This document shows, one piece after another, positions 1 through 12,715 of a stretch of 12,715 bases of DNA (positions within the stretch are counted from its first letter, which is position 1; the number at the start of each line of letters is the position of its first letter). The position numbers and the translations under genes are program-made. The DNA comes from a virus. Taxonomy: Monodnaviria > Loebvirae > Hofneiviricota > Faserviricetes > Tubulavirales > Inoviridae. Under the pieces are notes generated by a model that ran no database searches, was not told the origin of the DNA, and saw nothing but the letters and a program-made list of their open reading frames with translations. The stretch lies in IMG/VR virus record IMGVR_UViG_2565956711_000001. One strand, 5' to 3'.

Positions 1-297
1 TCACCATTCCTCACGCCTTGCCGGTGAATCAAACTCCTTTTCTACAAAATTTGCAGGGTTTGTATAAGTTGAAAGCGGTGCAGAACTGAGCGAAATCTCC
101 ACCCCTAAAATATTTAACACTTTGTATAGACGCTCAAAACTTGCTTTTGAAGGATTTGACTCAAGGCGAGCATAAGTCTGCTGGGTTATACCCAACATGG
201 CAGATAATTCTCTTTGAGTTAATCCTTTTGATTTACGAAAACCAATTAGAAGTGGACGTAACTGGCTAAGAAGTCTAACGGGAAAAATAGTATCCAT
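1..297 (-). CDS. HipB-like XRE-family helix-turn-helix regulator/antitoxin, 98 aa, complete (stop TGA = revcomp of 1-3)
   Basis: The XRE HTH core (GLTQRELSAMLGITQQTYARLESN) and the C-terminal ...EEW resemble E. coli HipB, which ends ...NLEW. The stop overlaps a possible GTG (GTGA) of a downstream gene lying off-window, as in hipBA. The sequence differs from K-12 HipB and the context does not match the K-12 hipBA-dif arrangement. Confidence 0.6.
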   Translation of the reverse strand: MDTIFPVRLLSQLRPLLIGFRKSKGLTQRELSAMLGITQQTYARLESNPSKASFERLYKVLNILGVEISLSSAPLSTYTNPANFVEKEFDSPARREEW

Positions 298-354
298 AAG
301 TAGGTGGCCATGTCGATTACTTCATAATAAATTCACTCCTCGTAAGAAACAGCC

Positions 355-393
355 TGTAAGGTGTCTTATTACTTTACAGCTTACAAGGTGTAA
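355..393. promoter_or_regulatory. Palindrome-rich putative operator/promoter region upstream of the HipB-like gene
   Basis: CTGTAA-N12-TTACAG (355-378) and the perfect palindrome CTTACA-AGG-TGTAAG (379-393) lie directly 5' of the minus-strand gene that starts at 297. XRE regulators are typically autoregulated through such sites. Confidence 0.3.
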
Positions 394-413
394 GGGTGAA
401 CTCGTTGTATTAA

Positions 414-608
414 CTAATACTGCTCAAATTTTAAAGGTTGCATCTCGCGCTGGCTGGGATTATATTTATTAAGGACTAGCATATAGTGGTGTACGCTGTT
501 ATCCTCTTTGTAATGAGGCTTATCAGTGTGTGAAGGGAGAGGGCGGACTCTGCTTTGCCCTCTCTCTTTCATGGACTTATTTAACTTTAAATGTTTTTTA
601 AAAGTCAT
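414..608 (-). CDS. Small basic ORF (64 aa) whose ATG overlaps the stop of the upstream 186-aa gene (ATGA); doubtful
   Basis: The ATGA overlap at 605-608 suggests translational coupling. The ORF contains a strong hairpin (537-564) and has no recognisable motifs. Confidence 0.15.
   Translation of the reverse strand: MTFKKHLKLNKSMKERGQSRVRPLPSHTDKPHYKEDNSVHHYMLVLNKYNPSQREMQPLKFEQY
537..564. terminator. GC-rich hairpin GAGAGGGC-N12-GCCCTCTC, possible bidirectional terminator
   Basis: An 8-bp perfect stem read directly. On the plus strand it is followed by TCTCTTTC. It lies about 40 bp downstream of the 605..1165 gene on the minus strand, where the tail is less U-rich. Confidence 0.3.
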
Positions 609-1165
609 TGCCTTATTGCAATGGTTTTATTAAAAATCCCAATCAATGTGTTTATTTTTTCATTTATCTTAATTTGCTTTTTCTCTTGCTCGAGAGAAAG
701 TTTTCTGAATTCATTTTCCCTGCTCGGCACGGCAATTATCAACTCTTCATAAATCTCCTTTGCTCCTGATACTTTTTCCAACTCGCTGCTGTATTTTTCG
801 ATAAGAGTTCTTATTTGAATATTTACATTTCTGTATTCATGACTGGTAGCACTTAAAACAAGTTGACTGGAATTTTTTTTGGGTGCCTCAATTAACTCTA
901 CGCTTTTCTTTACGACATTGAATTCAGATGTGACTGAGTATACATATTGATACGCGCCTGATTTTCTGACTTTACTCAATAATCCTTTTCTAACTAAACA
1001 CTGAATTTGGTTATAAGCAAAAGCTTTTGCCTTAAAATAACTTTTCGGAAGTGAAAATCGCTCGATAAGAATTTGAGCCACATCGTTACTGGTGAAGTTA
1101 TCTTTAGCAATATAGATTATTGCGGAAAATATGTACGACTCAGCGTTGGATACTCGACTATTCAT
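605..1165 (-). CDS. Hypothetical protein, 186 aa; N-terminal winged-helix DNA-binding fold (BlaI/CopY/PadR-like) plus C-terminal coiled coil; strongly AT-rich gene
   Basis: The motif ...YNQIQCLVRKGLLSKVRKSGAYQYVYSV... resembles the recognition helix and wing (LVKKGLL...EGRAYVY) of BlaI/MecI/CopY-type repressors. The C-terminal 80 aa are K/E-rich heptad-like. GC is about 30 percent against about 47-50 percent for its neighbours. Confidence 0.55.
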   Translation of the reverse strand: MNSRVSNAESYIFSAIIYIAKDNFTSNDVAQILIERFSLPKSYFKAKAFAYNQIQCLVRKGLLSKVRKSGAYQYVYSVTSEFNVVKKSVELIEAPKKNSSQLVLSATSHEYRNVNIQIRTLIEKYSSELEKVSGAKEIYEELIIAVPSRENEFRKLSLEQEKKQIKINEKINTLIGIFNKTIAIRQ

Positions 1166-1187
1166 ATGACTAAAACAAGGCAGTTAA

Positions 1188-1202
1188 CTTAGGATTGCTA
1201 AG
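1188..1202. promoter_or_regulatory. Operator-like palindrome 1, CTTAG-GATTG-CTAAG
   Basis: A perfect 5-bp inverted repeat with a 5-bp spacer, in the divergent intergenic region between the 605..1165 (-) and 1263..1595 (+) genes. Confidence 0.4.
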
Positions 1203-1221
1203 TATACAACAATGGCAGATA

Positions 1222-1236
1222 CTTAGACAATCTAAG
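1222..1236. promoter_or_regulatory. Operator-like palindrome 2, CTTAG-ACAAT-CTAAG
   Basis: A second copy of the same CTTAG-N5-CTAAG motif, 34 bp centre-to-centre from the first. This is a typical tandem-operator layout for a dimeric HTH repressor. Confidence 0.4.
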
Positions 1237-1262
1237 CATTCGAGGCCAATGAAGATGAATCA

Positions 1263-1595
1263 GTGTCTGAAAAAAATCCGATACCAGAAAGACTTAAGGA
1301 AGCGAGAAGCAGGGCGGGTTTATCACAGCGCTCATTGGGCCTCCTTGTTGGGTTTGATCCCGCTTCGGCTAGCAGTCGTATGAATCATTATGAGAAAGGG
1401 CGCCATGTCCCCGATATTGATACGCTTCGACGGATGGCGGCAGAGTTAAACGTGCCGTTGAACTACTTTTTTTGTGATGATCAGACCACAGCTGAACTTG
1501 CATTACTCATATCCCGGATGACAGAGGAAGAGCGAAGTAATCTTATCGAAGCACTCAAAAGGCATCCAGGCGAAAAGCATGCTGACAAAAAATGA
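1263..1595 (+). CDS. XRE/Cro-CI-family HTH transcriptional regulator, 110 aa (GTG start)
   Basis: LKEARSRAGLSQRSLGLLVGF...MNHYEKGRHVPDIDTLRRMAAELNVPLNYFF is a canonical XRE HTH followed by a short C-terminal extension. It is divergent from the wHTH gene, with the twin operators in between. Confidence 0.7.
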   Translation: MSEKNPIPERLKEARSRAGLSQRSLGLLVGFDPASASSRMNHYEKGRHVPDIDTLRRMAAELNVPLNYFFCDDQTTAELALLISRMTEEERSNLIEALKRHPGEKHADKK

Positions 1596-1756
1596 TATTA
1601 CATATAAAGCGACTGAACTTTTTGAAGGTAACGAAAGTGTAGCATTACACTGATGCAATGAACCAAGCAGGACATTACAGTGGGAGACGCCCTCTCAGAT
1701 AACAAACTCAAAAGAGGGAGCCATAAATATATGTTTATCAATACAACCAGCATTCT

Positions 1757-1780
1757 GCCGACAACCGGGAAGCTGTCGGC
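1757..1780. terminator. Hairpin GCCGACA-N10-TGTCGGC, weak candidate terminator downstream of the recombinase operon
   Basis: A 7-bp perfect stem 20 bp beyond the stop of the 1800..2234 gene on the minus strand. The downstream tail is only moderately U-rich. Confidence 0.25.
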
Positions 1781-1799
1781 TAAATCTTCCATGTCAGAA

Positions 1800-2234
1800 T
1801 TATGACGACTTATGTAGTTCCCGAATCATATGGTTGGCCAACAGGCTTTCCACCGGTATAACCGAATTGATTTTTACCGCTTTGACAATTTCTATCAACG
1901 AAAGGGTATTTTGCGCTAATTGGTCTCGCAATTCACTTACTTCAGCCTGCAACTGCTGGTTTCTGGCCAGTAAAGCCTGACGGGTTTTGCGGTTGACGTA
2001 TTGCTGTTTTTCTTTTGGGCGTAGATTCAATGGGCCAAGTTGCTGGTCAACATAGGCAGCAATTAGGCGTTTACGCTCTAGGCTGCTCAGCGTACTTAAA
2101 CCACCGTTAACGATACCTTTTGCCTTGAGCCTAATATGCAGGGCCTTGGCGGAAATAGGGGACTTGTCAAAGCCTTCAACCAGCATCAGTTGTAATTCGT
2201 GCTCAATCAGTGTGTTCAGTTCCTTGCCGCGCAT
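1800..2234 (-). CDS. Small accessory protein (144 aa from ATG 2234..2232; 145 aa if TTG 2237..2235), last gene of the recombinase operon; possible HTH plus coiled coil (TnpC/excisionase-like role?)
   Basis: Its ATG shares the A of the TGA stop of the 788-aa gene (TGATG), indicating translational coupling. The protein has Q/L/E-rich heptads (ARNQQLQAEVSELRDQLAQN) and no catalytic motifs. Confidence 0.6.
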   Translation of the reverse strand: MRGKELNTLIEHELQLMLVEGFDKSPISAKALHIRLKAKGIVNGGLSTLSSLERKRLIAAYVDQQLGPLNLRPKEKQQYVNRKTRQALLARNQQLQAEVSELRDQLAQNTLSLIEIVKAVKINSVIPVESLLANHMIRELHKSS

Positions 2235-4600
2235 CAATCATTCTCCTGCATCAATTGTTGGTATTCAAGTGCAAAAAGCTGGGCCAGTGTACGGACTTTG
2301 CCCTCGGTGATTACTCCACCAGACAACACACTCTCAGCAGCAACCAGTTGTTGAGTCTTGGCACGACGATGCCATTGTGCTTGTATTGCCTCGAGTTGCT
2401 GTAACCGTCGTTCGATGTCGGCCAGTCTGGTCTGGTAATCAGGCTGATGTTGAGTAAGTTGGGTCAACTTCGAATGTGCTTGCTGTAAAGCCTGTTTTTT
2501 GGCAATCAGATTTGGTAGCTCATCTATCCGGCCTGTCAGCGTGAAATGTTCACAAAAGGCAGCACTCTGGCATTTCAGTCGATAAGGACATCCCCAGAGG
2601 TTAACTTCCCGCATACAGGAGCCAAATTTCAGCGGATACAGCACGGCATGTCTTGCCACCATGTCAGAGGCTTGCTCTGGTCCTTCTGCGTCGCGGATTT
2701 CTTCAAAGGCGGCAGCAACATCTTCAAAGAGGCCGTTAGCAAATGACGCCTCGACAAACCTGGCTACATCATCCCGATCGTCAAAAGTATGCAGGTTGGC
2801 TTTGATGGTATTGTCCAAAGTCATGTGTTCCGTGACCGCCAGTTGGCCGGTCCGTTTGACGATATCCAGTGGCGTAGCAATGGAGGACGAAGAGGGCGAG
2901 ACAGTTAGTGCTGTCGAAATCGGCTGCAAGGGCACCAACGAGGCGGCTTTTCGCCGTTCTGCAAGCGCCAGATGTTGATAATGCTGATTCTGCGTGATGT
3001 CCACTCGACCCATCAACATTGCCTGTAAGTGGTCAGAGATATCCGCAATAGCAAGAAAGGTATTGATGTTGTGCCGGGGAATGTGGGTACGCATCCGCGT
3101 CGAGGTGCCATCCTCCTCCAGTAATTGATATTTGCTGAATACTGATCCATCAGGCTCAACGTTGCCTAAGAATTTATTCATAAGTGTGTTAGTGAAGGGT
3201 ATCGGTGTAGCCAGCAAAGCCAGTGTGCGCTTTAATGCCAGCGAACCCTTCTCGTGTAGAAATAGCAGATCCTCGTAGTTAACTTGGTAGCGTTTGCCAT
3301 TTTCCATCCAGGCGTGTGTACAGGGTTCGTTGGCATTCGCCAGACCAAATTCGGTCTTAATGTAATGATTGAGAGCAGTCTTGGAATAATAGATAGATTT
3401 GCTGTTTTTCGGGCCTGGTATTTCTTGAACGGGCAGCACACCTCTTTTGCTAAGGGCTTTGGATGTTTTGTCCCGTTGTCCTGCCCGGCCCCGAAAACTT
3501 GAGGTAGTTTGGGTGATGTACTTCACCACATCGTCCAGTTCGACTCGTTCACCGGGCATGTTGCTGATGGCCTGTGGCAGGTAATCAGCAAAAGATTTTG
3601 CCCGTAGATAGGTAAGATGGCTGCGTATTGGTGCGGTCAACATTTTAACGGTACTGAATATACTCTCGACCAGCGGTACTGCCAGCGGTTCTACCCAATG
3701 CGTTCGCTCCCCAGCACCTTTGACACCAACATAACGGATACCAAGAAAATAATCGGGTAATCCCTTGTCCTGAAATCGTTTGCAGATTGCCGGATCATCA
3801 ATCTGGCGTTTAAACAGGGCATCCTGTCTGAGATTAAACGCTTCAATGGAGCGAAAGCCGGTAATAACCAATAACAACAGGCAATTTAACGCGATTTTCT
3901 CAGCATCACTTTCCACCCGCTGGATTAATGCAACTATGTTCAGAAATCCGCGAATGGTAATCAACGCATCTTCACCATCGGTAGTGGTATCAGACAGCTT
4001 GGCCTGCTGTTTCAGCGCCATGGTTTCCCGGGCTTTGCGGGTCAAGTTGGTTTTGTTGGTATACTTCACATCAGAGTTGTATTGCAGTTTAACCAACGTA
4101 AATGTGAAGTGATTGACCAATTTTTGAAGGCTAACGCACCGCCCTTTATAGTTAGCTGTATTGGGGTCACTAGGAGATGAAACGCTACTGAGAAGATCCA
4201 TCGCTCGTTGAATGACAACTGTGCTCAGGTAAGATGGATGGGTCTGTCCTGTCTCATAAAGCATCGCATGGTACCATCGTTTCAGAATCATCAAAGTTGC
4301 CTTTGCCACCGCTGGCGACATACTCCTATTTCCCTGTCGGTAAACCACTACCAGCATAGCTTTCATGAACTGACTATATTCTTTGTCGATGGGCAGATGT
4401 TCTACAATACCTTTGAATCTGTTCATCTCATCAAAACGTAATGTATTTCTGCCGTTCCCTCGCAACCATCCACTTCCCTGGTTACCACTTACCCAGATAT
4501 GATCATTCCATGTTTGGGCAAAATCAGCAGACAGGTGCTGTTCGAACCATTTTTTTTGCTCTTCAATAAAAGCCTGAAAATGCTCAAAGTGATTTTTCAT
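2234..4600 (-). CDS. Large tyrosine recombinase (788 aa), third gene of a recombinase trio; C-terminal Cys cluster and long coiled-coil tail
   Basis: Catalytic signatures are present: box I Arg (LVITGFRSIEAF), HxxR (HIPRHNINTFLA) and the C-terminal LMGRVDITQNQHYQH with the tyrosine nucleophile. A Cys cluster follows (SCMREVNLWGCPYRLKCQSAAFCEHF), then Q/L-rich coiled coil. An AGGTGA Shine-Dalgarno sits 6 nt upstream of the ATG at 4600. Confidence 0.8.
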   Translation of the reverse strand: MKNHFEHFQAFIEEQKKWFEQHLSADFAQTWNDHIWVSGNQGSGWLRGNGRNTLRFDEMNRFKGIVEHLPIDKEYSQFMKAMLVVVYRQGNRSMSPAVAKATLMILKRWYHAMLYETGQTHPSYLSTVVIQRAMDLLSSVSSPSDPNTANYKGRCVSLQKLVNHFTFTLVKLQYNSDVKYTNKTNLTRKARETMALKQQAKLSDTTTDGEDALITIRGFLNIVALIQRVESDAEKIALNCLLLLVITGFRSIEAFNLRQDALFKRQIDDPAICKRFQDKGLPDYFLGIRYVGVKGAGERTHWVEPLAVPLVESIFSTVKMLTAPIRSHLTYLRAKSFADYLPQAISNMPGERVELDDVVKYITQTTSSFRGRAGQRDKTSKALSKRGVLPVQEIPGPKNSKSIYYSKTALNHYIKTEFGLANANEPCTHAWMENGKRYQVNYEDLLFLHEKGSLALKRTLALLATPIPFTNTLMNKFLGNVEPDGSVFSKYQLLEEDGTSTRMRTHIPRHNINTFLAIADISDHLQAMLMGRVDITQNQHYQHLALAERRKAASLVPLQPISTALTVSPSSSSIATPLDIVKRTGQLAVTEHMTLDNTIKANLHTFDDRDDVARFVEASFANGLFEDVAAAFEEIRDAEGPEQASDMVARHAVLYPLKFGSCMREVNLWGCPYRLKCQSAAFCEHFTLTGRIDELPNLIAKKQALQQAHSKLTQLTQHQPDYQTRLADIERRLQQLEAIQAQWHRRAKTQQLVAAESVLSGGVITEGKVRTLAQLFALEYQQLMQEND

Positions 4601-6149
4601 TGGACTTCACCTGTTCCTGATGAAAACGGCAGCGGGCGATAACAGACTCAATTTCAAACTGTGTGGTTTCATGGATTAAAATGAGCGGATTTCGGGAATT
4701 ACCTACACCGTCTGAAATAGCGATTAGTTCATCGACTTCTTTTTTGACGCATTCAAGTAGAGCCTGATGTTCACCATCCGTAAAAGGGCGATAATACAGA
4801 CAGCCGTAACAAGAACGCACTTCGCTGAAAGGGCATGTACTACTGTTCCTGGAGCAACCACCAATTTTATCATGCAACTCGTCACCAACGAGTCCCACCA
4901 CTGGATGGCCTTTCCAATGTGCTGAGTCGACCAGTTCCCCAGTGAGCATCATAGCCACCATATTTTGCCAAACGGGATTCGACCCAAGCGCTTTAGCACG
5001 GATCAAGGCCAACGCGGGAGTTGCCATAATGTAGTATTTAGCTACGGCAAGAGAGGTGTGCCCCAGTACATGTGCTATCTCTTCAGCGCTAGCACCTTGC
5101 ATCGCCAAAGAGTGCCCAACATTGTGGCGTAAATCAGTGGGTGTAATTGTGGGCAATGCAGCTTCGCCACATGCTACGGCGGCTTGATATTCAGGAGGAC
5201 AGAAATTTAGGATTGCCTGATTAATTGCCTGAGACACATAATGCGGAGCTGAAACGCTGAAATCGAATAGTTTATCTTCGGGGTTTTTCTTATATCTCAC
5301 GGTATAGTTCATAATTAACTCCCCAATTTCTGGGGGGATCGCCAGAAATAACCGCTCTGTCGTCACTCGTCTTTGTTTAGCATATGGTAAAAAAACACTG
5401 TATCGAATCAGACCAGATTCCTGATTTCGTGTATCGATACGAACATCTTTGACCGCCAGCCTAGCGAGTTGTACTGGGCGTGCACCCGTTACATAAGCCA
5501 ACCCAAGGATAGCTGCATTGCGCACTTCGCTGTGACTGAAACTTTTGCCATCGCGTAACAACGAAGCCATTTCAAACAGTCCATTGCAAATCATGTTTTT
5601 TTCAAGAGGGTCAAGAATATTATCGATTTCTTGGTAACCCCCCCAATGTTCGAGATACGGTCGAGGGACGAACTCAAGATCATCGTAATCTTCAAGATTG
5701 AAACCTGGGAATGTTTCAGCACAAAGTATTTTTAATCCGAATAACACGGAATAAAAAGTAGCATTATCAATATCCTCTTTTTCGATAAATAATCGGAGCG
5801 TACTAAGCGAAAACCCACCATGTTCTCGACAATATGAAATGATATTCCTCCAATCAAGGTGCAACGCTGGAAGTTTGGTTGGAAATCTCGTCGATGCATA
5901 TTTGAAACAGATATACTTGTTTAATTTATTTGAGATATAATCTTGATTGAAAACAAGATATCGCCGACTGCCTGAATAATCGAAAGTCCATTTATTTCCT
6001 TTGTTAACAATATATTTATCATCAAACTCCATTGCCGTTTTTAGATAAATTCGATCAGGAATATCGAGTTCAAAGATAGCCTTAGCTAAATCAGGAGGGT
6101 AAACTGAGTTCCCTTCGTCAGATTTTAATGCATTATCAAATGATGTCAT
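4584..6149 (-). CDS. Tyrosine recombinase (521 aa), second gene of the trio, with C-terminal Cys-rich extension
   Basis: VTGARPVQL (box I Arg), DLRHNVGHSLA (LRH motif) and VLGHTSLAVAKYYI (LGH...Y) are XerC-like catalytic motifs. The motif CSRNSSTCPFSEVRSCYGC follows the catalytic Tyr. The gene overlaps both neighbours (14 and 17 nt). Confidence 0.8.
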   Translation of the reverse strand: MTSFDNALKSDEGNSVYPPDLAKAIFELDIPDRIYLKTAMEFDDKYIVNKGNKWTFDYSGSRRYLVFNQDYISNKLNKYICFKYASTRFPTKLPALHLDWRNIISYCREHGGFSLSTLRLFIEKEDIDNATFYSVLFGLKILCAETFPGFNLEDYDDLEFVPRPYLEHWGGYQEIDNILDPLEKNMICNGLFEMASLLRDGKSFSHSEVRNAAILGLAYVTGARPVQLARLAVKDVRIDTRNQESGLIRYSVFLPYAKQRRVTTERLFLAIPPEIGELIMNYTVRYKKNPEDKLFDFSVSAPHYVSQAINQAILNFCPPEYQAAVACGEAALPTITPTDLRHNVGHSLAMQGASAEEIAHVLGHTSLAVAKYYIMATPALALIRAKALGSNPVWQNMVAMMLTGELVDSAHWKGHPVVGLVGDELHDKIGGCSRNSSTCPFSEVRSCYGCLYYRPFTDGEHQALLECVKKEVDELIAISDGVGNSRNPLILIHETTQFEIESVIARCRFHQEQVKSNEKSL

Positions 6150-7530
6150 CGTTATATCTATCCATTATAGTATCTAACGTATTATGTAGCGCTGCATTGT
6201 CTTGAATAATTCGTTGGACATTGGCAGCATTAGCCTGCTCAGACAGGAAACGTTTTGCATATAGATCAGGCATTTGACTTGTCGGACTCCATCCCCCCAT
6301 CAGTCGTAGTTCATCTTTAGCTTCTTCCATTATCCCTGAGAGGGAAGGGACTTCAGCAATAAAGTGTGTTTTATTTTGCTGGCTTTTCAAATATTTTAAA
6401 TGCCATATTTTTTGCAATGTCAAAAAGGCCCAAGTATGTCGGGTTGTATGCGGAGTCAATCGTTGCAACGAGTCAGAGTACAACGGTGATTTGTACTCTG
6501 GATATTGGTTAGTGAAGACCTGATCTATTTTCGAAAAAATAGAATGAACTGATGTGTAGGACAAAGGCTTCGCTGACTGTTGACTCGATGTAAAGATGAA
6601 ATCGTGTTTATCAGTTTTTGGTCGAAGCTTTGCTATATAAATGCTTAAAAAAATATAATCCTGCTTATCGAGCTCCAACACACGATTAGCCCATGCATTT
6701 TTGAGAGATGGCGCATTCTTTCTTGGTTCGTATGCCTCGTCGACAGTTGTCACAATCAAACTAAACTTATCACCTTTTAAATTAGGTTTAATTGAGCTGC
6801 ACTCTAACAACAATAGCTCACCTGTTCGTAAACCATAATTTAACAACAGACGAATAATCAAAAAATTGCGGAACTGAAGATGCCCGGAAGGGAAAGGATT
6901 TAGCGGGTTATGCTTTTGGGCAGAAGAGGGGGTTATTATTCCATACAGGCTGAGCACCATTGCCCCAGACAAACTCTGAAATCCTTGGCTGCTGTGACTA
7001 TGTTGCGAAAATTTGTTTGATGTAAGCGTTCGATAATTCTCCCGGCAAAGCTGTAAACGGGTGTGTAAACGCGAAGCCAAAAGTGATAATGCTTTGGGAG
7101 AGTCATCCCGGTATGCAGGTGATATGTAGGTGTTAATCAAAAAAGAAATGAAATGGATCACAGCACGAACTCTAACTGTATGAGTTAAGCTATTGGCTTT
7201 TGTGACTCTCGTTAAAGACAACACATTTGACTGGACGTTGTGGCCATTTTCTAGATACATCCAAAATGCGGGCATTTCACCGACAGCAATGTCTGGATTG
7301 TGGTCAGATGAATAGAAGCTGTAGCAAAACGAGACACCATACTTTTGCCTCCAGAATTCGTAAAAAAACTTCACAGATTGAAGTGAAGCTGACTGTGTGG
7401 ACAATGAGCGGAAAGCCAAATGGTCAATATGGTACCTAAGGGGATACAGCAACGGCAGAGAGGTTTCCAAGTCCATCAGGATCCATCGCCTTTTACGGCC
7501 TGAGATAACCAACTGCTTTAGTGAATACAC
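6136..7530 (-). CDS. Tyrosine recombinase (464 aa, GTG start), first gene of the trio (TnpA/RitA-like position)
   Basis: NYGLRTGELLLLE (box I), TPHTTRHTWA (HxxR) and LMGGWSPTSQMPDLYAKRF (Trp in place of the second His, as in Cre, then Tyr). A GAGG Shine-Dalgarno sits 8 nt upstream of GTG 7530..7528, and a GATAAT -10-like hexamer lies at 7546..7551 (minus). Confidence 0.8.
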   Translation of the reverse strand: MYSLKQLVISGRKRRWILMDLETSLPLLYPLRYHIDHLAFRSLSTQSASLQSVKFFYEFWRQKYGVSFCYSFYSSDHNPDIAVGEMPAFWMYLENGHNVQSNVLSLTRVTKANSLTHTVRVRAVIHFISFLINTYISPAYRDDSPKALSLLASRLHTRLQLCRENYRTLTSNKFSQHSHSSQGFQSLSGAMVLSLYGIITPSSAQKHNPLNPFPSGHLQFRNFLIIRLLLNYGLRTGELLLLECSSIKPNLKGDKFSLIVTTVDEAYEPRKNAPSLKNAWANRVLELDKQDYIFLSIYIAKLRPKTDKHDFIFTSSQQSAKPLSYTSVHSIFSKIDQVFTNQYPEYKSPLYSDSLQRLTPHTTRHTWAFLTLQKIWHLKYLKSQQNKTHFIAEVPSLSGIMEEAKDELRLMGGWSPTSQMPDLYAKRFLSEQANAANVQRIIQDNAALHNTLDTIMDRYNDDII

Positions 7531-7673
7531 AATATTTACCTCAAAATTATCATGGATATGAAGAGAATGTACTCTGTACCTAATGCAAGAAACGAGAGGG
7601 AGATCAGAAATCCTAACGTATTGATTTATCAGTTAGTGGGAGTGTCATATGAACTTATTTACCACAGTAGGTG

Positions 7674-7701
7674 ATTTAACATAATATACATTATGCGCAC
7701 C
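7674..7701 (-). other. dif: dif chromosome dimer resolution site (XerC/XerD), perfect 28-mer
   Basis: The plus strand reads ATTTAACATAATATACATTATGCGCACC. Its reverse complement, GGTGCGCATAA-TGTATA-TTATGTTAAAT, is identical to the E. coli/enterobacterial dif consensus. Confidence 0.9.
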
Positions 7702-7986
7702 AGTGCGCAGATACGCCAGAAATCAGCCTGTAACCATCACCACGGCATTAAACGGTCATCGCTGTTACGTTCTTTCGTCTTCGACCGTCAGCCATCCGTA
7801 TCGCTTCTGAATACGCCGGAATGAAAAACAGGCTTTGCAGTGCCGGGAATTATTATGGCTGACGCCATAATGCTGTTTATGTCCTCGCTTCGCTGCGGGG
7901 CTTCCGGCGCTAAGCGCCTCCCATGCCTGACGGCATAAAAACCGGATATGCCGCCACGTCACCGCATGATACGTCCGTCGCCACCA

Positions 7987-9249
7987 TCACCGCGCGCGCT
8001 CCTCGTGGGAACTCGGTGCGTGCGCGGCGCTGGCGCGCCTGACTTTTTTCGCCTGTAACACGACAAGAATATCCGTCTTGTTCTTCTCGTCAGATGAACT
8101 GGTGAGCCAGCCTTTTGGCAGAAAGCTGAACCCGGTATCGGCGTTTGTGACCTTCGATTCAGCCAGGCCACCCAGCAGAATAATATCCCCGTCAGCCGCT
8201 GATACCTCCGTATTCACCTCGCGCTTAATCAGCGTCGGGCTGTTATTCACGCCCGTATCCGTCTTCGCAAAGCTGGAAAGCTGCTGCTTAATCACAAGGT
8301 CAATATTGTCAGTCCGGATTTGCGGTTTCACGTCGAGGATAACGCCACTAGAGCGATATTCAATCGACTGGATCGGCCTGTTGTCGGCGTAGCTCACCTG
8401 ACCCAGCACCGGAACCTCGTTACCGACTGAAAACGTGGCAGATGCGCCATCCTTCACCCTGAGCCGCGGGGAACTGACGACATGAAAACGACTGTCCGTC
8501 CTGAAAAGCTCATACAGCGCATCAAGAGAGCCTGTATTCACCCGGATAAAGTTATCAAAACCGCCAGACGCGCCAATCTGTATATTCAGCTTGCCGGAAA
8601 GCAGCTTCGCCGCCAGTGCCAGCCCGGAACCGTTACGCTCACTGGTCTGAACCTCAAACACGTAAGCTGCGACAATCACTTCTTCAGAGGCAGTATCAAT
8701 CAGCGGTAAAAGCGTCTGCAACCGCTTAATCTCTGACTTCCGGCCATAATAAACCAGCACATCCCCGGTACGGTTCATAAAGTCCGATGCCGTACCCGCT
8801 ACGGCCGCTTCTGGCGATATCTGCCCGGACGGTAACGAGTTACGCTGACTGTTAAACTGCCCGGTAAACTGTCCGGCCAGAATGTCAGACAGATACGCCA
8901 CGGAACGGAAGCGAGGCCGATAAACAAAGGTCTCCTGCGGCGGCACATACACTTTCGGCGTGAACGGCGCCACGTAGTCAATGCCCTGTTTGTTATAAAT
9001 CGCAATGTTCATATTGCCGAGATAGCGCTTAATAAATGCCCGTTCATCGATATCCGGCGTGATACGGAACGTCACCACCTTATCGGATTTGGCAAGCTCC
9101 GGGTCAAGCATAAACGGCTTATCGAACACCTGAACGTAAATCATGTTCAGCGCCTGCGGCAGCGGAACAGCGTTGAGCTCCAGACTGACGCCCTTCGCCA
9201 TAACCAGCCCCGGAACCAGTAAAAAAAGTAAACCTGTTATCAGCTTCAT
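7987..9249 (-). CDS. Filamentous-phage pIV-like outer-membrane secretin (420 aa)
   Basis: An N-terminal signal peptide (MKLITGLLFLLVPGLVMA) and the C-terminal secretin motif ...LLGGLAESKVTNADTGFSFLPKGWL...ILVVLQAKKV parallel M13 pIV (...LLLGGLTDYKN...GVPFLSKIPLIG...LYVLVKATIV). The size matches pIV (426 aa). The start is coupled to pI by an ATGA overlap. Confidence 0.85.
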   Translation of the reverse strand: MKLITGLLFLLVPGLVMAKGVSLELNAVPLPQALNMIYVQVFDKPFMLDPELAKSDKVVTFRITPDIDERAFIKRYLGNMNIAIYNKQGIDYVAPFTPKVYVPPQETFVYRPRFRSVAYLSDILAGQFTGQFNSQRNSLPSGQISPEAAVAGTASDFMNRTGDVLVYYGRKSEIKRLQTLLPLIDTASEEVIVAAYVFEVQTSERNGSGLALAAKLLSGKLNIQIGASGGFDNFIRVNTGSLDALYELFRTDSRFHVVSSPRLRVKDGASATFSVGNEVPVLGQVSYADNRPIQSIEYRSSGVILDVKPQIRTDNIDLVIKQQLSSFAKTDTGVNNSPTLIKREVNTEVSAADGDIILLGGLAESKVTNADTGFSFLPKGWLTSSSDEKNKTDILVVLQAKKVRRASAAHAPSSHEERAR

Positions 9250-10280
9250 CGTATCGCCCCTGAATAAACCGTCACCGTTTCGCCGTCGATTTCACCCGTC
9301 ATCATCATGCCGTCAAAGCTGAACTGCGAAGCCGGCTCTATACGCAATCTGCCTGACGTGTCTGCAACAACAACCCATGCCTGACCATCGCGTTTAAGCC
9401 GTCCGGCAAGTCGCCATTTGTCCGACACAACGGGCTTAGCTGGCGCGGCAGGTACAAAAGACGCTGAATTATTTGCGGCGGGTAAATCTTTAGTCTGCTG
9501 TTCAGGCTCTGAATTACCGTTTGACGTGAAAAACCAGAACAGATAAAAAATGGCAATTACCGCCAGAATCAGTAACCCGACAGCTTTAAACCACAACATT
9601 TTAGAACTGAAAATATTCTGACGTTTATCGGTGACAAGTTCCCTTCCCTGCCCGTTCTCATGGGATTTATATAGGGGGAATATCGCCTTGTCATATTTAT
9701 TCTGATAACTGTTCGTCAGATTCGACTTAAACAGTTTGATACCCGTAAATACGTCCACACGGTAGCGGTTATGCAGACCCAGCGCCACATGCTTACTCAT
9801 GCGATACGTTGTTTCCACCCGGTCTTTAATGAATCGCGGAAGGTTGGCAACAGACTGATTCATAACCACTAAATCACAGGTTACGCCCGTTTTTTCATCG
9901 GCAAAATGGCGATGTTCTGCAATGAAAGAGCGATGATTTGCAGGAATCCCTTTATCGTTCTCCCATATGCGCCATGCTTCATCAATACAGATTAAATCCC
10001 CCGGACGGCAGAACGTATCATCCGCAATGCCTGAATCCGTTTTGTAGGGAAAGAAATTATCGTTCTGAACGTCTTCATTCTGAACAAGTAAAATTTCACC
10101 AAGTGATTCCCTGTCTGCCTTTTTAATATCAACGCAGTAATCATAAATACTTTGCGTGGCAAGGCCGTAAATATTACTGACAATGCGACGCCCAGCGATA
10201 CAGGCGGGAATAATGACGCTTGCCACCACTTCGTAAGATTTACCGCTTCCGGGAATGCCCACATACGCAGAAATAGCCAT
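9246..10280 (-). CDS. Filamentous-phage pI / Zot-family assembly ATPase (344 aa)
   Basis: An N-terminal Walker A (GIPGSGKS), a single mid-protein transmembrane segment (AVGLLILAVIAIFYLFWFF), and a position between the gVI and gIV homologues. Confidence 0.85.
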   Translation of the reverse strand: MAISAYVGIPGSGKSYEVVASVIIPACIAGRRIVSNIYGLATQSIYDYCVDIKKADRESLGEILLVQNEDVQNDNFFPYKTDSGIADDTFCRPGDLICIDEAWRIWENDKGIPANHRSFIAEHRHFADEKTGVTCDLVVMNQSVANLPRFIKDRVETTYRMSKHVALGLHNRYRVDVFTGIKLFKSNLTNSYQNKYDKAIFPLYKSHENGQGRELVTDKRQNIFSSKMLWFKAVGLLILAVIAIFYLFWFFTSNGNSEPEQQTKDLPAANNSASFVPAAPAKPVVSDKWRLAGRLKRDGQAWVVVADTSGRLRIEPASQFSFDGMMMTGEIDGETVTVYSGAIR

Positions 10281-10283
10281 AAA

Positions 10284-10571
10284 TTAACCAATCAAAGGAA
10301 TGCGACGAATAATAAAGCGCGTTAACAATGCTGAAAACATCAGTTTAATCCCTTCCGTGACCATAAACAGATTCACGAAATACCATACGCTATCAGGTAG
10401 TGAGGAAAACAACCCGGCAATATCAACAGATTTTGGCAACAGTGACGCCAGAACCGGAACAAACGCCTGTACGACAAAGTACAGGCCAAAAAACAGAATA
10501 AATTTGACAACCACCGTTCGCAGCACAAAACCCAGCGCCACGTTAAAGGCTGAAACCAGAATACCAAACAT
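10284..10571 (-). CDS. pVI-like minor coat protein (95 aa), hydrophobic
   Basis: A small multi-TM protein located between the pIII-like and pI-like genes, exactly as gVI is in Ff phages. It has no motif of its own beyond hydrophobicity and size. Confidence 0.6.
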   Translation of the reverse strand: MFGILVSAFNVALGFVLRTVVVKFILFFGLYFVVQAFVPVLASLLPKSVDIAGLFSSLPDSVWYFVNLFMVTEGIKLMFSALLTRFIIRRIPLIG

Positions 10572-10581
10572 AACGCCTCCG

Positions 10582-12465
10582 TCACGCAGTCAGAATGATA
10601 CGCAGCGAAATAATGCCCCAGATAAGCAGGAATACCGCTTTCAGAAGTGGCCTGATTTTTTCCAGAAGCTCGCAGTGAGAATCAATGGAATATTTATTGT
10701 CCCAGAGTTCGAACGACCATACCGGACACTGAACATCCTTCGATGAAATACTCAGGTTTTTAATGTCCGGCATTAATTCTGTAATTGGCTTGAGAATTTC
10801 CTCACCTGTAGGCGGTTTTTCAAGTTCCGGCGATTTAATGCCGGGGTCTTCGCCTAAATCAACAGAAGTATCGGTATCTGTGCCTGTACCAGGGTGTACA
10901 CCTGTATCCGTTCCCGCACCGGGTCTGGCATTAACCCACGACTGAGGAACGACAACCGGACTATAAAGCAAGCCCTTATCAAGTTTTACGCCAACAGCAT
11001 TAGCCGCAGCCGTCAGTTCAGCCGCCGTAAAAGGTTTATCAAGCGGTATCCCCTGATATCCTTCCTGAACAACAGTCTGACCTGCAAGGCCATTAATAAG
11101 ATTAACCAGCGCAGCCGGGTTTAACTGTTCCTCCGGCTTGAAATCTATATTATCAATAACCTCGCCATTAATTACCTGAGGTAAATTTGATGTATCAAAT
11201 TCTGTATTAAAAAATATCTGGTCTTTAACATCCTGAACATCATTCGTCGTTTTATACACGGCCTTCTCAGGGTGGCAAATACTTTTCCACTGCGTTTTGG
11301 GATTATCAGCCGTACTGCCCGGCGCAGGTACTTTCTCGCTTTTACATAAATCCCATGAGTTTTCAAGCGTAACCGTTGTTGTTCCAACAGATAAAACCAC
11401 AGTTACAATCGATGAATATCCACCAAAATAAGGATTCGGCTTTTCATACTGAAAGTCTTTAACGGAAACCGAATAAACCTTAAAATTTCTTGGCATCCTG
11501 ATATGTAAGTTATTGTCGTCAGACGCCTCATGATAAGTCACATTGGAATGAGAATAACCATTAATCGACTTATAAAGCGCAATCATTACCGGATTATCAC
11601 TGACAAGTACAGCATCGCCCTTTGCATCCCTGATATCAGTCGAATAAGGATATTTAGTACCCTTAACTGACACACGATATACATCATTCGGTAATGGCTG
11701 GCTTATCGGCGGTGGTGCATCAATATTGTAATAGGTTGGCGCAATCTGAACAGGTTTAACCTGATGATTATAAGGGCTTATCGAGTCCTGAATATTCTTC
11801 GCAGAAAAGCCAGTAGCATCAGAGGGCAAATAAACAGCAACAGGGCTTTTAGGTGAAGGTGCAACAGAAGAAGTAACAGTAGCGCCATTGGACAAATTAA
11901 GTAAATAAGTTCCATCATCCTGTTTTATTCCACTTGTAATATATTCAACAGCTTTTGCGCCCTGCTTTAAAGCAAGGTCAGCAACGGAAATAACACCCGC
12001 AGCCTGCCCCAGCAATCCCCATGTTGTCTGTCCGGCAGCCATCATATTACTGCCAAAACTTGAAATACCCGTGGATATCGAATCGTCAATTGTATGCTTC
12101 GCAAGGCCATAAGCAGCCGCGAAAACTGACGTTCCGGTGCAAAGCTGAGGATTACCCACTTTCTCGCCACACATGCGGATTGAATCAAAAACGTCAGGAC
12201 GTTCGCGTATAACCTCCGCAGCGACAGCGATACCCGCGCCCATACCGAGAGAACTGGCACCCGTTGCGAATACACGCCCCGCAGATTGAGAAACAACCTG
12301 AGCTTCACGGGTTTCAACCATTTGCTGAATTACACGTCCAAATCCGTCTGCTGTTACTGCATCAGCATGTACACCGGATGAAACCAGTAAAGACAATATA
12401 GTAATACCTAACTTTCCAGACCCTGAATGACCGCCCAGGCGCATAAAAGCCCCCATAAAAAACAC
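10582..12465 (-). CDS. pIII-like minor coat / host-adsorption protein (627 aa; true start may be Met8 at 12444)
   Basis: A signal-peptide-like N-terminus and Gly/Thr/Asp-rich flexible linkers (GAGTDTGVHPGTGTDTDTSVDLGEDPG) separate globular domains. A C-terminal membrane anchor (LLKAVFLLIWGIISLRIIL) is typical of pIII. The gene lies between the gVIII and gVI homologues. Confidence 0.7.
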   Translation of the reverse strand: MFFMGAFMRLGGHSGSGKLGITILSLLVSSGVHADAVTADGFGRVIQQMVETREAQVVSQSAGRVFATGASSLGMGAGIAVAAEVIRERPDVFDSIRMCGEKVGNPQLCTGTSVFAAAYGLAKHTIDDSISTGISSFGSNMMAAGQTTWGLLGQAAGVISVADLALKQGAKAVEYITSGIKQDDGTYLLNLSNGATVTSSVAPSPKSPVAVYLPSDATGFSAKNIQDSISPYNHQVKPVQIAPTYYNIDAPPPISQPLPNDVYRVSVKGTKYPYSTDIRDAKGDAVLVSDNPVMIALYKSINGYSHSNVTYHEASDDNNLHIRMPRNFKVYSVSVKDFQYEKPNPYFGGYSSIVTVVLSVGTTTVTLENSWDLCKSEKVPAPGSTADNPKTQWKSICHPEKAVYKTTNDVQDVKDQIFFNTEFDTSNLPQVINGEVIDNIDFKPEEQLNPAALVNLINGLAGQTVVQEGYQGIPLDKPFTAAELTAAANAVGVKLDKGLLYSPVVVPQSWVNARPGAGTDTGVHPGTGTDTDTSVDLGEDPGIKSPELEKPPTGEEILKPITELMPDIKNLSISSKDVQCPVWSFELWDNKYSIDSHCELLEKIRPLLKAVFLLIWGIISLRIILTA

Positions 12466-12498
12466 ATAAAATCAAAAAGATATTGAGCCATAAATATA

Positions 12499-12518
12499 AA
12501 GGGGCTGTTACGCCCCTT
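12499..12518 (-). terminator. Rho-independent terminator downstream of the major coat gene
   Basis: Stem AAGGGGC/GCCCCTT with a 6-nt loop. On the minus strand it is followed by a TTTATATTTAT run. This is the position of the strong post-gVIII terminator in Ff phages. Confidence 0.5.
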
Positions 12519-12529
12519 ACCTTTATGAA

Positions 12530-12715
12530 TTAAGCGCCACGAACCATACGCAAAATCCAGCGGACACCCGCAGAACCTGCATACAGAACAATAAGAGAAC
12601 CCGCTACCGCCATAATTCCGGTCAGAACGGAACCGAAATTAACGCTGTTAGTCAGTGGCGTAAGGTCAATACCTTTACCACCAACAACATCACCTTCAGC
12701 AGCAAATACGGCAGG
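12530..12715 (-). CDS. pVIII-like major coat protein, 3' part (start beyond right edge); no M-start ORF in the track because it is truncated
   Basis: Minus-frame translation gives ...PAVFA|AEGDVVGGKGIDLTPLTNSVNFGSVLTGIMAVAGSLIVLYAGSAGVRWILRMVRGA*. This shows a signal-peptidase site, an acidic N-terminus (compare M13 AEGDDP), a hydrophobic core and a basic C-terminus. That is the hallmark layout of inovirus major coat proteins. Confidence 0.75.
   Translation of the reverse strand, partial: PAVFAAEGDVVGGKGIDLTPLTNSVNFGSVLTGIMAVAGSLIVLYAGSAGVRWILRMVRGA

Follow-up and report, generated by a model that had tools for sequence, protein, structure and literature searches.

The window, that is, the whole stretch of 12,715 nucleotides that was analysed, carries two divergent genes, p186 (605..1165, minus strand; 186 aa) and XRE110 (1263..1595, plus strand; 110 aa, GTG start at 1263), which are separated by an intergenic gap of 97 bp (1166-1262). 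Two exact palindromes, designated here as operators, lie within this gap: O1 (CTTAG-GATTG-CTAAG, CTTAGGATTGCTAAG; 1188-1202) adjoins p186, and O2 (CTTAG-ACAAT-CTAAG, CTTAGACAATCTAAG; 1222-1236) adjoins XRE110, 26 nt from its GTG start codon. O2 is the mirror image of O1 and the spacing between them is 19 bp. The sequence-only reading of this DNA had pointed to two 15-bp palindromes in a 97-bp gap beside a GTG-started XRE gene, and both its positions and its sequences were exact. A search of the whole window for CTTAG-N5-CTAAG returned O1 and O2 only, even with one mismatch permitted, and the shuffled window gave 0.27 expected matches, with at least two matches anywhere, adjacency not required, in 3 of 200 shuffles. 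Across loci, a 49-bp block with both operators is identical at 40-47 of 49 positions, against 22-70% for the flanking intergenic DNA, and dS relative to the window in three of those loci runs from 0.9 to beyond the range that the method can estimate. The palindromes are far more than a chance occurrence, since this block was conserved while the flanks and the synonymous sites diverged.

The half-sites of O1 are unchanged in all orthologous loci, with the exception of a single mismatch in one half-site of L019, and a half-site of O2 carries one mismatch in L025. No further exact operator was found in any locus or elsewhere in the element of the window; the search for extra operators returned a lone half-site-like 8-mer at 7609, upstream of ginA, which is probably a chance occurrence.

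Predicted promoter hexamers lie inside both operators or abut them. The promoter scan placed a p186 promoter at 1201..1230 on the minus strand, with its -35 hexamer TTGTCT (1230..1225) inside O2, an 18-nt spacer and its -10 hexamer TATACT (1206..1201) abutting O1. The scan by itself was not significant (6 sites vs 5.6 expected, with no enrichment over shuffles), but TGTATACT is invariant, and every locus, whether from E. coli or from Vibrio, has TTGTCT or TTTTCT as the p186 -35 hexamer. A candidate XRE110 promoter can be read from the sequence at 1195..1223 on the plus strand, with -35 TTGCTA (1195-1200) inside O1, a 17-nt spacer and -10 GATACT (1218-1223) abutting O2, so that the two promoters would overlap head-on. 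Its -35 region (GGATTGC) is invariant, and its -10 hexamer varies (GATACT, AAAACT, GAAACT). All of these hexamers are assigned by their match to the promoter consensus. By analogy with Csp231I, an alternative XRE110 promoter could be a weak one, its -35 overlapping O2, that gives a near-leaderless transcript (PMC4824078).

The product of XRE110 matches the Pfam families HTH_19/HTH_3, and in a phmmer search of the PDB it aligned with C.Csp231I (3lfp; E 3e-22, 45% identity over 86 aa), residues 9-94 corresponding to residues 4-89 of that protein, including the C-terminal extension past the HTH. The PADLOC model Control_protein also matched XRE110, at 87.7 bits. Homology thus identifies XRE110 as a relative of the C.Csp231I/C.EcoO109I class of controller (C) proteins, and the term "XRE repressor" used in the sequence-only reading holds for the XRE identity and can be refined to a homologue of this restriction-modification (R-M) controller class. 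The class is reportedly the "motif 8" of Sorokin et al. 2009. We speak of a controller-protein homologue and not of an R-M controller because no restriction endonuclease gene lies downstream in the window, where XRE110 is followed by a decayed small ORF and then by the convergent ginD. The GTG start is kept in all 12 distinct orthologues translated, those of Vibrio included. Weaker matches were obtained with the CTX phage repressor RstR (NCBIfam, 38 bits against a cutoff of 80) and with the PADLOC model for capH (34 bits). The RstR match and the presence of a filamentous prophage in the window raised the possibility of a phage repressor, which was rejected since the module belongs to an island that ends at about 7700 and is present in more than 100 genomes without that prophage. 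XRE repressors of the CapH/CapP type, which control CBASS and other defence operons, are likewise small XRE proteins in defence islands, but the capH match falls far below the controller match, and the window has no CapP/ImmA-type protease, the partner of XRE110 being instead a winged-helix regulator as judged from its predicted fold.

The palindromes themselves appear, from their layout, to be a variant of the C-box of the C.Csp231I class. The C.Csp231I operator consists of two CTAAG-N5-CTTAG sites 18 bp apart in a 5-5-5 layout (PMC4321490, PMC4824078), it is bound by the protein in vitro, and both activation and repression in vivo require it (PMC4824078). As in that system, the window has two palindromes of 15 bp, each built from 5-bp arms around a 5-bp centre, directly upstream of the regulator's own gene, and the operator spacing is 18 bp for C.Csp231I and 19 bp in the window (25 bp for EcoO109I). 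The differences are that the centre base of every half-site is flipped (CTTAG..CTAAG in the window, CTAAG..CTTAG in C.Csp231I) and that the window operators occupy a divergent gap and overlap the predicted promoter of a VspR-like gene. In the window's family the operator centres and the ends of the spacer are conserved, apparently because they serve as promoter hexamers; in Csp231I the sequence of the spacer does not matter. XRE110 begins with its GTG 26 nt from O2, whereas the Csp231I C gene is leaderless and starts with ATG (PMC4824078).

In the crystal complex of C.Csp231I, Ser32, Gln37 and His43 contact bases and nine residues contact phosphates (PMC4321490). XRE110 keeps eight of the nine phosphate contacts identical, the other being a change of Lys42 to Arg, and two of the three base contacts (Ser32 and His43), while Gln37 is replaced by His42. 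Every XRE protein adjoining CTTAG..CTAAG twin sites has His at this position. Conversely, among 124 CTAAG..CTTAG twin sites collected from metagenomes and viral contigs, the flanking XRE carries Gln in 94 cases, Leu in one and His in none, the remaining 29 having no XRE on the fragment. L020 and L021, which combine Gln with CTAAG..CTTAG, follow the same pattern, and the subgroup paired with VspR-like genes contains both His and Gln types. At the level of sequence comparison, the operator centre base is shown here to covary with the base-contacting residue (His with T, Gln with A), although independent His/Gln switches are few because the covarying sequences are related. The pattern provides a simple candidate specificity code, in which His or Gln at one residue would correspond to T or A at the half-site centre.

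Scans of p186 against Pfam, NCBIfam, PHROGs and PADLOC gave nothing usable, with only a sub-threshold match to the IFT57 coiled coil, and its profile had no match among PDB sequences. Its AlphaFold model, of moderate confidence (pLDDT 72.5, pTM 0.46), predicts helices at residues 8-19, 26-37 and 43-59, strands at 63-68 and 71-76, and helices at 107-145 and 147-184, that is, an N-terminal winged helix-turn-helix followed by a C-terminal two-helix hairpin (residues 107-184). Foldseek searches with this model returned the PadR-DNA complex 5x11, VanR and AphA at E values of 2e-4 to 6e-3, as well as the MecI/BlaI winged helix, so the predicted fold is PadR-like and its nearest solved relatives are PadR-type regulators. 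An enterobacterial-only profile, run against 1.84 billion representative proteins, retrieved Vibrionaceae proteins with both Pfam VspR domains, VspR_N (PF27213) and VspR_C (PF27192), at E 1.7e-5 to 7e-4. An hhalign comparison of the enterobacterial p186 group with the Vibrionaceae VspR_N+VspR_C proteins gave 98.1% probability (E 1e-13, 174 columns), and a Vibrio-only HMM matched p186 at E 3e-12 in the local ORF set. P0001, a protein 99% identical to p186, has a precomputed match to PF27213. On the basis of precomputed Pfam matches of its relatives and of these profile comparisons, p186 can be assigned to the VspR family with homology over its full length, at about 20% identity to the aligned Vibrionaceae members, an alignment that does not include V. 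cholerae VspR itself. When the Vibrio VspR profile was compared with the PDB, the sole match was the occludin coiled coil, which was taken as compositional. The earlier description of p186 as a wHTH/coiled-coil protein agrees with the predicted structure and is refined by the family assignment. The view of the locus as a divergent pair of DNA-binding regulators with twin operators is supported by these comparisons. Both genes are under purifying selection (dN/dS 0.06-0.39 for XRE110 and 0.14-0.22 for p186).

The relationship with VspR suggests what p186 may do. In V. cholerae, VspR (VC0177) is a ChIP-supported negative regulator of the CBASS genes of VSP-1 (bioRxiv 10.1101/2023.04.04.535582; PMC5225090), and repression of island genes through direct binding is known for this VspR only (Davies et al. 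2012, as cited in bioRxiv 10.1101/2023.04.04.535582). The gene adjoining vspR encodes VC0176, an XRE-family regulator (PMC12146696) that affects host colonisation (PMC4829181). VSP-1 resembles the window in having a VspR that represses island cargo beside an XRE-family protein, and Vibrionaceae VspR-like genes are paired with a divergent XRE gene of about 100 aa at a distance of about 100 bp, with the same operators. The setting differs from VSP-1: p186 belongs to a GInt-like island of E. coli whose operon has three recombinases, and the gene after it codes for a HipB-like HTH protein and not for CBASS. No repeated candidate site for p186 was found. To our knowledge, no sRNA control of the TarB type has been described for p186.

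The XRE/VspR-like pair is found again in Enterobacteriaceae and Vibrionaceae, together with its operators and the promoter hexamers embedded there. A divergent XRE gene lies beside the VspR-family gene in each of the 29 loci with such a gene and with upstream DNA; outside this count are L007, which has no upstream DNA, and L144, which has no XRE motif on its few upstream bases. In an island of V. parahaemolyticus, capV-dncV-cap2 is preceded by the same set of XRE gene, operators and VspR-like gene. Most loci with enough flanking DNA have the pair adjoining the multi-recombinase (GInt/SE-like) operon of a defence island, in agreement with the proposed association of the pair with a recombinase element. 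The window operon comprises four genes that overlap or abut (7530..1800), and identity with other E. coli genomes ends at about 7700-7704, which marks the end of the island. EC09, VG1046-3E9 and H1 are examples of E. coli strains with this island. Phage_integrase domains are present in the 464-aa and 521-aa gin products, and the 788-aa product has only a weak match to the phrog_1 integrase. Like the GInt and SE operons, that of the window would encode two tyrosine recombinases, a large recombinase-fold protein without a Pfam match and a small protein of about 145 aa, and its likeness to the Pseudomonas GInt was judged from gene layout and domains. In GInt islands, a ginABCD-like operon, which encodes three proteins of tyrosine-recombinase fold, the third degenerate, and a small fourth protein, stands at one island end and the cargo starts at the ginD stop codon (PMC5385486). 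The module, just after a four-gene operon resembling those of GInt (ginABCD) and SE (intA-tfp-intB-srap), lies where GInt cargo begins (PMC5385486). In the main texts of the GInt and SE descriptions, "XRE" and "helix-turn-helix" do not occur, and "regulator" and "repressor" occur three times in total, among other places in a fold prediction for Srap and a cloning reference.

In restriction-modification systems, controller proteins are the textbook example of a delay switch. With one gene controller-like and the other a distant relative of VspR, the locus can be recognised as a regulatory switch in a new setting, and we consider it probable that the two regulators constitute a control module at the border of the cargo in a GInt-like island, in which XRE110 acting on O1 and O2 limits p186 as well as itself, and p186 represses island genes. 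By analogy with C.Csp231I, XRE110 dimers would bind O1 and O2 and may join into a tetramer with the 19-bp spacer bent between them, an arrangement suggested for that protein. Occupancy of the operators should switch off p186, whose predicted -35 falls within O2 and whose -10 and presumed start site adjoin O1, and XRE110 should limit its own synthesis, since the operators overlap its candidate promoter. XRE110 could also activate its own gene, because the Csp231I C promoter, which sits downstream of the operators, owes its activation to the distal site (PMC4824078). Homology with V. cholerae VspR suggests that p186 is a dimeric repressor of the genes of its own island, and the two proteins together may form a switch or timer that governs the expression of island genes following transfer or during stress. 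The sequence comparisons show the homology of both proteins, the identity, spacing and conservation of the operators, the covariation of their centre base with a base-contacting residue and the link with the islands; for actual binding, the direction of regulation and the targets of p186, the model is inferred.

In a different role, suggested by the sequence-only reading, the pair would serve the neighbouring GInt-like recombinase operon as an immunity or excision switch, with the regulators deciding ginABCD expression and the excision or integration of the island. It could operate through p186 at the ginA promoter or the island ends, or through transcription of XRE110 antisense into ginD, on which the gene converges in the window. 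Consistent with such a role, the pair lies no more than a few hundred bp from the final gene of a four-gene recombinase operon in most loci with enough flank, and this proximity holds across operon types that are only 30-40% identical or not detectably similar, SE-like and Integrase_2-type operons in Vibrionaceae included. A minimal element of 8 kb (L010-L012) contains nothing but the recombinase operon and three regulator genes. However, no operator-like site is found upstream of ginA or elsewhere in the element, the module occurs in either orientation relative to the operon, which speaks against a mechanism fixed in cis, antisense read-through for example, and L019, L024 and L028 have the pair without a recombinase operon nearby. 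The characterised homologue VspR, moreover, controls cargo genes (CBASS) and no integrase. We regard control of the recombinases as unlikely.

The control module proposed above could be extended to a portable "chassis" switch, in which a C-type XRE/VspR-like pair times the expression of multi-recombinase islands (GInt, SE and relatives) after transfer across Gammaproteobacteria. In a naive cell, a strong p186 promoter would fire first and XRE110 would accumulate until it shuts p186 off, as controller proteins do for restriction enzymes, and the establishment or excision of the island would be coupled to expression of its defence cargo. The fast-evolving VspR-like partner would provide an island-specific choice of targets, while the conserved XRE and operator core would exist in at least two non-cross-reacting immunity types, set by a code of one residue and one base pair (His with T, Gln with A). 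This extension, with all its steps, is speculative and rather unlikely to hold as a whole.

It could also be argued that the pair is the orphaned leftover of a C-regulated R-M system which has lost its HNH endonuclease and C5-methyltransferase genes and is decaying with no present role. XRE110 does belong to a family defined by R-M controllers, and the relatives L016 and L017, and only these, show the classical order of C, small ORF, HNH nuclease and methyltransferase, with XRE, a small DUF2384-like ORF, an HNH nuclease and a Dcm-like methyltransferase on the same strand. The small ORF is degenerate in the window, where it occupies 1579..1731 on the plus strand, overlaps the end of XRE110 and has a TGA (1651-1653) in place of the Trp of its relatives. 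The version found in relatives is a 64-aa DUF2384/Xre_MbcA_ParS_C-like gene (PF09722 on the L016 product, which matches 1579-1731 of the window by tblastn at E 2e-14); an intact copy is present in L003, L016, L152 and L154 and a decayed one in the window and in L002, L005, L006 and L009; L010, L013 and the Vibrio loci lack the ORF. Against a decaying remnant, XRE110 and p186 are both intact and under selection, the operators are invariant, and the pairing is conserved in Vibrionaceae and E. coli islands without adjoining R-M genes. L013-L015 still have these HNH and methyltransferase genes at a distance of 7 kb, even though the module there has been inverted and has lost its place upstream of the two. 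We find such an origin without function improbable.

A toxin-antitoxin-like unit, which the sequence-only reading had suggested, or an abortive-infection unit, with XRE110 as antitoxin and repressor and p186 as toxic effector, might be defended by the palindromic operators common with XRE-type antitoxins, the resemblance of the neighbouring protein HTH98 to HipB/Y4mF antitoxins (a match below cutoff), the antitoxin-type DUF2384 ORF that follows the XRE gene in relatives and the defence genes that make up the island cargo, but it is barely credible for two genes that are divergent and not co-transcribed, for a p186 whose predicted winged helix and dimerisation hairpin are nearest to DNA-bound PadR-type repressors, which is homologous to the regulator VspR and which matches neither PADLOC nor toxin families, and in view of the V. 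cholerae vspR and vc0176 mutants that have been constructed and studied (bioRxiv 10.1101/2023.04.04.535582; PMC4829181).

Our results indicate that controller proteins and VspR belong to one conserved module, and that the VSP-1-type XRE/VspR pair would use a controller-type protein with a controller-type twin operator. The study of VspR is said to have led to the discovery of DncV and of cGAMP signalling in V. cholerae. Placing the module at the cargo boundary of GInt-/SE-like defence islands in E. coli, Salmonella, Enterobacter, Citrobacter and Vibrionaceae gives a concrete candidate operator for an uncharacterised class of regulators (the VC0176 type) and opens the question of how mobile defence islands are regulated, an incremental advance that involves no new principle.

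The p186 gene had been described as an AT-rich island of about 30% GC beside a neighbour of about 47%. The contrast is real and slightly smaller (33.7% for p186, 47.1% for XRE110), but it is not unique in the window, since the ginA/ginB junction is likewise AT-rich (34-38% GC). Recent acquisition of the gene, which had been proposed from this contrast, is not supported: the same contrast (29-34% vs 44-47% GC) is seen in orthologous pairs with module DNA that shares only about 72% identity with the window, so the difference is an old, maintained property. In V. cholerae, VC0176 and VC0177 appear in a list of H-NS-associated genes (PMC4829181), and silencing of p186 by H-NS might be suggested by analogy with these two genes.

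Downstream of p186 there are further conserved features. The gene for HTH98 (1..297, minus strand) encodes a 98-aa HipB/Y4mF-like XRE protein (Pfam HTH_3, E 4e-15; NCBIfam HipB-like match below cutoff), and it follows p186 in L002, L006, L007, L009 and L010-L015 but not in L003-L005 or L016-L018. An Rfam scan of positions 1-2400 gave no credible RNA family. Just downstream of p186, a conserved stem-loop (533..568, minus strand; inverted repeat I24) is terminator-like without a T run and was not reported by the terminator scan; its stem is kept by compensatory changes in L010 and L013 (GAGAGGGC/GCCCTCTC vs GAGAGAGT/ACTCTCTC). Another inverted repeat, I1 (519-545 / 1688-1714), is 74% complementary, and the module has opposite orientations in L013 and L016, where it occupies one and the same dcm insertion site. 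I1 was rejected as the ends of an invertible cassette, because one arm is the terminator-like hairpin and the other lies inside the decayed small ORF, and the inversion itself is ancient, since the copies in opposite orientation share only 72% identity. A conserved non-coding block at 437..532 on the minus strand (CCACTATATGCTAG ... AATATAAT ... GATGCAACC) lies at the module's outer edge, and the DNA similarity of L003, L004 and L005 to the window begins at 437.

Our results show that the divergent regulator genes and the operator pair between them are real and look functional, and that they can be explained by two known families in a combination for which the literature searched gave no earlier description. 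A 97-bp gap separates the 186-aa ORF on the minus strand (p186, 605-1165) from the plus-strand gene for XRE110 (1263-1595; 110 aa, GTG start), and it holds two exact palindromes, CTTAGGATTGCTAAG at 1188-1202 (O1, on the p186 side) and CTTAGACAATCTAAG at 1222-1236 (O2, on the XRE side), all as the sequence-only reading had described. O1 and O2 are mirror images, 34 bp apart centre to centre. Only 0.27 palindrome matches were expected by chance in the shuffled window; no third match was found in its 12.7 kb with one mismatch permitted, and no additional exact operator in the window, the 42-kb locus of EC09 (an E. coli strain that carries the island) or any related locus scanned. The 49-bp operator block is identical at 40-47 of 49 positions across related loci, in which synonymous sites are near saturation where computed, and the remaining intergenic DNA is 22-70% identical. 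Beyond the half-sites, the constant elements are TGTATACT beside O1, GGATTGC in the O1 centre and ATTGTCT or ATTTTCT in the O2 centre.

Among PDB sequences XRE110 matched C.Csp231I (E 3e-22; second chain 4o8b, E 4e-21; 45% identity over 86 residues), the controller of a restriction-modification (R-M) system from Citrobacter (PMC4321490, PMC4824078), and XRE110 scored 87.7 bits with the PADLOC Control_protein model. In the C.Csp231I-DNA complex, Ser32, Gln37 and His43 touch bases and there are nine phosphate contacts (PMC4321490). XRE110 keeps eight of the nine, with Arg replacing Lys at the ninth, as well as the base-contacting Ser and His, and has His42 in place of Gln37. The C.Csp231I operator consists of two CTAAG-N5-CTTAG palindromes 18 bp apart, with activation of the promoter assigned to the distal site and repression to the proximal one (PMC4824078). 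The window sites share the 5-5-5 layout, with a separation of 19 bp, but the centre base pair is inverted in all four half-sites. In addition, spacer sequence is unimportant in Csp231I (PMC4321490), whereas promoter-like elements are conserved among the VspR-paired loci.

This inversion is matched by the residue equivalent to Gln37, which is His in every XRE protein found beside CTTAG-N5-CTAAG twin sites, in a set covering E. coli, Enterobacter, Citrobacter, Scandinavium, Photobacterium, V. parahaemolyticus and two viral-collection contigs. Vibrio crassostreae (L020/L021) differs on both counts, with Gln in the orthologous XRE and CTAAG-N5-CTTAG operators. Both types are present within the VspR-paired subgroup. 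Pattern scans returned 124 CTAAG-N5-CTTAG twins, whose flanking XRE carried Gln in 94 cases, Leu in one and His in none, the other 29 being short fragments or sites without an XRE. The sequences are related and independent His/Gln switches are therefore few, but the covariation argues strongly, if indirectly, that these palindromes are the sites recognised by XRE110 and that the half-site centre is recognised through residue 42. A VspR-like neighbour is encoded at only 4 of about 120 metagenomic Gln-type twin-operator loci, and the VspR-paired regulators therefore form a subgroup of the motif-8 controller family (C.Csp231I/C.EcoO109I class).

Searches of p186 against the Pfam, NCBIfam, PHROGs and PADLOC family libraries gave nothing usable. 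Its AlphaFold model (pLDDT 72.5) has a winged helix-turn-helix and, after it, a long hairpin of two helices. Among solved structures Foldseek placed it closest to PadR-type regulators (a PadR-DNA complex, VanR and AphA, E 2e-4) and also to the MecI/BlaI winged helix, which bears out the earlier fold assignment. The family is small, its enterobacterial profile recovering 51 representatives among 1.84 billion proteins. Distant profile matches were Vibrionaceae proteins with Pfam VspR_N and VspR_C, some named VspR at source, and profile-profile comparison (hhalign) of the enterobacterial and Vibrionaceae sets gave 98.1% probability (E 1e-13, 174 columns). VspR (VC0177), the regulator of VSP-1, represses that island's CBASS genes (bioRxiv 10.1101/2023.04.04.535582; PMC5225090), and the adjacent VC0176 belongs to the XRE family of regulators (PMC12146696). 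In the passages covered from papers that mention it, VC0176 is not described as a controller-type protein with a C-box, the operator of such proteins. The terms 'XRE' and 'helix-turn-helix' are absent from the GInt and SE papers (PMC5385486, PMC10214605), and the passages covered from them describe no such pair.

Wherever a p186/VspR-family locus extends far enough upstream, a divergent XRE gene (about 100-117 aa) lies about 100 bp from the family member, and the twin operators are present. The 130-aa XRE call at L024 is probably over-extended, because both operators fall inside it and the conserved GTG start would restore the gap of about 100 bp. All translated orthologues, those of E. coli and Vibrio alike, begin with this GTG and have no clear Shine-Dalgarno sequence, which may keep regulator levels low. 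The XRE protein is 84-97% identical among orthologues, and its partner 54-87% within Enterobacteriaceae, so that conservation is much stronger in the XRE gene and the operator block than in the partner. The sequence-only reading had also suggested that the AT-rich p186 gene was acquired recently. The GC contrast is real, though slightly smaller than claimed (33.7% for p186 vs 47.1% for the XRE gene), but recent acquisition is not supported, as the same contrast (29-34% vs 44-47%) appears in all orthologous pairs, even where module DNA is only about 72% identical to that of the window. H-NS silencing of p186 is plausible only by analogy with VC0176 and VC0177, which PMC4829181 lists as H-NS-associated and ToxR-bound in V. 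cholerae.

A p186 promoter is predicted on the minus strand, with its -35 (TTGTCT) inside O2, an 18-nt spacer and its -10 (TATACT) against O1; a candidate XRE promoter on the plus strand would take its -35 (TTGCTA) from the conserved O1-centre sequence and lie head-on over it. These are consensus matches that by themselves were not significant in the scan, and the promoter reading is favoured because the hexamers are conserved from E. coli to Vibrio. XRE110 dimers would sit on both O1 and O2, perhaps linked across the spacer in the way suggested for C.Csp231I, cover the -35 and start region of the VspR-like gene, block its promoter and also limit XRE110's own transcription. The VspR-like protein, by homology a dimeric winged-helix repressor, would act on genes of its own island, and may also repress the XRE gene, which would make the pair a bistable toggle. 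Davies et al. in 2012 are said to have found that VspR represses vc0176. What we observed is homology, the layout of the operators, residue-base covariation, sequence conservation and the association with islands; that the proteins bind, whether they repress or activate, and which genes they target are inferred.

The module may instead control the adjacent recombinase operon. Genomic association is strong, since the majority of pair loci adjoin multi-recombinase operons, of at least four mutually very divergent GInt-like types, an SE-like type (V. crassostreae) and an Integrase_2 type (Photobacterium). Against this reading, the module lies in either orientation to the operon, operators are absent at ginA and the characterised relative regulates cargo. 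Three loci (L019, L024, L028) have the pair with no recombinase operon nearby; one of them, L028, is a VSP-1-like CBASS island in V. parahaemolyticus, where the operators match those of the window exactly. A toxin-antitoxin-like unit, also proposed earlier, is unlikely because the genes are divergent and p186 has a regulator fold. In some E. coli and marine loci (L024, L025-L027) a ResIII-type helicase gene (about 460 aa) follows the VspR-like gene and overlaps it, which suggests a VspR-helicase operon in that branch.

The module may have arisen from an R-M control unit. At L016/L017 the XRE gene heads a classical array of C, small ORF, HNH nuclease and C5-methyltransferase; L013-L015 have the same dcm/vsr insertion site and a homologous recombinase operon, with the module inverted and the nuclease and methyltransferase genes 7 kb from it. 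The inversion is old, because the inverted copies are only 72% identical, and no convincing flanking inverted repeats were found around the inverted module. Both XRE110 and p186 are under purifying selection, which, together with conservation without R-M genes, argues that the module now has its own role. Module orientation relative to the recombinase operon differs by lineage, L013-L015 vs L016-L017 (also L010-L012, L018). The L013-L017 islands are inserted in host dcm, leaving a truncated dcm beside vsr, and carry their own Dcm-like C5-methyltransferase (DNA_meth_N domain) and HNH nuclease. Overlapping the XRE gene end, a pseudogene at 1579-1731 corresponds to a 64-aa DUF2384 (Xre_MbcA_ParS_C-like) ORF, with TGA at 1651-1653 replacing Trp; the ORF is intact in L003, L016, L152 and L154. 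DUF2384 is an antitoxin-type domain, and a toxin gene is absent nearby.

The window sequence is E. coli chromosome, at least part of the region being present in 327 of 5426 complete genomes and at least 80% of the first 2.4 kb in 122 of those. Four overlapping or abutting minus-strand genes at 1800-7530 encode two tyrosine recombinases (464 and 521 aa), a 788-aa protein with a weak integrase-like match only and a small 145-aa protein, the architecture of GInt islands (ginABCD) and close to that of SE elements (PMC5385486, PMC10214605). In EC09 the cargo (among it a UvrD-type helicase with an ATP-dependent nuclease, and NACHT, SEC-C and AlbA proteins) lies beyond the module, which is therefore placed exactly at the GInt cargo start. 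The minimal island of Enterobacter ludwigii and relatives (L010-L012, about 8 kb, between a SIS-domain gene and hok/leuD) has the four recombinase-operon genes, XRE, the VspR-like gene and HTH98, with cargo absent.

The island ends at about 7700-7704, because identity with other E. coli genomes stops there. A stretch of about 30 nt at this end (7674-7705) shows 96-97% identity in L005 and L009, where the recombinase proteins share only 30-40% identity with those of the window, and is, judged by this conservation, probably a terminal recombination site. Abutting it, 7705-12715 is an unrelated filamentous (Inovirus-like) prophage fragment with a secretin (7987-9249), a Zot-family ATPase (9246-10280), a 95-aa ORF and a 627-aa protein without family match; the junction occurs in one complete E. 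coli genome only (strain G5, 93.6% identity). At the other edge, the perfect palindrome CTTAC-AAGGT-GTAAG (380-394), about 85 nt upstream of the gene for the HipB-like HTH98 (1-297, minus strand), may serve HTH98 as an operator of its own; the corresponding place in related loci holds ACAGCC...GGCTGT repeats. Downstream of p186, compensatory changes preserve a stem-loop (533-568) in diverged loci, and a conserved non-coding block at 437-532 (CCACTATATGCTAG, AATATAAT, GATGCAACC) marks the outer edge of the module.

Follow-up and report, generated by a model that had tools for sequence, protein, structure and literature searches.

Four co-directional genes in the 12,715-nt stretch of DNA analyzed here (the window) very probably make up a recombination module, ginABCD, that leads a GInt-type island whose cargo lies to the left. 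GInts are Genomic Islands with three Integrases and belong to the Tn554 superfamily. With a good deal less assurance, we lean toward a GInt clade that uses its own recombinase trio, and not XerCD, to enter dif or plasmid Xer sites at the outer 7 bp of the XerD arm, and that restores the site as it does so. The island would then be of a known kind and its target new and clade-wide. Virtually all circular bacterial chromosomes have a conserved dif, the site of chromosome dimer resolution, and it is not known to be colonized by elements other than those that rely on the Xer recombinases of the host. If our reading is true, there is a second, Xer-independent route to dif colonization. In the literature searched, which left most subscription journals outside, we found nothing linking GInts to dif.

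The features of the window are listed in Table 1. The gin operon forms one extremity of the island; 143 bp lie between the island end and the GTG start of ginA. All four ORFs are intact, and as called they overlap their neighbors by 14, 17 and 4 nt, with ginD overlapping the stop codon of ginC. A first-pass annotation of the window had described three tandem tyrosine recombinases followed by a small protein, and the ORFs are found at those coordinates on the minus strand. It had also taken positions 1800 to 7673 for the whole element. That interval is the recombination module only; the island runs left past position 1 of the window, with a length of about 37.7 kb in E. coli EC09. The perfect dif reported near the operon is present, 28/28 identical to the K-12 dif between yneL and hipA. 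Its position is one base to the right of the 7673 first given, and 143 rather than 144 bp separate it from ginA. A promoter region had been placed at the 5' end of the operon; a simple sigma-70 scan from ginA to dif found no minus-strand consensus.

Table 1. Features of the window at and around the gin operon and dif.
Feature	Position	Strand	Remarks
Xre/HipB-like HTH	1-297	-	Pfam/NCBIfam/PHROG HTH matches; island interior
186-aa ORF	605-1165	-	island interior
RstR-like HTH	1263-1595	+	Pfam/NCBIfam/PHROG HTH matches; island interior
ginD, small non-catalytic protein	1800-2237	-	145 aa; 144 aa from ATG at 2234
ginC, large divergent protein of tyrosine-recombinase fold with C-terminal 4-Cys cluster	2234-4600	-	788 aa
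ginB, tyrosine recombinase with C-terminal 4-Cys cluster	4584-6149	-	521 aa
ginA, tyrosine recombinase	6136-7530	-	464 aa from GTG; 446 aa from ATG at 7476 (RefSeq start)
ginA-proximal terminal segment, element side of attL	7531-7673	-	carries subterminal motifs
second motif TAACGTATTGATT	7614-7626		within terminal segment
subterminal motif CATATGAACTTA (TAAGTTCATATG on gin strand)	7646-7657		16 nt from core; conserved
crossover core / direct repeat TGATTTAAC	7672-7680	.	7-bp common core ATTTAAC (GTTAAAT on gin strand)
chromosomal dif	7674-7701	-	XerD arm 7674-7684, central region 7685-7690, XerC arm 7691-7701; reverse complement of GGTGCGCATAATGTATATTATGTTAAAT

Both GinA and GinB match Pfam PF00589 (E=4e-7 and E=1e-10, respectively). 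Among 41 orthologues, GinA residues R235, K277, H361, R364, W414 and Y424 are kept in at least 95%. In GinB, residues R224, K258, R341 and Y373 are invariant, as are C432, C439, C447 and C450. The annotation had credited each recombinase with a full catalytic signature. This holds for GinA with its six residues; GinB is counted as having four of the six canonical residues, since its two His positions are not conserved. GinC retains R-H-R-Y, and the catalytic residues are invariant in GinA, GinB and GinC. GinC has no match in Pfam or NCBIfam and a marginal one to the PHROG integrase (E=5e-4), and hhalign of its profile against that of GinB aligned box II only, which is not significant (E=0.2). 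Because these sequence searches and hhalign are uninformative, the case for a tyrosine-recombinase fold in GinC rests on the invariant residues and on structure searches. A phmmer search of GinC against the PDB returned beta-lactamase matches only, at E of about 1, and these are spurious. GinD has no family match in Pfam, NCBIfam or PHROG. Since no similarity to GinD WP_001062149, from a different E. coli GInt, could be detected, the small fourth protein is assigned as the presumed GinD/TnpC counterpart, on position and size only.

For comparison to characterized GInts, the Gin fragments of P. stutzeri DSM4166 were taken from Bardaji Fig. S1 (PMC5385486), and the E. coli GInt used was the one whose ginC-ginD pair appears in the Idola 2023 census. 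The GInt of ETEC H10407 was left out, as its coordinates in Hochhauser's table did not fit the RefSeq sequence. GinA is 26% identical to P. stutzeri GinA (E=6e-17, colinear with residues 181-420) and 28% identical to the GinA of the E. coli GInt (E=3e-15). GinC matches the GinC of the census-listed E. coli GInt at E=6e-10 and a 60-aa P. stutzeri fragment at E=0.002, and box II of GinB matches the P. stutzeri GinB fragment at E=0.013; the two P. stutzeri matches are colinear and weak. A trio of proteins from a Pseudomonas plasmid bridges the two groups, its first protein matching P. stutzeri GinA at E=2e-24 and its third matching the window GinC at E=7e-24. All the matches to the window proteins are colinear. 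Overall, the window Gin proteins are only about 20-29% identical to those of characterized GInts, and the GInt families are mutually only 24-40% identical (Bardaji 2017, PMC5385486); divergence between them to below 35% identity is reported as well. The annotation had not recognized the element as a catalogued one. In its architecture, the order of its genes and its colinear homology, it matches GInts (ginABCD; PMC5385486). In the portion of the Idola 2023 GInt census that was available, neither the window operon nor its protein accessions are among the matches listed, and strain ECONIH5 appears among them only with a different GInt; the dif-adjacent copy in that strain is IS-disrupted.

The likeness to Tn554 and RIT elements that the annotation drew is upheld. 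The DANMEL curators file GInts under the Tn554 family, in the Tn6488 and Tn6571 subfamilies (PMC8865565). Tn554 of Staphylococcus (tnpA, tnpB, tnpC) is similar in having tandem tyrosine recombinases followed by a small protein and in being site-specific. It differs in having two recombinases, TnpA and TnpB, where the window has three recombinase-fold proteins, in being small, and in its fixed cargo and its target, att554. Both RIT elements and the Gamma-Mobile-Trio (GMT) share with the window three adjacent genes that include tyrosine recombinases, and GMT also has defense cargo. RIT elements encode three proteins of ordinary integrase size, have no fourth gene and carry long inverted repeats. 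Searched with the NCBIfam models for GMT, the window gave 17.5 bits for GmtY against a cut-off of 340 and no match to GmtX or GmtZ.

A closer comparison is to the integrative elements that circularize with a strand bias (SEs; intA-tfp-intB-srap), a sister group of four-gene tyrosine-recombinase elements in Gammaproteobacteria that copy out one strand and leave no empty site (PMC10214605). Their four core genes encode an ordinary recombinase, a large RHRY recombinase and a small fourth protein in addition to Tfp (Idola et al. 2023, PMC10214605), and they share with the window imperfect inverted motifs at the ends, a short core or spacer, specificity for a target, the lack of conjugation genes and gammaproteobacterial hosts. 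We consider it quite unlikely that the window element is an SE and not a GInt. Several points favor the idea: like IntB, the third protein is large and has R-H-R-Y; distant relatives occur in Vibrio, Shewanella, Aeromonas and Acinetobacter, hosts that overlap the SE host range; the subterminal inverted AGTTCATA motifs around a short core recall C/C' motifs with a 6-bp spacer; and a tandem array with a decayed older copy would suit elements that do not vacate their site. The SE terminal repeats are 13-19 bp imperfect C/C' repeats directly beside the 6-bp spacer; the window motif is broadly similar, at a different spacing, 16-19 nt off a 7-bp core. However, Tfp, the second SE protein, lacks a catalytic motif, whereas the second protein here is the PF00589 member with invariant R, K, R and Y. 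Moreover, GinA, GinB and GinC are colinear with the P. stutzeri GInt proteins and match the census GInt, the SEs having been compared by description only.

The insertion point is located by comparing the empty site of K-12 with both ends of the island. K-12 reads gacatg|ATTTAACATAATATACATTATGCGCACC and has a single copy of TGATTTAAC. The window junction reads aggtg|ATTTAAC...(dif). The distal island end in E. coli EC09 reads gacatgATTTAAC|ttatgttgtg, and the same 9 bp, TGATTTAAC, are present there; strain G5 was not usable for this end, its terminus region being rearranged. A repeat of 7-8 bp is found in E. whittamii and on plasmid pCP131. Insertion falls in the XerD-binding arm, at its outer 7 bp (GTTAAAT). 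On the ginA side of the island, dif is restored intact; distally, the junction has just these 7 bp and lacks both the central region and the XerC arm. The distal end is AT-rich (TATGAAC-N12-AACATAA-GTTAAAT), and an inverted AGTTCATA motif lies 16-19 nt from the 7-bp core at both ends. A TTCAT-type motif follows dif after about 16-17 variable nt in all 40 related loci listed (39 TTCAT, 1 TTCAC). The comparison to empty sites of related strains that the annotation proposed thus defined both ends and the repeat. Of the two roles it offered for the location, specific targeting of a dif-proximal sequence is borne out by the insertion in the XerD arm, seen in the chromosomes of many genera and at plasmid Xer sites; for co-opting or protecting the Xer-dependent elements of the dif region, no evidence was found.

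In most respects, these features are those of GInts: three co-directional tyrosine-recombinase-like genes and a small fourth gene at an island extremity, variable cargo directly after ginD, an AT-rich distal end, site-specific insertion with short flanking direct repeats, empty sites in relatives, and colinear protein homology. The differences are in the target and the ends. Reported GInt targets are ABC-transporter, ssb and ribonucleotide-reductase genes, and the reported repeats are 10-17 nt (PMC5385486), whereas the window island targets the XerD arm, be it in dif or in plasmid Xer sites, and has repeats of 7-9 bp. The window GinC has the first arginine, which Pseudomonas GinC reportedly lacks, the island ends carry conserved subterminal motifs, and GinD is not recognizably similar.

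The structure of the junctions also bears on whether the island is IMEX-like, integrated at dif by the host XerC/XerD with its three recombinases accessory or unrelated. This we regard as very unlikely. The exact location at dif, where Xer-dependent elements accumulate, speaks for it, as does a filamentous prophage, itself such an element, on the opposite side of this dif. That inovirus prophage is an independent insertion. IMEX such as CTX-phi and the neighboring inovirus resemble the island in occupying dif, piling up in arrays and leaving a functional dif. They differ in having no integrase; they carry a dif-like attP, are driven by XerC/XerD and end up flanked by two dif-like sites, whereas the window island encodes three recombinases and has distally no part of dif beyond the outer 7 bp of the XerD arm. 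Xer strand exchange occurs at the borders of the 6-bp central region, but the sequence shared here is in the outer XerD arm. In addition, the element has its own conserved recombinase set, and the four genes are required in a related GInt.

The association of the operon with dif is sustained over a broad range of hosts. A host-type dif lies just upstream of ginA in 43 of 60 related loci from other species, in a single orientation, and in 37 of the 41 loci that have 10 kb of upstream sequence. The strict 28-bp dif is found upstream of ginA on the gin strand in 40 loci and on the opposite strand in 0; three further loci have a dif with a relaxed XerC arm or one cut by a contig end. The XerC arms of these sites track host taxonomy. 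The association spans at least 40 species, and the clade ranges over Enterobacterales, Moraxellaceae, Vibrionaceae, Aeromonas, Shewanella and Kangiella, together with Pseudomonas and enterobacterial plasmids. Four loci (L036, L040, L057, L065) have no dif despite ample upstream sequence, and at least one of them, L040, is the decayed second member of a tandem array. The annotation had proposed looking for the module elsewhere to see whether it always adjoins dif; it recurs in other genomes, next to dif at most loci, and these four depart from the pattern. Other E. coli alleles are 81-86% identical over ginB-ginD and lie 145-146 bp from dif; their ginA is too divergent for megablast.

The plasmid copies repeat the chromosomal arrangement. 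On pCP131-IncHI1, the operon is 99.8% identical and adjoins ATTTAACATAA-TGCTGA-TTATACGCAC; the element has its own distal end and occupies the same position of this Xer-type site as the window island does in dif. On other plasmids, the left flank runs straight into that Xer site, which represents the site unoccupied. No plasmid contains a synthetic 600-bp "empty plasmid site" as one contiguous stretch; the left flank with the whole Xer site and about 30 bp more is contiguous in several, and in others the right flank starts exactly at the Xer site. We read this pattern as an unoccupied site plus Xer-mediated shuffling of modules. The 143-bp terminal segment (7531-7673) is present at 95-100% identity on 142 of 143 matching plasmids, most of them conjugative. 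The Enterobacter wuhouensis chromosome has 99.8% identity to the window operon, and GinC is 100% identical on Klebsiella and Salmonella plasmids; this near-identity suggests recent transfer.

That the locus is a remnant unable to move, or else part of the conserved core genome in the terminus region, is hardly credible. The EC09 island is riddled with IS elements and several copies are IS-disrupted or truncated, as a remnant might be. Yet the site is empty in K-12 and most E. coli strains, any match at all is found in only 296 of 5,426 genomes, the near-identical operon recurs in Enterobacter chromosomes and in conjugative plasmids of four genera, and the four overlapping ORFs are undamaged. 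The annotation had supposed the element mobile, naming a conserved core-genome locus without mobility as the contrary outcome, and these same observations uphold its mobility.

We picture insertion as site-specific recombination between the 7-9 bp core (GTTAAAT[CA]) on a circular form of the element and the same 7 bp at the outer edge of the XerD arm. As both partners have an identical core, a complete dif would be rebuilt at the ginA-proximal junction, and the distal junction would be left with the 7-bp core only, beside the AT-rich end of the element. The element would move as a circle, with an expected circular junction of ...AACATAA-GTTAAAT-CACCTACTG.... We infer that GinA, GinB, GinC and GinD, and not the host XerCD, catalyze the reaction, because all four gin genes are needed for movement in Pseudomonas genetics on a related GInt, which excises as a circle (PMC5385486). 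Three recombinases may be needed to handle four dissimilar half-sites in the attI x attB synapse; in attB, only the dif side would be conserved between hosts. It is much less likely that dif-bound XerD serves as a landmark or partner in the synapse.

Targeting dif would provide a conserved, essential landing site in any host and in plasmids with Xer sites. An island family that lands in dif by its own enzymes and leaves it undamaged would, if this is true, have a universal and safe docking site, and the related Xer sites on plasmids would make a ready shuttle between chromosome and conjugative plasmid. Such landing would help explain the spread of anti-phage defense and restriction systems between genera, as well as the known E. 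coli defense-island hotspot in the hipA-ydeT interval. It also becomes possible to test the need for three recombinases on a DNA site that is well understood, in a tractable host. Islands stacked beside the XerD arm might affect FtsK-activated dimer resolution. KOPS counts within the island are too low to interpret.

GInts have already been reported as carriers of defense islands in E. coli (PMC10121019). The cargo varies from the ginD end onward in EC09, G5, XYEH3934 and pCP131. After ginD, EC09 has Gabija-like genes, NACHT and SEC-C, G5 has CBASS-like genes, and pCP131 and XYEH3934 have type I restriction-modification. Next to ginD, the 1.7-kb island-interior module with the two HTH genes and the 186-aa ORF is 87-92% identical behind very divergent gin operons.

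The operon layout is the one that defines the GInts (genomic islands that carry three integrases), with three integrase-like genes and a small gene at the end of an island and variable cargo after them. Published GInts have a ginABCD operon, 2.5-70 kb of cargo, a far end rich in AT, and direct repeats that are short and imperfect; their circular excision products have been detected, and all four gin genes are required (Bardaji et al. 2017, PMC5385486). The GinA, GinB and GinC fragments of P. stutzeri DSM4166, as printed in Fig. S1 of that paper, are colinear with all three window proteins, matching GinA at E=6e-17 (26% identity), GinB at E=0.013 and, in box II, GinC at E=0.002. The two are bridged by a P. 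aeruginosa plasmid that carries a trio of recombinases: the first of these matches P. stutzeri GinA (E=2e-24), and the third, of 630 aa, resembles window GinC (E=7e-24). An E. coli GInt, identified through the ginC-ginD pair recorded in a published census (Idola 2023, PMC10214605), matches the window in GinA (E=3e-15) and GinC (E=6e-10), with no similarity between its GinD and that of the window. These levels of homology fit the spread reported between GInt families, 24-40% identity (Bardaji et al. 2017, PMC5385486). [quoted passage not shown] The first-pass annotation had proposed an undescribed element, which layout and homology refute because the class was already known. GInts are already on record in E. 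coli as carriers of defence genes, and hipA-ydeT is E. coli hotspot no. 20, filled in 62/783 genomes and recorded separately from GInts (Hochhauser et al. 2023, PMC10121019).

The annotation's reading of three tandem tyrosine recombinases is borne out by Pfam domains and by catalytic residues conserved across orthologues. Among the three large proteins, the Pfam integrase domain is present in GinA and GinB only. In GinA, R235, K277, H361, R364, W414 and Y424 are conserved (41 orthologues). In GinB, R224, K258, R341 and Y373 are invariant and both histidine positions vary (47 orthologues), so the full catalytic signature claimed for each protein holds overall except that GinB lacks the canonical histidines. 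GinC had no match in Pfam, NCBIfam or PDB sequence searches; in 18 aligned homologues, the most distant at 39% identity, TGFR250S.E, H506-x-x-R509-H, G-R532 and Y541 are invariant. Invariant C-terminal four-cysteine clusters occur in GinB (C432, C439, C447, C450) and GinC (C662, C671, C677, C683), which suggests a common zinc-binding module outside the catalytic domain.

Judged by sequence identity, the window belongs to the terminus of replication in E. coli or a very close relative: positions 1-7700 match E. coli EC09 at 100%, the right part matches E. coli G5 at 98.7%, and the dif site agrees with the K-12 site between yneL and hipA at 28/28 positions. The inovirus prophage to the right of dif is tandemly duplicated in G5 and has only distant kin (67-75% identity) in the phage collection. 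The DNA of the three-gene module at the left is 87-92% identical at five other loci (L012, L014, L015, L050, L052) where GinC is just 30-64% identical; it looks like a common, exchanged and possibly regulatory part of gin islands. Near the island end, the only promoter-like sites face outward, over dif, and an inward promoter is missing; in Pseudomonas, outward transcription is reported to start inside ginA (Bardaji et al. 2017, PMC5385486).

Features of the window, in order of position
Feature	Position	Strand	Description
Two HTH regulators and an ORF	1-1700		Xre/HipB-like and RstR-like regulators, 186-aa ORF; left of operon, adjoining ginD
ginD	1800-2237	minus	145 aa; overlaps ginC by 4 nt
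ginC	2234-4600	minus	788 aa; overlaps ginB by 17 nt
ginB	4584-6149	minus	521 aa; overlaps ginA by 14 nt
ginA	6136-7530	minus	464 aa
Promoter-like sites	7658-7685	plus	TTTACC-16-CATAAT
dif	7674-7701		ATTTAACATAATATACATTATGCGCACC; exact reverse complement of E. coli dif
Filamentous-phage (inovirus) prophage	7702-12715		XerC side of dif; secretin, Zot, DUF2523, 627-aa phrog_3942 protein

The annotation had also placed the element at dif, and comparison with the empty site in K-12 upholds this and puts the insertion in the XerD arm. With a slash at the junction, the K-12 site reads ...cactcagacatg/ATTTAACATAATATACATTATGCGCACC, the ginA side of the window ...cacagtaggtg/ATTTAAC...(dif), and the far end of the EC09 island ...cactcagacatgATTTAAC/ttatgttgtgtgag... 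From these three readings, TGATTTAAC is present at both island ends. The sequences thus place the island within the outer portion of the arm that XerD binds; its ginA side has a full, rebuilt dif, and its far side keeps the core alone. E. coli alleles with 81-86% identity across the ginB-ginD part are likewise close to dif, at 145-146 bp. In the most likely mechanism, the island forms a circle, and its own GinABCD proteins would recombine the core, GTTAAAT, with the same bases in the XerD arm. Integration by Xer-mediated recombination is unlikely, because Xer exchange takes place at the borders of the central region and the far junction has neither that region nor an XerC arm. Of the target, just the dif side is conserved from host to host, so the need for three different recombinases may, we infer, reflect four unlike half-sites.

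The association with dif extends well beyond E. coli. A scan with a GinC alignment, taking one genome per species, yielded 60 loci; a strict 28-bp dif on the gin strand lies upstream of ginA in 40 of them, and none of the 60 has a strict dif on the opposite strand. Three further loci have a dif with a relaxed XerC arm or interrupted by a contig end. Where the full 10 kb upstream is available, dif is found in 37 of 41 loci. The XerC arms track host taxonomy (GGTGCGCATAA in enterics, ATTTCGTATAA in Acinetobacter, TTTTCGCATAA in Psychrobacter, ..GCGCATTA in Vibrio), so the dif copies are host sites and not borne by the element. Of the 32 loci in which the dif-ginA gap was measured, 20 have 79-148 bp and the other 12 have 300-3,207 bp. 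Beyond dif, a variable stretch of about 16-17 nt leads to a conserved motif of the type T[AT]A[GC]TTCAT[AG], with an inverted copy near the far end of the island. In Psychrobacter and Photobacterium members (L020, L021, L031, L034, L043, L045, L053, L056, L064), 2.5-3.2 kb separates dif from ginA; L020 has an additional 422-aa ORF there, hence some sub-families would have a fifth gene at the leading end. Acinetobacter sp. NIPH 2699 has two GInts in tandem beside dif (L028 and L040, on one contig); where they meet, the far end of one is joined to its neighbour's ginA-side end. The copy farther from dif is decayed, with a truncated ginA and a frameshifted ginC, as would follow if each new arrival inserts at dif.

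Plasmid members use Xer sites as well. An element on an IncHI1 plasmid, with a gin operon 99.8% identical to that of the window, abuts a different Xer-type site, ATTTAACATAA-TGCTGA-TTATACGCAC, in exactly the position seen at dif. This element has a far end of its own, TATGAAC...AACATAAGTTAAAT, and in other plasmids the left flank is directly contiguous with that Xer site. Plasmids of Escherichia, Salmonella, Klebsiella and other genera, 143 in number and mostly conjugative, carry the terminal segment of 143 bp. Xer-like sites are also where the trio on the Pseudomonas plasmid and a Vibrio harveyi plasmid member are located; a canonical E. coli GInt is not at such a site. Among IncHI-type and Klebsiella plasmids, the flanks of the Xer-like site ATTTAACATAATGCTGATTATACGCAC (17874-17900 in locus L006) are combined in differing ways, and the breakpoint falls exactly on the site, a pattern consistent with Xer-mediated shuffling of plasmid modules.

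The GInt class is known, and we found nothing that reports its targeting of dif, the breadth of that targeting, the use of plasmid Xer sites or the end motifs, which are apparently new. The dif target, its conservation across a broad clade, plasmid Xer-site use and the end motifs are absent from the GInt, SE and E. coli defence-island papers; literature searches returned nothing on any of the four, with coverage that is incomplete, so that a prior description elsewhere is possible.

The segment 1800-7673, first taken as the whole element, is only the recombination module, as the island in EC09 spans about 37.7 kb between the yneL side and dif. Its cargo includes a Gabija-like pair of nuclease and helicase, NACHT and SEC-C proteins, and numerous IS elements. 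The G5 cargo includes a CBASS-like set, and a type I restriction system is present in XYEH3934 and on the IncHI1 plasmid pCP131. On the XerC side of dif in EC09 (L001, 13819-16285), an ISNCY transposase and a Shedu nuclease gene precede hipA, so defence genes gather on both sides of dif.

Follow-up and report, generated by a model that had tools for sequence, protein, structure and literature searches.

The locus raises the question of why a mobile element should need three recombinase-like proteins together with a small helper. The window, i.e. the whole 12,715-nucleotide stretch of DNA analysed here (IMG/VR record IMGVR_UViG_2565956711_000001), harbours on its minus strand four overlapping ORFs of 464, 521, 788 and 145 aa, which together make up the recombination operon, ginABCD, of a genomic island with three integrases, or GInt. 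Since ginABCD is a module already described for GInts, an identity that the initial annotation missed, the GinA, GinB, GinC and GinD proteins are not new, and the finding presented below refines a known system and reveals no new one. It concerns the C-terminal parts of GinB and GinC, each of which carries a cluster of four invariant cysteines.

The first gene, ginA (6136..7530, minus strand), codes for a 464-aa tyrosine recombinase (Pfam Phage_integrase, E=4e-7) with the catalytic motif HTTRH...W...Y; in E. coli DNA of identical sequence its product is labelled 'site-specific integrase'. The start assigned in RefSeq is later than the one used here and corresponds to window position 7476. The gene overlaps by 14 nt with ginB (4584..6149, minus strand), the product of which is a 521-aa tyrosine recombinase (Pfam Phage_integrase, E=1e-10, residues 203-376), so that both GinA and GinB possess the RHRY residues and the Pfam Phage_integrase domain. 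The third gene, ginC (2234..4600, minus strand), encodes a 788-aa protein of the tyrosine recombinase fold, and its stop is overlapped by the start of ginD (1800..2237, minus strand), which codes for a small helical/coiled-coil protein of 145 aa devoid of cysteines; an ORF of 140-195 aa occupies the ginD position in related loci. It was reported that the excision of GInts as a circle and their integration need all four gin genes (PMC5385486), and that GinD is essential and has a C-terminal coiled coil (PMC5385486; PMC10214605).

The same four-gene synteny was found in about 50 species loci, which were collected by a locus search seeded with alignment A1. The A, B and C proteins of one Pseudomonas-like four-gene locus (L063) are matched by those of the window with E-values of 7e-26, 2e-38 and 2e-25, while the comparison of L063 with ECs_3512, ECs_3511, ECs_3510 and ECs_3509 of E. 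coli Sakai gave 7e-23, 1e-6, 3e-14 and 3e-6, respectively. The A, B and C proteins of the window also match those of E. coli Sakai directly (E = 1e-14, 7e-8 and 2e-8). Homology to recognised GInts was judged via E. coli Sakai, the proteins of P. stutzeri DSM 4166 and P. syringae 1448A being left out of the comparison. In the part of the published list of GInt orthologues that was available, ECs_3510 and ECs_3509 are entered as ginC and ginD (PMC10214605, suppl. 10), and the RefSeq accessions of the exact proteins described here were not found among the entries listed there. The locus has several traits in common with the GInts of Bardaji et al. 2017 (PMC5385486) and Idola et al. 2023 (PMC10214605). 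One end of the island holds a single overlapping operon in which two RHRY recombinases come first, then a large protein with the recombinase fold and lastly a small coiled-coil one, and there is position-for-position homology to literature-listed GInts. Shared as well are Proteobacteria hosts, a cargo that includes defence genes, a discrete end and varied insertion sites.

The ginA-proximal terminus of the element was mapped to 7680..7700 (minus strand), where, in gin orientation, the GInt begins with GTGCGCATAATGTATATTATG; the distal end lies beyond the window. In GInts generally, insertion is site-specific, with imperfect direct repeats on either side and an AT-rich 3' end. Megablast matches to many E. 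coli genomes break off at 7700-7704, and five genomes share a common sequence inside position 7700 with wholly different flanks outside it. On these comparisons, the GInt has a discrete ginA-proximal end at 7700, and this boundary separates the trio from the adjacent filamentous prophage, of which it is therefore not a part. The size of the recombinases and the number of genes also rule out a RIT (recombinase in trio) element, in which the recombinases are 315-410 aa long and a fourth gene is absent (PMC10214605). A parallel outside GInts in terms of organization is the SE (strand-biased circularizing integrative element; intA-tfp-intB-srap), whose recombination module likewise comprises four genes, two of them for large recombinase-fold proteins and one for a small protein with a coiled coil. 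However, the order found here (two recombinases, then the large fold protein and the small one) excludes an SE, and a BLASTP comparison of the window proteins with those of the pAQU1 SE gave nothing better than E = 0.16. Tn554 (TnpA, TnpB, TnpC) pairs one ordinary tyrosine recombinase with a large one and likewise has a small GinD-like protein, TnpC (PMC10214605), but has two recombinases instead of three and resides in Firmicutes.

The catalytic residues of GinB (R224, K258, R341-H342, H364 and Y373, the Tyr codon being 5031-5033) are invariant in 46 homologues, and Foldseek matches of the protein include XerA, Cre, XerH and Tn1549 Int. Beyond this catalytic region lies a cluster of four cysteines (4800..4856, minus strand) with the spacing C432-x6-C439-x7-C447-x2-C450, the sequence of residues 432-450 being CSRNSSTCPFSEVRSCYGC. 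Of the 12 cysteines of GinB, exactly these four are invariant in the 46 homologues (identity down to 34%), the others not being conserved. The family pattern, GGC-x5/6-C-x7-CY[GS]C-xY[YF]xPF, was recovered in 41/41 intact GinB proteins from different species.

A similar situation is encountered in GinC, where the cluster C662-x8-C671-x5-C677-x5-C683 (four-Cys core at 2552..2617, minus strand) lies within residues 661-686 (window 2543-2620), i.e. SCMREVNLWGCPYRLKCQSAAFCEHF. The family pattern here reads GxC-x8-C-x5-C-x(2-5)-C followed by xxFxLTGR, the last spacer being 2, 3 or 5 residues long. The cluster is invariant in 35 homologues and the motif is present in all 49 of the 49 intact GinC proteins from different species. 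In the alignment of 37 representatives (identity down to 18%; 28% on average per column) invariance is confined to 21 columns, among them the four cysteines along with R250, K294, H506, R509 and Y541; the other four of the eight GinC cysteines are not conserved. Both Cys-rich peptides quoted in the initial annotation are thus present exactly in GinB and GinC, and its statement that two of the three recombinases carry such an extension is borne out, the three cysteines of GinA being scattered and forming no cluster. The clusters do not, however, lie just after the Tyr motif, as was proposed, but 59 residues past Tyr373 in GinB and 121 residues past Tyr541 in GinC.

The same alignments bear on the activity of GinC itself. 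This protein has been described as lacking the first Arg or the catalytic Tyr (PMC5385486; PMC10214605). In contrast to these descriptions, R250 and Y541 (codon 2978-2980) are invariant and align with the catalytic motif of GinB, and R532 belongs to the invariant residues as well as K294, H506 and R509, which suggests that GinC may keep the full catalytic set.

Conservation of the Cys spacing had been named as one of the checks on which the idea of an appended domain would stand or fall, and all eight cluster cysteines proved invariant in homologues, so the objection that they are not conserved falls away. Even at 22-28% identity both motifs are kept, namely in GInts of Pseudomonas-like contigs and of plasmids from Paraburkholderia, Rhizobium and E. 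coli; they are retained in plasmid GInts of beta- and alpha-proteobacteria. At the level of the alignments, the cysteine clusters are as conserved as the catalytic residues. Clustering by itself is modestly unusual, four cysteines falling within 19 residues in 1002/20000 shuffles of GinB and within 22 residues in 73/20000 shuffles of GinC, and it is the conservation that constitutes the decisive evidence. One exception is the short GInt variant of E. coli Sakai, whose GinC has 543 aa instead of the about 780-860 aa of the present subfamily: since only two of the four cysteines are retained in each protein, some elements do without the module or have it in degenerate form.

Could the cysteines be conserved for a reason other than metal binding, such as disulfides, catalysis or mere chance? 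AlphaFold2 (AF2), run on full-length GinB and GinC, gives no confident compact site, as might be expected on such a reading. Nevertheless, stable disulfides are rare in cytoplasmic proteins of Proteobacteria, and the pattern is one usual for metal ligands, with chance excluded, because all four positions are invariant at 18-25% identity in two paralogous proteins; we consider a non-metal explanation very improbable. In cytoplasmic bacterial proteins, four invariant cysteines within ~20 residues are almost always Zn or Fe-S ligands, and the four-Cys clusters of GinB and GinC are probably metal-binding.

In the AF2 models the two proteins have a common layout, in which the first Cys ends a strand and the fourth precedes the next strand by 2-3 residues, a hairpin then following. 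The GinB cluster sits in a loop that joins strands 430-432 and 453-456 (pLDDT 47-64), while that of GinC is placed between strands 661-662 and 686-687 and contains a short helix, 672-678 (pLDDT 63-81). The Cys loops are predicted with low confidence (pLDDT 47-69), segments 443-449 and 668-670 being below 50. The C-terminal hairpin of GinB (4590..4769, minus strand; residues 461-520) consists of helices 461-482 and 488-520 (pLDDT ~62-86), and the Q/L-rich antiparallel hairpin of GinC (2360..2521, minus strand; residues 694-747) of helices 694-714 and 722-747. The Q/L-rich coiled coil of about 120 aa formerly assigned to the end of GinC is therefore to be revised: the 102 residues after the cluster are indeed enriched in Q (16.7%) and L (14.7%), but the model resolves them into a hairpin of ~55 residues and a terminal helix, 772-787. 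This tail is poorly conserved except for a terminal motif, TLxxLFAxE, which comes after a low-confidence linker (761-776) and is represented here by TLAQLFALE (2264..2290, minus strand; residues 771-779), with L772, F776 and E779 invariant and T771, L775 and A777 conserved to at least 90%. Taken together, the models suggest that in GinB as in GinC the cluster is succeeded by a helical hairpin resembling a coiled coil, and that the two proteins may share one type of C-terminal module, made of short beta-strands, a four-Cys loop and an antiparallel two-helix hairpin. An hhalign comparison of GinB with GinC put the four cysteines in register, although the match is statistically weak (E = 0.027, probability 1.8%).

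In fold searches, the region of similarity to Cre, Xer, lambda Int and Tn1549 Int leaves the modules out, and neither of them is covered by any sequence family of Pfam or the PDB, which agrees with the earlier view that such extensions are foreign to simple Xer or lambda-type integrases. Cre, XerC/D, XerH, lambda Int and Tn1549 Int share with the Gin proteins the core-binding and catalytic folds and the R-K-H-R-H/W-Y active site, but end soon after the Tyr helix and possess neither the Cys4 loop nor the hairpin extension. A Pfam scan of the isolated module peptides at E <= 10 returned no zinc-finger model and nothing significant, PDB sequence searches with full-length profiles gave no match for GinC and only weak catalytic-region matches for GinB, and a profile search for homologues of the GinB module yielded only 38 GinB fragments, with no new family or name. 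A classical zinc ribbon has two CxxC/CPxC knuckles on beta-hairpins that coordinate one Zn; this signature is absent from both modules, as GinB has a single CxxC (C447-x2-C450) and GinC none. In the published descriptions of GInts, cysteines, zinc and a C-terminal module receive no mention (PMC5385486, PMC10214605).

As for the nature of the metal, Fe-S loops of the compact Cys4 type occur widely in DNA-processing enzymes, with parallels in EndoIII/MutY, AddB, Dna2, Cas4 and primase, and by analogy the cysteines might coordinate a [4Fe-4S] or [2Fe-2S] cluster in place of zinc, the cluster serving as a structural, DNA-sensing or redox-sensing element. The presence of four invariant cysteines within 19-22 residues of each protein but without two CxxC knuckles would fit this possibility, as would a Pro after the second Cys, seen in most homologues. 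The sole Pfam hint for the GinB peptide, LdpA_Fe-S-bd (E = 1.2), points in the same direction but is far below the threshold and hence not significant. Meanwhile, a last spacer as variable as that of GinC would sooner be expected of a tolerant Zn site, and to our knowledge the spacings x6-x7-x2 and x8-x5-x5/x3 fit no established Fe-S signature, so that Fe-S ligation appears unlikely. Instead, we favour as reasonably probable a structural Zn (less likely Fe-S) knuckle which, together with the coiled-coil hairpin, would aid the assembly of GinA, GinB, GinC and GinD on DNA.

Residues in and beside the clusters leave room for a different emphasis, namely that the knuckle is mainly a nucleic-acid finger for the element ends, the target or a single-stranded or branched intermediate, and not an assembly element. 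Basic and aromatic residues there are invariant or nearly so (R674, K676 and R691 in GinC, with the pattern C-P-Y-R-L-K-C-Q; R445, Y448, Y452 and F456 in GinB). The CCCH fingers (C-x8-C-x5-C-x3-H) bind single-stranded RNA, and a distant group of GinC proteins has the spacing C-x8-C-x5-C-x3-C, a resemblance only: x8-x5 is common to both, but the fourth ligand is Cys and not His, and the Pfam zf-CCCH models found no match. The related SEs prefer the exchange of one strand (PMC10214605), which would suit a finger of this kind. Yet DNA recognition is already supplied by the core-binding and catalytic domains of tyrosine recombinases, and a dedicated nucleic-acid finger seems quite unlikely.

In the favoured model of a zinc knuckle that aids assembly, the four cysteines of each module would coordinate a single structural metal ion, Zn(II) being the likeliest, and this ion would lock the small Cys loop into a rigid knuckle. 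Knuckle and hairpin would then make protein-protein and possibly DNA contacts, through which a hetero-oligomeric GinA/GinB/GinC/GinD synaptic complex could be built and the choice of the subunits that cleave could be controlled. The role in hetero-oligomer assembly or target recognition envisaged at the outset is plausible. That a metal is bound, which metal it is, and the part of the modules in assembly or regulation are inferred, the assembly role being purely conjectural.

Comparable clusters may extend beyond GInts. In the two SEs that were checked, clusters of four cysteines are likewise present toward the C-termini of Tfp and IntB, with a different spacing (C-x19/28-C-x5-C-x2-C in Tfp and C-x4/5-C-x3/10-C-x11-C in IntB). 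The large serine integrases, such as the Listeria phage A118-type/LI integrase, have a zinc-ribbon domain with an embedded coiled-coil motif. By analogy with this unit, a Cys4 knuckle with a coiled-coil hairpin might be a common hallmark of multi-recombinase elements (GinB/GinC, Tfp/IntB of SEs and perhaps TnpB of Tn554), in which metal-stabilised fingers would grip DNA, possibly single-stranded or branched, while the hairpins, together with GinD, Srap or TnpC, would pair the subunits and set strand and direction. Such a generalization is speculative and, in our opinion, rather doubtful.

GInts and the related SEs carry defence, virulence and antibiotic-resistance genes. Strand exchange has been shown to be asymmetric in SEs and may be so in GInts. 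Both larger Gin proteins hold a module that appears as conserved as the active site, which offers eight cysteines and two hairpins as targets. A full catalytic set in GinC would alter the current view of this protein as a non-catalytic subunit and, if the knuckle and hairpin were truly a hallmark of multi-recombinase elements, this would mean convergent directionality control in tyrosine and serine recombinases.

Four minus-strand genes were called at the left of the window, ginA (6136-7530, 464 aa), ginB (4584-6149, 521 aa), ginC (2234-4600, 788 aa) and ginD (1800-2237, 145 aa), none of whose products received a specific name from NCBIfam. GinA and GinB carry a Pfam phage-integrase catalytic domain, and GinC exhibits a weak phage-integrase match at residues 492-545. 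Neighbouring genes overlap by 4 nt (2234-2237), 17 nt (4584-4600) and 14 nt (6136-6149), an arrangement that would fit coupled translation of the subunits. The layout is that of ginABCD in GInts, three-integrase genomic islands, which encode a pair of RHRY recombinases, a large protein of recombinase fold and a small one with a coiled coil, and require all four gin genes for excision and integration (PMC5385486, PMC10214605); for GinD, a coiled coil is predicted (PMC10214605). GinA, GinB and GinC each match their counterpart at a Pseudomonas-like locus of four genes, L063 (A-A 7e-26, B-B 2e-38, C-C 2e-25), which itself matches ECs_3512 to ECs_3509 of E. coli O157 Sakai; ECs_3510 (ginC) and ECs_3509 (ginD) are among the published GInt orthologues (PMC10214605). 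Direct comparison with Sakai gave matches at 1e-14, 7e-8 and 2e-8, and no BLAST similarity to proteins of SEs (strand-biased circularizing integrative elements, intA-tfp-intB-srap) was detected. Because of the operon layout, the homology to L063 and Sakai and the lack of SE similarity, the element was assigned to the GInts.

A megablast search of complete E. coli genomes, 411 of 5426 of which had some match to the window, showed that many strains share the left 7700-7704 bases at 99.9-100% identity; the phage part was present in strain G5 only, in the same arrangement. The junctions of five genomes are identical inside window position 7700 and wholly different outside. Since both comparisons break at ∼7700, the gin genes form one end of a discrete mobile element, which starts, read in gene orientation, with GTGCGCATAATGTATATTATG..., and the phage genes lie outside it. 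The inovirus block (7987-12465, minus strand), coding for pIII-like (627 aa), pVI-like (95 aa), pI/Zot (344 aa) and pIV secretin (420 aa) proteins, is located upstream of ginA and adjoins the GInt end. At 7690-7712, TGCGCAC-TG-GTGCGCA forms a 7-bp inverted repeat across the junction, composed of host flank and element terminus; the flanks in the other four genomes are unrelated to that of the window, and two of these are alike. The cargo downstream of ginD, read from identical DNA of E. coli EC09 (L001 1-11912) to the left of window position 1, comprises an ATP-dependent nuclease with a UvrD-like helicase, and NACHT, AlbA-domain and SEC-C proteins, and looks like a defence island. An Avs4 nuclease is cargo of a plasmid GInt (L066 8516-10972).

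The initial annotation described cysteine-rich C-terminal extensions in two of the three recombinases. Both peptides quoted there were found in the translations, and GinA has no cysteine cluster. Their placement just after the tyrosine motif was imprecise, as the GinB cluster (C432, C439, C447, C450; 4800-4856, minus strand) begins 59 residues after Y373 and that of GinC (C662, C671, C677, C683; 2552-2617, minus strand) 121 residues after Y541. The catalytic tyrosines were assigned from the Pfam match, invariance among homologues and a GinB-GinC profile alignment, in which R509-H510, G531-R532 and Y541 of GinC align with R341-H342, G363-H364 and Y373 of GinB. In 37 GinC representatives, down to 18% identity, a catalytic-type set R-K-H-R-(R)-Y is invariant (minus-strand codons: R250, 3851-3853; K294, 3719-3721; H506-R509, 3074-3085; R532, 3005-3007; Y541, 2978-2980). 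GinC has been published as lacking the first arginine or the catalytic tyrosine (PMC5385486, PMC10214605); as this set contradicts that description, GinC may be an active recombinase.

The cysteines are clearly conserved among homologues, so that the proposal was not refuted on this point. All four clustered cysteines, and not the other ones, are invariant in 46 GinB (34-88% identity) and 35 GinC homologues (39-88%). An exhaustive profile search with the C-terminal 214 residues of GinC recovered only 76 representatives among 1.84 billion sequences; in every full-length match the module (the cysteine cluster plus a helical hairpin) is C-terminal or nearly so, in a protein of 690-860 aa, except for the weakest, a 1678-aa repeat protein (E = 4.5e-4). 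The alignment of the 37 representatives, with a mean column identity of 28%, contains 21 invariant columns, including the four cysteines and R250, K294, H506, R509, R532 and Y541. Searching one genome per species yielded 60 related loci, 59 of them gammaproteobacterial (Enterobacterales, Moraxellaceae, Aeromonas, Vibrionaceae, Kangiella) and one on a 'Candidatus Kurthia equi' MAG contig. Among these, C-x8-C-x5-C-x5-C is present in all 49 intact GinC and C-x5/6-C-x7-C-x2-C in all 41 intact GinB proteins. Both motifs persist at 22-28% identity in L063 and in GInts of a Paraburkholderia plasmid and an E. coli IncF plasmid, the last GinC spacer being 2 or 3 residues in such distant GInts; a Rhizobium plasmid GInt in the same identity range keeps the ginB motif and has a disrupted ginC. 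The exception is the short Sakai-type GInt, with a lone CxxC at the GinB end and only C-x8-C in GinC; the element has degenerated, or else the module occurs here in a minimal form. The annotation places the Sakai locus (NC_002695.2 3493997-3498544; GinA 401, GinB 437, GinC 543, GinD 132 aa) within 'prophage Sp17'. Given such invariance, conservation of the cysteines for reasons other than metal binding seems very improbable.

No Pfam model covers either module in a scan to E ≤ 10, and PDB sequence searches revealed no relative containing it. A classical zinc ribbon has two CxxC knuckles, and neither motif contains such a pair. The x8-x5-x3/5 spacing of GinC resembles that of CCCH fingers, C-x8-C-x5-C-x3-H; membership of that family is unsupported by the Pfam scan, and a knuckle acting primarily as a nucleic-acid-binding finger is quite unlikely.

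In the AlphaFold2 models (mean pLDDT 79.9 for GinB and 77.1 for GinC) the recombinase cores match Cre, XerA, XerH, XerD, lambda Int and Tn1549 Int. Both extensions consist of a strand, the cysteine loop, a strand and two long helices: the first cysteine ends a short strand (GinB 430-432; GinC 661-662), the next strand follows 2-3 residues beyond the fourth (453-456; 686-687), and the helical pair spans 461-482 and 488-520 in GinB and 694-714 and 722-747 in GinC. The cysteines of the two modules align in register, with a weak score (hhalign E = 0.027). Confidence in the loops that bear the cysteines is low (pLDDT 47-69). As to the Q/L-rich coiled coil of about 120 aa suggested for GinC, the richness holds (16.7% Q, 14.7% L), while the segment comprises 102 residues, modelled as the hairpin and a terminal helix rather than as one coiled coil of that length. 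The last helix contains a nearly invariant TLxxLFAxE (TLAQLFALE, 2264-2290, minus strand), preceded by a low-confidence linker; the ∼80 residues before it vary freely. Such a pattern is typical of peptides that dock on a partner, and the motif may bind another subunit in this way.

The best-supported reading, and in our opinion a fairly probable one, is that the cysteines would form a structural metal-binding knuckle, most likely for Zn(II), rigidifying a small C-terminal domain, and that subunits of a GinA/GinB/GinC/GinD complex would contact one another through the hairpin and tail; we infer the metal binding, the identity of the metal and the assembly role alike. An Fe-S cluster held by the cysteines appears unlikely. 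In tyrosine recombinases the segment after the tyrosine helix packs on the neighbouring protomer and regulates half-of-the-sites activity. The knuckle and assembly reading fits this packing, the essentiality of all four gin genes and the GinD coiled coil, and the interpretation of the extensions as putative zinc-ribbon and oligomerisation domains is plausible.

The words 'cysteine' and 'zinc' do not occur in the GInt and SE papers or in the main tyrosine-recombinase classification paper, and no account of the module turned up in literature searches. It is a previously unremarked feature across the gin family; since the type of element that encodes these proteins is known, it is a feature within a known system rather than a new system. 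Like GinB and GinC, the two large SE proteins, Tfp and IntB, in the two SEs examined, those of pAQU1 (NC_016983.1 6974-10836) and pBT2436 (NZ_CP039989.1 11117-14883), carry four-cysteine clusters near their C-termini, spaced C-x19/28-C-x5-C-x2-C in Tfp and C-x4/5-C-x3/10-C-x11-C in IntB and conserved between the two SEs at only ∼24% identity. Despite the lack of BLAST similarity between the gin proteins of the window and those of SEs, this hints that four-cysteine clusters may be a shared theme of multi-recombinase elements.

Follow-up and report, generated by a model that had tools for sequence, protein, structure and literature searches.

The dif site is essential in chromosome segregation and hardly varies across Gammaproteobacteria, so that it is ideally suited as a universal docking site; IMEX phages are known to exploit it via Xer. 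The CTX-type IMEXs use a (+) single-stranded substrate and a XerC-first exchange that is completed by replication and is irreversible, and tandem copies are needed for phage production; YpfPhi and CUS-1Phi, from Yersinia and E. coli, are counted among the related members (PMC4246890). The UPphi901-like inoviruses of Enterobacterales, described as relatives of IKe and I2-2, form ∼7.5-kb tandem prophages at E. coli dif, where the repeat comprises only the first ∼15 bases of dif (PMC7307601). [quoted passage not shown] All four gin genes are needed for excision and integration in the Pseudomonas GInts that have been studied (PMC5385486; PMC10214605), and the described targets are an ABC-transporter gene or ssb (PMC5385486).

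In the locus analyzed here, a stretch of 12,715 nucleotides (the window), an inovirus prophage and a genomic island meet at one dif. Very probably, two independent docking systems use this single site: the phage enters at the XerC arm by Xer-dependent, single-strand integration, and the island enters at the outer part of the XerD arm by gin-dependent integration. The dif site, CTX-type IMEX phages, and GInts are all of known kinds, and it is the target specificity that appears to be new. The features of the window are as follows.

1-1595: accessory genes of the island module, namely an HTH gene at 1-297 (minus), a 186-aa ORF at 605-1165 (minus), and an HTH/RstR-like gene at 1263-1595 (plus)
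1800-2237, minus: ginD-like gene for a small protein of 145 aa; its start overlaps the ginC stop, and its size fits GinD (∼130-175 aa)
2234-4600, minus: ginC-like gene, 788 aa, predicted recombinase fold
4584-6149, minus: ginB-like tyrosine recombinase gene, 521 aa; Pfam Phage_integrase, 1e-10; overlaps ginA and ginC, consistent with an operon
6136-7476, minus: ginA-like tyrosine recombinase gene, 446 aa; Pfam Phage_integrase, 4e-7; R217, H343, R346, H347, and Y406 invariant in the homologue alignment
6342-6349, plus: KOPS GGGNAGGG within the island, pointing toward dif
7477-7673, minus: ginA-proximal island terminus, with the subterminal repeat TATGAACTTA at 7648-7657, 16 bp from the core, and a second conserved motif at ∼7613-7630
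7674-7680, plus: ATTTAAC, the outer 7 bp of the XerD arm and candidate crossover core, repeated at the far end of the island in relatives
7674-7701, minus: dif, 28/28 match; on the plus strand, XerD arm 7674-7684, centre TGTATA 7685-7690, XerC arm 7691-7701
7702-7986, minus: phage intergenic region, ending in the phage half of attP beside the XerC arm; homology to phage-free genomes stops at 7700-7705
7987-9249, minus: secretin gene; Pfam Secretin, 2e-24
9246-10280, minus: Zot/pI ATPase gene; Pfam Zot, 3e-24
9641-9648 and 9646-9653, minus: two KOPS in the phage, pointing toward dif
10284-10571, minus: DUF2523 (pVI-like) gene; Pfam DUF2523, 1e-12
10582-12465, minus: 627-aa ORF in the pIII position
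12530-12715, minus: 3' part of the putative major coat protein gene, cut at the window edge and assigned by position from the annotation of strain G5 (L001:27529-27777, offset 14999)

The first-pass annotation read positions 7674-7701 as a perfect dif with mobile elements on both sides that had integrated successively, and this reading is borne out. The reverse complement of these positions, GGTGCGCATAATGTATATTATGTTAAAT, has 0 mismatches to E. coli dif and is identical at 28 of 28 positions to the K-12 site (L003:15751-15778); the 28-mer is unique in the window at ≤3 mismatches and occurs 0 times in 200 shuffles. Site-specific insertions at both arms are found in relatives. The distances originally given, ∼290 bp to the prophage and 144 bp to the recombinase operon, hold as distances to genes (286 bp to the end of the secretin ORF at 7987 and 144 bp to the longest ginA ORF start at 7530, the start annotated in RefSeq relatives being 7476, at 198 bp), but the boundaries of the elements lie closer to dif, and the island adjoins the XerD arm with 7 bp in common. 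The DNA of the window resembles that of E. coli: at positions 1-7700 it matches strain EC09 at 100% identity and many other strains at 99.9%, and at positions 7674-12715 it matches strain G5 at 98.7%. The island part and the phage part occur together in no complete genome of the collection, and K-12 has only positions 7672-7702 in common with the window. The copy number of dif, the far junctions, and the flanks were read in relatives, in parts that are 98.7-100% identical, rather than in the source genome.

To the right of dif, phage DNA starts right at the XerC arm, and the genes at 7987-12465 all lie on the minus strand. These morphogenesis genes are 98.7% identical to those of prophages in G5 and NCTC9040, where the complete phage unit is 7669 bp long, includes replication, single-strand-binding, and coat genes, and is present in two tandem copies. 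No integrase or recombinase is annotated in these full 7669-bp units or in a 7439-bp circular relative; the window shows 5 kb of its own copy. By gene content and attachment site, the prophage is a CTX-type IMEX, and we infer that it uses Xer. A degenerate dif-like site had been predicted for the other prophage junction, beyond the window, and such a site is indeed present in G5 and NCTC9040, two complete genomes with the same phage. The array in G5 consists of, in order, a perfect dif, the phage, the hybrid site GGTGCGCATAA TGTGTG ACTCGTTATGT, the phage again, the same hybrid site, an ISNCY element, and hipA. The hybrid site at the far junction has a perfect XerC arm and 14 bases in common with dif, and the XerD arm is absent; an inverted second half-site, CATTATGCGCATT, lies ∼70 nt downstream. 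The sequence ...CTGCGCACT|GGTGCGCATAA that precedes dif in the window also precedes the attP-type site at the G5 tandem junction and in the free circular relative from E. coli A37, which has the same attP design. Folded in silico, the coding-sense strand of attP forms a hairpin (dG -37.4, z -6.2) in which the XerC and XerD arms are paired around a bulged centre. Folding of the whole 289-nt phage intergenic region was no better than that of shuffled sequences (z -0.9), and an Rfam search of the window returned no known RNA.

These elements suggest the following course of integration. The (+) single strand of the inovirus would fold its two inverted dif-like half-sites into a hairpin, and host XerC would then swap one pair of strands at the boundary between the XerC arm and the centre, where GGTGCGCATAA plus TGT is common to both partners; replication would finish the process. 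The expected products are a perfect dif, made up of the XerC arm of the phage and the centre and XerD arm of the chromosome, and a dead hybrid site at the far end. The position of the phage on the XerC side fits this geometry, in which the perfect dif has exactly that composition. With a good dif regenerated, more copies may enter and give rise to the tandem arrays needed for phage production; in the source genome, phage units of ∼7.7 kb would end in GGTGCGCATAATGTGTGACTCG....

The prophage thus resembles the CTXphi-type IMEXs in being filamentous, lacking an integrase, residing at dif, and possessing an attP made of two inverted dif-like sites that can pair in the (+) strand, as well as in its homology on the XerC side, the regeneration of a functional dif beside a dead hybrid site, and the tandem copies. 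It differs from the described members in that it has no clear DNA match to deposited phages, its best Zot match is at 52% amino acid identity, to uncultured gut inoviruses, and its Xer dependence is read from sequence. At the DNA level, comparison of the 5-kb phage part with deposited phages gave only weak matches to uncultured inoviruses (Dulem virus, Inovirus D_HF), so that identification with CUS-1, Ypf, IKe, or UPphi-like phages was unsupported, and the phage itself appears not to be a described one. It shares with UPphi901 the tandem arrangement at E. coli dif, 14 dif bases being common to phage and site; because the phage part matched only uncultured inoviruses, it appears to represent a lineage different from UPphi901.

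Three additional observations concern the phage and its intergenic region. First, a non-coding segment of ∼96 bp (7831-7926) is ∼85% identical to unannotated DNA on many E. coli plasmids of 35-78 kb and may be a single-strand initiation or minus-strand origin element. Second, a 43-codon ORF on the plus strand (7693-7824), with its ATG within the XerC arm, carries the annotation hypothetical protein WP_262162528.1 at every copy of the phage in both G5 and NCTC9040; it probably represents an artefact of annotation. Third, the same inovirus is found at 97.9% identity in two places on a 272-kb plasmid of strain 98219 (NZ_CP173491.1), which suggests integration at a plasmid Xer site.

To the left of dif, four overlapping minus-strand ORFs encoding proteins of 446, 521, 788, and 145 aa point away from the site. 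GInt membership was assessed against the cassette ECs_3512-3509 of E. coli Sakai, which is included in the published GInt list. The best match of the window GinA is Sakai GinA (BLASTP, 1e-14; profile, 3e-23), that of GinB is Sakai GinB (BLASTP, 7e-8), and that of GinC is Sakai GinC (2e-8); profile searches against the Sakai GInt proteins gave 3e-23 and 2e-14, and the identities are 24-28%. BLASTP detected no match between the GinD-like protein and Sakai GinD. Because A, B, and C each have their positional counterpart in a listed GInt as best match, the island is, on these observed homologies, a divergent GInt-type element. Like other GInts, it has a four-gene operon at one end, variable cargo after ginD, a site-specific insertion, short imperfect direct repeats, and, in E. 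coli, defence cargo; unlike the described GInts, it targets dif, is only 24-28% identical, and has a GinD without detectable similarity. Multiple recombinases, target specificity, and a small auxiliary protein are also features of SE (strand-biased circularizing integrative element) and Tn554. However, the order in SE is intA-tfp-intB-srap, in contrast to A-B-C-D here with the recombinase-fold protein third rather than second, and Tn554 has no recombinase-fold third protein. The RefSeq accessions of the island's GinC and GinD are absent from one part of the GInt list of Idola et al., and Hochhauser et al., who placed defence hotspot 20 in the hipA-ydeT interval, named the same cassette in strain S1 a "putative transposon" rather than a GInt. 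The gamma-mobile-trio (GmtY) family was also considered and gave only a marginal NCBIfam match.

The 788-aa GinC-like protein has no sequence-family match. Among its invariant residues are some that resemble an active site (TGFRSxE with R250, H506-x-x-R509-H510, and Y541), the Y541 region being modelled at low confidence (pLDDT <50 over 513-572). By eye, the window GinC seems to keep R...HxxRH...Y-like residues, unlike the GInt GinC, which is reported to lack the first Arg. Across the family, the GinD-like protein is the best conserved (84-99% in enterics and 50-67% in Acinetobacter), whereas GinA, whose gene is closest to the junction, shows the lowest conservation (52-56% and 36-40%, respectively, in these loci). 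The block at 1-1595 is conserved together with ginABCD (100% in EC09 and 86% in G5). It includes an HTH_3 match at 3.6e-15, and the plus-strand HTH gene at 1263-1595 gives a sub-threshold match to RstR, the CTXphi repressor family (1.3e-9, 38 bits versus a cut-off of 80).

The ends of the island were compared among three divergent islands in E. coli: the EC09/window type of 38 kb, the G5/FELIX type of 22 kb, and the A25 type of 13 kb. The far junctions of all three read host-ATTTAAC-TTATGTTG(T/A)G..., and the near junctions read ...-ATTTAAC-ATAATATACA (dif), the ginA side being ...-ATTTAAC-ATAATATACATTATGCGCACC. ATTTAAC is all of dif that occurs at the far junctions of these three E. coli islands, where no XerC arm or dif-like centre is present; the reconstructed site of the element itself contains ATTTAACTTAT, a look-alike of the XerD arm at 9 of 11 positions. 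Compared with the empty K-12 site, the only identity of the reconstructed site is ATTTAAC, extended to TGATTTAACnTA in the window type. Both ends of the island carry an inward repeat, (T/A)A(G/C)TTCAT(A/G), 16-17 bp from the core: the subterminal repeat of the ginA-proximal terminus has an inverted copy 17 bp inside the far end, and the motif [TA][TA]A[GC]TTCAT[AG] is found 16-18 bp inside the element at ∼45 loci in many genera. Far junctions are documented in E. coli only; regular-expression searches of the 10-kb flanks of the loci from the Genome Taxonomy Database (GTDB) found none beyond EC09.

A search for a joined-ends (circular) form of the island gave no full-length match and turned up a tandem junction in strain LD93-1 instead. 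There, ATTTAAC connects the ginA-proximal end of an IS-destroyed island of the window type with the distal end of another island, which is complete and abuts dif. This junction implies that islands may insert successively at the same core, and its left flank, which is not host DNA, points to target recognition on the dif side. As judged from these junctions, the island is a site-specific insertion with a 7-bp core that keeps all 28 bp of dif at one junction, and the other junction is not of the Xer type. The island would integrate by its own GinA and GinB recombinases with the help of GinC and GinD, and we infer that it does so independently of Xer. Crossover at ATTTAAC would leave the 28 bp of dif at the ginA-proximal junction and the 7-bp core alone at the distal one, new islands could insert again at ATTTAAC, and the joint of a circular island would read ...CCACAGTAGGTG-ATTTAAC-TTATGTTGTGTG....

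The linkage of ginA to dif extends far beyond E. coli. Alignment of GinA homologues led to 78 loci in species-representative genomes of the GTDB, 63 of which have enough upstream sequence. At 41 of the 63 loci, a dif-type site oriented as in the window precedes ginA by 134-355 bp, most often by 186-220 bp; these loci represent 17 genera, among them Enterobacter, Citrobacter, Pectobacterium, Serratia, Acinetobacter, Psychrobacter, Moraxella, Rheinheimera, Marinobacter, Vibrio, and Aeromonas. Next to ginA, TGTATA is always the centre and TTATGTTAAAT always the XerD arm; the XerC arm depends on the host (for example, ATTTCGTATAA in Acinetobacter). In most related loci, and wherever the contig allows, ginB, ginC, and ginD are collinear with ginA; the loci that lack the link to dif contain truncated copies or very distant homologues (26-31% identity). 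No relevant paper on GInts or recombinase trios linked to dif was found in the open literature, and a Gammaproteobacteria-wide clade of GInts with specificity for the XerD arm of dif appears to be undescribed. If this reading is correct, a self-sufficient recombinase island that, in at least 17 genera, inserts at the outer part of the XerD arm represents a second, independent way to exploit dif, and the defined, portable attachment site together with its recombinase set would be of use in experiments and might serve genome engineering as well. A further-reaching proposal, which we regard as speculative and rather doubtful, is that a widespread GInt clade evolved to use the XerD arm as its attachment site, with recognition from the dif side and possibly via bound XerD, and that dif is a landing pad for at least three unrelated types of elements, all of which leave its 28 bp intact: IMEX phages at the XerC arm, insertion sequences of the IS1202 type 5 bp outside that arm, and GInts at the XerD arm.

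The involvement of Xer in integration of the island could be partial. The island recombinases might cooperate with host XerD bound at its arm of dif, as the XerC-like protein of Tn6022 does with XerD, and we consider such a mixed mechanism unlikely. The target and the XerD arm overlap; beside all members of the family, that arm and the centre stay the same, and the other flank varies; the site of the element keeps GTTAAAT and a second, inverted TTATGTT; and an element-encoded recombinase working with XerD has a precedent (PMC11014353). Indeed, the Tn6022 protein resembles the case at hand in that a tyrosine recombinase of the element is tied to a site containing the host XerD arm (PMC11014353), but that system consists of a single Xer-like protein with XerD and a hybrid 28-bp site, unlike the four-protein module and the crossover at the outer edge of the arm seen here. 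Moreover, the Pseudomonas GInts hit unrelated targets (an ABC transporter gene and ssb) via four gin genes, and the core is at the outer end of the arm, well away from where XerD cleaves. Participation of host XerD, if real, would amount to a new Xer-assisted pathway in which element-encoded recombinases are the driving force.

Far less probable is that both flanking elements are IMEXs integrated by XerCD in a tandem array, as the first-pass annotation had proposed. That proposal stands for the prophage; it fails for the recombinase-trio element. The border of each element falls exactly at dif, IMEX arrays in tandem are familiar from Vibrio (PMC4246890), and the distal junction of the island retains the XerD-arm-like sequence with its 9 of 11 matches. 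Against this, the island encodes two tyrosine recombinases and a recombinase-fold protein by the junction, and its far end has only ATTTAAC, with neither a XerC arm nor a dif-like centre. Xer enzymes cut at the boundaries between the arms and the centre, whereas the break in the host XerD arm comes after 7 bp, at a position cut by neither XerD nor XerC; a crossover so far out in this arm speaks against an IMEX mechanism for the island.

It is scarcely credible that the adjacency to dif reflects shared ancestry or homologous recombination in a variable region, with no site-specific targeting. The hipA-ydeT interval is indeed a known variable hotspot of E. coli (hotspot 20), and the islands are rich in IS elements, but the same orientation and a spacing of ∼200 bp recur in 17 genera with GinA identities down to 30%, the observed junctions of three divergent islands are precise to the base and share the 7-bp repeat, and LD93-1 presents a re-insertion at the same core.

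Two further checks proposed in the first-pass annotation, a search for a better-placed dif elsewhere and the position of the locus relative to KOPS convergence, both favor the site in the window. With a 31-nt probe containing the 28-mer, each record has one dif place (5225 places in 5225 records), corresponding to 5224 of 5426 complete E. coli genomes, and the single copy in the relatives is at the K-12 dif locus. Beyond the elements in EC09, FELIX_MS533, and A25, the K-12 dif neighbourhood resumes at 94-100% identity, with yneL/ydeT lying beyond the XerD arm and hipA beyond the XerC arm. KOPS converge on dif in EC09 (8:0 to the left and 0:2 to the right) as well as in K-12 (5:0 and 0:2). The single copy, the orthologous flanks, and the convergence of KOPS together indicate a functional-type chromosomal dif rather than a pseudo-site. 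The probability that the 28-mer is carried by phage or island with the functional dif elsewhere is negligible, since, even if the XerC arm present here after integration is phage-derived and the phage has its own copy of that arm, the double-stranded phage site has no XerD arm, 5224 genomes have one perfect dif per chromosome, KOPS converge at this locus, and occupied sites differ from the empty K-12 site by precise insertions at the same locus. By these indications, the 28-mer is the genuine single chromosomal dif of an E. coli-like genome, kept between two elements that use it differently; the base-precise junctions suggest that its 28 bp are spared by each element landing there.

All KOPS inside the islands and the phage face dif (1:0, 2:0, 2:0, and 2:0 in the islands and 2:0 per phage copy). 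On the element side of 45 GTDB loci, 27 KOPS point toward dif and 2 away from it, although these counts are not independent because the elements are related. This polarity is compatible with selection for an FtsK-permissive orientation beside dif.

A third type of element was observed at the same place in five related genomes, where 5 bp (AATAT) separate the XerC arm or the last phage hybrid site from the start of an ISNCY (ISKpn21/IS1202-group) element or a remnant of one, at the following positions.

EC09: L002:22702-24216
G5: L001:38039-39544
NCTC9040: L087:∼29240-30853
A25 and LD93-1: among L084:23659-23996 and L089:∼35900-37413

In EC09, T replaces G as the outermost base of the XerC arm. 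Siguier and colleagues are said to have reported in 2023, in Plasmid, that IS1202-group (ISNCY) insertion sequences target XerCD sites. Like the phage and the island, these elements have a fixed place at dif; unlike them, they use a transposase rather than a recombinase, and they are absent from the window.

The islands range from 13 to 38 kb, and their cargo differs by strain. The cargo genes (L002:1-15000, L001:7000-14700, L083, L084, and L089) include NACHT, an ATP-dependent nuclease with a UvrD helicase (Gabija-like), and a ThiF/MPN/nucleotidyltransferase set, as well as a type I restriction-modification system, an ABC-three-component system, many IS elements, and a group II intron. If the island is targeted to dif as proposed, its defence cargo would explain why hipA-ydeT is a defence-island hotspot of E. 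coli. Finally, ∼100 bp of the ginA-proximal end of the island was identified at 98-99% identity on large plasmids (∼50-60 E. coli plasmid matches), among them pT28R-1 (NZ_CP049354.1, L085:4017-4144), fused to the hybrid Xer-type site ATTTAACATAAT CCTCG TTATATGTACC and followed by an ISNCY element. This fusion looks as if it arose either when Xer recombined chromosomal dif with the resolution site of a plasmid or when an island inserted beside a plasmid Xer site.

What the first reader, a model, noticed from the sequence alone, without database searches (positions are those of the whole stretch)
7693..7986. GC-rich, hairpin-dense non-coding segment between dif and gIV, including an inverted repeat that extends the XerC arm
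Immediately outside dif there is TGCGCAC-CA-GTGCGCA (7694-7709), so the XerC-arm core is duplicated in inverted orientation. Further on there are perfect small palindromes: ATTATGGC-TGAC-GCCATAAT (7852-7871), GGCGC-TAA-GCGCC (7906-7918) and GCGCGCGC-rich dyads near 7990-8040. This sits where Ff phages carry their packaging-signal and origin hairpins, after gIV. It could therefore be the phage attP/packaging/origin region rather than chromosome. The 65-aa and 70-aa ORFs called here are probably artefacts of GC richness.
Basis: seen in the sequence. Interest (0 to 1): 0.5.

Follow-up and report, generated by a model that had tools for sequence, protein, structure and literature searches.

The report
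Filamentous phage primase-type replication start signal
The DNA between the chromosomal dif site and the phage secretin gene belongs to an integrated filamentous phage, and its core is a conserved, folded ~146-base signal, shared with more than 1,500 enterobacterial plasmids and resembling the phage G4 origin, that most likely tells the host primase where to start copying the phage's single strand.

Summary
The segment is phage DNA, not chromosome. In prophage-free E. coli, homology stops at the end of dif (7701-7704) and hipA follows. In strain G5 the segment recurs inside a 7,669-bp tandem prophage. It has four hairpins followed by ACTGCAAAGCC. That 11-mer is identical to the annotated primer start of the phage G4 complementary-strand origin. 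The module follows gene IV in related dif-integrating inoviruses. It also occurs, at about 80-88% identity, in about 1,560 plasmids. In IncFII-type plasmids it lies 700-800 bp downstream of repA. In 43 distinct copies, 13 of 24 base pairs show compensatory changes. There are 35 G·T wobbles on the viral strand and no A·C. The best reading is a G4-type (DnaG primase) priming site that serves as the phage minus-strand origin. It is not an Ff-type origin. The repeat GTGCGCA next to dif is phage-borne and forms the base of a CTX-type attP hairpin, whose other half lies outside the window. No packaging signal was found. The function has not been tested experimentally.

The parts
7674..7701 (-). The dif site, a perfect 28-bp E. 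coli dif. The XerD arm and central region are chromosomal. The XerC arm (7691-7701) is inferred to come from the phage after XerC-mediated strand exchange.
   Evidence: Sequence read. Chromosomal homology in prophage-free strains ends at 7702-7704. The phage attP in the G5 tandem junction carries the same XerC arm, GGTGCGCATAA.
7702..7713 (-). Phage flank AGTGCGCAGATA (minus strand: TATCTGCGCACT).
   Evidence: The flank is present at both phage copies in G5 and in L004, L008, L010, L013 and L014, whichever neighbouring module is present. In the fold of the G5 junction it pairs with the sequence beyond the second dif-like site. It is not conserved in L007 or L012.
7714..7809 (-). Module U, of unknown function. 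It is a mosaic spacer between the priming signal and attP, with a conserved block GGTCGAAGACGAAAGAAC that is also found in IncX4 plasmids.
   Evidence: Alignments. A different, unrelated module occupies this position in L004, L009, L010 and L013. The consensus structure is unsupported: -8.8 kcal/mol with a covariation term of +0.77.
7810..7955 (-). Conserved G4-type priming signal (G-site), the proposed minus-strand origin of the phage. It functions on the viral (window minus) strand.
   Evidence: Covariance model R1 scores it 161 bits, and it is the only hit in the window. Family members occur in inoviruses and plasmids. Covariation is shown, and the strand asymmetry of wobble pairs.
7831..7841 (-). 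Start block ACTGCAAAGCC. The CTG is 7840-7838 on the minus strand. The predicted first primer base lies opposite T7839, and the primer would read AGTGCCGGGAAT... (plus-strand sense).
   Evidence: The 11 nt are identical to G4 3995-4005, where the GenBank record annotates the RNA primer at 3970-3997 and the complementary-strand origin at 3998. CTG is retained in 39 of 43 distinct family members. Primase starts at the T of CTG, 3' of the stem-loops (PMC6783573).
7852..7871 (-). Hairpin a' (stem-loop nearest the start): ATTATGGC-GTCA-GCCATAAT.
   Evidence: Perfect 8-bp stem. Four of its 8 pairs show compensatory changes, for example UA in 15 copies and CG in 28, and AU in 14, GC in 16 and GU in 12.
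7883..7900 (-). Hairpin b': CCCCGC-AGCGAA-GCGAGG. The sequence is almost invariant across the family.
   Evidence: four of the five modelled pairs never vary and one shows CG/UG. There is an invariant internal C·A mismatch on this strand. Conservation is of sequence, so the pairing itself is untested.
7906..7918 (-). Hairpin c': GGCGC-TTA-GCGCC.
   Evidence: Perfect 5-bp stem. Three of its 5 pairs show compensatory changes.
7923..7936 (-). Hairpin d': ATGCC-GTCA-GGCAT, preceded on the viral strand by a T-run (7937-7943).
   Evidence: All 6 modelled pairs show compensatory changes across the family, and the stem is longer in plasmid copies.
7956..7986 (-). Short spacer between the gene IV stop codon (7989-7987) and the priming signal. 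No function is assigned.
   Evidence: The sequence type here varies between relatives. No intrinsic terminator is predicted on the minus strand.
7987..9249 (-). Gene IV (secretin), the last gene of the phage morphogenesis block. It is given as context, and the GCGCGC dyads at 7990-8040 lie inside it.
   Evidence: Pfam Secretin, E = 2e-24. It is followed upstream by Zot/pI, DUF2523 and a 627-aa pIII-like ORF. RefSeq annotation of the G5 prophage agrees.

Best explanation
Window 7702-7986 is the gene-IV-proximal end of a filamentous (inovirus) prophage integrated at dif. Its conserved core, 7810-7955 read on the minus strand, is a G4-type single-strand initiation signal ('G-site'), and the minus strand is the packaged viral strand.

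Proposed mechanism, all inferred: when the viral single strand enters a cell and becomes coated with SSB, four hairpins (d', c', b', a') stay folded. They present the 3'-flanking block ACTGCAAAGCC to host DnaG primase. Primase starts an RNA primer opposite the T of CTG (7839) and copies into hairpin a'. Pol III then extends the primer around the circle to make the replicative form. Because synthesis runs away from attP, the attP hairpin about 130 nt 3' of the start is the last part of the genome to become double-stranded.

What is shown: the segment is of phage origin; the module is conserved; it occurs on plasmids; its pairs covary; and the structure shows strand polarity.

What is shown at sequence level only: identity of the start block with the annotated G4 start.

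The 12 bases next to dif (7702-7713) belong to the phage's CTX-type attP. They form the base of the forked hairpin made by two inverted dif-like sites. The window holds only the half that stayed next to the regenerated dif.
For: (1) Phage origin. Chromosomal identity ends at 7702-7704 in 1,243 records at 99% identity or more. The empty site has hipA next to dif. G5 has a tandem prophage with the segment in each 7,669-bp unit.

(2) A discrete conserved module with mosaic flanks occurs in 9 IMG/VR inovirus contigs, in a tandem inovirus integrated in a Klebsiella plasmid, and in 1,560 PLSDB plasmids, 1,301 of which cover at least 80% of the 121-nt core.

(3) Structure. In 43 distinct copies, 97.1% of cells are paired. 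Thirteen of 24 pairs show compensatory changes, against 5.0 +/- 1.1 in shuffles (0 of 500 reach the observed value) and at most 3 in slid controls. The smaller 21-sequence set gives the same result.

(4) Polarity. There are 35 G·T wobble cells and no A·C cells on the strand that equals the window minus strand. This is the coding strand of genes I, III, IV and VI, and hence the viral strand by the rule that holds for known inoviruses.

(5) G4 link. ACTGCAAAGCC is identical to the G4 sequence spanning the annotated primer start. CTG is kept in 39 of 43 copies. The layout of stem-loops 5' and CTG 3' is the one described for G4ori (PMC6783573).

(6) Plasmid position. In IncFII-type replicons the module lies 720-790 bp downstream of the repA stop, on the strand opposite repA, with the CTG end proximal to repA (L005, L020, L021). 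The best model hits in 49 kb of R100 and 50 kb of ColIb-P9 fall at the same place and polarity: 698-870 and 693-863 bp after repA. From my own knowledge (Masai & Arai 1989 J Biol Chem; Tanaka et al. 1992 NAR and 1994 J Bacteriol; not retrievable here), this is where primase-dependent G-sites were mapped in R1/R100 and ColIb-P9.

(7) attP. The G5 tandem junction folds as a forked hairpin at -37.1 kcal/mol, z = -7.9. It has two inverted dif-like sites, as described for CTX-type phages including Ypf and CUS-1 (PMC4246890).
Against: No experiment supports this.

The G4 origin itself is not detected by the family model at E up to 10. The direct link to G4 therefore rests on the 11-nt start block plus overall architecture.

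The hits to R100 (9.2 bits) and ColIb-P9 (11.4 bits) are individually weak.

The element has four hairpins and an 11-nt spacer before CTG. G4 has three hairpins and a 3-nt spacer.

Its predicted stability is ordinary: z = -1.28, against -4.65 for G4oric.

Hairpin b' is invariant and has a C·A mismatch on the viral strand that would be G·T on the other strand.

In IncX4 plasmids the strong copy lies on the strand I infer is not transferred.

The covariation counts come from an alignment fitted to the model.

The mapped positions of the classical G-sites are from memory, not from a document I could read.
Confidence: 0.72

Rival explanations
1. It is an RNA-polymerase-dependent single-strand promoter. 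Hairpins would mimic -35/-10 elements, as in the Ff minus-strand origin or the plasmid Frpo elements, and RNA polymerase would make the primer.
For: It sits just after gene IV, where Ff phages carry their minus origin (established knowledge). A weak promoter-like match, TAAACA-16-CATAAT, lies on the minus strand at 7879-7852, with its -10 in the 3' arm of hairpin a'. Plasmid copies occur in leading regions, where Frpo-type elements are known.
Against: The -10-like CATAAT is not conserved; family members have CGTAAT, CGTAAC or CGTGAC. The -35-like hexamer varies. There is no similarity to Ff, IKe or any other deposited phage. The conserved 3' block equals the G4 primase start. In IncFII-type replicons it lies downstream of repA rather than in a leading region.
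Confidence: 0.07
2. It is a phiX174-type primosome assembly site, recognised by PriA rather than directly by primase.
For: The invariant block CCGCAGCGAAGCGAGGA contains GAAGCGA, which is close to the AAGCGG motif I recall from n'-protein sites (own knowledge, not tested). It is a structured single-strand element found on plasmids and phage.
Against: The conserved CTG-containing block is identical to the G4 start. The layout is stem-loops 5' and CTG 3', as described for G4ori. The position matches the primase-dependent sites of IncFII and IncI replicons.
Confidence: 0.05
3. The structure acts as RNA. It would be a folded 3' untranslated region of the gene IV transcript or a small RNA, for example a stability or termination element.
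For: The wobble asymmetry (35 G·U, no A·C) fits a sense RNA as well as it fits the viral DNA strand. The element directly follows the gene IV stop codon.
Against: No Rfam family matches at a meaningful score. No intrinsic terminator is predicted. The same module sits on plasmids in unrelated transcriptional contexts and antisense to repA. The G4 start-block identity is unexplained by an RNA role.
Confidence: 0.06
4. It is the phage packaging signal, a hairpin recognised by the assembly machinery, as found after gene IV in Ff phages.
For: The position after gene IV is analogous to the Ff packaging signal (established knowledge). The element is structured on the viral strand.
Against: The same module is in about 1,560 plasmids that are not packaged. 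It consists of several short hairpins rather than one long imperfect hairpin. Phage-specific modules next to it vary while it stays constant.
Confidence: 0.04
5. The segment is chromosomal DNA flanking dif, and its hairpins are incidental.
For: None was found.
Against: Prophage-free strains have hipA, not this sequence, next to dif. The segment is repeated inside a tandem prophage. It also occurs in viral contigs.
Confidence: 0.01

Closest known systems
Complementary-strand origin of microvirus G4 (G4oric), the prototype primase-dependent priming site
   Same: Both act on a single-stranded viral genome. Both have several stem-loops followed 3' by CTG. The 11-nt block ACTGCAAAGCC across the start is identical. 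The predicted primer begins AGT and runs into the nearest hairpin.
   Different: There is no overall sequence similarity, and the family model does not detect G4. The window element has four hairpins against three, and an 11-nt spacer against 3 nt between the last hairpin and CTG. Predicted stability is lower. The host is an inovirus, not a microvirus.
Plasmid G-sites (G4-type ssi signals) of IncFII R1/R100 and IncI1 ColIb-P9, downstream of the replication origin
   Same: The window-type module sits in IncFII(K)-like plasmids at the equivalent position and polarity. R100 and ColIb-P9 give their best model hits there. They share ATGCCGC..GCGGCATGGAAGGCGG and CCCAGCCCTGC(C/T)A(G/A)(A/G)CC.
   Different: R100 and ColIb-P9 belong to a diverged subfamily with a 33-nt insertion in hairpin c'. 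They score only 9-11 bits. Their experimental mapping is recalled from the literature, not read here. In the phage the site would prime whole-genome complementary-strand synthesis, not leading-strand synthesis of a theta replicon.
Ff (M13/f1/fd) intergenic region: packaging signal, minus origin and plus origin after gene IV
   Same: The genomic position is the same, directly after gene IV on the viral strand. The logic is also the same: folded DNA recruits a host enzyme to prime the complementary strand.
   Different: There is no sequence similarity. There is no conserved -35/-10 mimic. The proposed enzyme is primase rather than RNA polymerase. No packaging hairpin was identified. attP and two reverse-oriented ORFs lie between this region and the replication gene.
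CTX-type attP of Xer-exploiting filamentous phages (CTXphi, RS1, YpfPhi, CUS-1Phi)
   Same: There are two dif-like sites in inverted orientation around a GC hairpin. On the viral strand they fold into a forked hairpin with a paired XerC arm and a bulged central region. Integration regenerates dif and produces tandem arrays. The class is described in PMC4246890.
   Different: Only the XerC-arm half plus its flank is inside the window. The role of the flank GTGCGCA as stem base is a fold prediction, and it is not conserved in L007 or L012. Unlike CTXphi, this phage encodes its own secretin.
UPphi phages: IKe/I2-2-like, dif-integrating inoviruses of Enterobacterales (PMC7307601)
   Same: They share host range, dif integration as tandem repeats, the full Ff-like gene order including gene IV, and extra reverse-oriented ORFs near dif. 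The Klebsiella relative L004 is annotated with IKe-like virion proteins.
   Different: Membership of the window phage was not tested. It has no blastn match to IKe or I2-2. In the passages read here, that paper does not describe a minus-strand origin or an attP hairpin.

Membership tests
G4-type single-strand initiation signal (G-site) | Several stable stem-loops on the template single strand, maintained by selection | tested here: met
   There are four helices. 97.1% of cells are paired. Thirteen of 24 pairs show compensatory change, against 5.0 +/- 1.1 in shuffles and at most 3 in slid controls. Caveats: hairpin b' is invariant, so its pairing is untested, and the alignment was fitted to the model.
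G4-type single-strand initiation signal (G-site) | 5'-CTG-3' start trinucleotide located 3' of the stem-loops on the template strand | tested here: met
   CTG lies at 7840-7838 (minus strand), 11 nt 3' of hairpin a'. It is retained in 39 of 43 distinct copies. The feature is as described for G4ori in PMC6783573.
G4-type single-strand initiation signal (G-site) | Sequence relationship to the G4 origin | tested here: inconclusive
   There is 11/11 identity, ACTGCAAAGCC, at the annotated G4 primer start. However, the covariance model finds no hit in G4 at E up to 10.
G4-type single-strand initiation signal (G-site) | Structure lies on the strand that is single-stranded and serves as template (the viral strand, or the leading-strand template downstream of oriR) | tested here: met
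   There are 35 G·T and no A·C on the strand that equals the coding strand of the phage genes. In IncFII-type plasmids the structure is on the strand opposite repA, with CTG proximal to repA, so synthesis would run away from repA. The direction of R1 replication is from my own knowledge.
G4-type single-strand initiation signal (G-site) | Occupies the position of experimentally mapped plasmid G-sites | tested here: inconclusive
   The best hits in R100 and ColIb-P9 lie 693-870 bp downstream of repA. Strong copies in IncFII(K)-like plasmids are at the same place. The mapped positions come from memory of papers that could not be retrieved.
G4-type single-strand initiation signal (G-site) | Rifampicin-resistant priming by DnaG primase with SSB alone | not testable with these tools
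   This needs an in vitro priming assay or an M13 minus-origin complementation assay.
Ff-type minus-strand origin (RNA-polymerase dependent) | Hairpins that mimic a sigma-70 promoter, with conserved -35/-10-like elements | tested here: not met
   There is only a 9/12 match in the window. The -10-like hexamer is replaced by CGTAAC, CGTGAC and similar in family members.
Ff-type minus-strand origin (RNA-polymerase dependent) | Sequence similarity to Ff/IKe intergenic regions | tested here: not met
   blastn in distant mode against 50,697 phage records found no Ff or IKe match.
CTX-type attP (two inverted dif-like sites folding on the plus strand) | Two dif-like sites in inverted orientation that form a stable forked hairpin on the viral strand | tested here: met
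   This is met in relatives at 98.8% identity. G5 tandem junction L001 16585-16725 (minus strand) folds at -37.1 kcal/mol, z = -7.9. The same sites are present in L004, L008, L010, L011, L013, L014 and L015. Within the window, only the XerC arm and its flank are present.
CTX-type attP (two inverted dif-like sites folding on the plus strand) | Integration junction at the XerC arm/central region boundary, regenerating dif | tested here: met
   Window 7674-7701 is a perfect dif joined to the phage flank. The phage site has the same XerC arm but a different, longer central region, TGTGTGACTCG.
CTX-type attP (two inverted dif-like sites folding on the plus strand) | XerC-catalysed single strand exchange on single-stranded DNA | not testable with these tools
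   This needs in vivo or in vitro Xer recombination assays.
Ff-type packaging signal | One long imperfect hairpin on the viral strand next to gene IV | tested here: not met
   No such hairpin appears in folds of 7674-7990, in module U or in the spacer after gene IV.

The most novel reading that the evidence does not exclude
The priming cassette is a mobile module exchanged between conjugative plasmids and dif-integrating inoviruses, and its placement in the phage is functional. It sits about 130-170 nt 5' of attP on the viral strand and fires away from it. As a result, the attP forked hairpin is the very last part of the genome to be converted to duplex. This would maximise the time during which the single-stranded attP is available to XerCD. 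Replication priming and single-strand integration would then be coupled by geometry.
Probability: 0.25. Interest if true: 0.6.

Novelty: new member of a known kind. Interest (0 to 1): 0.5.

Why it matters
Filamentous phages are generally taken to prime their complementary strand with RNA polymerase, while primase-dependent G-sites are associated with G4-like microviruses and with plasmids.

Here a group of dif-integrating enterobacterial inoviruses appears to carry a G-site cassette. It is 80-88% identical to one found in IncX4, IncFII(K), IncN and other plasmids, and it has mosaic flanks. This is direct evidence that phages and plasmids swap small non-coding replication modules.

The element has no listed feature under it in about 1,560 plasmid records (though the PLSDB feature table omits non-coding features), and it has no Rfam family. 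The covariance model built here could mark the leading-strand start of clinically important Klebsiella and E. coli plasmids, and the minus origin of these prophages.

The segment is phage DNA, and the prophage boundary on this side is the XerC-arm edge of dif.

All functional statements remain predictions.

Tried and rejected
- Rfam at permissive threshold over 7500-8200 gave only chance-level hits of 11-16 bits.
- blastn against 50,697 phage records found nothing relevant for the segment, and only weak inovirus gene matches for the prophage.
- Whole-segment and core folding energies are not distinguishable from shuffles. Thermodynamics alone would have dismissed the element.
- R100 shows no blastn match. 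Its relationship appeared only by eye and with the covariance model.
- G4 is not found by the model. The F plasmid has only a partial copy at 40761-40871, away from its known origins.
- R6K (LT827129) is not in the plasmid collection.
- The papers that mapped the plasmid G-sites could not be retrieved. PMC557023 and a guessed PMC205550 were tried, and full-text searches found no description of a G-site in an inovirus.
- Module U (7714-7809) was tested for a conserved structure and none was supported.
- A terminator for gene IV was sought on the minus strand and not found.
- An ORF-frame comparison for the 65-aa ORF was uninformative, because this GC-rich stretch is stop-poor in several frames. 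The argument against coding rests on indels, on the plasmid contexts and on substitutions that follow pairing.
- I considered that GTGCGCA at 7703-7709 is a second XerC half-site. It matches the XerC arm at 8 of 11 positions. However, it faces outward, has no adjacent XerD-like arm, and is not conserved in L007 or L012, so I prefer the stem-base reading, itself only a prediction.
Full report
**Observation**

- The dif site is 7674-7701, the reverse complement of GGTGCGCATAATGTATATTATGTTAAAT, with the XerC arm at 7691-7701.
- TGCGCAC-CA-GTGCGCA is at 7694-7709.
- ATTATGGC-TGAC-GCCATAAT is at 7852-7871.
- GGCGC-TAA-GCGCC is at 7906-7918.
- I add two more hairpins: ATGCC-TGAC-GGCAT at 7923-7936 and CCTCGC-TTCGCT-GCGGGG at 7883-7900.

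GC content is 54.4% in 7702-7986. It is 43.1% left of dif and 47.3% in the rest of the phage.

Perfect short hairpins are more frequent than in dinucleotide shuffles: 8 against 1.96 +/- 1.6, P = 0.002. The folding energy of the whole segment is unremarkable, with z = -1.3 and -1.65 on the two strands.

The GCGCGC dyads at 7990-8040 are inside the 3' end of the secretin gene (7987-9249, minus strand; Pfam Secretin, E = 2e-24).

**Phage or chromosome**

- Of 1,379 E. coli records that match window 7600-8100, 1,243 match at 99% or more, and the listed ones cover only 7600-7702/7704.
- In one such strain, hipA follows dif directly.
- Only three genomes carry the segment at 97-99% identity.
- In strain G5 the segment occurs twice, 7,669 bp apart. 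Each copy follows a secretin gene inside a tandem prophage that encodes replication protein, major coat, pIII-like, DUF2523, Zot and secretin.

The window has the same gene order on its minus strand. The segment is therefore the gene-IV-proximal end of a dif-integrated inovirus.

**The attP**

The G5 tandem junction shows what the phage attachment region looks like. There are two dif-like sites in inverted orientation:

- AATGCGCATAATGACGTTATGCTAAAG
- the complement of GGTGCGCATAATGTGTGACTCGTTATGTTGAAA

They flank a GC-rich hairpin. On the viral strand this region folds into a forked hairpin of -37.1 kcal/mol, z = -7.9.

The same arrangement is present in seven other related loci. It is the architecture described for CTXphi, with Ypf and CUS-1 as related members (PMC4246890).

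XerC-type exchange at the boundary between the arm and the central region would leave the phage XerC arm joined to the chromosomal central region and XerD arm. That is exactly what the window shows: a perfect dif abutting the phage flank.

This flank travels with the XerC arm whichever neighbouring module is present. In the fold, it pairs with the sequence beyond the other dif-like site and so extends the stem. It is not conserved in the more distant dif-integrated relatives L007 and L012. TGCGCA is also self-complementary. I therefore treat the stem-base role as plausible but unproven.

**The unexpected result**

A distant-mode search of the plasmid collection with 7674-8100 gave 1,567 records. 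The 121-nt core 7815-7935 alone gave 1,560, of which 1,301 cover at least 80% of it. Identity is mostly 80-90%. Of these records 1,202 are conjugative, and Klebsiella, Escherichia, Salmonella and Enterobacter predominate.

Nothing is listed under these matches. However, the PLSDB feature table omits non-coding features.

A pattern scan found the same core in nine IMG/VR viral contigs. An alignment shows a sharply bounded conserved module with mosaic flanks. Two unrelated sequence types occur on the attP side, and at least two on the gene IV side, in all combinations.

A species-level genome scan found the core only in Enterobacterales, apart from one MAG labelled Celeribacter.

**Structure and strand**

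I built a covariance model from 21 distinct copies with four hand-assigned hairpins. It scores the window at 161 bits, and that is the only hit in the window.

On 43 distinct copies:

- 97.1% of cells pair.
- 13 of 24 pairs show compensatory changes, against 5.0 +/- 1.1 in shuffles (0 of 500 reach the observed value) and at most 3 when partners are slid.
- The 21-sequence set behaves the same way.

Hairpins d', c' and a' covary. Hairpin b' (CCCCGC-AGCGAA-GCGAGG) is essentially invariant, so its conservation is of sequence. These alignments were fitted to the model, which favours the structure. The compensatory changes are, however, also visible in the plain MAFFT alignment.

All one-sided changes are G·T on the strand that corresponds to the window minus strand: 35 G·T cells and no A·C. 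The selected fold is therefore on that strand. It is the coding strand of the phage genes, and hence the packaged strand by the rule that holds for known inoviruses (established knowledge).

**Link to G4**

On the viral strand the module reads 5'-d'-c'-b'-a'-AATTCCCGGC-ACTGCAAAGCC-TGTTTTT-3'.

The GenBank record of phage G4 annotates the RNA primer of complementary-strand synthesis at 3970-3997 and the origin at 3998. The sequence there is ...GGACGGCGAAAGCCGCCGTCCCTACTGCAAAGCCAAAAGG. The 11 bases ACTGCAAAGCC are identical to window 7841-7831.

One plasmid copy, L018, reads CACTGCAAAGCCGAAAAGG, which is closer still.

Primase starts at the T of CTG, located 3' of the G4 stem-loops (PMC6783573). 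CTG is retained in 39 of 43 family members.

By analogy the primer here would start opposite T7839, read AGTGCC..., and run into hairpin a'.

**Link to plasmid G-sites**

In IncFII-type replicons the module lies 720-790 bp downstream of the repA stop. It is on the strand opposite repA, with CTG nearest repA. DNA synthesis primed there would therefore run away from repA.

R100 has no blastn match. Its best model hit in 49 kb is nevertheless at exactly that place and polarity (45368-45540). The best hit in 50 kb of ColIb-P9 is also at the equivalent place (2179-2349).

Both share the d' hairpin, GGAAGGCGG, and CCCAGCCCTGC(C/T)A(G/A)(A/G)CC with the family, and both have a 33-nt insertion in c'.

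From my own knowledge, primase-dependent G-sites were mapped about 400 bp downstream of oriR in R1/R100 (Masai & Arai 1989) and downstream of the ColIb-P9 origin (Tanaka et al. 1992, 1994). I could not retrieve these papers, so this step is marked as recalled.

Other contexts are as follows.

- In an IncN plasmid, the module lies in the leading region beyond stbC, on the strand I infer is transferred.
- In IncX4 it lies next to taxA, on the strand I infer is retained.
- In IncX4, two diverged R100-like copies lie on the other strand in the leading region.

**Interpretation**

The best-supported reading is that 7810-7955 is a G4-type priming signal serving as the phage minus-strand origin (confidence about 0.7).

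- An RNA-polymerase-type origin is unlikely. The only promoter-like match is not conserved, and there is no similarity to Ff-like phages.
- A packaging signal is unlikely, because the module is on plasmids.
- An RNA role cannot be excluded on polarity alone. It does not, however, explain the G4 start block or the plasmid contexts, and no Rfam family or terminator fits.

The remaining parts of the segment have no assigned function. Module U (7714-7809) has a conserved block shared with IncX4 but no supported structure. The 31-nt spacer after gene IV is also unassigned.

The 65-aa ORF has no family match. Close relatives carry single-base indels within it. The RefSeq 43-aa ORF that starts in the XerC arm is likewise unlikely to be real.

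**Comparison and novelty**

G-sites are a long-known class in G4-like microviruses and plasmids. CTX-type attP sites and dif-integrating enterobacterial inoviruses are also known, for example Ypf, CUS-1 and the UPphi phages.

What appears new is that a natural inovirus lineage carries a G-site cassette in the position of the Ff minus origin, and that the cassette is nearly the same as one spread across IncX4, IncFII(K), IncN and other plasmids. I found no description of this in the searchable literature, which lacks most older papers.

I file it as a new member of a known kind, of moderate interest.

The most novel reading not excluded is that the placement of the site, firing away from the nearby attP, keeps the attP hairpin single-stranded until the end of complementary-strand synthesis and so favours XerCD integration.

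Noticed in passing
window 2234-7530 (minus strand): A three-gene block lies directly against the XerD side of dif: a 788-aa ORF with no Pfam match and two tyrosine-recombinase ORFs of 521 and 464 aa. The block has low GC. This left flank of dif is present in only about 1,362 of 5,426 complete E. coli genomes, so it may itself be a mobile element.
   Followed up: no
L011 7673-9953 (IMG/VR UViG 2534682223): A 2.3-kb insert carries a 467-aa transposase-like ORF and a 214-aa ORF.
   Followed up: partly
L003 7782-7953 and 9862-10033 (IncX4 pBS512_33, plus strand): Two further diverged copies of the element, 16.3 bits each, lie about 2 kb apart in the leading region. They resemble the R100/ColIb-P9 subfamily, with a 35-nt insertion in hairpin c' and CCCTGCAAAGCC. 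They are on the strand opposite to the strong copy next to taxA.
   Followed up: partly
window 8020-8049 (plus strand): A terminator-like GC hairpin followed by TGACTTTTTT lies antisense inside the 3' end of gene IV. In the circular or tandem form, it could stop transcripts that enter from the reverse-oriented phage ORFs.
   Followed up: no
L001 9020-9151 and 16689-16820 (equivalent to window 7693-7824, plus strand): RefSeq annotates a 43-aa hypothetical protein (WP_262162528.1) whose ATG lies inside the XerC arm of dif or attP. It overlaps module U and is probably a spurious call.
   Followed up: no
L023 40761-40871 (F plasmid NC_002483, minus strand): A partial copy of the element scores 27.8 bits (E = 5e-7). 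It has hairpins b' and a' only, with no d', c' or clear CTG block, and it lies between the RepFIB and pif regions.
   Followed up: no
L028, L031, L032, L036 (Erwinia tracheiphila chromosome contig); L041 ('Celeribacter' MAG): The Erwinia tracheiphila chromosome carries at least five full copies of the element at separate places. One MAG assigned to Celeribacter also carries a copy, which suggests a mis-binned enterobacterial plasmid contig.
   Followed up: no
L004 9001-9030 (Klebsiella sp. LY plasmid, 316 kb): A tandem inovirus related to the window phage is integrated in a large IncU/MOBH plasmid. The integration site is dif-like, GGTGCGCATAATGTACGTTATGTTAAAT. Xer-exploiting phages therefore also target plasmid dimer-resolution-type sites.
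   Followed up: no

Follow-up and report, generated by a model that had tools for sequence, protein, structure and literature searches.

Gene content and organization of the locus

The analysed window is a stretch of 12,715 nt from the virus IMGVR_UViG_2565956711_000001, in which positions 7987-12715 hold a five-gene block, gVIII-gIII-gVI-gI-gIV, encoded entirely on the minus strand (Table 1). The original prediction had proposed this block from the sequence alone, and all five genes were recovered with Pfam or PHROGs matches (PHROGs E 6e-26 to 1e-135, with pIII as listed in the table). A 48.8-kb metagenome scaffold, L015, matches the window with 100% identity across all 12,715 nt and extends it to the right. 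On this scaffold, the element is a 7,669-bp unit present in two complete copies arranged head-to-tail in tandem. The window is followed by the remainder of gVIII, by genes for an 89-aa membrane protein, a 96-aa ssDNA-binding protein and a 371-aa gII, by two small divergent genes and then by the second complete copy. The attP site, gII, gV and the second copy are located outside the window and are known from this identical overlapping contig and from relatives. Each unit contains 10 ORFs, all of them intact and assigned, and none of them encodes a recombinase.

Table 1. Features of the prophage and of its attachment site within the window
Feature	Position	Strand	Evidence
Chromosomal dif	7674..7701	-	Exact 28/28 match to E. 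coli dif; 0 expected in shuffles
Phage intergenic region, gIV to XerC arm of attP	7702..7986	-	Part of the 7,669-bp repeat unit
Conserved multi-hairpin ssDNA element	7823..7941	-	Comparison with Klebsiella-plasmid prophage and IncN plasmids
gIV, outer-membrane secretin, 420 aa	7987..9249	-	PF00263 E 2e-24; signal peptide
gI, Zot-family inner-membrane assembly ATPase, 344 aa	9246..10280	-	PF05707 E 3e-24
gVI, minor coat/virion cap membrane protein, 95 aa	10284..10571	-	PF10734 DUF2523 E 1.3e-12; phrog_974
gIII, adsorption/minor coat protein, 620 aa	10582..12444	-	Position; phrog_3942 E 5e-194
Terminator-like GC hairpin and T run, between gVIII and gIII	12499..12518	-	Consensus scan
gVIII, major coat protein (last 61 of 82 aa; truncated at the window end)	12530..12715	-	Translation; phrog_2186 E 6e-26

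The coat protein has the anticipated layout, with AVFA followed by an acidic AEGD N-terminus, a hydrophobic core and a basic RWILRMVRGA tail. Its complete 82-aa form with a signal peptide was found in identical contigs, and the matching PHROG is labelled 'virion structural protein'. The Walker A motif expected in the Zot/pI protein is GIPGSGKS at residues 8-15, and a single TM segment is located at residues 223-255. This protein matches phrog_197 (E 8e-88) and, weakly, phrog_1041 'CTXphi Zot-like toxin' (E 3.5e-8). The assignment of pIV as a secretin was likewise borne out, with a match to phrog_1012 'assembly (protein IV of M13)' (E 1e-135) and with PDB matches to f1 pIV (7ofh, E 1e-12) and to GspD secretins. 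Of the coupling overlaps that had been proposed, only gI/gIV is a true overlap (ATGA, 9246-9249). The other neighbours are separated by 3 nt (gVI-gI), 10 nt (gIII-gVI) and 85 nt (gVIII-gIII), the last of these gaps carrying the terminator-like hairpin AAGGGGCGTAACAGCCCCTT then TATATTTATG.

In the adsorption protein pIII, the signal peptide is followed by an N-terminal region of about 500 aa that is specific to the lineage. A linker rich in Gly, Thr and Asp then leads to a conserved C-terminal domain, whose membrane anchor spans residues 599-620. Read from the ATG, pIII has 620 aa, and a GTG farther upstream, at 12465, would give 627 aa; the longer reading was rejected, being absent from the records, in which the annotated form begins 7 codons later. 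The search of pIII against Pfam returned no match, and full-length homologues were found in 19 clusters only, with E. coli, Salmonella and Enterobacter as named sources. An AlphaFold model based on a 12-sequence alignment reached a pLDDT of 44 and a pTM of 0.28, and Foldseek returned no match for it in the PDB at E <= 0.001. The receptor-binding region of pIII therefore has no recognisable fold.

The replication half, which had been predicted to lie to the right, is present on L015 with gII (PF05155 E 1.7e-24, PF05144, phrog_702) and a gV-like gene whose product matches phrog_8473; in place of the predicted gVII/gIX pair there is the single gene for the 89-aa membrane protein. The inovirus hallmarks present are a Zot/pI ATPase, a small coat protein, pIII-like and pVI-like genes between gVIII and gI, and gII together with gV. 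In replication, gII initiates the rolling circle and the ssDNA is coated by the 96-aa protein. The coat is formed by pVIII and the cap and adsorption end by pIII and pVI, pI acts as the inner-membrane ATPase, and virions would leave through the phage-encoded secretin pIV.

Integration junctions and structure of attP

In the plus-strand sense of the phage, which is the minus strand of the window, the chromosomal dif site reads GGTGCGCATAA-TGTATA-TTATGTTAAAT. It lies where the prophage array ends on the gIV side, 285 nt past this gene; the prediction that the block abuts dif was right about the site itself and not about direct contact. Phage-free genomes align to the window only as far as 7700-7702. 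Every context examined, comprising more than 6 different chromosomal flanks, has the same junction with an intact dif beside gIV. With slashes marking the junctions, the array reads chromosome-(A or G)GTGCGCATAA / TGTGTGACTCG-TTATGTTGAAAA...phage...GGTGCGCATAA / TGTGTGACTCG...phage...GGTGCGCATAA / TGTATA-TTATGTTAAAT-chromosome. The host-specific A at arm position 1 is kept solely at the distal junction, and the crossover is therefore placed between that base and the central region. The first three bases of the phage central region (TGT) are common to dif. From the junctions across these contexts, we infer an XerC-side exchange with the crossover 3' of the XerC arm.

In attP, a GC hairpin is flanked by two dif-like sites in inverted orientation. 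Folded in silico, the plus strand of attP has a free energy of -36.6 kcal/mol and a z-score of -7.3. The forked hairpin is kept in 8 variants, including CUS-1 and an inovirus from lemur saliva with a different dif, and covariation across these variants is seen as compensatory changes at 11 of the 34 attP pairs. The spacer of the top site is 11 nt long, unlike that of a double-stranded dif-type site. An intact attP is retained at the internal junction of the tandem array, and in the source contig of the window the top arm of attP is missing from the outermost copy after a rearrangement with an IS-borne remnant.

These features suggest a route in which the packaged plus strand would fold into a forked hairpin that brings the XerC arm (GGTGCGCATAA) and an XerD-like arm together around a bulged central region. 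Host XerC would then swap one strand between this hairpin and dif directly 3' of the XerC arm, and replication would complete the integration. An intact dif would be regenerated beside gIV, which could allow further copies to enter and build up tandem arrays, and gII would presumably spin new plus strands off the tandem prophage. Window positions 7702-12715 are thus very probably part of an intact inovirus prophage, covering two thirds of one 7,669-bp copy on the gIV side; this prophage is arranged in tandem at E. coli dif and would have been integrated in the CTX style through a folded ssDNA attP. The host Xer integration put forward in the original prediction agrees with the junctions as well as with the structure of attP. 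For Ypf, inverted XerC/XerD sites and tandem integration at dif have been reported (PMC4266046), and the CTX-phage mechanism is already proposed for Ypf/CUS-1.

Intergenic region and ssDNA element

Single-sequence folding gave no support for structure in the region between gIV and attP. Folded whole (289 nt), it was no more structured than shuffled sequence (z -0.94), and its 139-nt core reached a z-score of -1.6. No Rfam family was found anywhere in the window at the gathering threshold. In a relative, RefSeq annotates a 132-nt ORF in this region with its start inside dif, which is probably spurious.

Support for structure in the element at 7823..7941 comes from comparison rather than from single-sequence folding. 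A prophage on a Klebsiella plasmid, Ff/IKe-like and unrelated to the window phage, has a sequence of 92% identity immediately 3' of gIV. Two copies with 84-85% identity are found in IncN plasmids, within the leading (anti-restriction) region, and their polarity agrees with that expected of the transferred strand. All comparisons retain four hairpins; of the 31 pairs predicted, 2 have compensatory changes, and these fall in different hairpins. The element may serve as the origin of the complementary (minus) strand or as a signal for single-strand initiation of the ssi/ssDNA-promoter type. The presence of this 119-nt element in IncN leading regions might mean that filamentous phages and conjugative plasmids trade single-strand initiation or ssDNA-promoter modules.

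Neighbouring elements at dif

To the left of dif are tyrosine-recombinase genes of 464 and 521 aa and a gene for a 788-aa recombinase-like protein. The first two match PF00589, and the 788-aa protein, third in order, is Pfam-negative. These genes lie 144 nt from dif and outside the 7,669-bp repeat unit. Four overlapping genes here are arranged like ginABCD in GInt islands (PMC5385486, PMC10214605). An SE element (intA-tfp-intB-srap) was considered for the recombinase trio and rejected, as the gene order with the Pfam-positive pair first and the Pfam-negative protein third fits ginABCD better. Judged by this layout, the three recombinase-like genes belong to a separate GInt island. The absence of an integrase from the phage block, as originally claimed, extends to the whole unit. 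Of 5,426 E. coli genomes, 75 contain the island. Strain EC09 has a 100%-identical copy of it and no phage at dif, and the identical phage occurs at dif in genomes that lack these recombinase genes (L003-L013, L017).

The GInt island, with variable anti-phage cargo, adjoins the XerD arm of dif. In the otherwise identical strain EC09, an ISNCY-family element with a Shedu nuclease adjoins the XerC arm, and the source of the window has the tandem phage array in place of this element and the Shedu gene. The crossover of this replacement would lie inside a 25-28-nt dif-like half site common to the phage attP and the IS-borne remnant.

A tentative reading, for which the odds are somewhat below even, is that three unrelated mobile elements compete for dif as a landing site in this lineage and that the phage borrows plasmid parts. 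The arrival of the phage may have removed a defence gene (Shedu).

Distribution and hosts

Most of the phage is present in 5 of the 5,426 complete E. coli genomes. The identical phage, at 99.9-100% nucleotide identity, occurs in different chromosomal flanks. The exact pI is labelled as multispecies Enterobacteriaceae/Enterobacterales, with one source naming Klebsiella pneumoniae, and proteins at least 90% identical are named in Salmonella, Citrobacter, Enterobacter and Serratia. This near-identity across several flanks together with the multispecies pI points to recent horizontal spread. In 97 of the 207 blocks with this pI, the longest contig is only 5-10 kb, and one record has 7,672 bp. When the phage part was compared by megablast with 50,697 phage records, no match was returned, and a search of genome contigs with pI recovered only two distant loci, in Arsenophonus (59%) and Providencia (58%), and therefore gives little information on host range. 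To judge from the genomes and protein labels, the phage is rare in E. coli but widespread across Enterobacterales. Because it is near-identical in several flanks and its proteins are labelled as multispecies or from several genera, it looks like an active, broad-host-range element.

Alternative explanations

The alternative closest to the proposed route is that the same prophage integrates as a double-stranded replicative form via a conventional dif-like attP, in the reversible manner of VGJ-type phages. Single-stranded and double-stranded (CTX- and VGJ-type) routes give identical junction sequences, and the top site of attP has a perfect XerC arm, 9 of 11 matches in the XerD arm and the TGT homology to the dif central region. 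However, the arms of this site are 11 nt apart instead of 6-8, another dif-like site in inverted orientation is conserved at a distance of 40-50 nt, and the compensatory changes across diverged phages keep the two sites complementary, which has no role in a double-stranded site. A double-stranded route is therefore considered unlikely. Far less likely still is integration by the adjacent recombinases, with the whole region forming one integrase-bearing element. Two of these proteins match PF00589 and their genes are close to dif, but they are outside the repeat unit and have the GInt layout. Moreover, the genome counts of island and phage differ (75 and 5 of 5,426), EC09 has the island and no phage at dif, and the identical phage is found at dif in genomes without the recombinase genes.

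It is also improbable, though less so than integration by the neighbouring genes, that the block is a domesticated and defective leftover, no longer able to produce virions, such as a retained secretin/Zot cassette. The window itself holds part of one copy only, and one attP arm is missing at the outer end of the array. Against this, all 10 ORFs are intact, the attP at the internal junction is intact and the units are always complete and in tandem. The unit is near-identical in several flanks with an exact multispecies pI, the many short contigs and the 7,672-bp record are as expected of a collapsed repeat or a free replicative form, and a relative in E. coli A37 is a free 7.4-kb circle. The least probable explanation, with hardly any weight left to it, is that the secretin and the Zot-like ATPase form a bacterial type II secretion or pilus system. 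It draws on the RefSeq name 'type II secretion system protein GspD' and on best PDB sequence matches to GspD, but no further type II secretion or pilus genes are present, and the neighbours are homologues of coat protein, pIII, pVI, gII and gV in the canonical inovirus order. In addition, the PHROG match is to protein IV of M13, and the length of 420 aa is that of phage pIV and not of the 650-aa GspD. The RefSeq label is thus a mislabel for a phage secretin, and both proteins have phage partners, as had been expected.

Comparison with known systems

The intact inovirus prophage shares with Ff phages (M13/f1/fd) and IKe the module order gVIII-gIII-gVI-gI-gIV, the gI/gIV coupling, a terminator after gVIII, a coat protein starting with AEGD, a pI with Walker A motif and one TM segment, and a pIV secretin of about 420 aa. 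In contrast, Ff and IKe phages are non-integrating without a dif-like site, and have gVII and gIX instead of one 89-aa membrane protein. The description as Ff-like holds for the architecture and not for the sequence: pIV is 28.5% identical to that of M13 and 29.5% to that of IKe, and the other proteins had no tblastn match to M13/IKe at E <= 0.01.

UP-phi viruses are dif-integrated, tandem and about 7.6 kb in size, occur in E. coli, Salmonella, Klebsiella and Citrobacter and carry h1/h2 genes, and the structural genes of UP-phi901 have about 70% amino-acid identity to IKe/I2-2 (PMC7307601). Judged by this description of UP-phi901 and by the lack of similarity to IKe structural proteins, membership of the window phage in this group is very unlikely. 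A locus in strain UTAK-3 (L022) was likewise rejected as UP-phi, since its structural genes are not IKe-like.

By pI, the best matches in the phage collection are Dulem virus 52 (52%) and Inovirus D_HF5_61 (48%). Dulem virus 52 has a pIV of 52% identity, the same gene order and a forked-hairpin attP, but a different host dif type (ATTTCGCATAA arm), and gII and gV had no tblastn match to it at E <= 0.01. The related phage in E. coli A37 is a 7,439-bp circular replicon with an intact, shared attP and identities of 89% (gII), 80% (gV), 91% (pIV) and 68% (pI). Compared with all three relatives, pIII, coat and regulators differ. The comparisons show the forked-hairpin attP to be a module that is both conserved and exchangeable, common to otherwise diverged E. 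coli inoviruses, and the phages sharing it swap replication, adsorption and intergenic modules.

CTX-phi resembles the window phage in having no integrase, two inverted dif-like sites and a plus ssDNA that folds into a forked hairpin whose central region is bulged. The 2005 work of Val and colleagues on CTX-phi is reported to describe an XerC-side exchange in which dif is regenerated and tandem prophages result. CTX-phi differs in carrying ctxAB and in its host and dif sequence; it has no secretin of its own and uses the host EpsD.

Among the closest described systems is the pair of filamentous prophages CUS-1 of E. coli O18:K1:H7 and Ypf-phi of Yersinia pestis, for which the CUS-1 sequence was taken from the E. 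coli UTI89 genome and compared by tblastn. Both have their own secretin and the same gene order (gII-gV-small membrane protein-gVIII-gIII-gVI-gI-gIV), and tandem arrays have been described for Ypf-phi (PMC4266046). CUS-1 likewise occupies dif, has the same orientation with respect to hipBA and an intact dif beside gIV, and its attP is nearly identical (GGTGCGCATAA-TGTACGACTCG-TTATGTTGAAAA-stem-TCTTTAGCATAA-CGTCA-TTGTGCGAACC). However, CUS-1 has no nucleotide-level match to this phage, and protein identities are 62% (pVIII), 57% (pVI), 56% (pIV) and 48% (pI). For pIII, only the C-terminal third aligns to PuvA/pIII of CUS-1, at 32-33% identity. The gII proteins are barely related (27% over 149 aa), gV has no detectable relation, the regulators differ, and the roughly 870 bp of accessory ORFs that separate gIV from dif in CUS-1 are absent, with the 285-nt intergenic region and its ssi-like element in their place. 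CUS-1 and Ypf-phi share 99% identity over 7.1 kb, which the window phage falls short of. The original assignment to the CUS-1/Ypf type is therefore correct for the type, as seen in gene order, dif-hipBA orientation and attP, and not for the phage itself, which on these identities is a sister lineage of CUS-1/Ypf-phi and not a member. As a distant cousin of this pair, the prophage is fairly ordinary and does not overturn the current understanding, and it provides a clean sequence-level case of what appears to be a CTX-style, Xer-exploiting filamentous phage in Enterobacterales beyond CUS-1 and Ypf.

Morphogenesis block and complete phage unit

The block of five genes in inovirus order described in the original prediction lies on the minus strand of the window and was confirmed by Pfam, PHROGs and the layouts of the encoded proteins. 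All five genes were assigned to inovirus families in PHROGs, including 'assembly (protein IV of M13)' at an E-value of 1e-135. The coat fragment reads ...AVFA/AEGDVVGG..., followed by a hydrophobic core and RWILRMVRGA at the end, and the Walker A motif of pI is GIPGSGKS. The coupling overlaps that had been described are reduced to a single one between gI and gIV (ATGA), as no other gene pair overlaps. The terminator-like hairpin between gVIII and gIII is a feature that this phage has in common with the Ff phages.

Features of the window and of the 100 % identical scaffold (loci L014 and L015)
Feature	Position	Strand	Annotation
GInt-like island, four overlapping genes (464/521/788/145 aa)	1800-7530	minus	ginABCD-like
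119-nt multi-hairpin element	7823-7941		phage intergenic region
gIV, 420 aa	9249..7987	minus	Pfam Secretin, E 2e-24; signal peptide
gI, 344 aa	10280..9246	minus	Pfam Zot, E 3e-24; Walker A; one membrane span
gVI, 95 aa	10571..10284	minus	Pfam DUF2523, E 1.3e-12
gIII, 620 aa	12444..10582	minus	signal peptide and C-terminal anchor; PHROGs inovirus family
Terminator-like hairpin	12518-12499		gVIII/gIII gap
gVIII (coat), partial small gene	ends 12530	minus	PHROGs 'virion structural protein'
Remainder of gVIII, full 82 aa	right of window, L014/L015		
Membrane protein, 89 aa	right of window, L014/L015		
ssDNA-binding protein, 96 aa	right of window, L014/L015		phrog_8473
gII, 371 aa	right of window, L014/L015		PF05155 and PF05144; phrog_702
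Two small divergent genes	right of window, L014/L015		

The entire window is 100 % identical to a portion of a 48.8-kb metagenome scaffold, which carries gII and a gene for an ssDNA-binding protein to the right, where the replication half had been expected. Therefore, the main objection foreseen for the original prediction, an absence of this module, does not apply. The sole deviation is that one 89-aa gene stands in place of the Ff pair gVII/gIX. On the scaffold, the first phage copy is followed by a second complete copy and then by hipA-hipB. The repeat unit of the phage is 7,669 bp long and contains no recombinase gene. A tandem phage pair with 98.7 % identity is also located at dif in E. 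coli G5.

Attachment site and integration at dif

The 28-bp dif sequence of E. coli occurs without mismatch at 7674-7701, with zero occurrences expected by chance. The morphogenesis block does not directly abut this site as had been stated, but dif is nearby, 285 nt past the gIV stop codon. The structure was uniform in every array examined, covering more than six different chromosomal flanks. Read in the sense of the phage plus strand, the distal side is chromosome-[A/G]GTGCGCATAA / TGTGTGACTCG-TTATGTTGAAAA-(GC stem-loop)-TCTTTAGCATAA-CGTCA-TTATGCGCATT, followed by the genes, and the gIV side reads genes ... GGTGCGCATAA / (another copy, or TGTATA-TTATGTTAAAT-chromosome). In hosts with a XerC arm starting with A, this A is retained at the distal junction only, and the gIV-adjacent dif bears the phage G. 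Since the first three bases of the phage central region (TGT) are common to dif, this pattern places the crossover at the XerC cleavage position. Integration would depend on the Xer system of the host, with an exchange on the XerC side of dif.

The attP consists of two dif-like sites inverted to each other, and in the packaged strand it is predicted to fold as a forked hairpin (-36.6 kcal/mol, z -7.3). This fold is kept in eight variants, namely those of this phage, the A37 replicon, three sites of E. coli UTAK-3, LD39-1, CUS-1 and Dulem virus 52, the last of which has a different dif type. Among these variants, compensatory changes occur in 11 of the 34 pairs. The spacer of the top site comprises 11 nt, which would not be tolerated by a double-stranded Xer site, given the established spacing in dif, cer and psi. 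With its inverted sites and 11-nt top spacer, the attP is of the CTX-phage design.

Two further observations concern these sites. A 43-aa hypothetical protein is annotated in RefSeq on the plus strand at 7693-7824 (WP_262162528.1 in G5) with its ATG inside dif, and is probably an annotation artefact. In UTAK-3 (L022 15800-16400), where a different dif inovirus is present in tandem, two extra forked-hairpin sites are located between its copies. They differ in stem sequence, their central region GACATATGCCG mismatches dif, and they may represent attP copies that have decayed or belong to a satellite element.

Recombinase island and other elements at dif

To the left of dif, a distance of 144 nt separates the XerD arm from the 5' end of a four-gene island. 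The 464- and 521-aa proteins match PF00589 (tyrosine recombinases), and no Pfam match was found for the 788-aa protein. These recombinases were considered as the phage's own, which was rejected on several grounds. The genes lie outside the 7,669-bp repeat unit, and elsewhere an identical phage sits at dif without them. Conversely, E. coli EC09 has a 100 % identical island and no phage at dif. Among 5,426 complete E. coli genomes, 75 contain the island, with the match stopping at dif every time, versus only five containing most of the phage. The island has the same layout as the ginABCD operon of GInt islands (PMC5385486), which contrast with SE elements (PMC10214605).

In G5, an island variant with a different ginA occupies the same spot. 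The cargo past ginD in the window (1-1595) comprises two HTH genes, one of them HipB-like (1-297), and a 186-aa unknown protein. Just outside the window (L015 19338-21263), a Gabija-like pair is encoded, consisting of a UvrD-like helicase and an AAA_15/21 ATPase. The G5 cargo (L001 1-4040) consists of a CBASS-like nucleotidyltransferase/ThiF/JAB set and an exonuclease. Because the cargo differs between the window's source and G5, the anti-phage defence genes on the dif-adjacent GInt seem to be variable.

Other elements were also observed at this locus. In EC09 (L027 10700-13560), with identical GInt and dif and no phage, an ISNCY-family transposase and a Shedu nuclease lie directly against the XerC arm, followed by half an attP-like hairpin and hipA. 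In the window's source contig (L014 3770-3990), the outermost phage copy meets hipA via the exact EC09-type stem and IS end. In this copy, the crossover lies inside a shared 25-28-nt dif-like half site, which suggests that the IS and Shedu were replaced by the phage array. In G5 (L001 27338-27470), ISKpn21 lies directly against the hybrid site. Furthermore, a stretch made up of the final 116 nt of the flank on the GInt side and the first 12 nt of dif (window 7558-7685; L032 5001-5128) is 99 % identical on 190-200-kb E. coli plasmids. There it adjoins IS3 and ISNCY transposases and may be chromosomal dif-flank DNA carried by dif-targeting IS. Outside the XerD arm, the sequence diverges from the first base across six contexts, several with E. 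coli-type flanks (window 7660-7673, L024, L005, L003, L011 and L001), and therefore several different islands may have inserted exactly at this edge.

An intergenic element shared with plasmids

An unrelated Ff/IKe-like prophage, located on a Klebsiella plasmid, has a stretch right behind gIV with 92 % identity to the 119-nt element. In IncN plasmids, the anti-restriction (leading) region contains two copies with 84-85 % identity to it. Leading regions of other conjugative plasmids are also among the partners of the element, with two copies each. The plasmid copies sit upstream of leading-region genes, and their polarity puts the element on the transferred strand, corresponding to the packaged strand of the phage. 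Four hairpins are conserved in this comparison, with compensatory changes in 2 of 31 predicted pairs, one each in two hairpins. Signals of the ssi type are able to replace the M13 minus-strand origin. On plasmids, ssi/Frpo signals serve for priming or transcription on the ssDNA as it enters (PMC11541004, with reference to Masai and Arai 1997 and Nomura 1991). By analogy, we infer that the element would act as the minus-strand origin of the phage. Likely, it represents a module of single-strand initiation or of the ssDNA-promoter kind that phages and plasmids exchange. Together with the side observations at the dif locus, this shared element provides the most novel leads.

Distribution and activity

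The exact pI is present on 102 contigs under a multispecies Enterobacteriaceae/Enterobacterales label and is named in Klebsiella pneumoniae by one source. For proteins with at least 90 % identity, Salmonella, Citrobacter, Enterobacter and Serratia are the genera named. All phage ORFs are intact, and the unit is 99.9-100 % identical across different flanks. In 97 of the 207 blocks bearing its pI, the longest contig is only 5-10 kb. Taken together, these features of the sequences argue for a recently mobile, functional phage and not a remnant. A 97.9 % identical phage copy was also observed on a 272-kb E. coli plasmid instead of the chromosome (NZ_CP173491.1 184107-188888), which suggests integration into a plasmid-borne dif-like site.

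Full-length pIII homologues are scarce, with E. coli, Salmonella and Enterobacter as the named sources. The AlphaFold model of pIII is poor (pLDDT 44), and a fold search with this model returned no significant match.

Comparison with known phages

The Ff-like character assigned to the phage applies to its architecture, as only pIV is detectable against M13 and IKe (28.5 % and 29.5 % identity). The UP-phi viruses have been described as IKe-like (PMC7307601), a character that this phage does not show, and its membership in this group is very unlikely. Within the phage collection, the best pI matches were Dulem virus 52 (52 %) and Inovirus D_HF5_61 (48 %). The 7,439-bp circular replicon of E. coli A37 shares gII at 89 %, gV at 80 %, pIV at 91 % and pI at 68 % identity, and modules are combined differently in other E. 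coli dif inoviruses.

CUS-1, which adjoins dif and hipBA in UTI89, agrees with this phage in gene order and likewise encodes a secretin of its own, and the attP of the two is almost identical. The protein identities are 62 % for pVIII, 57 % for pVI, 56 % for pIV and 48 % for pI. For pIII, 33 % identity is restricted to the C-terminal third, gII is marginal, and gV was not detected in this comparison. The assignment as CUS-1/Ypf-type is thus right as a kind, although this phage is a distinct lineage. For Ypf-phi, Derbise and Carniel described inverted XerC/XerD sites, tandem copies and a dif restored at the 3' end (PMC4266046), an arrangement that this phage matches. The interpretation as an inovirus of the CTX type that integrates at dif and has the broader CUS-1/Ypf architecture is supported.
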